Origin: Eledone cirrhosa
Lineage: Eukaryota
Direction: 5' to 3'
Assembly: GCA_964016885.1 (NCBI GenBank)
Contig: OZ024750.1
Span: forward strand, 21,452,001-21,516,000
Length of the DNA stretch: 64,000 nt
Shown here: piece after piece, positions 1 through 64,000 of the stretch
How positions within the stretch are numbered: the first letter of the stretch is position 1
Layout: each line of letters opens with the position of its first letter
Made by a program: the position numbers and the translations under genes
The notes under the pieces: model-generated
Databases searched by the model: none
Seen by the model: only the letters and a program-made list of their open reading frames with translations
What the model was told of the DNA's origin: nothing

Positions 1-329
1 ATGTGGTTGATGCTCTTCTCAATTGAAATTTGTTGAATATAGGGAAGAAAAGCAATTCCAGGGGATTTTTATAATAGTGAGAAAGGACATGCAGTATATT
101 TGAGAGTGGTTTAAGTGGAGAGTATGTCGGTGGTGACAGGAGATATCAGAGAATCCGATGAGCTTAAATGGAGTTAGCACGAGGCAATCTCTGAAATATG
201 GCAGCCTTTATAATGGTTTCTACTATGATTTCTAGTATAATGCTGGCCATAACGATACGGAAACTCTATAGATAATGAACACAATCACAAGGATATGGTC
301 CGAATGTGGAAGTGCCAACCATCCGCTGT

Positions 330-605
330 CATCGCCTCCGTCTCTGTCGCCCTCCACATCTATCTGTATGGTGAGAAAATGGGGTCCCACGTGCTGGCCT
401 CCCCAGAGCCCCGGCGGACAGAATGAAGAATGCGTTTCTCCGGAGAATTAGGGAGATGCGCTGGAAGAGCCATTCCAACTCGCGAGGCTCACATCTGCGG
501 CTGGCCAGCTCAGCGCCTATGGTGGTGAGTAGGGAGGTAGCCCTAGGGCCAAAGACACCAGAAGTTTCCACTGCCAAGTGCTCGACCGCAAACCTGTCGG
601 ATAGC
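330..605 (-). mobile_element. 3' fragment of CRE-clade (restriction-like endonuclease) non-LTR retrotransposon
   Basis: ORF 329..706(-) contains LAVETSGVFGPRATSLLTTIG..L..RRCEPRELEWLFQRISLILRRNA, matching the CRE C-terminal pattern A.ET.G..G......G..L......RE...L.QR.S....RGNA. Confidence 0.75.
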
Positions 606-1775
606 AATAGGAAAAGGCAGAGAAGAAAGCCTGTCTGTGGAAGTGATGTTGGAGTGTGCTGTAACACTTCTGAGAAAATATGAAAATTACGCTGAGAATT
701 ATGCAAGCTTTAATTTATTGAAATTCTAGAAACTATATTGCTATGTCACTATGAAGTGCGTGTTTTACCAAGTTATAGAAGTGAAAGTAATATCAATACC
801 TCAATTAGAGACAATTCATTTTCTACGAATAATCTATAATCATAGATGGGCCACAATCGCTACCATGTTATCAAAACAGAGTAGTAGCAGAATTAATACC
901 AACTTATTCACCATCATCTCCAATACATTACCAGCGGTATCCGAGCGATAAATAGTAGAATAACGAAGTGATTACAAATTCATTTAAACGTCTCAACAAC
1001 TATATTTTACTAAATAATAGACCGCAACGTATTACGAGGCAATCAAATTTGATTTCTGAACATTTTCGATTTCTTATGTGATTTTATGCGACAGAAGGTC
1101 AAATTCCATACCTTGGCTGATACTTTTGAATGCATAGGTCTTTTATTATGAGTTACTAATGGTTTTAGATATGTGAAAGACAGTCTTGAACTCTAAGGCC
1201 GTTTATTGTTAGTATGGTACTGCATCACGTCTAACACTTTGCCTACACAAGTATACGACAGACATAACGGGGAAATTTCTAAACACTCAAAGAAGCTAGT
1301 TAAGTAGATTGTTAGAAATCGATGGCAAAATGTGACGAGATAATACTGAAAGAGGACATAGAGTCTGGCAGTAGGACATATATACAGGCAAACTGTCATT
1401 CAGACATACTTGCCTTACGTTGAGATCAAAGAGTTGACATTATCATAGAATTGCTTGCACATGGATACCAAAATAGACTAACATTTTAGAATTCATTTGG
1501 AATTGAAAGTAAAATAGAGATTAACGATAGGAAAATAAAAGGAATGACTATTATCATATGTAAAGTGACTATTCGAGATATTGCTATTTTCAGAGTATAA
1601 TCACAGCTACTCTGTGTAATTACACCTTTTACCCTTCCATGTGTTCCAGCCGACTAGCTGAGGCCAAGCTGGGATACCATTATAAAGCATATTATCATAC
1701 AGTCCATTCATCTTGTAGTCGGTTGCTTTATCCAATAATGTACCGGCTTTCTCACAAGTGAAGCAAAAATAAATG

Positions 1776-1781
1776 TCATAT

Positions 1782-1866
<85 letters not shown>

Positions 1867-1948
1867 AGTTTATCCCGGGTTCAATCGGGGGTAACCACAG
1901 TAAGTAAGGTACTCAATACAAAGCAGAGTATAAATATTTAATATAGGA

Positions 1949-2025
<77 letters not shown>
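1776..2025. repeat. (TA)n/(GA)n microsatellite hosting tail fragments of HHR element family 2 (1870-1947, 2026-2050)
   Basis: CCCGGGTTCAATCGG..GGTAACCACAGTAAGTAAGGTACTCAATAC is the reverse complement of the tail at 23105-23165. Confidence 0.8.
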
Positions 2026-2027
<2 letters not shown>

Positions 2028-2319
2028 CCAGGTTCAATCGGCGGTAACCATATACTTATATACACATATATACATACATGTATATCGGTGTAAATAAGCT
2101 TCTACTAAAGCGGAATAAGAACCTTGTTATACATGTCGTGCACACCGTTCTTATAATGGTTACTAACTTAGATATGATTTGATCACACCATAAATTATGT
2201 TTAGCAAAACGAAATATGTTTATTATACCCAAGCGTATTGTATATGTAGTCATATACATTTTATTAGGAATTATATTGTGTTAGTATAATCACTTTTGTT
2301 ATATGTTTGAGGCATCATC

Positions 2320-2397
<78 letters not shown>

Positions 2398-2525
2398 AGG
2401 CAGTAAATTGACAGAGTCGTTAGTACGTCAGATATAATGCTTTGCAGTATTCAATCCCCGACTCTCTGCTCGTTTAGTTCAAATCCCGCCTATGGGATTT
2501 AAGGTCGATAAACAAGTCCCAGTCT
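2398..2525 (+). mobile_element. Diverged Octopus-type tRNA-derived SINE (5' part)
   Basis: B-box-like GTTCAAATCCCGCC and GGTCGATAAA core similar to the better copies. Confidence 0.55.
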
Positions 2526-2752
2526 ATTACCCGGAGATGTGCTCCGCCAGGTTTAAAAGATACCCTAGAATAGTTGTATGTCTATATGAGCCCATATCAC
2601 TCCCTCGGGAGTTATGGACCCATAACTCGCACCACCAACTAGACGACAAACGAAGACGGTTGAGTTGCTCTACGTTGAGTACTCTCCATATTATTACATC
2701 GAGATTGACCATACGGAATGACCAGCTCTATCCAGTGGTGAACCATCAAACC

Positions 2753-2828
<76 letters not shown>

Positions 2829-3548
2829 CATATATTTCTATCATATAGAAATATATTGTAGAAATATATTCAGAAGATCTTATCACTTATTAAGTATATT
2901 ACATTACCCCATGCTAACTATACTGATATATATTATATTTATAGATATAAATTATTATTTAAGTAAACATGGTCAGAAATGAAAATTATATAATCATCAA
3001 ATCGTATTTTCTGTATTGGACTGTAAAATTTTTAAAGCAAATAGTTTGTCGTAAAAGCTATCTGTATGAATATAAATCTTAATTGTCTGTCCACTAGCAA
3101 TCGTAGTCATAACTGGTTGTGTAAATTGTTGGCGTCAAAAGTATTATTCTGCTCAAATTAACATTTCTAACACAAACAATGATATTGCTTAGCAGTCAAT
3201 ATGTTTTAAAAAGCTAAAATGTCTCTCTTAACTATTGTACATTAATCATTATATTAAAACTGGAAATTGTAAGAAATATATTATAATTAACAAGAGAGAC
3301 TGAAGATCTTCACCTTAAACACTTTAAATATATAAGTGGCTGGCGTCCTATTAGAAGAGGAAATAATCCAAACGTTGGTAATTTATCAAGTTTAATGTCA
3401 AAACTTGAAATTTATAATGGGAAGCAGAGAAACTTGATAAACAACGAAGGCTATGTAATGACGTCCTCCTCGTTTCTGTTAAATATTCTACAGAAACTGA
3501 AGATGCTCGTTAGTTTTATTTTATTTCCATTGTATAATGGTAATAATT

Positions 3549-3721
3549 GTTTCTACTTTTGGCACAAGGCCAGCAATTACCCAGTACATTCTTGGTACTT
3601 TATTTTATCGACCCCGTAAGGATGAAAGGCAAAGTTAACCTCGGCGGATTTGAACTCAGACAGCAAAGGGACGTAACTCTAAGCGGGAAAGCATGGCGTC
3701 CGATACCGATACCACCACCCT
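3549..3721 (-). mobile_element. Octopus-type tRNA-derived SINE
   Basis: Near-identical to 30074-30255 and 54835-55021; reverse complement has B box GAGTTCAAATCC and core TTTGCCTTTCATCCTTACGGGGTCGATAAAATAAAAGTACCA. Confidence 0.9.
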
Positions 3722-5384
3722 TAATAGTTCATAACAATCCCAGTAGTTAATAACGGGAACGCAAAGGGCCATAACTAGGCTGCAAAGCATGGTGTCTGAC
3801 GCTCTACCGATGGCGTCAAAAATCCTTTAAATTGAATGAATGTTTATAGCTACACTAATCGTTCATTGACTTATACACTAAGATTTTAAAGGGGTTCACT
3901 GAAAAGATGCCTTTAAAGTTGATCTGACAACAGAATCAGATGGAAACAGTTTACTCGGTCAGATCTAAAAAATTGGCTCTTTTGCCTATATTTTGACATT
4001 ACTATTTACATATCTCATAAAATGCAATGTAATCAAAAAACTAATGAGTGAAGACAATAACCAGATACAACAGACATCAGTAAATCTTACTCTGTAGGAC
4101 TTTTAAATGTTGTCTTATATCTTATGTATTTTTTATTTCATCCCCTGTTGCCCTTATGTTACCTTATGTTATATTTCAATCATTGTTTTGTGTTTTATTG
4201 CTCTTTTTGGGAGCATTTTAGTGTTGTTGTGGTAAAAAATATTTGGTTTTAGTTATTTATTTATTTTTTTTCCTGTTGGGAGGAGTGATAGCTAAACGGA
4301 CTAAGAGTTCGTAGTGTGGAATCGATAAAGTAAACCAGCCAATAGGGATTACATACGATATAAGTGTCCCGCCTATTAGAATAAACTGCTGACTATGAGC
4401 TATAAAACTTTCTGTGCAACACACAATTCATGCTAGCGTGAACACATTTTTCCCTCTTTGCTTCCTCTATTACTTTTTTTCTTTTTCATTTCATCGTTTT
4501 ATTTTCCCCAGTGAAACGAAAATATATTGTTTTACTGCCCAAAGTTGAATGTTTCATTTGTGTCTGGTTTTTTTGTGTGTATTTCTTGTTGTTTCTTTGG
4601 CTTAGTTTTGTTTTATCCTTCAATTTTTTTCACAGTAAATTTCCCTCTGTGTAACAACCTATAACTAATAATTTTTTTTTTATTTTTTCGTTTTCACTGC
4701 TGGAAAATAAAGTTAAAATCACCGAAAGAGTGTGTGGGAGTGGGGAAGTGGCTTTAGATATCACATAAACTACTTTGTAATAATGTACTTATTTCTCGTC
4801 AACGTTATAATGCTTGTTTTTCTTTAGCCCTAGGTCGGTCCTGATGAAATTAACTTAGGATCAAAAACGTTGTTTTCGTTGATAAGGTTCATACTTTTGT
4901 GTGTTTAATCTATCTCTTGTGATGTTGAATCTCATATGTCTTTTGGTTAATGGTTTATAAATCAATGACATTCCAACTATGAATATTCTATAACTAGTAC
5001 TATGCTAGCCATTCTCTCCCTCTCTTTCTGAAACAACAGGGTGTGATTTTACGGATATACTGGTTTCTATGTTGGATGAAGTATATCCAACAATACTATA
5101 ATATATTTATTAAAGTTGAAACCGAAATATATTACATAAATATTTGTCAACGCACGATTAAACATATCGTCTATGTCCCTTAAACTTCATAATGGAGCCC
5201 ATAGGTAGCTACCCATATATTGAGGATATAGATACATGTTTATTTTTAAAATAAAATTTAGTAAGCAAAAGTGAAAATGGGGAAACAAAAGGAAAGAAAG
5301 AAAGAATAGGGAAATGTAGAAAAAAAAGAAAAAAAGAAAGAAAAGAGCGGGAAAGGGGTAGGCGATGACAAGAGCTCTGGTGTC

Positions 5385-5540
5385 GCAGAAGAGACGTGAG
5401 GGGTGAAGGAGAGGGCCGAGGGCAGAAGTGCTGCGCCCTACTGACAAGACGGCAAAGGCATTCCCCCGCGCGGTGGCCAGTGACACCTGCTGCAACAGCC
5501 ATGCAATCTCGCGGGGCTCCCTCCTCAGACGGGCCACCGA
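5385..5540 (-). mobile_element. Second CRE-clade LINE 3' fragment
   Basis: ARLRREPREIAWLLQQVSLATARGNAFAVL matches the CRE terminal QR.S....RGNA motif and is homologous to 330-605. Confidence 0.7.
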
Positions 5541-5574
5541 CGCTTCGATCTTGCGGGGGAGTTTGGTATATTAT

Positions 5575-5895
5575 TCTTTCTAACATTTGCACAAGGCCAA
5601 AAATTTGAAGGGAAGTGAATAGTCGGTTAAATCCGGCCTTGTGTGTTACTGGTGCTTTATTTTATCGACCCCGTACAGAAGAAAGACAAAGCTAACTTAG
5701 GTGAGATTTGAAATCAAAACGTAGAAGGTCGGGACTATATTGCAAAGTGTTTTTACTACTCTCTTCAGATTTTGCAATCTACCGCCATGGCAAAGTTAAC
5801 ATCGGGGGGATTGGAACTCAGACTGTAAAGGGACGTAACTCTATGCTACAAAGTATGGTGTCCGACCCTCTACCGATACTGCCAATCCTTGGCCG
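5575..5895 (-). mobile_element. Two tandem, partly diverged copies of the Octopus-type SINE
   Basis: CACAAGGCC, TTTATCGACCCCG, GATTTGAAATCA / GATTGGAACTCAGA, GGGACGTAACTCTATGC segments. Confidence 0.8.
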
Positions 5896-6159
5896 TGAGA
5901 ATATTATAATGATAATCAGATAGTTGGAATCAAACTGTTCATATAGTGACAGTGATACTGCGAGATCATCATAAACTCAGTATCATACAGTAATACTCCT
6001 AAGTGAGAGTTGTATAGTGATCAATATGTACCGTGCTTAATATAATCGTCTAAATCAAGACGATACCCTAGCATAACCCTTGTCTATTAAAAAGACTAGG
6101 ATAGAAAAGGCAGAAATACTTGAAAACAACAATGAAATTGTATATCTGAGCGTATTTAC

Positions 6160-6211
<52 letters not shown>

Positions 6212-6552
6212 ATGCAGTTTATGGATTTTCATAAATCAATAGGTTGTATGGATATCCAGATCTAATATTTTGGGGCTGACCAAATTTTTTCTGGTACAGA
6301 AAAGATAGTATAATCAATATTCGTCTCGTTTTTTTTTTTTGTTTTTTTTTCCAATGCAGTTTTTTTATGATTACATACCAAATTGTTCTTATTGCACATC
6401 GTGCGAGTAGATATTGGCAATTGATATCTCTGTATATGCAGTATTCATTGCATGACTTACATGTGATTAGGATGAAAAGAAATTATCATGTCCATAATTT
6501 AATTAATATAACCGCAGGAGGCGTTGCATATTTACGTTTTTTTTTGTTTGTG

Positions 6553-6668
<116 letters not shown>

Positions 6669-6829
6669 GTGTGTTTGTGTGAATTTGACGGGTGTAAGAA
6701 TCAGTACTCAATACTAAAATAGAATTTCAGAACGCAGCCGATTTTTTCCAAAGAAATATATAAAAGTATGATAGAAAGGGTGCAAGAAAGATATATATAT
6801 AGAAGAAAAATTTATCCCAACATTGAACT

Positions 6830-7310
6830 GTTATGTTGTTTATCGACTTCGAACTAATATTGCTTCATATAGACCACGGTGGGATTTGAATTCAACACAA
6901 AGAGCCGGTGAGATTACTGACTCTCATACGACGCTCTAACAAGTCTCTCAACTCACGCACTAGGCAACTATTTATGATCAAACCTGAAAATATTATATGT
7001 CAATTTTACATAGAGCGAAGAGAAGAGCTGGAAGAAATAGGATAAAACAATCTAGCCAACGTTTGGTAAAGTAAACCAGAGGGTGATTTGAACTCAGAGC
7101 GCAAAACGCCGGAACAAATAATGCATTTCCTTCGATGCTCTAACAAATCCTCTAATCCAACACCCTTGGAACCTGTATGAGATCTAACCCACATAGATGA
7201 AAGGTACTGTTGGTCGGTATTTCATCTCCAAGCGCGGTGAGTCGGTTCAAAGAACACAAAGCATTTTTTTCCGGCATTCTGATAAATCTGCCATTTCTCC
7301 GCCTTAATAA
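6830..7310 (-). mobile_element. Cluster of old, diverged SINE remnants
   Basis: Repeated GATTTGAA(C/T)TCA and GCTCTAAC motifs. Confidence 0.5.
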
Positions 7311-8318
7311 TCAAATAAAACGTTGGAAATAAAAAGCAAATTCTGTAGAAATATTGATTAAACTATCTCGTTAGTTTGAAGTAGCAGTTGTCTGTTTCTT
7401 AGAGCGTTCGTGCCATTGGCAAAGCGCCTGTGTTTTTTCTGATATTTTTTCAGCCATTACACAAATGAGCACACTGCTATAATTTGGTGCAATTGGCAGC
7501 GATACAGACTCTGTCTTCTCCCTCGCTTCTCATACCAATTTTATTGTTCGTTTGGTTATATATATATATATATATATATGCACACACATACATTTAAATA
7601 TATACATACTGATATATATATATACTGATATATATATATATATATGTAGGTATGTATATATGTATGTATATGTTTATACACACACACATATATATGTATT
7701 CACATAGATGCACATAAATAGGTGTGACTGTGTGTGTGACTATATGAGTGTGAATACCTTCTTTGTATGTGAATAATTCAGTATTTATGAATAGGTATGC
7801 AAACAATCGACAAATGAAGTATGGCGATATTCACACGATTTCATAATTTTATACTAAATATGTATTATTTTTTCTATCTTTTATTTGAGAAATTATGCAT
7901 TTGTGGAGTATTTTCGCGTGTGTTATGTTTTCTAAAAGTATATATATATATTACATAATACACGAAATTAGAACTTGGCTATCTGAAAATATTTCGCCTC
8001 AAGGTCTATATAATTCAGAGCAGTAAGAAAACAATGATAGTCTTATTGCCCTAAAGCAAAGAGAAATTCCGTTTGAAATAACATACAAACTGGAAGGTTT
8101 TATATTTAAATCCAGTGGAATAATTTCTTACAGAAATTTTCTGTAAACGTGCTTCGGATTCAACAGAGCTAGAAAGGTTATGAAGAAATAAGTAAAATAA
8201 TGCTATATGACCATCTTTCATACACTGGTGTACTGTTAGTACCTCTTTCAACTTTTATCACAATAGGTTTATACATTATTCAATTCTATAAACGTTTAGT
8301 ATATTCGTGAATACACAA

Positions 8319-8369
<51 letters not shown>

Positions 8370-8373
<4 letters not shown>

Positions 8374-8555
8374 AACACGTTTAACCCCGATGGCAGAGCT
8401 CAAGCCGTTTCCTATTGCCCACTCTACTACCCTAGGTATTGAGTACTCTGGTGCGTTATGGTCCATCTGGTTCCTTACCACACTTCCTTCGTTATATATA
8501 GTAACAGTAATAAATGTGAAGACTAACATCCGAAGAGAGCTCGATAAGGATAATA
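8370..8555. mobile_element. Short PLE-derived element, family 1 (inverted HHR 3' half plus tail)
   Basis: 8370-8411 is the reverse complement of GAAACGGCTTGAGCTC..GGGGT..TTCCT; 8411-8500 matches the tail at 40695-40780. Confidence 0.8.
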
Positions 8556-8596
8556 TACATATATAAAAATATATAAAAAGCGTACAGCAAATATTT

Positions 8597-8647
8597 AGTT
8601 TCAGAAGATCCCGTTGAGGGCAAAAGCAGCGATTCTTTGCTTAAACT
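8597..8647 (+). ncRNA. Hammerhead-like motif with CAGAAGA core (GAAA mutated to AAAA in this copy)
   Basis: AGTTT-CAGAAGA-TCCC GTTGA GGGC-AAAA-GCA..TGC-TT-AAACT: stems I, II and III pair; homolog at 40126-40176. Confidence 0.55.
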
Positions 8648-8688
8648 TACTTTAATCTGTTATTTTAATATATATACATATATATATA

Positions 8689-8775
<87 letters not shown>

Positions 8776-8782
<7 letters not shown>

Positions 8783-9420
8783 TACGGCTTAATACGGGAT
8801 GTTTGTTTACAAACACACCGAGCATTATAATAAATGTTCGGTGAATCCATACGTGCATATATATATGTGTCCATGTATGTATATATATACATACTACTGT
8901 ACGTCGGTATACATATGTGTATGTACGTGTACATACTTATATTTAAGTAACAGCCGTACTAAGAGTGGGAAATGAAATATCGTTTCATTTTTTTCCGTTT
9001 ATCGTTTTCGGTGCACCCGGCCGATTAACCCACTCGATATGCAAATTGGGCTACTCAGCCGTTAATATGCATAAGGTAAGTATATACGTTCAACAATCTG
9101 GCAGGAAGGTATACGTTGCTGACGATAGCTAACAAGCTTGAAACTAGTACAGCGTTCCTTTGTCAGTGTTGAACAAACGAGCAACGGTGGTTGCTAGACA
9201 CTACGGCTTAATATGGGATGTTTGTTTACAAACACACCGAGCATTATAATAAATGTTCGGTGAATCCATACGTGCATATATATATGTGTCCATGTATGTA
9301 TATATATACATACTACTGTACGTCGGTATACATATGTGTATGTACGTGTGCATACTTATATTTAAGTAACAGCCGTACTAAGAGTGGGAAATGAAATATC
9401 GTTTCATTTTTTCCGTTTAT
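8776..9420 (+). mobile_element. Non-coding retrozyme-like element: about 1.5 tandem copies of a ~419-bp unit containing one HHR (family 5)
   Basis: 8776-9002 is repeated almost identically at 9195-9420; HHR at 9113-9155; no meaningful ORF; both ends abut (TA)n. Confidence 0.8.
9113..9155 (+). ncRNA. Minimal type I hammerhead ribozyme, predicted cleavage after GUA at 9149
   Basis: ACGTTG-CTGACGA-T AGCT AACA AGCT T-GAAA-CTAG-TA-CAGCGT; palindromic ACTAGT at stem III; stem I extends via GTTCAACA..CTGGCA / TGTCAG.TGTTGAAC. Confidence 0.85.
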
Positions 9421-9544
9421 ATATATATATATATATAATATATATATATAATATATATATATGTGTGTATATAGTGAATGGTCGTGGCTTAGTGGTTAGA
9501 GAATTGGATTCGTAATCGTGAGGTTGTGAGGTAGATTCTGGTGT

Positions 9545-9680
9545 AGGACAGAACAAAGGAGAGATACAAAATAAATGCTCAGTCACTGATATGGTCACAG
9601 AATGTGTGACGAAAGAACTGTGAAAACCAACAGGTGTGTGTGATTTTATTGGCAGCATGACCCTCCCAAAGAATAACAAT
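9545..9680 (+). mobile_element. Short PLE-derived element, family 4, with degenerate HHR (9581-9622)
   Basis: AGTCA-CTGATAT-G GTCACA GAATG TGTGAC-GAAA-GAAC; ends in ATGACCCTCCCAAAGAATAACAA then (TA)n, like 19830-19855 and 38340-38362. Confidence 0.7.
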
Positions 9681-9774
9681 ATATATATATATGCGTGTGT
9701 GTCTGTGTGTGTTATGAGTGTGTGTAAAATTGTTGTATCTCCGTCTTTTTTGGTGACACATGTTCGAACTCACG

Positions 9775-9996
9775 AACATCCTGCTTCAGAATTTAAGACG
9801 CAAATAGTTGAGCATTCCATAGACATGCGTACTTTTAACGTATTACTAAAGCATATTCAGCGTTAGAATGCTAATCAGTTGTATTAAAGGTTCAATTCGT
9901 TTTGGCAGTTGAGTTAACTGGACCAAGATGAAATAAAAATCCTTGCTGAAGGCCAAGACGCACTCTCAGTTATGAAACTCACGACCTAAGCCACCC
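9775..9996 (-). mobile_element. Diverged second Octopus-type SINE family
   Basis: GAGCATTCCATAGACATGCGTAC..TTAACGTA..ATTCAGCG similar to 43545-43830; GAAACTCACGACC..TAAGCCAC head remnant. Confidence 0.5.
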
Positions 9997-10916
9997 AGTT
10001 TTAAGATATGTTATACATATAATATATATGTTTCTATAAATATATGTTTTTGTAAGTATATGTAAATACATATAAATACTATATATCATATATTACACCC
10101 ACAGACGCACGCAAATATACATTTTTTTATGCAATTTATATACCATACAAATACATATACGTTTATACATACACACGCGCACACGTTTATATATATATAT
10201 ATATCTTTGTTTGATATACGGTTGCATTTGCAAGAATAGTATATCTGAAACCGATTACTCATTTTTGTTACGAGACTGTACATTTGCAGTAATATATTTT
10301 CCGAGAAGAAACAAAGCAAATATTATCAACCCATCCATGTGTATCACCTTCTTAGCGGCAATTGCAGAATAATAGTTTCTGTGTATTTTTATTCCTGATA
10401 CGATTTCCTATTTATGTTTTTTGTATATCTATTCATGTGAAATATCCGTGCTACATCCCTATGTGGAAACAGGGAAAAACTAAATATGTTCAATGTTAAG
10501 GGCTGTGAAGTTTAGTACAACTGCTGTTATGCAATTCAATATATGTGTGTGTGTTTGTATGTGAATATGTGCATAGTGTGTATATATGTACGTGTTCTAT
10601 ATGTACATGTTATGGTCTTGTCTTTTACTCCTTGGGTTGGAACTGCCAGCACTCCATCGCGACGGCTGAAGAGCTTCGATATCTGCCTTTTGTTCGTATT
10701 TTTATTTAAGGTTTCCCATTCAATGTTTTTTTTTTATTTTGGCCTTGTTTTCGTTCGTTGTCTTCAAATTAATAGTAATCCGCAAGTTTGTGGATTGTCT
10801 CTCTGTTGAGCACTGGTCGCTGGTCTCTGTACTCTGAGGGCATCGCTCTCTTTGACAGCATACGTCTGTTTTCTTACGTTTTATATGAATATATGTAATA
10901 TATATATATATATATT

Positions 10917-10992
10917 TGCCAGGAGGTGCTATTAAGTTAGACATGGTCTGGGATAATACTGGCCGAAACCTAGCAAAGTTAATCAAGTTATA
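10917..10992 (+). mobile_element. 3' UTR/tail of CR1-group LINE
   Basis: Near-identical to the reverse complement of 20650-20725 (GCCAGG.GGTGCTATTAAGTTAGACATGG...AAAGTTA). Confidence 0.8.
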
Positions 10993-10997
10993 TATAG

Positions 10998-11650
10998 TAA
11001 GGACCGGATGGGAGGCGTTCAACGGCATAAGGGATGTGCTCAATGGGAGGTTGGTCAAGACCACCCGCGCCAACCTCTTCAATAGCACAGTTTTACCTGC
11101 AATGTTATATGGCAGTGAAACTTGGGCTACAACGAAGAGAGAAGAGCAGAGGCTGGTAACGACTCAAAGAGCCATGGGGAGATCAATGCTAGGAATCTTG
11201 TTGAGAGAGCACATCAGGAGCGAAGTCATCCAACAGAAGTCCGGTGTGAGGGACGTCATCACGGAATATAATCCGCAGCAAGTTCAGATGGGCTGGACAC
11301 GTCGCCCGGTTCACCGATAATCGGTGGACTCGCGCAGTTGCCGAGTGGTACCCGCGCGAGCCGAAACGACCACTCGGAAGGCCTCCACGAGGGTGGAGTT
11401 ACGATTTTAAGAATACGATTGGGAATACATGGATGAGGAAAGCACGTTCCAGAGAGGAATGGACGGCGTGCTGTGACCAGCGGCGTGCTGTGACCAGCGG
11501 CGTGCTGTGACCAGCGGCGTGCTGTGACCAGCGGCGTGCTGTGACCAGCGGCGTGCTGTGACCAGCGGCGTGCTGTGACCAGCGGCGTGCTGTGACCAGC
11601 GGCGCTGAATGGAAGCCCGACAGACTGGTCGGTCAAGGTGATCAAGGTGA
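10998..11650 (+). mobile_element. 5'-truncated RTE-clade LINE, RT C-terminal region plus 3' tail
   Basis: LFNSTVLPAMLYGSETW..QRAMGRSMLG; after a frameshift RWAGHVARFTDNRWT..W.PR..KRP.GRP; tail (TCAAGGTGA)2. Confidence 0.9.
11464..11604. repeat. Perfect 17-bp minisatellite (CGGCGTGCTGTGACCAG) x8 plus CGGCG
   Basis: Eight identical contiguous units read directly, no spacers. Confidence 0.95.
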
Positions 11651-11814
11651 TATATATATATATATATATATATGCAGAAGTGCAGTAAATCCGAAATAAA
11701 AACTGGTAAGAGAACAAAAGTCAGCACTCGATGCAGAGTGTGTGAATATATATATGTATAAATATATAAATATATATATATTAATATATATATATATATA
11801 TATATATAGTATAA

Positions 11815-11893
<79 letters not shown>

Positions 11894-11894
11894 C

Positions 11895-11928
<34 letters not shown>

Positions 11929-12052
11929 TAATATATTAATATATATATATATTAATATATATATATAAATATATATCGCCGTATTTTGACTACAGAAATC
12001 GCTCTCTATGACAATATACGTCTGTTTTCTTACATGCATTGTGTTCATGGGA

Positions 12053-12100
<48 letters not shown>

Positions 12101-12677
12101 GTGTGTGCAGTTAGTGGTATAGCAACATCAGTAGTAGTACTAGTTGTTTTTCTTGAATTAGTAGTAGCAGATATTCTGTCATCTCAATGTAGTTTTATGT
12201 ATCCCATCGTGATGTTACTAGCTTAACGTAACATAACAGGTTTCACCAAATAATTCAGTTTTCAATTGCGGTTAAATTAGATAGTAATATTTTGTCACAC
12301 TAATAAGACATAACTATAGATGTAAACCGCTGTCTTTTATTAGATTTCGTTTATTTTAACTATGGTAATTAGTGTTATTCTTTACTTATTGGTTATAGAC
12401 CGCGCTATAGGAAAGGAATAATGATGGAAATAGCTCCCTGTTCTTATTATCTTTGCCTCATCATATGTATTCTAAAACACATTTATTGTTGTTTCCTTAA
12501 TACTATTGTAAATGATGGAATATGATATTTTGCATACAATTTGCATTAGAAATCGAGATGTTTTATATTGATTTATTCATGCCAGTTTAATATTTTAATA
12601 GATATATATATGTGTATGTGTGTGTGTGAGAGAATTTCTTATATCTAAAGATATACGGTATGTTTAGTACTGCTAGA

Positions 12678-12740
<63 letters not shown>

Positions 12741-12902
12741 TTACTTGTCGCTGATCTATCAAGATCGATGATGCTGGGATATCATATGTATTTTATCTGA
12801 TGAGAGCATGCTCTGATTTATGTTACACATACATTTTTGCATCCCCGAAATATATATAATGAAATAAATAGTGACGATATAAAGTATATATCTTTCCTTT
12901 AT

Positions 12903-13080
12903 TGGCCGTATCGGTAGAGGGTCAGACGCCATGCTTTGAGGCATAGAGTTACGTCCCTTTATGATCTGAGTTCAAATCTCGCCGAGGTTAACTTTGCCGT
13001 TCATCCTTACGGGGTCAAGAAAATAAAGTACCAGTAATGTACTGCTTAATTGCTGTCCTTGTGCCTAAAGTAGAAACAAT
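12903..13080 (+). mobile_element. Octopus-type tRNA-derived SINE
   Basis: A-box-like TGGCCGTATCGG, B box GAGTTCAAATCT, core CATCCTTACGGGGTC, end GTGCCTAAAGTAGAAACAAT(TAT)n. Confidence 0.9.
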
Positions 13081-13174
13081 TATTATAATACTCCAGATAA
13101 ATATTATCAGTTGAGTGTTTCGTATCTGCTATACTCATAAGTCGGTTGATTACATATCAACTAAGTCTTTAACT

Positions 13175-13222
<48 letters not shown>

Positions 13223-13225
13223 ATT

Positions 13226-13403
13226 CTAATATAGAAATGGCTTCTACAGGACTTTCATTCGAAGGAAATCATTATTCACATGAAACAATTCTAGTCCTAT
13301 AGAAGTCATTTCTATATTAAATTTCTTTTATACACTCTACTAATGTATTGAGTACCTTACTTACTGTGGTTACCCCCCCCCCCTTTCCGATTGAACCCGG
13401 GAC
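13226..13403. mobile_element. Family 2 short element with 5' inversion and degenerate HHR
   Basis: TAATATAGAAATGGCTTCTACAGGACT is inverted relative to AGTCCTATAGAAGTCATTTCTATATTA; tail GTATTGAGTACCTTACTTACTGTGGTTACC. Confidence 0.75.
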
Positions 13404-14169
13404 TCTCACACACAGACACATACATATATATATAATATCCCATAAAATATACATGTATTATAGGTGGCAAAATATCTACAAGTATAATTTTATCCACGTA
13501 TATTTAGATATTTAGATAAGACCGGGGTTCGCAGCCATTCAGATATGATATACAGTGATTTCACGATATATTAAAATTTGATGAAATCTCAGTCATATAC
13601 AACGAAAATCTCGGCCATATTTGTGTGTTTCTATTCAACGGCAAAAAAACTAAAAAGCCATTTCTCTTTGAGTTTGGATCGAGTCGAGGAGATAGAAAAG
13701 GTTTACTTCAGGTACCACAACATAGGAAACAACCTGAAATCCCATGACAATGCAGCAAATTTAGTAACTATTCCGCCAAATTGTATTTGATTTGACTGTT
13801 ATTCAAGTGATATAATTCCCAAGAATCTGTGAAATAGGCTGGAATCAGAAACCGCGTGATTATAAAATGAACTTTGTAACAGTCCTACGATACTGACGCT
13901 AAATTGTATGATGCATTTATAGTAATGATGTAATTCTCAAGTTATATTTTAGTCCATTTCATCTATTCGACCTTTATAATTGAAAATGACATTGTAAAAG
14001 GAAGGAAGTGGAATGTTTTCTGTTTATTGAAGTCCATTGTTTGCTATGAACTAAATACATTTGTTGTCTTTCATTTTTGTATTTATGTTGCTGATTTATG
14101 TAATGCCAAATTAGATTTACATTAGAACTGAATCGTTTGTTGCTACTCTTTGATTTCTCCTTCCATTTC

Positions 14170-14252
<83 letters not shown>

Positions 14253-14331
14253 GTATATATATATTTCGTTTCTGAATTTGTTTAGCAAGATTCTTTATCT
14301 GAAAACGTGTGTTGAAACCGATATTGTTATG

Positions 14332-14363
<32 letters not shown>

Positions 14364-14475
14364 GGAACCAGTAAGACCCCGACAGCTGAGCTCAAGCCGT
14401 TTCGACGGCTAATTCTGGACTAAATGAAAATTTATCCTGGTATTTAAATAGCCGATCTTCTCAAGGGGTAATTCC
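14364..14475 (-). ncRNA. Type I hammerhead ribozyme with U3:A8 compensatory core, predicted cleavage after GUC (minus strand, between 14381 and 14380)
   Basis: Reverse complement: GGAA TT ACCCC-TTGAGAA-GA(T)CGGCTA..TAGCCG TC-GAAA-CGGCT TGAGCTC AGCTG-TC-GGGGT CTTACTGG TTCC. Confidence 0.75.
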
Positions 14476-15587
14476 ATATATGGTCAAAGTGATTGTCAAA
14501 AATCAGTAGTAATTCTGTGGTTGCAAATTAGTAGGGGAGATGGTGGCTAAACCTGCCAGTAGGAGAAAGAGGGGAGGGGTGGAGTAGCCCCAATCAAGCG
14601 TTTGTAGTGCCAGCTACAGCTGGGCATGAGGTCAAAGAAGATACAGGGGAGGGGGAGGGGGAGGAAGTCGGAACGGTAGGTAGAACAATGGGGGGTAGAA
14701 ATATATAGGAAAGAAAAAATACTGAGAGTGAAGAAAAGCAAATAAGAGTAAAGAAAAAAGTAAAGTAAATTAAATTCTACGACCTAGGTCTCTAGCTATT
14801 GTTAGTCTAGAATAAATAAATAAATAAAGAAAGAAAGAAGTAAAGAAAGAAATAAAGAAATAACGAAATAAGTAAAAGAACTAGGTGGGACGGATAAGGC
14901 GAGGACCCTTTTAAGAGGTATAAGTACGTAAATGATACGGTGACGGGTCAACAAAAGGGGCCAAAATACTAAAGAGACTACCACGAAATAAACAATAAAG
15001 GTTTCCATCCCGGGCACAATTCCAGCAACCACCCAGTGCAGCAAAGTGAACTAATACGAGATAATAATTCTGAGTCCCGAGAAAAATATATACTAATGCT
15101 AACTCTCAAAAATCTATAACAAGCTACATGAAAGTTCGTACGAAGTAAAGGTAGAATACGGAAGAATAAATTCAGAATCCACCCCGCTCAAAAGAAAAGC
15201 GAAGAATGAAATACTGAAACGAAAAAATAAGGCATAAGTGCCACTAAGAAATATAGAGGGCACAGAGAATAGTGGGAGCGGTCGGAAAAAGGGGACAAGT
15301 ATCCGGGGTCTAAACCAACTGCTATAAAGAGCGGAGTCCGCCAAATCTATCCTAGACTAGGGGAGGGGGTGGGGGTACTAAGGCTACAAGGGGCCAAAGG
15401 GCAGCCTCGGGTGGGCGAGAAAAGACGCCGACAAGGGAGAAGAGCTGGGGTAGAAGGACTAAGGAGAGAGGGGGGAAGGAAGGAAATAAAGGAAGCGATA
15501 AAAGAATACAAAGAAGATCTTACGTCTCCCTTGGCAAGCAGGGGTTACCCATTGCAAAATCGGCAAGTGGGGTGTTATAGCCCTAGT

Positions 15588-16275
15588 CTACCCCCCCCCC
15601 CCCGGGTCATTATGGGGTTTGAGGGCGAGGTAAGTCCTACGCAATCTATGTTTACATGCAGTAACCAGTTCATCTTTCTTGTTTAGGAGTTGGTCCGTCG
15701 AAAACAGCATTTGTAAAGTTTCCTCCGAGCATAAATTGCACGGACGGCGTCCTCCCGTGTAAGAATTGGCTCTGGACAGTATTCTCCAAGTGAGATCATA
15801 GGTGATGTTGTTGTCCTTGAGGTCCCATATGTGGCCCGAAAGTGTAGTGGCGTGACGCCGGGCCGGGTTTCGGAAGGTATGTCTATGTTGGTATAGCCCG
15901 GTCTTGAAGTCACATGCGGTAAGTCCTATATAGGCTTTGTTGGAGGTATCCGTCCTCACGTTGCACTGGTAGATCACATTACGGTCTCTGCATCTATTGT
16001 CGAGTGGGCAAATAGATCTATCCGGGCAGTTACACCTCCTGGTCGGTTCTCCACTGCTATTTAGGTTATTTCTGCCATCGGGGTTGAGTTTTTTGTTGTT
16101 AGAGGAGACGATGTTTTGTGCGAAGTTTGGTGTAGTGCTGTAAGAGAGTTTGATGGTATTTTTGTTAATTATGTTGTGGTAGCGGTGTTGTAATGGGAAG
16201 TGTTTTTCAATGAGCCTAAAGAATAGTTTCCCGATGGGAGTTGTCACCTCTGCGTTGTGGGGAGGATTGAACCAT
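15588..16275 (-). pseudogene. PLE linker plus GIY-YIG endonuclease domain
   Basis: WFNPP, CNC....CPL...C...NVIYQC........AYIGLT..FK....H...F, CNLCSEE, LLNKKDEL..CKH. Confidence 0.9.
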
Positions 16276-16276
16276 G

Positions 16277-16837
16277 TTACATTGCGTGAGCGGCGGTGTC
16301 TCCTGCTGGTTCCGCTAATGGGAGCTGGACAGTAGGATATTTCCGGAAACCACTCCGCTTGAGGGCCTGGTTGTAATAAGGCGCATGTTCATCGAATATC
16401 CGCTCATTAGCTGATAAACGGGATATGCGGAGGGAGATGTTTTTGACCAGGTTGTTTGTGATGTTCCTAGGATGGTTTGATCGGCGGTGGATGTAGTGCA
16501 GATTGTCATTAGGTTTCCTGTATGGGTAGTACAGGTCGTTTTCGAGGTCGAGGGTCACGTCCAGGAAGTTTACTCTGGTCAGGGACGTTTGTAGGGTTAT
16601 TTTAAATCCCCAGTCGCGGAAGAATCTGATTAATTGTTTCCGGACCCGATCTGTACTACTGGGGTTGTACCCTTTAAGGGTAAGGAGCCCATCATCACGG
16701 TAAAATCCACCACCGAATGCAGGGAACATATCAGTGAGTTTGGCTATTAGGAATAATCCTATAAGATCTGTGACCTTCGCCGAATCCGTGGCGCCCATGC
16801 TGACGTCGAAGGGTGAGTCGGGAGCTCTTTTTATCAA
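16277..16837 (-). pseudogene. PLE reverse transcriptase, C-terminal half (frameshifted from the EN part)
   Basis: FDVSMGATDSA, YRDDGL catalytic motif, VNFLDVTLDL, PYRKPND..YIH..SNHP. Confidence 0.9.
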
Positions 16838-17234
16838 TTTAGATACTTGTGCCCATCACCGACCAGGAAAGAAAAATCATCCTCCACGCCAGGAAGACAG
16901 TCTTACTCTTTGACGACTCTAAATGTAAACGGACATTATTATTATTAATATTATTATTCTCTACATTCCTTACGTCAAACTAAAATATGTTGGCAATCTT
17001 TTAAAATGTCTTCCTTGTGAAGTTTGTGGTCTTGTTTTGCTTAACTAATGAATATTTCCAGCTCTGCGCACCTAACTTCTGCATGAACCCAGCCACCTAG
17101 CTGCTTTCTACTGCATATTGCACATTGAGCACATGCCTTTACGCTCTGGCTTCTAACTAACTCACCAATCTCTCCTCTCATATCTCCTCTACTATCTCCA
17201 TCTCACTCTTTAAGATTGGTTACTCTTGAACTGT

Positions 17235-18430
17235 GTATATATATATATATATAAATATATATATAAATATATATAAATATATATAAATATATATATAAAT
17301 ATATATATAGAAATATATATATAAATATATATATATAAATATATATATATAAATATATATATATAAATATATATATATAAATATATATATATAGAAATAT
17401 ATATATATATATATATATAGAAATATATATAGAAATATATATATATAGAAATATATATATATAGAATATATATATATATAGAAATATATATATATAGAAA
17501 TATATATATATAGAAATATATATATATAGAAATATATATATATAGAAATATATATATATAGAAATATATATATATAGAAATATATATATATATAGAGAGA
17601 AATATATATAGAGAGAAATATATATATATATAGAAATATATGTATATATAGAAATATATATATATATAGAAATATATATATATATAGAAATATATATATA
17701 TAGAAATACATATATATAGAAATACATATATATATAGAAATACATATATATAGAAATACATATATATATAGAAATACATATATATATAAACAGACAAAAC
17801 GAACCGAAATTTCATTTCTCACTCTTAGTACGGCTTCCTTTGTCAGTGTTGAACAAATAAGCAACGATGGTTGCTAGACACTGTACGGCTTAATTCGGGA
17901 TGTTTGTTTACAAACACACCTAGCATAATAATAAATGTTCGGTGAATCCATATGACATATATATATATGTGTGCATGTATCTATATATATACACATACTA
18001 CTGTACGTCTGTATACATATATGTATGTACGTATACATACTTATACATATATATAAATACATATATAGAAATACATATATAGAAATACATATATATAGAA
18101 ATACATCTATATATATATACATATATATGTAAATACTTATATATATATATGTAAATACTTATATATATAATTATATATATATATCTATAATTATATATAT
18201 ATATATAATTATATATATAATTGTATATATATATATATAATTATATATATATATAAATATATAAATATATATAAATATATAAATATATATAAATACATAT
18301 ATATATAAATAAATATATATATAGAAATACATATATATATATATAAATACATATATATATAAATACATATATATATATATAAATACATATATATATAGAA
18401 ATACATATATATATATATAATTATATATAT
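17235..18430. repeat. Compound (TA)n microsatellite with recurring GAAAT/AAATAC interruptions
   Basis: Direct reading; interrupted by the element at 17788-18045. Confidence 0.9.
17788..18045. mobile_element. Family 5 copy with 5' inversion; forward part starts at the HHR cleavage site
   Basis: 17788-17836 is the reverse complement of 8952-9002; 17836-18045 matches 9155-9360. Confidence 0.85.
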
Positions 18431-18659
18431 TAGTTTAGCGAGGTTTTTTATATGAAATCGTGTGTCGAAACAGATATTGTTATATTTGGGGAGGGTCATA
18501 TTTGCGTAATATTGCCAGAATTAATAACAGAACACACTCACTGTTTGGTTGGTTTTCGCTTCTCGCTGTCTTTTATATCTGCGATCTAACTTACTCGTTC
18601 CTCAATGTTGCCATTGACTGACACTTCATCAACCGCATTGACAACACTTCATCAACCGC

Positions 18660-19326
18660 ATGCAGTTCTCTGGCTACAACCAAAGAGACAGAGTCAGAGT
18701 ATACGAAGGAGCCATGGAAAAGTATAAGACCCTCATAGAACTGGACATGAAAGGAATTTGCCCACTATACAGGAGCAAATCATGGAATAGCTTAGATAGG
18801 GCTAGACATAAGATAGGGAAGGCCACATCATGGTACGACAACCAGAGATATCAGAGTGTCATGTTTGTGGACGCCACCCCTGGAGGTAAATTAGCTAACC
18901 AGTGTAGAAAGGCCCTGAGAAAGACCCACTTAAAAATAAAGGTGGTAGAAAAGCCAGGAACCACCATAAAATCCCTGATCAGCAAAACCTACCCTTTTAA
19001 GAAAACCCACTGTACCAATAGGAAATGTATCATATGTAAGGTGAACCCCCGGATAAACTGTAAAACTAGAAACGTAGTCTATAGCATAAGATGTACAGAG
19101 GGTACTTGCAGAAACATGACAACAACATACATAGGTGAGACAACAACATGACGGTAACATAGACAACATAGAAATTAGAATAATATCTAAACATAGGAAT
19201 GACCCAGCAGATAGGCAAATCAGAGAGGCCAGTGAAATAGAAATTAGAAGACCAAAGCTAAACAGAAAGAATGAGTGGAACAACAACAATACCCAAACAA
19301 ACAACACTGACCTAAGAGAAGTATAA
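18660..19326 (+). pseudogene. PLE linker/Zn-finger and GIY-YIG endonuclease with internal deletion near 19145
   Basis: ORFs 18660..19151 and 19135..19326 supply the N- and C-terminal EN motifs; the central R..EH segment is missing. Confidence 0.8.
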
Positions 19327-19602
19327 ATAAGTAAATAAAATAAAATAAAATAAGATAAATAAATACATACACAAGCACAATAACAACAAGCACATAAACA
19401 CACACTAGTCACCCAGCAGACACAACACTATACACACTAGTCACACATCACACATAACACTATACACACGCGCAAACGCATGCGCAAAGAAGACAAAATA
19501 AAATAAGATAAACAAACAAGCAAATAAATAAATAAATATATAGACAGACTGAATAAAAAATGGCGTAGACATACAACACAACAGGAGGAACAATGAATAT
19601 AA

Positions 19603-19650
19603 CACCACTGACGATGTTGCAGATGTGCAACGAAAGATTTATGTAACTTA
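19603..19650 (+). ncRNA. Degenerate hammerhead motif in the PLE 3' region
   Basis: CTGACGA-T-GTTGCA GATG TGCAAC-GAAA intact; stems I/III disrupted; homolog at 38172-38216. Confidence 0.55.
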
Positions 19651-20268
19651 TGTAAACTATATATATGTGTTTGTGTCTATATTGTATCTGTATTATTTTT
19701 GACCGCCGGTCAGTCAATGGAAACATTGAGGACCGAGTAAGTTAGATCGCAGATATAAAAGACAGCGAGAAGCGAAAACCAACCAAACAGTGAGTGTGTT
19801 CTGTTATTAATGCTGGCAATATTACGCAAATATGACCCTCCCCAAATATAACAATAATTATATATATATATAAATATATACAAATATAACAATAATTATA
19901 TATATATATAAATATATAACGCAAATATAACAATAATTATATATATATATAAATATATACAAATATAACAATAATTATATATATATATAAATATATAAAT
20001 ATATATAAATACATATATATATAAATACATATATATATATAGAAATACATACATATATATATATATACGTATACATATATACATATATATACATATATAT
20101 ATAAATACTTATATATATATATATATACATATATATAGATAGATAGAGAGAGACGGATGGATACATAGATAGATTGATAGATTTAGAGCGAGAGAGGGTG
20201 TGAATTTTGTGAAGAATATAGTGTGAGACTATGACTTATTGTGCTTTATTTTTGTTACTTTTAGTTTG

Positions 20269-20384
<116 letters not shown>

Positions 20385-20544
20385 ATTGAAGTAATTAACC
20401 TATTCCTGTACAAACCAGATAGATAATACGCAGACGTCGAATGATTTTGCTTATTACATTGTCGTCTGCTAACTGAAATATCTGGATCACTCACCCGGCT
20501 AACTACTAGTTAAACCAGCCAAAATAAACGTATATATACACATA

Positions 20545-20618
<74 letters not shown>

Positions 20619-20649
20619 TATATATATATATATAAACATATATATACAT

Positions 20650-21138
20650 ATAACTTTGATAACTTTGATAGGTTTCGGCCAGTATTGGCCCAGGCCATGT
20701 CTAACTTAATAGCACCACCTGGCGAAGTCTTACAAATCAGTGTTTGGGCACCATGGCCCACTCGAGCAGAGAGTTATTGTTTACGGAGGCATATCCGGGT
20801 GTAGGAGGCTTATCCGGGATTTCTTGAAGGAATTTATTCAAAGACTTCTTGAACTTGATGGGGTCTGTCTCTGCTTTGATGTGTTTTGGTGTAATGTTAA
20901 AGAGTGCAGGGCCAATTGAGGTGGAATAATTGTGCCGTATTGTTGTTATGTGATGCGAGTGGGAGTTTTGTCGTGGGCGGAGAGCACGGGGCCCAAGCCT
21001 TGGGTGTACACTAAAGGTGATGCCAACATCATTTGGGCTATGCTGATGGAATATTTTTCACATCATACAGGTAATCTTGCGCTCACGGCGACGTTGAAGA
21101 AATAAAGTTTGAGCTTTTCTAATCGACCCCAATAGTCA
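20650..21138 (-). mobile_element. 3' end of CR1-group LINE
   Basis: RLEKLKLY..., IRHNYSTSIGPALFNITPKHIK..FKKSLNKFLQEIPDKPPTPGY..NNSLLEW*, tail (AAAGTTATC)n. Confidence 0.85.
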
Positions 21139-21175
21139 ATATATATATATGTACATATATATATACATATATATA

Positions 21176-21326
<151 letters not shown>

Positions 21327-22577
21327 AGGGGGAGAAATAGATTATTAGGAAGAAAAATATATTTTTTTCTTTTTTTGTTTCTCCCTCTCTACCGTAAGTA
21401 TATCTAGAACTAGGTTTATATTCTCTTAGCGGGTGATGGTCAATTATATTGTCCAAGCCTAATTTAGGGGTAGTATTGAGGCCTATTGAAACTCATATTC
21501 TCCAACCCCCATTAGGTTTCGGTCAAAAGCCACTGGCAGGGTGACTAGCAGTAAACTATAACCGTGTCACATTACTGACCTGGATGGGGGTGATTGTTTG
21601 GTTGAGGTGTAGGGGGGACCTGCCTAGGCGATCTTAGTAGAGTTTTGGGGTAGTGGATTTACGCCTCCGCAAACCGGTGGGGTTGAATTGGGACTCTCTT
21701 GTCGACTCAATTTGGTTTACCTCGGGAATGTAACCTTATTATGTAAGAAGCTGTCTGATAATGTCATGGCACTGGGTACACGAAATCGGGTGGCCACTGT
21801 TGTCATTGAAATATGGTTCACAGCATTATCAATAAAGGACTTTAACATCTGAAACTACTTCGCATTTTCTTATTTAATATATACATTCCTAATTACATAT
21901 ATTTCAGCTATAATCACTATGGCAATAAGACACTGAAACTGAAGCCTATCTGGGATGTATAGTATGTTTGAAACTAAAGATATGGCCGTTGAATATTTTT
22001 TAATGGTTTCTCCACGAACCTATTTATCAATAATAAATATCAATAACTACATATCATATTTGCGGTATTAGCATCAGCTTTCTATATTTATAATCTATGT
22101 CTATATTTACTAAGCATTTATATATACTATTTACTTTGAGAAGTAAATATAAAATGGAGAGGTATTGGTGCCGTGTGAGGTAATGGGAAACGAAGCTGAT
22201 CGGGTGGGAAATATATGGTTCCCAACGGTAGTTTACATTCATTACTTACTACCACTATCCACCAGAAAACTTCTCGAAGACCATTGCTCCTTCTCAGAAA
22301 TTGAATGTGGTTTCGTGGAAACTAATATATTATGCATTATTTGAATCAATGCATTTATGATTTATAGACATGGAAATTAGAAATACCAGTTCGTCATTAT
22401 TATTTGTTTATCTCATGGTGGTAGAAAGTATTGGTTGAAAGTATTGGTAGTTCTGAATTCAAATTCCAACATAGTCAACTTTGGCTTTCATCCTTCCATT
22501 GTCGATAAAATAAAGTACCAGTAAATCAGATTAGTTAAAAACGAATAGGGAATGAAAGAGTAACACACACGCATGTG

Positions 22578-22640
<63 letters not shown>

Positions 22641-22845
22641 AGATAGAGATGGCAACATGAATGGACCTGTTATTTTTATCTAAAGATTGTTCCAATTCCA
22701 TCCGCCTCTCCCTTCAATCTATCTAATTTCTCGTTCTTTTTTCTGATGAACGACTAGCATCCGAAACGTTAAGATGCTCTTCCTGCTATTTCAAGCGTAT
22801 ACTGTACCGATTGCGTACGTTGTTATTTCTGTTATATATATATAT

Positions 22846-22914
22846 AACGAAGAGAGTGTGGTAAGGAATGAGGTGGACCATAACGCACCAGAGAACTCGA
22901 TACTTTGGGTAGTA

Positions 22915-22915
<1 letters not shown>
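22846..22915 (-). mobile_element. Family 1 tail fragment in (TA)n
   Basis: TAACGAAG..GTGTGGTAAGGAA..GGTGGACCATAACGCACCAGAG matches the reverse complement of 40715-40780. Confidence 0.8.
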
Positions 22916-22980
<65 letters not shown>

Positions 22981-22982
<2 letters not shown>

Positions 22983-23169
22983 TGAGATTCTACAGGACTA
23001 GAACTGTTTTATTCTTTAGAAATCATCAGGAATCCCTGATTCCTGATGATTTCTAAAGAATGAAACAGTTCTAGTCCTGTAGAATCTCATCTATATTAAA
23101 ACTTTTATACTCTGCAATGTATTGAGTACCTTACTTACTGTGGTTACCTCCGATTCAACCCGGAATAAC

Positions 23170-23170
<1 letters not shown>
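22981..23170. mobile_element. Family 2 short element: 54-bp-arm foldback (22981-23091) plus tail
   Basis: Arms 22981-23034 and 23038-23091 are reverse complements with one mismatch, spacer CCT; flanked by (TA)n. Confidence 0.9.
23038..23086 (+). ncRNA. Type I hammerhead ribozyme, predicted cleavage after GUA at 23081
   Basis: GATTC-CTGATGA-T TTC TAAA GAA T-GAAA-CAG TTCTAGTC CTG-TA-GAATC. Confidence 0.8.
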
Positions 23171-23206
<36 letters not shown>

Positions 23207-23283
23207 CGTCTTTTTAATTTATTCCCATCATGACCCTCACAAAGTATAACAAAATGTGTATATATATATATATCTTACTTACT

Positions 23284-23318
<35 letters not shown>

Positions 23319-23357
23319 TACTTACTCCTATATATATATATATATAACTTACTTACT

Positions 23358-23427
<70 letters not shown>

Positions 23428-23656
23428 TAAAAAAAATAAAATATTAAAAATTAAAAAAAAAAATATTAAAAAAATTAAAAAAAATATTAAAAATTTTAAA
23501 AATTATTAAAAATTTTAATATTTTATCTTGACTCTGTATTCCGTTTATCTTTCACCGAAAGTGATTTTTCATTGCATCTCTTCTTTCCATGATATCCGGA
23601 TTACATTGAGTTCTTCATACGGATTGGACACTACCGTAAACTCTTGGTAGATTTAT

Positions 23657-23687
<31 letters not shown>

Positions 23688-23729
23688 ACTTACTCCTATA
23701 TATATATATATATATATCTTACTTACTCC

Positions 23730-23760
<31 letters not shown>

Positions 23761-23761
<1 letters not shown>

Positions 23762-24216
23762 AGGGGAGCAGGAGGTGACTAGTTAAAATAGTCACTGAGT
23801 ATGTATCGTTAGCCACAACACGTCCAGCCCTCCGCGTAGATCGTGCTGGCAGCATAAGGACCGCCTCACCAACGGAAACTGTCCCATTCACACGAAGTTC
23901 AAGACATCATGAATAAAGATATCATGGAAGGTTCGGGATGCTTAATGTTAGGAATGACATCACCATATGTCGCCCGAATAGGCTTGACCACGGGATACGC
24001 ATACTCACGAAGAAATGAGTAAGGGCCGCTCTCCATTGGGAGCCAGAAGGATACTTGAAGGCAAGGCAGACCTACCAAAAGCTAGTTGTTGTTTATGGAG
24101 GACGACATGGTTAATATGACCTTGGCCTGGATGCTAGCTCGTGGCAGGGTTTGCGGGTGCGCTGAGAGGAGATTTCTCGTCGTCCAATGACCTATAAGGA
24201 ACAAGAGCAACTTTAA
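23761..24216 (+). mobile_element. RTE-derived internally deleted element (5' UTR plus degenerate 3' end)
   Basis: 3' part translates to RAALHWEPEG, like the RTE L.W.P.G.R..GRP region; starts at the (TA)n boundary. Confidence 0.55.
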
Positions 24217-25149
24217 ACAATGAGTTTATTGCAATCAGGTCAGTGTTTGAAAAAGATTTGATTTTGTATGTCGCAAATCCCTGAGAAAAGCAAGAGACAT
24301 AATCCGAACTTATTCTACAATCTTAACACCTAACAACCTATCAATCATGAAAGCAAGGAAGCAATCATGTTAATTATCTTATTTATTTTTTAAAAACACA
24401 GAATTGGTGGTAATATCATAAATTTTGTATTACAGTTAACTTCTAGACAGTGCCTGTCAGTCACTTTAGTTTAACATTTCCTGTTCATAATTTAATAATA
24501 AAACAACTCCAAACCATGCCAAAATTTCCTATCAAATGAACAAAAAACATAGTGTAAACTGTGTAAACAAGTTTAATTACATTTTCTAACGTTGTTTATA
24601 TAATTGAATTATTGCCTAATTTCTATGCACTCTAGCAACTGGTAAAGTTTCAAAATCTATGTCAAGATGTCCCTGAATTAATTTTCTTTTGTCTAAGATT
24701 GAAAGAAAAATAATGAAATTTTTCCTGAATATAAAGCTATAAGGGGAAAAATTCATAATAGACACTGAAGGGAGCTAATAGATTAAGATTGGAAAGTCAA
24801 TAGGACATTTAAAAAATATTTCCTCCTAGTTTATTTTGCACCTAATTCTGTTTAGTTGACTGTATATCTGGTCGATTTATACACGCTGTCGAAATACTCG
24901 ATAAATACTCCGTCGCAATCGCCGCGAAGGGTTCCTTTCGGTTATTTGTCGGAGATTTCTTCATAGGACCCTTTATTCTTATAGCTTGATCTAATTAATT
25001 TTTTATATAGTTAATTATGCTAATTGGGAGAGGAAACGGTATATATTTTATCTGGTGATTCTATAGACATGTTTTATGATGTATAGCTCTGATTATTTAA
25101 TTTATTAACTCTTCATTGAGCCACAAAGTGATCCGTTGCAAAACACATA

Positions 25150-26075
<926 letters not shown>

Positions 26076-43239: not shown

Positions 43240-44095
43240 TAGCTGTTTGTTTGTGAAATGAATGTACATGTGGCTGGCCATCCCTCTAACAAATATGCCC
43301 AGGGAGATTCCCACTTGTTCGTGTCTGTCGAAAACCTATCATTTCCGACAATCTGTGTTCCACTCGTTAGAACAATAGAGCAGCCTTTTCATGAAATTAA
43401 CCTGCTAGTACCTGAGCATTCCCCCAATATATGTGCACTGACTTTTCTTCTCTGAAAGGTCAATTTCTCACTGAGACAAGACTGAGCCATTGAATTCTAG
43501 GTGTGAATGTGTATGCCTTGTCAGACTTCTGTAGGCTCCAACACCGAGTGTAAGTGACTGAGCTTTCCTCAGACTCATGTACCCTTAATTTAATTCTCCG
43601 GTAGATTCAGCGTATTGTGGTGAGTGACAAGGGTTGGCCGTTGTATTACAGATGTGTGTTGGACCTCTGGTGGTTCCAAAGACAATGTTCCAAATATTCA
43701 AAAAACAGACCAGCCAGCTCGTTAAATTTACGTACAAGTAACTGACTATTCCTCAGACCCGAGTAATTTTAACATAATTCTCAGGGAGATCCATCATGTC
43801 ACACTGTATTTCAAGGCTAACCATTTAATACAGAGTAACAGTCCGTCCATCTTGTATTATAACGTAAGTCACTGAACAGTCCATAGACACTGGATAACAA
43901 AGGTAACACTTTGAACAGGTTCAATCCATCCAACTTGCTGCTAAAGAGTTCCCGCCAACCCGAATTTATTTCCAAGAATTGTACCAACACGTGACCGGCT
44001 CAGATTTATGTCATCTACCCAAAGTAATGAGTGATCTATTCAAACACGTGACATGTTTGCGAAGCAAATTTCTTAACCATTCGGCCCTGTTCTAC
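43240..44095 (-). mobile_element. Cluster of diverged second-family Octopus SINE remnants
   Basis: Recurrent GTGAAATTAA..CAAGTG(G/A)CTGA..TACCCTTAA..TTCTC.GGGAGAT motifs. Confidence 0.55.
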
Positions 44096-44899
44096 ATATT
44101 TATTTCATAGGATTTACAGAAAAAAACAAACTAGTAAAATCTAAGTAAAGTTTGACAGATTGATGTTATAACTCTATAATGAAAGGAATGAGGATCTATA
44201 TTATATATATTAAATTGTGCACTTGGTTTATGCCTGCATATATATAGTTTATACCTATATACATGTTAACAGTGAGTGCATGAATATATATATAATTATA
44301 TACACTGGCTATATACACATATCAACATGTCCAATTTAAATAATTCTCTATAAATTGAAAAAGCAATAGGATTATTCCGATTCGCTTTTCGACACTAGTT
44401 GGGGTTTCAGCCAAGAATATGCACATCATGCATTCACACGTAAATACGAAACTGTCAGCCTTGTAAAACCGTTTAAATGTATTAGTAATCATGAAATGAC
44501 CTATTAATGTACGTATTTTTCTGTCTAGTGCCTTTCTTGATTGTACATTTGAATATATATTAAATTGTGCACTAAACAGTCAAATTATATGCTAAATCTA
44601 TATCAGACATGGCACCTCACTGTCATTTCAAATTCTAATTATTCCATACATAAACTACAACTACTGCAAAAACATATATCAGACAAGGCCATAAGATTAC
44701 ATCAGAACTAGAATTTACGTTTCTATGTATTGGTCTCAAAGGATAGCTTCATTTCCGAATATACTTGTCTCTTGTCATTAGTATTAATAAGGTAACTACC
44801 AGAGTTGCATTAGATAAAACCCAAGGGCCGCAGATTATGTCTATTTTCGTTCAAAATCTCAGAAGTGCCGTTATATATATATATGTGTGTTTGAAAATT

Positions 44900-45125
44900 A
44901 CTTATCTGAAAACGTGTGTGAAACAGATACTTTGGAAGGGTCATGCTGTCTATAAAAACACACGCACCTGATCGATTTTCACTTCAATTTATTATAAACC
45001 TCTAGTTGGTTAGTTTTATAACCGGATAGTTGTTTATTGGTTTGTCAAAGCGCTTTCGTACCACATTCCGTGACCTCCTCATTGACTAATTTGTTATTGT
45101 GTGTATCTCATTTGTTCTGTTCTAC
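44900..45125 (-). mobile_element. Family 4 element with mutated HHR (45044-45086)
   Basis: Reverse complement: GTCA-ATGAGGA-G GTCACG..-GAAA-GCGC-TT-TGAC. Confidence 0.7.
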
Positions 45126-46313
45126 TCCATCTTCTTGGTGGCGTTAATATTTTTTCTTGTTATTTTTGTGCGTTTTTGTGCTGTTACTGTTTTTATCCTT
45201 GTTGTTATTCCTTTTCTTATCATTGTTGTTTATTCCTAGACTATTGGTTAGAGAAATATAGTAAAGAAGGTGACATTTTATTAAATTGAAACTGCGGCAT
45301 TCACCCACCATACACTTTCAACTCATTTACTCTTAGGCAAGGTATTTCCAGAGGCCATTGGCGTTGGAGAGAATTCGTTCAGTCACTCTGCACTCTGATT
45401 TCAAATTCCAGCAAAGTCACTTTGACTTTCATCCCATCAGGAGAGTCGCTAAAAACCCTACTAATCAAGGGTAGTGAATTGTAAAATTGTTTGAGGGCCG
45501 AATCAAAGTCCTTCTGGTATTTGTTACGGCTCTTTATGTTCTGAGCTCATATACCACTGTTACCCATTCGAGTGGCACACCCCATTCTACCAATCTTCAG
45601 AAATCTTAAAACAGTGAGTCACAATCTTCCCTTTTCTTTCTCTCTGAATCATGATTTCCCATGATGTTTTCATGAATTCCTTCAACTCTTCGTTGTTTAT
45701 GGAGAAACCGAAGTTCTGAGTTGTAACTGCTCTTCTTGCTGACTAAAAGATGAAACAAATTGCTTTCATTACTTATATTAAACAGAGATTTCAACAAAAA
45801 ATGGTAGTTAGAAATTCTGACATTATTTTAGGGTTGTTTTCTCATATTGAAAAACATATTAAAAAGGAACCATTATTTGAACGGGAATTAACAAATACAT
45901 GATGTAACTAGATATATATATGGCTACAACTAAATGGTAAACAATTTCATTGTAAACTATTACTGAGCAATTTCATATATTTTTTTTAGATAATTAGTGC
46001 CTGCAAAAGAAATGATCGGTATAGACAATTAAAAATTTAGAAAAAGAATATTCTAGAATATTTATCATAATTGGGGAACCATTTTTGTGGGGATTTTTAT
46101 TTTTTGTATGTTTGATTGTTTTTTTTTTGTTTCGTTTTTCATTCATTCCAATGTAGAAAAATGAAAATGGAAACCAACAAAAACGATAGCGCCGGATATA
46201 TACGTCTGGCAGAAGTTATGTCGGTAATCAATATAACACATTTGCATTTTGATTAAATATAAAAGCAATTATGCACACATATATATATATATATATATAT
46301 GAAGTAATCAATA

Positions 46314-46382
<69 letters not shown>

Positions 46383-46825
46383 GTGGTGTAAGAGGGGCAG
46401 ATGATGTTTAATTATTAATATTGTCAGGAAGACACATTTATCCTATGTAATAATAGTTCCATAGATTTATTGTTTGAGAAAGCGGTCGTTTTGTAATCTA
46501 CATATTCAGAGGCGTCTGTGGTTAAATTGCCTTATGTATGTGTATGTCATATATACATATATTTATGCTCTTGTATAAATAAATACAAACTATATATATA
46601 TATATATCAAGTTGGAGATCGGATCACTGTCATGTTACCCCGAAGTTTTCCTGTGCATATATATATATTAATTATATTATTCTAGTTGGTTTTCAAAATA
46701 TAGAATAATAAAGAGCAAACGTTTGCTGATGGGGGATATATAATACTGGTAGTACTGGAAATATATTATACATAATCAAGTGACTGATTTAATAAATACG
46801 GAATGTGTCTTAGGAAGTGTCCTAG

Positions 46826-46877
<52 letters not shown>

Positions 46878-46937
46878 TATATATCTCTCTATCTTTCTCT
46901 CTCTAATTATATGTATATGGTTGTCTGCGTCCGACCC

Positions 46938-46996
<59 letters not shown>

Positions 46997-47046
46997 GTGT
47001 GTGCGTGCGTGCTTGTGTGTGTGTGTATGTGTGTGTGTGGGGGGGG

Positions 47047-47181
47047 TATCCCGGCTTCAATCGGAGGTAACTACAGTAAGTTAGGTACTCATTACATAGC
47101 AGAATATAAATATTTAATATAGAAATTGCTTCTGCACGTCTAGAACTGTTTCAGTCGGGAGAAATCATCAGGAATCCCTGG
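47047..47181 (-). mobile_element. Family 2 element with degenerate HHR
   Basis: Reverse complement: GGGATTC-CTGATGA-TTTC..T-GAAACAGTTCTAG..; tail as in 23090-23165. Confidence 0.8.
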
Positions 47182-47186
47182 GCTTA

Positions 47187-47278
<92 letters not shown>

Positions 47279-47569
47279 CAAGTGCAAGCTTAGTAAAATC
47301 GAAGCTTTGGCTGTGGCCAAGCTAACGACCTACAATTAGGAATGAGCAGCAAAGTACTCAATAAGGTCTTAGAGTAATAACATACGTTTAGACAGCTTGA
47401 AAAATTGAAAATTGCGGTAGGTAACCTAGCCACACAATACCAAAAACAACGAAAAAACTAATCCGGTTAGACAACTGACTTTGTATGTGACAGATGCACA
47501 GAAGTAGTAATGCACTGAAAGCACATGCGGAATATATACCATCAGTTGCTATGGAGATTCCTCAGAACT

Positions 47570-47990
47570 TGATGACAGCATTTGTTATTTAGGAACCCTA
47601 AACAGCTCTGTGCTTGATGCTCGGAAGGTGTAATAGCCAAGGTTAGTATTGACTGGAAGATGTTTAGGATGCTAGTACCTCTGTTGACAAGAAAAGGTTT
47701 CTTTCTCACAGTGAACGGTAGACTATGCGGTACCTACATGGAAATTGCAGTGCTACTTGGTAGTGAAACCTGGTCTTTAACTGCAGTAAATCTGCGAGTA
47801 TTCTTAGGTGGATGTGTAATGTAAGTGTGCTTAAATGCCGTAGCGTATGCGAGCTAAGGAAAGAACTTGCATATACTGAAATGTAAAGATATCACAGTGG
47901 CTGCGAACCGTGGAAGATACAGATGCCGGAAGACTTGAAAGGTGATAGTGAAGATTAAACTTCAGAAAGTAAACCTTCATGCTAATGGAG
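47570..47990 (+). mobile_element. Degenerate RTE LINE fragment
   Basis: WKMFRMLVPLLTRKG..VNGRLC..AVLLGSETWSL. Confidence 0.65.
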
Positions 47991-48595
47991 GCCATCCTTT
48001 CCGTTTGGTTCATCACCTTGTCATATCCCATCACATGTGTCATACATCCATAGCATCATACTTATTTTCTGTCTCGTTCCTTCCTCACTCCGCAGTGTAG
48101 AGAGGACTCTCTTACGTTGGCACAATAACCGACAACCACTCAAGCCACGAAAAGACGCCATTTAAAGCATGTAAACTGGTTGGCGATATGAAGGGCACCT
48201 TACTGAAGAAATCATTAATCTGTCTATTAATCTGTGTGAGTGACAGAGACACAGAGAGAGGGGCTGAGAGAGAGAGCGTACGTATGTGTGTGTGTATGTG
48301 TGTGTGTGTGTGTGTTTATACAAATAGTTTATTTCATTTGTTCTTCAAAATTGTTTTGTCATTTCAGCCAGAAACATGGTACGTTGTTGGACATCACAAC
48401 ATGACACAGAAATCTAATATCTGTCAAACCATTTGACATATTTAATAGTATGCGTCCATATAGTAGATCCCAGAACTAACTTTAACTTTAGATTCATAAA
48501 ATATGCATAGAATTATGAATATTTATACTCTTGACAATATAATGACAAGGACAGAACTGAGTGGTTTCATGTATGTATATATATTTATATATATA

Positions 48596-48661
<66 letters not shown>

Positions 48662-48863
48662 TGTGCGTGTATTTTTTAGTGTATATGTATATATAGCCTT
48701 ATGGGGGCTTTCATATATTTATATATGCGTATGCGTGTGTAGGTGTATATACACTCATTTATATATGTGTATATTTGCATACTTACATACATACACACAT
48801 GTATGTGTATATAGAGAAAGATTGAGGGACAGACATATGAATATTTGTAAACACACATATGTA

Positions 48864-48941
<78 letters not shown>

Positions 48942-49117
48942 GGTGTGTAATTCAACAAAAATACAGTGTTTCACCAGTCCAAAGATCAGATCGATACTGG
49001 AGTCGGGTCCATAGCTATTATGTGTGACATTCAGTCAATCCTGTACTAAAGATGCGGAGCAGGACTATACACAACAAGAACTTAATACATTTAAAGGAAA
49101 CACCATCGTCTTTCTTA

Positions 49118-49176
<59 letters not shown>

Positions 49177-49179
49177 ATA

Positions 49180-49452
49180 TAAGATCAAAAGATGGTTAAA
49201 GGAGTTCCATGTATTTTATTATGCGCATTTCAAAAACAAACATCATCATGCAATAATATTTGTGTTTTCATCAGATAAAACAGGAGAACATGATATGAAG
49301 GCTAAAAAACACTTGTGGATAGTGCAGTTTTAAATCAACATATCAACATATCTTTTGATCTTATATTATGTATACACCAGTCCTACAAACTGTAGAGTGC
49401 TTCTTATCCGATATCTGCATTGCTTTATTGTACTACAATAAAACTCACCTCC

Positions 49453-49455
<3 letters not shown>
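49180..49455. mobile_element. Family 7 short element with inversion and HHR
   Basis: Both ends in (TA)n; homolog at 62222-62457. Confidence 0.85.
49212..49282 (-). ncRNA. Type I hammerhead ribozyme (family 7)
   Basis: Reverse complement: TGTTTTAT-CTGATGA-long stem II-GAAA-TGCGCA-TA-ATAAAATA; core identical to 62358-62420. Confidence 0.8.
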
Positions 49456-49490
<35 letters not shown>

Positions 49491-49510
49491 CACACATATA
49501 TATATATATA

Positions 49511-49541
<31 letters not shown>

Positions 49542-49551
49542 ACACATATAT

Positions 49552-50161
49552 ATGGTGGCTGCCAACTCGTTTTCGAGTACGGCCACTACTTTATATCCAT
49601 GTAGGAGAACCCCTACCGATGCGCTGAACGAGTGTGACTTTTTAGTACAGCCAGCGACTTGAAAACTCTGGTACAAACACTACACTTGTGACAATTATTG
49701 ACACATAGTGCTGGGCCCATGGTACCATGTGACGACAAGTGCAGAGAGATCTCTAGATATAAAGCAATGCCTGTGCCATGAAGCTTTTATAGTGAGCAAA
49801 GGCACTGCACAAAGCCAGTCCCACTCTCCTAATCAAGATGATATTTACCAAAAAGAAGAACAAGTCAACATCATTGGATACCATCAGGGTTGCAGATGTT
49901 ATATCAGAGTTTTCCTTCTCCTAGAATTCTGACTTGACAAAAGCTAAGGGGTCACCTCCCCCGGTGATTTTGGATGGCCATTGACTCTTAAGAGCTTCTT
50001 TGCCCTTTGACAGGTTTTGTTTTTAGTCCTGCGGGATGTCCAAAGTCACCCTCCTCACAAAGAAACCTTGGTGGGGTTGCCAGTTTTGTCGCCAACGACC
50101 CGACCATGAAACAGGTGGTACTGGGATACATGTTACCAGTAGCACCAACTGGTGACCTGAC
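49552..50161 (-). mobile_element. Full copy of the ~620-bp RTE-derived non-autonomous element
   Basis: Colinear reverse complement of 31238-31855 with the same 5' start. Confidence 0.9.
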
Positions 50162-50166
50162 ATATA

Positions 50167-50236
<70 letters not shown>

Positions 50237-50255
50237 CATACACATATATATATAT

Positions 50256-50322
<67 letters not shown>

Positions 50323-50339
50323 CACATATATATATATAT

Positions 50340-50380
<41 letters not shown>

Positions 50381-50406
50381 TATATATATATATATATACA
50401 CACACC

Positions 50407-50462
<56 letters not shown>

Positions 50463-50590
50463 CATATATATATACATACACTTATATATATATATATATA
50501 CATACACATATATATATATATATATACATATATATATACATATATATATATATATATTGTCCATTATACATACATATATATATATACATA

Positions 50591-50632
<42 letters not shown>

Positions 50633-50635
50633 CAT

Positions 50636-50762
<127 letters not shown>

Positions 50763-50855
50763 TATACACACATATATATATATATATATACATACATATA
50801 TATATATATACACACATATATATATATATATATATATACATACATATATATATAT

Positions 50856-50946
<91 letters not shown>

Positions 50947-50959
50947 CATATATATATAT

Positions 50960-51005
<46 letters not shown>

Positions 51006-52081
51006 GCACATATATATAGGAGGTCATTTGACCCTTAGTGAAGGGAACATTATTCCTTCAAATTTCTAGTGGAAATGGCAGACAAATCCCTTTATATCAC
51101 TTCCTGCAGTATTACAGCAGTCGAGCAGGAAGAGGCATTGGACTTTGCAAATTTATGTATGAAACATATGGGATGGTCACGACTGGGAATGCCTTTGATT
51201 ATATACCTGCTTTACTCTATCTGAGCTGGTACCAGTTTAAATAACAAACAGCACAATAAAATAACTTTTACGTGGGATTTACGGTGCAACTCATTACGGA
51301 TAATGATAGGGAAAATAAAGCTGTACAGATTTTGTAGACTGATGTTTAGATAAATGGAGAAAGTTCCTTTGTATTAGTAATAGAAGATAGAGTGGAATGA
51401 CTAATAGCATCAGTTAGTTTGTAATGTGTCTACCTGGTTGGAGTCACGCGGAAACACGTCAAATATATCATTTCATAGAACCTGTTAATGATTCTGATTC
51501 GTTGAGAAGAACAGTGAAAATTCCTCTTTCAATCGATGTTGTATATTATAGGTCACTGAAACATAACTACTGAAGCGCTTCTGATAATGTCTATTTTTAC
51601 TACTTGCTTTTGTCCATTATACAGCATCATACAGTACTTATATTATAAATAATTATATTTCTTAGCAAGTGATAAGGTATTGCAGAACAAGTTCAAAGTG
51701 CTACATTACATCCCTAGATACGAGACCTCATTCTCTAGTTTCTTAGATCACATGAGTTGTCCACGTTTTTAATTTTGTTTTCTATCACTACTACTGCTGA
51801 GCAATGGCGTCGTTGGTTAGGCGCTTTCCAACGAACCAATAACTGCTTCGCTGCATTTGTGACGCCGACAGCGAAGCAGTGAATGTATGATGTACGTAAC
51901 TTGATGCATAACAAATATCTCAGGGAGTTCTTCTTTCGTAAAATACACGTTTACTGTGATTTCGCTGATGATAATATCCTTCGCTGACATACATATAGAT
52001 AAATACACACACATATACACTTTCATAAGTATATATATATATATATATATATACATATATACACGCACACGCACACGCACG

Positions 52082-52115
<34 letters not shown>

Positions 52116-52131
52116 AATAGAGAGAGAGGTT

Positions 52132-52165
<34 letters not shown>

Positions 52166-54302
52166 ATACTTACTATTGTGTATGCAATTATAGAAGAAAG
52201 TACTCAATACTTGTTAATAGAATAGATAAGAGATGTCAACCCTGAAACATGTGTATTGATCTGCCAACCAAATAGGTTACAGTGGTATTTGATCTCAGAA
52301 TTTGAATTTCCCTTCACTGAGAAATGATTTTATGGACAACAAAATGATGAAAGTCAAAATTGCCCTGGAGTGGCTTGAACTCAGGACAAAACTTCAGTCG
52401 GAGAAATACCGGAAGTGATTTTACCTACACTTTAACAACCCTACCATATCATTGCTTACTCTGACGATCGTTACGAAGCTAGAAACCCAATTCGATCATT
52501 CTAGGCGTCAATAAGGCTGATAGCTCATCGATTGCTAACTCTGGAAACCTCGAGAGGTTTATCAGTTTCTTAGTTTAAAGCACTGCACCACTATTTATTT
52601 TATTTATTCCATATTTTTATAAAAGAAATCTATCACCATCTACAGCGTGATATGAACTCCCAATTCTAGTTCTAGACGTTGATTAATGTCTTGTGTAGAG
52701 AAAAGAAAAACAGAATCTAGTCTTCTTTTTATATCAGGATGTAAAATTACTTGAACATATTTTGATGTTCAGCCGTGTTTTACTTATTTTTTTTTATCTC
52801 TGCTTCAGTTTCAATTTTCGTAATGGATGATGACGTAGTTAGTTATCGCTCCACGTTCACCTTACTTTGATCTCATTCTAGCTGCTGCTGTTATTTTTCT
52901 CCTATGTTGTTGGAGGTGGTGGTGTTGTTTCATGTCGTAGGTGTTGTTGTTGTAATAATAGTGGTTGTTGTAATTGTTGTTTTCTGCTGTTGTTTGCTGC
53001 TAAAGAAATATATGGACACCGAAAGCTATGTAATTATTCAAAATGAAAAGAATCTATTATTTTTTGACGTTCCACCACTACAACATACTTTCAATGTTTC
53101 AAGCTTACTGATAATGTGTTCCGATGATAGATACGTTACTTTGCTTTCTATTTCTAAAGAATTAGGTGAAGCACATTACTTTTTCCTTCTTCCTTTTGTG
53201 GGTTTTTCTTCTGTTTCTTTTGTTGCTTCCGTTTATTTTGCCTTATACTGCTTTTTGATTGACTTTCTGAATTTCCGAGTAAATTCCATAAAATATTCGA
53301 GCTCACATTTGGTAAACAGAATTGTTCTATTATTGAGACAATTCTGGAGACGCCACTGAATATTTATATCAGAGACTCTAAGTCTAGATAATGCTAACTA
53401 TATCAATTTTCCTAATTTTTGGTGCAGTTTAAGAGGTAGATGTTTTTGCTTTATTTTACTATCTTTTTATTTTATTTTGAACTGGCTTCTCTTGGGAAGT
53501 TAATTTTTAGATGATAAAATGTATTGCTGTATTTTTTTCTACAAAAAAGTGATATAATTTTCATATATAATCAAAGAGATCTATGATAGAAATTCTCAAT
53601 TATTCTTTTGTTTCATTCTTTTTTGAAAACACCCCATTTATAATAAACATATGGTTGTAAACAGCTTTATTTGTTAATCCATAGTCGTTATGGGAACCAC
53701 TAATGGTAACTGTGTTGTGGCTGTAAATCCTTATCTAGAGTTCATAGCTAAAACAGATTTCAATTCCCTGTTGGAAATAATTCACTACTATTATATTATT
53801 AATGCTTCTGGGACAATCATGAAGCTCCTGTGTCGGACGAAATTCAATATGGCTAACTATCTACTGATTAATATCTCAGTGCTTCCAGCGTAGTGGAGTA
53901 AAAATTCGGTTTATTGTACTTTAAGTTATTATTCAATATAATTAAGATTTCTATCACGTCATTTTCATATCAAATACTTTTAATACAGTAAAAAAAGAAA
54001 TGCAAAGTAGCCCATCATTAAATCAGACCGAGGAAATAATGTCTCCATTTGTCTTTCAACTGCTGATAGAGGACAAGGCATCGTGACATTATGTATCTCG
54101 CTCAAGAACACGTTCTATCACATACAGTCAAAAATACCGTGGAACCTCAACTATTATTATTATTATTAGAATGCCCACATTGATACGGTATAATTTTGAA
54201 TATTTTAAAACTATATCTAGATATGCAATCATCATAGCTGATTATTGTTTCTCCTACAGTTATCCCCGATAACTACTGCTGATCTTAATATTTCCTCCAT
54301 TA

Positions 54303-54520
54303 AAGGGTGGTGGACTGGCAGAATTGATTGAGTGTCTGAAAAACGACTATTGCGGTATTCATTCTAGCACTTTACATTCTGAGTTCCAAATCTCGCCGAA
54401 GTCTACTGTGCAACTTCCTTTCAGGGTCGATTAAATAAATTACGCATCACCTAATAGTATTTAGTTAATTAACTTTGCCCTTCCGCCAAATTTGCTGGCC
54501 TTGTGCCTAAATTAGAAATT
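54303..54520 (+). mobile_element. Diverged Octopus-type SINE
   Basis: TGGCAGAATTG, GAGTTCCAAATCTCGCCGA, GCTGGCCTTGTGCCTAAATTAGAAA. Confidence 0.75.
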
Positions 54521-54834
54521 AATATTTCCGCCAGTAAACTAGTCTTCTGGGGATTTTGAATAAAATATATATAATAGTAGGACACTGGAGGGTTATATCT
54601 GTAGTAGTAAAACACTCAGTCCATGGGACGAGTTTGGTAGAAGTAGTTTCACAACAGTTAGTTCACCATACTGTGAAACATTTGTTCCCGGCATGGTGCA
54701 CTAACTGTTGGGGAACTATTCAGCTCTATTTCAATAATTGAGTGTCACTAATGGGCCTAATATGCTGTGATACGAACTCGCAGCCTTCATATCTGTTTCA
54801 GATGCTACCAACTAGCTAAACTGCAACTAATAAC

Positions 54835-55021
54835 TGTTTCTACTTTAGGCACAAGGCCAGCAAATAACCAGTGCATTACTGGTACTTTATTTTATCGAGC
54901 CCGTATGGATGAAAGGCAAAGTCAACCTCGGCGGGATTTGAACTCAGATTGTAAGGGGACGTAACTATGCTGGAAAGCATGGCGTCAGACACTCTACCGA
55001 TACTGCCAATCCACCGCCGTT
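54835..55021 (-). mobile_element. Full-length Octopus-type SINE with 18-bp target site duplication
   Basis: TAAACTGCAACTAATAAC at 54817-54834 and 55022-55039; A box TGGCAGTATCGG, B box GAGTTCAAATCC. Confidence 0.92.
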
Positions 55022-56189
55022 TAAACTGCAACTAATAACGTTCATAAATTTATCACGTTTTTAAACATTCCGTGTAACAACTTTATGACACACAATGTAA
55101 GAGAGAGAGTAGAGAAGAAATATTACCATTATTGTCTCCTAGATTTATTAGTATCGACAATGGCTCCTGTGTTCTCAGTTTCAGCTGATTTCATTCAGCT
55201 AACATTTATTTTTGTCAAATATTCAGTAGAAGCAGCTATAACATTAATTTCCTATAATATCCTTAAAATATTATTGATACGATTTTAACTCTTACTGTCT
55301 TGTAGGAGATTTAGTAGAAAATATCTAACAGTGAGTTTGTAACTTAAATTGTTTATACTAGTTGACAGATAATTCTGTAAATATGCAGTATTAGTTTAAC
55401 GACTTGAATGTTTAACGTGATGCTATTTTATACGTTTCAAGAATGGCTTTCTAGTGCAGTGTCGTATGATACAGGACAATGTGAGTTAAAGTTAATTTGA
55501 TTTGACTGACGTATTTTATAAGCACAATTGTTTTTTTAAGTTATTTAAATTTAAATCATAATAAAAATATGTTTGTATATCAGATAATTATACAGAAGGT
55601 TTCTAATTTCCTGGTTTGCATCGGAGTTTGTAAGGCTAGAGTAATCTTTTAGAATATAATGTTTTGACAATATTTCACAATTTCCGATATGGGAAATATA
55701 AAAAGTGTAATGGTATTTTGTTCCAGAACAAAATGATGGTCTTGTTCTTGTTTAGGTTCAGGGTAAGCTGCATCGATCAGATCTATCATAGGGATATCTA
55801 TGTTTATTTTTCAATCTATCCGTTCGTTATTTACGTCGGAAGGGTGGGACTTTAGGTTATTTACCAGCGATTACTAGCAGGTTGTGCTTGCTACATAGAG
55901 ACTACTATCTACACCGAAATGTTTAACAGTGATATAAGTTGACAATCTCTTGAAGATACTTCTATTTTATGTGTTCATCTTCATCGTCATGAATGAAGTA
56001 GAATTTTAACAAAGGTTTCTTAGTGTATGATATATTATAGTCATGACAAAAATGTTAAATAGGGTTATTCGTGGATTTCAGGGAGGCTTTTGCTTTCTTG
56101 TTCTTACCGTCGTGTAAAATCAAATGCGTGTACGTGCGTATGTATATATAGGTGTATGTATGCGTAAATAGATAGATGAATGGATATTC

Positions 56190-56247
<58 letters not shown>

Positions 56248-56558
56248 TATATATATGTGTATATGTATATGTGTGTGCAAATATATGTCTGTATATGTAT
56301 TTATGTGTGTGTGTGTGTATATATATGTGTATGTCCGTGTACATGTATGTATATATATACATATATATATATTTTAATTATATCTGAATCTGTGTGTATA
56401 TGTATGCACACATATGTCTTTTTCTATATTGCTATATACTTTTATATATTATTTTTCTTACCCTTCTTTTCTTATGTATATTTCCCGTTATTTTTCCAGT
56501 CTCACTTCCAATTTTTAACAGATTTTAAATCACATTTCATATTTGTTATCCATAACAT

Positions 56559-56626
56559 CTCTGTCTGATGACCGATCCAGACATATATTAATATTGTCTG
56601 GGAACCAGAAATCTTTGGTAATGGAG
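56559..56626 (+). ncRNA. Candidate type I hammerhead ribozyme (singleton in this window)
   Basis: CTCTGT-CTGATGA-..CCAGACA(loop)TGTCTGG..-GAAA-TC TTT GG-TA-ATGGAG; base of stem II is unpaired. Confidence 0.55.
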
Positions 56627-56657
56627 TAGTTATATTTTGCGTTGTGCACTTTCTAAA

Positions 56658-56753
<96 letters not shown>

Positions 56754-58487
56754 AATATATATATGATATGTCACTTCAGAAAAAACTGAAATGTATATTT
56801 ATGTTCAGAATTACAAATATAAAATGAATAAGCAGCTGAAATAGAAAAGGTTTCTTTAAGGTCAGTACTTTCCATTTTAACATTTGTTCATAAATAAAGT
56901 TAAGTTAATACAATTATACGGTCTCTTTATAAAACAAAACAAATGTATATACATCTAACTCGTTTATGATTTTCAGTAATTGCAGTAAATAGCTCAATGA
57001 GATTAAACATCGAAATCCTAACACTTTTGGCACATATTACAGAACACACAAAAGCTTGGAGAACGTTAATTCCATGTTTTACCTGTAAAATATTGATCGT
57101 TTTCAAATATTTGAACCACATTACAATAGACATTTGTATGTGATGTATGAGAAATATTTGACATTTCGGTTACAATTTGGGAGTTGGCGTTTATTTAAGT
57201 TCAACTTCCTCTAGATTGCATACAGTTATTCATAAAAAGCACATTTCCATGACACTACCTCTAGAGTGTATGACATTTACAAAAGGGAATAAAACAGTTA
57301 TTGATTAAATATCACGGCAATGCACCACGGAGAGTATTCTTTTAATTTCTCAGAGATATTATATTTCATTGGCCATTGTATAAAGTCTGATTTTTTGAAA
57401 AGCAGTATGACAAAAACGGTAAAAAAAAATCCTGAAATTCAAAGCAATGAATTAAGAAAGAATTTCAATTTTTTTTATAATTCTACATACAACTGGCCAC
57501 TTGAAAATATGAAAGAAACTGGGAGAAATATTTGTGATATTTTAACTTTCAAGCAAAAATCTATTTTTCATTATGTAATTCTTCAGTTTTTTCATTAATG
57601 ACTTTCATTTTCTTTAGTAGATTATTTACGTCATGTATTTCTATAACCATGTTATCGACAATTAGGCGCCTAATGGATATAATCATTTGAAAAGAACATT
57701 TTAGAATCATTTGAAATTAAAGTTTTAGAATAATTTTTAAAAACAGATATTAAAACCACTTGGAATAAATTTTCTTTATTGTAATTTCAATTTCGATTCA
57801 TCGACGGCAGATTATCATCTTCACTTGATGACCCGAAGTTGAAACTGACAGCGGTGGTGTAATATATTGTAATTCTAATATTTAATTAAAGTTACTAGAC
57901 TCTAAAAACATATATTCATTTATGTAACGTTTTTAAATCGATTTAAATTAAATTCAAATAATCCACTTCTGAAACTAAAATAAAATCAGCGACATATTTT
58001 CTCTTTTATATTTTTTTGTTTCTGGAATCCTTGATGTTTCTTGCAATGTCTCAGTTGAAAGTTTGTCTGGAATTGACTTTAGAATATTTAACAGCATCTT
58101 TCAGTTGAATAATTAAATAGAAGCCACTTTCTGACGTGGATTCAATTCACTATATTTCCTATCTCTCGATTCGGGAGTGTGTAATAAATAAATTAATATT
58201 TTAGAATAGTCTGTACAAAGAAAAATAATCTGTCGTTGGTTGGAAACCAAAACACATCTTCATGTCCAGTTATATCTATACACATGAGATAAACTACTAT
58301 CGGTTTAAATGACTGAACAATGTAAGAGGCTCCTTGCTTTTTCCCCGATAATAAATAGCATTTTAATTATTTCAAAGAATTCTTAATTACTATGGGCACA
58401 ACGGTCCATCCATTGAACAATACAATTATTTCAATACTATGTTTTGATATAAATATCGTATATATACGCACTCAAAGTAATGTGTAA

Positions 58488-58968
58488 GTGCGTGAACGCC
58501 ACCTTCTTCACGGACGTGAACCTCCGGCACAGCGACTGAAGTCAAGGAGAAGATTCCTCAGCCATGTTCAGCCCCTAACAACATCTCAGGAAGAAACCAG
58601 ACTACAGCTATGGACTAGAAAGCTAGAGAATGACTCCCCTCCTATTGACATGGGAATCCGCCCTTCTGAAACCCTCCCGCATGGCTCAGAAGCACCATGA
58701 GTCCAGTGGAAGACACTCAACCGCCTGAGAATATGAATGGGGCGATCAAAAGCTGCTATGGCCACATGGGGCTACAAGACCGGCCCAAACATCTGCGAAT
58801 GCGGAGAGGAGGACCATACGATGCAGCACTGCCTTGTTTGTCCTCTACTACCCAACCAGTGCTGCTTAAAAGATCTCGCAGAATTTAATAATAATGCAAA
58901 GGACTGTGTAAAGAAATGTGAAACTGTCATATAACCACATGCTTTGAAGATACGAAAATAAGAAAAAA
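58488..58968 (+). mobile_element. 3' end of Ingi/Vingi-like LINE with CCHC zinc knuckle
   Basis: RLKSRRRF, WKTLNRLR, GRSK....WGY, CECGEEDHTMQHCLVCP; ends GATACG plus A-rich tail. Confidence 0.8.
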
Positions 58969-59033
58969 TATATACGGTTGCTGTCTACGTCTGTCCCTCA
59001 CTAGGGATTATTTACCTGATTTCTCTAAGCTAA

Positions 59034-59106
<73 letters not shown>

Positions 59107-60318
59107 GGAACATGGGAGAAATACCGTCGAAACGGCGTGGGGTAAAATATTACCTCGAAGGACAGAGATCAGCGGCTAGATGTGAGTTGGTTCGAAGGAA
59201 TGAAGAGAAGATAGGAAGGTGGAAATATATATATTTATATCAATTAAAATATTATTCGTCTCTTAGACATCTCAATGAATGGATGAAATATATAAATAAA
59301 ATAATAAAATATCGAGTCGATTATATGAGTTAGACTAACAGTCTGACTTATACTCACCTAAATTGATATTTTGGCATATATTTAATATGTTATATATATA
59401 TATTTATGTATGTATGTGTGTGTGTTCGTGTATATATATATATGTGTGTATGTGTGTGTGTTCGTGTGTGTATATATATATATATATATTATCTAATAAT
59501 GTACTAGTCTACTTTCAATTTTAATTATCCTTTCTTCAATAATACAAAAATTATTTATTGATTTTTAATCATTTTTAATGGATGTCAATATACTACCGCT
59601 AAACAATTATTATATATAATTTAAAAATTACTGTACAGGATATAATTATTATTATACGGAACTTCATATTATTAAAATAAAAGTGTTCGGAAAATAATAT
59701 CTAAAGGAGGTTTTTTTAAATGAAATTATAGAAATCTTTATATTTATGTTATATTTTAGAAATATATCGAGCATAATTTCAATCTATAATAAGCAGAATT
59801 TAATTATATGTCGCTGTTGGGAATCAGAATGTAGCTTATCCAAGCTAACAGAACCTTGATCAAAGGATATTTCATGCATGACCATCTAGTATTTTCTTCT
59901 TATCCGACATGTGTATTTTGGATCTCACGAACAAATATATCGCTGGAAAACATGAGATGTTTTGTTCGTTCATGAAAATAAATGAGGGTCCACGTTTAAG
60001 GAGTAACTGGTTGAACTCCTTAATTTACCTGACATGTTTTTAGGCTTCCATAATTGTAAAGTTTTCCCTTCAATATTTAAACATTATTATTTACATTTTC
60101 ACTTTCATTTTCTCCCAACGCGCTTTTAAAACAGGTAAGGTAAATTATTTATATATGGTTCATCTGATGAGTTATCCTTGCAGGACTATTCATTCCTGTT
60201 AGTCTAGCGAAATGTTCGTAAATATATTAAATGCTTTAATAGTAATCCTTGTTTAAACTTCCGTTTATACATACACACACATGCACACACATGCACACAC
60301 ACACACACACACACACAC

Positions 60319-60695
<377 letters not shown>

Positions 60696-60832
60696 TTTTT
60701 CTTTATACTTTCACTCGTGTAGGACACCTCGGTTATTTTTCATTTTGTAAAAAAGACCTCACTTTCTAATATATATATATATATATATATAAGATCAAAA
60801 TACTTGAGTGTGTTAGAGTTAAACACACTCGT

Positions 60833-60863
<31 letters not shown>

Positions 60864-61309
60864 GTAATGAGTATAATCGAAGTTGCATCTGCAAGTAGCA
60901 GATTCATATCCGATTGAATTTGAAAGACCGTCACAAAGCACTCAATTATAAAGTAATCAAAGACATTTCTCCTCAGAGGGAACACAAGAAGTTAAGTAAT
61001 GGTGACACAATGAATAATGCGACACGGGGAATTTTGGTACATTAATATATATATATAATAGGGTGTATTGTGATATTCATTTGTATTAGTGAATATTCAT
61101 GTCGATGATTTGGTATTAGGTACTTCACAAAACACTATTTCAGATGACATAATTATCAGAAATAGTTTCAAGTAAATAGTCAATATTATCAATAAATGTT
61201 ACGTTGACTTACAATCTGCATATGAGACTTTAATTCCATACAAGAGTAGTGCATTTATATTATAACATATATATATAGCTCTTTGTGTGTATGTGTGCAC
61301 GTGTATGCA

Positions 61310-61383
<74 letters not shown>

Positions 61384-61589
61384 GTATTGGCTTTTATTTA
61401 ATGTGTTGATGACACATCAATGATTTCTTCTTCCGCTCTTTTAGTTCCGAATGGAACAAATACAGACTTTGTAAGCTATGAACCTTTGAATACAATATGC
61501 TGGTGAAGAGAAAAATAAGTTCTCACTCAAAACCCTCAGAAACATCATCATTAGAAACAGATTTCCTTCACACAACCCCACAGCTTGAA

Positions 61590-61815
61590 TGTGTAGTTAA
61601 CAGAATAGAATATATTGATTATATTTTTAAATTTCTAGAAAATAACGTTGATATGAATCTTGAATGGAAACCACATATTGATCTGCACTTCAGGCTACTG
61701 CTCAGTACTATTGCTATCCTATCACGCAGGAAAAATTACTTTTCTTGACATATGCTACAAAACAGATCATACTTGTTTTAGCTGGCATATTAACTATAGC
61801 ATTATTTTGTGTAGT
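61590..61815 (+). mobile_element. Old Crack/L2-group LINE fragment
   Basis: IEYID..FKFLENNVDMNLEWKPHID....L.STIAILSR.KNY...HINYSII resembles FKFLG..ID..L.WK.HI..HLNYGI. Confidence 0.6.
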
Positions 61816-62181
61816 CATCATACTAGTGGTTAAATATATTTTGTTGAATAATTGTAAGTCTAGATTTCATTAAATTATTTAACTGTGATCATAAGGATTT
61901 TCTCTACAGTAACAATAGTGTTTTAAACTTTCAAACCAGTTTTATTTCTGTACTAATTAAATTATGTCATTTTCGCCTTGGTGACCTGTCTAAATTTCTG
62001 TAGAATGTTGTTTCGGCAAACATCACTTTCAGATCAAAACACTCATGTACACGTAATACAGACGATGTTCACAAGATTCTTGTATACAATCGCACATCAT
62101 TGAAAACATTATGCCGCATGAGATAAACTCTCCTACAATTGATGCCCCTAATATCAACAATAGGCATATCGACATGAAAAC

Positions 62182-62221
<40 letters not shown>

Positions 62222-62223
<2 letters not shown>

Positions 62224-62453
62224 AGGAGGTGAGTTTTATTGTAGTACAATAAAGCAATGCAGATATCGGATAAGAAGCACTCTACAGACTGGAGTATACA
62301 TAATATATAAGATCAAAAGATGGTTAAAGGAGTTCCATGTATTTTATTATGCGCATATTATCTGATGAAAACACAAATATTATTGCATGATGATGTTTGT
62401 TTTTGAAATGCGCATAATAAAATACATGGAACTCCTTTAACCATCTTTTTTTT

Positions 62454-62457
<4 letters not shown>
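62222..62457. mobile_element. Family 7 short element with foldback
   Basis: 62315-62357 inverted versus 62408-62449; 62222-62325 is the reverse complement of the tail at 49348-49455. Confidence 0.88.
62358..62420 (+). ncRNA. Type I hammerhead ribozyme, predicted cleavage after AUA at 62416
   Basis: TTAT-CTGATGA-stem II (15 of 16 positions pair, GCAT loop)-GAAA-TGCGCA-TA-ATAA; palindromic ATGCGCAT. Confidence 0.8.
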
Positions 62458-62513
<56 letters not shown>

Positions 62514-62774
62514 GGGGGGGGTTATACATCCGTACGAAGCTAAGAAGATATATGTGTGTATATGTAAGTAAAAGAGTGTGTGTATGCTTGTAAGTATGAG
62601 CAAAGTATGTTAACGGCTGTGTATGTGTGTATACAGAGCTGAGAAGGAAAAAGTGGAGTGTGCATATTTTGTTGGTCTGCATTAGTTGTAAGAGTATATG
62701 TTTCTGACCATAAGTGAGCCATAGGAATCTAAAGTTGAATGAACAAGCACATGTGTGATAAAGGACAGGGTATT

Positions 62775-63245
62775 AAATAAATTGGGGCGGTGAGTTGAGT
62801 CAATGAAGGAAACAGGACCCGATGCTGTAATTCACACTCTCTTCAGTTCTGGTGCACGAAGCCTGTGATCCATGATGTAAAAGGACACCCATGACTGAGA
62901 CGTGTAGGGAAGAGTGACCAGGAGAACGGAAATCACAGGCGACAGTAGTATCCAAAAATAGTCCCTCAAATGTTCAGCAAAACTGTCCGCCATAGGGTGT
63001 CACGTTTGTCCTATGTATAAGGACCCGCAAAGGGAACACCGCAGGGCAGAGACAATGTAGGTGGAACTGCAGGTGAAGGAGTGGCGGATACGAAATGACC
63101 CGTTAGGGGCTGAGAGAGTGATGAGGGTGGAAATGAAAGGACAAGTGTTGCAGTGGGGACGAGAACAAAGAGGAGAACCGGGTGGAGTAGTAAGAGAGGA
63201 CGAGAAGGAACTACGTACCAGGAGGTCGCGGACGTTACGGGCCTA
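62775..63245 (-). pseudogene. Third PLE remnant (Neptune-like): Zn-finger linker plus GIY-YIG endonuclease, absent from the ORF track
   Basis: Manual translation: ARNVRDLLVRS..CSRPHCNTCPFI..FRIRHSFTCSSTYIVSALRCSLCGSLYIGQT*HPMADSFAEHLRD / TVACDFRSPGHS. Confidence 0.85.
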
Positions 63246-63328
63246 CATATATATATTATACCCGTAGAGTGCTTCCAATCTACTGTAAAACTCATTATTT
63301 GATATACTCATTGAATCTTGTTTAACTC

Positions 63329-63389
<61 letters not shown>

Positions 63390-63670
63390 TAAAAAGGAAA
63401 AGAAAATGCTGACAAATCTTTCGCAGTGAAAAATAGTTTAATTAGGAATAAGTATAAATTAGTAATAAGTATTAGTTAGTATTCAGTTTTAGTTTTAAGT
63501 TTTTACCGGTTGCGCATTTCTTATGCTTTTCAAAAATAATTTTGAGATAGAGTGTTCGTGATTTTTGCTCTAATCAGATTAGACCACAATGTTACTAAGA
63601 CAAAACCTATATATTTGCTAGCATTGATATGCATCTGTATGTATATATATGTTACTAGATATTAATTCTT

Positions 63671-63707
<37 letters not shown>

Positions 63708-64000
63708 AAATATATATAAATATATATATATGTGTAATTTTGATAAACGCAAAACAGCGACAAACGATGCATTGTTGATTACCTCCCCCGGCTTTTACTG
63801 AGATTTCGTATGTGACGTTTGTCTCAACCTTAAAAATTCATAAAGAAAGGCCTTCAAATGTTAGTCTTAAATATCCAGTATAATATTCAATATACAATAC
63901 GTACATTTATACGTATATCGCTATGCTTGACACCAATATATATATATATATATATAATATATATAGATAATTTAATATATCTACTAACATAAGCGCACAG

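What the first reader, a model, noticed from the sequence alone, without database searches (positions are those of the whole stretch)
14364..14475. Penelope element ends in a hammerhead with a compensatory U3:A8 core and a possible loop-loop pseudoknot
Seen on the minus strand: the core reads UUGAGAA rather than CUGAnGA, a double change that keeps the 3:8 tertiary pair. It has a canonical G10.1-C11.1 pair, GAAA, a 6-bp stem III, a GUC site and stem I ACCCC/GGGGU extended by GGAA/UUCC. The stem I internal loop contains CUGG and the large loop II contains CCAG, suggesting a loop I/II contact (inference). Established: the C3-G8 pair is required and U3-A8 is a tolerated rare variant. Standard CUGAnGA searches would miss this ribozyme.
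Basis: partly seen in the sequence, partly recalled or inferred. Interest (0 to 1): 0.8.

Follow-up and report, generated by a model that had tools for sequence, protein, structure and literature searches.

The report
Ribozyme cut-marks fossilised in transposon copies
A jumping gene in this genome carries a hammerhead-shaped RNA motif with an already-published U-A core variant, and about 200 of its short genomic copies end at the predicted cutting point, which likely records the RNA being cut there in the living organism.

Summary
The motif is real: a type I hammerhead ending a Hydra-type Penelope-like element, with 5,839 genomic matches. A8 is fixed (98.6%) and U3-A8 is the majority. That variant is already published (PMC4209133, PMC3088659), and this scan has noted it before in other genomes. 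The CUGG/CCAG pseudoknot is unsupported: CUGG occurs only in the youngest subfamilies, without covariation.

Two things are new in my searches. First, the 3:8 pair is not strictly compensatory. 1,500 copies are C3·A8, and an ORF tree puts that mismatch on the trunk of the lineage (likely order U3·G8/U3-A8, C3·A8, U3-A8). Second, about 200 tiny double-armed insertions are joined at the predicted scissile bond. In 49 filler-separated joints, 25 inverted and 26 direct arms end exactly there (at most 5 at any neighbouring base), usually with untemplated A/T. This fits reverse transcriptase running off a cleaved 5' end, in-vivo evidence that the papers I read lack. Most copies (42,464 matches) span the bond, so cleavage is likely partial. 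Whether C3·A8 itself cut is unresolved. No RNA or biochemical test was done.

The parts
14364..14475 (-). Type I hammerhead motif in the 3' pseudo-LTR, youngest subfamily (core UUGAGAA)
14458..14464 (-). Core strand U3 U4 G5 A6 G7 A8 A9; across the family A8 is fixed, position 3 is U or C, position 7 varies
14465..14469 (-). Stem I 5' strand ACCCC (pairs with 14376-14380)
   Evidence: 92.1% of cells paired
14404..14457 (-). Long stem II with a bulge next to G10.1-C11.1 and a predicted inner hairpin in loop II
   Evidence: 83.4% paired; G-C to A-U change in 5 of 56 rows at one pair; fold
14382..14403 (-). GAAA, stem III and loop III with the palindrome GAGCUC (14388-14393), kept in all related families examined; predicted to allow a dimer
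14380..14381 (-). Predicted scissile bond, C17 (14381) to G1.1 (14380); the point at which short genomic copies of the family end
   Evidence: hammerhead numbering (established knowledge)
14368..14371 (-). CUGG in the stem I bulge; subfamily-specific, not a conserved pseudoknot strand
14330..14363 (-). 'Short' 3' end of the element (UAU, 20 nt after the scissile bond) running into the (AT)n target
   Evidence: a 'long' end about 78 nt further on is seen in other copies
14358..16843 (-). 5'-truncated Penelope-like element of Hydra type: end of RT, CxCX5C linker, GIY-YIG domain, long 3' UTR; ORF in two pieces (16843-16340, 16343-15597)
   Evidence: 95-98% identical to the full-length unit in L086
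16845..16925 (+). 81-bp inverted piece of the same element at the 5' junction
40613..40782 (+). Double-armed mini-insertion of the same subfamily (inverted short arm plus direct arm with tail), lacking the core strand; its arms run past the scissile bond

Best explanation
This is a type I hammerhead motif with a U3-A8 core at the end of a Penelope-like retrotransposon, and it likely cuts a minority of the element's RNAs in vivo at the GUC|G bond. Reverse transcription is inferred to start at two sites 20 and about 98 nt downstream of the bond, on the two strands of an (AT)n target. On an uncut RNA it copies through the bond, which gives the great majority of insertions. On a cut RNA both cDNAs would run off the new 5' end, gain untemplated A, and be joined head to head, which gives the tiny insertions centred on the bond. 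Cleavage therefore looks partial and not needed for each insertion, and the lineage kept amplifying through a long C3·A8 mismatch stage. The palindromic loop III may allow a dimeric or trans-cutting form (predicted only).
For: SHOWN. Stems I-III are 83-92% paired in 56 distinct sequences. With all seven core positions free, 98 of the first 100 matches keep U4, G5, A6, A9 (read by eye). A full-length 3,118-bp tandem unit with an intact 719-aa ORF between two hammerheads exists (L086). Tail-bearing copies with foreign letters directly before G1.1 number 426, against 30 for a control 3 nt upstream; 22 of 30 inspected were true junctions. In an unselected set of 99 double-armed joints (first 100 listed of 510 matches), 49 are separated by filler: 25 inverted arms and 26 direct arms end exactly at the bond, against 2 and 2 at -1 and 4 and 5 at +1 (binomial p about 1e-7 each). 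The filler starts with A or T in 19 of 20 joints where both arms end at the bond. Such joints occur in several subfamilies with matching diagnostic letters on both arms: 170, 36, 17 and 5 sites, so they are independent events. LITERATURE. Natural U3/A8 covariation, previously shown active in vitro (PMC3088659, one section read). Two internal RT start sites bounding the tail, and core mutants that still insert in vitro (PMC11167929, passages and one section part). Untemplated nucleotides added as R2 RT runs off a ribozyme-cut template (PMC3774820, passages).
Against: No cleavage assay and no RNA data. 50 of the 99 joints are blunt or overlap by microhomology; the 14 of form CCCC|GGGG fit two arms ending at the bond or two arms ending 1 nt past it and annealing by CG, and this ambiguous class is part of the 170/36/17/5 counts. 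8 of 30 inspected hits were not junctions (7 an extra G, 1 a lost C17). Joints at the bond are rare: 170 per 9,558 intact tail copies (1.78%) and 36 per 7,740 (0.47%), and most 5' truncations fall 34-45 nt upstream, in loop II (43 of 60 loci). The rate does not track the 3:8 pair cleanly: early U3-A8 copies give about 0.6% (5 of about 811), like C3·A8 (30 of about 6,929; p 0.41) and below young U3-A8 (p 0.01). Metazoan Penelope hammerheads cut poorly in vitro (PMC4209133), and no RNA-seq reads ended at the PAc site (PMC11167929).
Confidence: 0.72

Rival explanations
1. The end peak is not ribozyme cleavage: it is a structure-induced RT stop, a transcription start site or a host nuclease site that coincides with G1.1, and the motif is mainly a protein-binding or folding element.
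For: RT truncations in this family do cluster at structure (loop II). The footprint persists in C3·A8-type copies, whose core lacks the 3:8 pair. Rates do not follow the pair cleanly.
Against: A stop at the base of stem III would end at -1 or -2, where only 2+2 arms end on each side against 25-26 at 0. A capped start would be expected to add G/C (own knowledge), yet fillers begin with A/T in 19 of 20. Coincidence with the scissile bond to the nucleotide is otherwise unexplained.
Confidence: 0.15
2. Cleavage is efficient and followed by ligation into circles. Copies that span the bond come from circular RNA, and the footprints come from linear intermediates.
For: Proposed in PMC4209133. Tandem head-to-tail units exist (L086). 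About 7 of 30 inspected hits have an extra G at the bond.
Against: The extra G is equally explained by slippage in a G run. The lineage amplified through C3·A8, where footprints are about 4-fold rarer. PAc inserts from unprocessed RNA in vitro (PMC11167929). Genomic DNA cannot tell uncut from religated RNA.
Confidence: 0.15
3. C3·A8 cores were inactive; their RNAs were cut in trans by U3-A8 copies through the shared palindromic loop III. This concerns the C3 stage only and is compatible with the best explanation.
For: GAGCUC is kept in all families examined, and the stem III segment is predicted to be 10.5-16.5 kcal/mol more stable as a duplex than as two hairpins. C3-type footprints look somewhat younger than intact C3-type copies (1.4% against 2.0% divergence, p 0.06).
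Against: 13 of 35 of these footprints carry the older C3-stage marker CCAU, 5 of them with A/T-only filler. Stem III is stable as a monomer (-4.9 to -7.1 kcal/mol in the window, C3·A8, UUGACAA and young UUGAUAA copies).
Confidence: 0.35
4. One reading: a CUGG/CCAG pseudoknot between the stem I bulge and loop II activates the ribozyme.
For: Complementary in the window's subfamily. The group that contains CUGG copies has the highest footprint rate.
Against: CUGG is in 19 of 20 copies of the window's subfamily and 11 of 26 listed copies of the next older one. Other groups have CUCG, CUUG, CUUU or ACAU while CCAG stays unchanged. About 50% paired in either register (the bulge columns are poorly aligned for the oldest families). 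CUUG copies also give many footprints. The MFE pairs these Gs with stem I Us.
Confidence: 0.07

Closest known systems
U3-A8 hammerheads of Cercyon Penelope-like elements, Schistosoma mansoni (Cervera and De la Pena 2014, PMC4209133; parts 1-2 of 4 read)
   Same: Type I topology in the pseudo-LTR, U3-A8 core, long stem II with an unpaired base near its 5' end, G10.1-C11.1, short stem I, palindromic loop III, many truncated and inverted copies.
   Different: Here stem III is a full 5-6 bp with a 7-9 nt loop rather than minimal, and loop II is large. [quoted passage not shown]
Hydra clade of Penelope-like elements (Craig et al. 2021, bioRxiv 10.1101/2021.04.23.441226, passages; PMC8557442 supplement, 4 places seen)
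   Same: Single ORF with C-terminal GIY-YIG, DKT motif, CxCX5C linker, no CCHH, (TA)n target, hammerhead present, tail at one end.
   Different: Unit is 3.1 kb against 'generally <3 kb'. The passages seen give no core variants. No direct comparison with published Hydra sequences was possible.
PAc, Poseidon element of Anolis carolinensis (PMC11167929)
   Same: Two RT start sites downstream of the hammerhead bounding a tail; AT-rich target; most insertions derive from RNA intact at the bond.
   Different: PAc has a C3-G8 core and no RNA ends were found at its site. Here a subset of genomic copies ends at the bond.
R2 retrotransposon HDV-like ribozyme and its 5' junctions (PMC3774820, passages)
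   Same: Genomic 5' junctions with untemplated bases reflect the ribozyme cut site; this is the logic used here.
   Different: Different ribozyme class and element. In R2 the cut defines full-length 5' ends; here it marks about 0.5-2% of insertions, which are tiny and double-armed.

Membership tests
Hammerhead ribozyme, type I | Three stems around the core, open at stem I | tested here: met
   92.1, 83.4 and 88.4% of cells paired
Hammerhead ribozyme, type I | U4 G5 A6 A9, G12 A13 A14, A15.1-U16.1, H17 | tested here: met
   98 of 100 with free core; A15.1-U16.1 in 54 of 56
Hammerhead ribozyme, type I | Watson-Crick pair 3:8 | tested here: met
   Met in this copy (U-A) and in about 73% of the family by subtraction; not met in 1,500 C3·A8 copies
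Hammerhead ribozyme, type I | Loop I/loop II tertiary contact | tested here: not met
   The proposed pseudoknot fails covariation; non-canonical contacts cannot be tested. PMC4209133 reports PLE hammerheads without recognisable contacts.
Hammerhead ribozyme, type I | Self-cleavage 3' of H17 | tested here: inconclusive
   Indirect genomic footprint at the exact bond; no biochemical or RNA test possible
Rfam hammerhead models | Score at or above the family threshold | tested here: not met
   No hammerhead hit at E<=10
Hydra-clade Penelope-like element | DKT in place of DKG | tested here: met
   SDKTG in the L086 ORF
Hydra-clade Penelope-like element | CxCX5C linker; C-terminal GIY-YIG without CCHH | tested here: met
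   CNCPDRSIC, then VIY...YIG with no CxxC between (read by eye)
Hydra-clade Penelope-like element | Insertion into (TA)n; pseudo-LTR tandem and inverted structure with tail | tested here: met
Hydra-clade Penelope-like element | Groups with Hydra in an RT phylogeny | not tested
   No reference Hydra proteins in hand. No Pfam or PDB hit; atlas look-alikes carry HTH_animal, GIY-YIG or RVT_1 on part of their members, a lead only.

The most novel reading that the evidence does not exclude
The genome is a fossil in-vivo activity record of a hammerhead walking a compensatory path at its tertiary 3:8 pair (C-G, U·G, U-A, C·A, U-A). The C3·A8 core, which lacks that pair, still cut its own RNA in the germ line at about a quarter of the young U3-A8 rate, through a C·A wobble, protein assistance, or a shifted C3-G7 register (U3-to-C and C7-to-G appear on the same branch, and G7 stays fixed through the C3 stage).
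Probability: 0.3. Interest if true: 0.8.

Novelty: new variant of a known kind. Interest (0 to 1): 0.62.

Why it matters
Whether the hammerheads of animal Penelope-like elements ever cut in vivo is open: PMC4209133 writes of an absence of in vivo evidence, and PMC11167929 found no RNA ends at the site. Insertions that end on the scissile bond give a DNA-only test that can be run on any assembled genome, and they yield a per-subfamily rate. The ladder of dated subfamilies supplies natural U·G, U-A and C·A cores in one scaffold, so the path of a compensatory change in a ribozyme's tertiary pair becomes directly testable. The U3-A8 core by itself is ordinary.

Tried and rejected
DNA search of G000 with the motif returned nothing (the tool skips common words), so patterns were used.

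Rfam: only low-complexity miRNA matches. Pfam, PDB: no hits. The repeat finder was swamped by (AT)n.

Sequencing runs: no RNA holder listed. Contigs of three runs of unknown kind show T-to-C at position 3 in about 24% of depth in one run and no listed change at A8; they may be the source sample, so they are not counted as support.

'This copy is a chance double mutant': rejected. Pseudoknot in both registers: rejected. Pairing of the conserved tail CUGG with loop II: not in the predicted fold; not tested by covariation. 'The footprints are one self-amplified mini-element': rejected, because arms and tails carry different subfamily letters and fillers. Extra-G copies as ligation scars: not separable from G-run slippage. 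'Footprint rate measures the 3:8 pair': not established.

The UTR/hammerhead tree (139 of 171 rows, 32 dropped for short upstream homology) put the root inside the C3·A8 stage. I prefer the ORF tree and the age proxy, but the order of the early steps is not certain.

Literature: 'hammerhead + U3-A8' gave 1 paper. Three G8A searches gave no measurement of a C3·A8 core. A search on Penelope-like/ribozyme/cleavage site/truncated/genomic copies (13 papers, listing only) and one on non-templated/ribozyme/junctions (5 papers) showed no report of this footprint in Penelope-like elements. Lünse 2017 and Przybilski and Hammann 2007 (titles recalled or seen in reference lists) were not held and may bear on both the variants and C3·A8 activity. 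Supplements of PMC4209133 and PMC11167929 were not read; bioRxiv supplements are closed.

Full report
OBSERVATION. The MFE fold has hammerhead topology but is not unusually stable (z -0.23). A strict descriptor finds it once in the window and never in 100 shuffles. Rfam does not detect it. The case for reality rests on the family: 5,839 exact matches to the core-strand pattern, reversed control 0, and stems I, II and III 92.1, 83.4 and 88.4% paired in 56 distinct sequences chosen across subfamilies (60 aligned). These are related copies, so the shuffle control of that call is not a probability.

THE ELEMENT. The motif ends a 5'-truncated element (16843-14358) whose ORF is in two pieces, with an 81-bp inverted piece at its 5' junction. 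A full-length relative, 95-98% identical, lies in L086: hammerhead, leader, intact 719-aa ORF, 3' UTR, hammerhead, unit length 3,118 bp. It shows DKT, a CxCX5C linker, a C-terminal GIY-YIG-type domain without CCHH and (TA)n targets, the traits given for the Hydra clade in bioRxiv 10.1101/2021.04.23.441226 (passages). I did not test clade membership by phylogeny; Pfam and PDB gave nothing and the atlas only leads. Copies have two 3' ends, 20 nt and about 98 nt after the predicted scissile bond, matching the tail and the two RT start sites of PAc (PMC11167929).

THE CORE. A8 is present in 5,757 of 5,839 matches. C3·A8 accounts for 1,500, leaving about 4,250 U3-A8 by subtraction (rare A3/G3 not separated). 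Among the 82 non-A8 copies I count by eye 9 C3-G8 and 23 of a distinct UUGAAGA (U3·G8) subfamily. With all seven core positions free, 98 of the first 100 of 5,614 matches keep U4, G5, A6 and A9. Older, diverged relatives with the same stem III and tail have canonical CUGAnGA (4 of 12 hits), and another old family has UUGAUAA. U3-A8 is thus the derived majority state. It is already in print for Penelope-like elements (about 1,300 hits in S. mansoni, PMC4209133) and for hammerheads in general (PMC3088659). Earlier notes of this scan record it in at least five other genomes.

THE PATH. A tree of the ORF's 3' part, which contains no ribozyme columns (43 rows; 45 extracted, 2 duplicates dropped), was rooted on an ORF lying inverted beside a CUGACGA hammerhead; that assignment is by adjacency. 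It is a single ladder: UUGAAGA/UUGAAAA, then UUGACAA, then a long run of CUGAGAA nodes, then UUGAGAA and young UUGAUAA, then the window's subfamily. AU tests reject the C3 rows as one clade (p 3e-41) and the U3 rows as one clade (p 4e-67). Within-subfamily divergence follows the same order: 14.2, 12.5, 6.3, 5.0 and 1.2%. Against this, the UTR tree rooted on long-branched canonical copies put the root inside the C3·A8 stage. Either way C3·A8 lies on the trunk, so the element amplified for a long period without a Watson-Crick 3:8 pair. U3-to-C and C7-to-G appear on the same branch and G7 stays through the C3 stage; a shifted C3-G7 register is a speculation from that coincidence.

THE PSEUDOKNOT. 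Of 185 copies, 135 were parsed. CUGG occurs in 19 of 20 copies of the window's subfamily and 11 of 26 listed copies of the next older group; other groups have CUCG, CUUG, CUUU or ACAU, while the loop II CCAG does not change in step. Both registers are about 50% paired, with the caveat that the bulge columns are poorly aligned for the oldest families. It is not supported. What is conserved, including in the canonical relatives, is the loop III palindrome GAGCUC; the stem III segment is predicted to favour a duplex by 10.5-16.5 kcal/mol, in line with the dimer model of PMC4209133. This is a prediction.

DOES IT CUT? A pattern spanning the scissile bond has 42,464 matches, so most insertions were copied from RNA intact or religated at that bond. 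I then asked whether some copies stop at it. Tail-bearing copies with foreign letters directly before G1.1 number 426, against 30 for a junction 3 nt upstream (the two patterns pass foreign letters with probabilities of about 0.56 and 0.38). Of 30 inspected, 22 are true junctions, 7 have an extra G and 1 lacks C17 (read by eye). The -1 control gave 182 matches, about two thirds of the first 100 being the ambiguous CCCC|GGGG form (by eye). To avoid selecting for the answer, I took the first 99 sites of 510 double-armed joints near the bond in the young U3-A8 group and mapped arm ends by script. In the 49 joints separated by filler, 25 inverted arms and 26 direct arms end exactly at the bond; neighbours have 2 and 2 (-1) and 4 and 5 (+1), p about 1e-7 each. 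The other 50 are blunt or overlapping, 14 of them CCCC|GGGG. Where both arms end at the bond, the filler begins with A or T in 19 of 20. This is what RT running off a free 5' end leaves, as described for R2 (PMC3774820, passages). A stall at stem III predicts -1 or -2, and a cap would favour G/C (own knowledge). The step from peak to ribozyme cleavage is an inference.

RATES BY SUBFAMILY. Joints at the bond with 0-2 filler bases: 170 per 9,558 intact tail copies in the young U3-A8 group and 36 per 7,740 in the group dominated by C3·A8 (odds ratio 3.8, p 3e-16). A tail marker separates that group (21 of 21 C3-core copies against 11 of 11 U3-core copies); 30 of 35 fetched footprints are C3-type, 13 with A/T-only filler. 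Old U3-A8 gives 14 per about 1,540 and oldest C3·A8 3 per about 920 (split estimated by eye from 100 rows; p 0.13). But early U3-A8 gives only 5 per about 811, not different from C3·A8 (p 0.41) and below young U3-A8 (p 0.01), so the pair is not shown to set the rate. C3-type footprints look somewhat younger than intact C3-type copies (1.4% against 2.0%, p 0.06; rows with more than 12 differences dropped: 2 of 32 and 1 of 28), which leaves room for trans cutting or imperfect markers. Five further joints occur in the oldest bulge type, without a denominator.

VERDICT. Shown: the motif, the family counts, the ladder, the failure of the pseudoknot and the single-nucleotide peak of copy ends. Inferred: in-vivo cleavage, its partial and dispensable nature, and the two-strand priming route. 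Open: activity of C3·A8, dimer use, circles. The U3-A8 core alone would score about 0.2. The trunk C3·A8 stage and the cleavage footprint, which I did not find in my paper searches (two relevant papers were not held), make a standing question testable and raise the score to 0.62.

Noticed in passing
G000-wide; L392-L451; window 40613-40782, 8366-8498, 42229-42340, 22841-22914: Most insertions are 70-170 bp stubs lacking the core strand (42,464 matches to the 3' half against 5,839 to the core strand). 43 of 60 sampled 5' truncations fall 34-45 nt upstream of the scissile bond, in loop II, often as inverted pairs.
   Followed up: partly
L469, L491, L499, L505, L509, L510, L529: A second joint hot spot at the loop III palindrome (8-nt overlap; 7 of 99 joints), giving perfect hairpin insertions.
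   Followed up: partly
L239, L241, L243, L246, L261, L266, L267: Copies with one extra G exactly at the scissile bond (7 of 30 inspected); slippage or a junction scar.
   Followed up: partly
window 18642-19151 (+): Fragment of a different Penelope-like ORF with a CxxC linker and a YIGET motif; no Pfam hit.
   Followed up: no
window 10889-11320 (+): Frame resembling the end of an RTE-type reverse transcriptase (label from own recall); no Pfam hit.
   Followed up: no
L086 3401-3490: The tail is highly conserved across all subfamilies and the canonical relatives and is predicted to form hairpins; a candidate protein-binding and RT-start element.
   Followed up: partly
L086 3379-3579: The ORF's reading frame is open from within the hammerhead to the first ATG about 190 nt after the scissile bond.
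   Followed up: no
window 16930-17240; also flanks of L145 and L193: Another repeated sequence sits next to the element's 5' junction and recurs beside other copies.
   Followed up: no
L200, L222, L071, L207, L012: More distant ORFs of the same kind (34-56% identity) show several further related families in this genome.
   Followed up: partly
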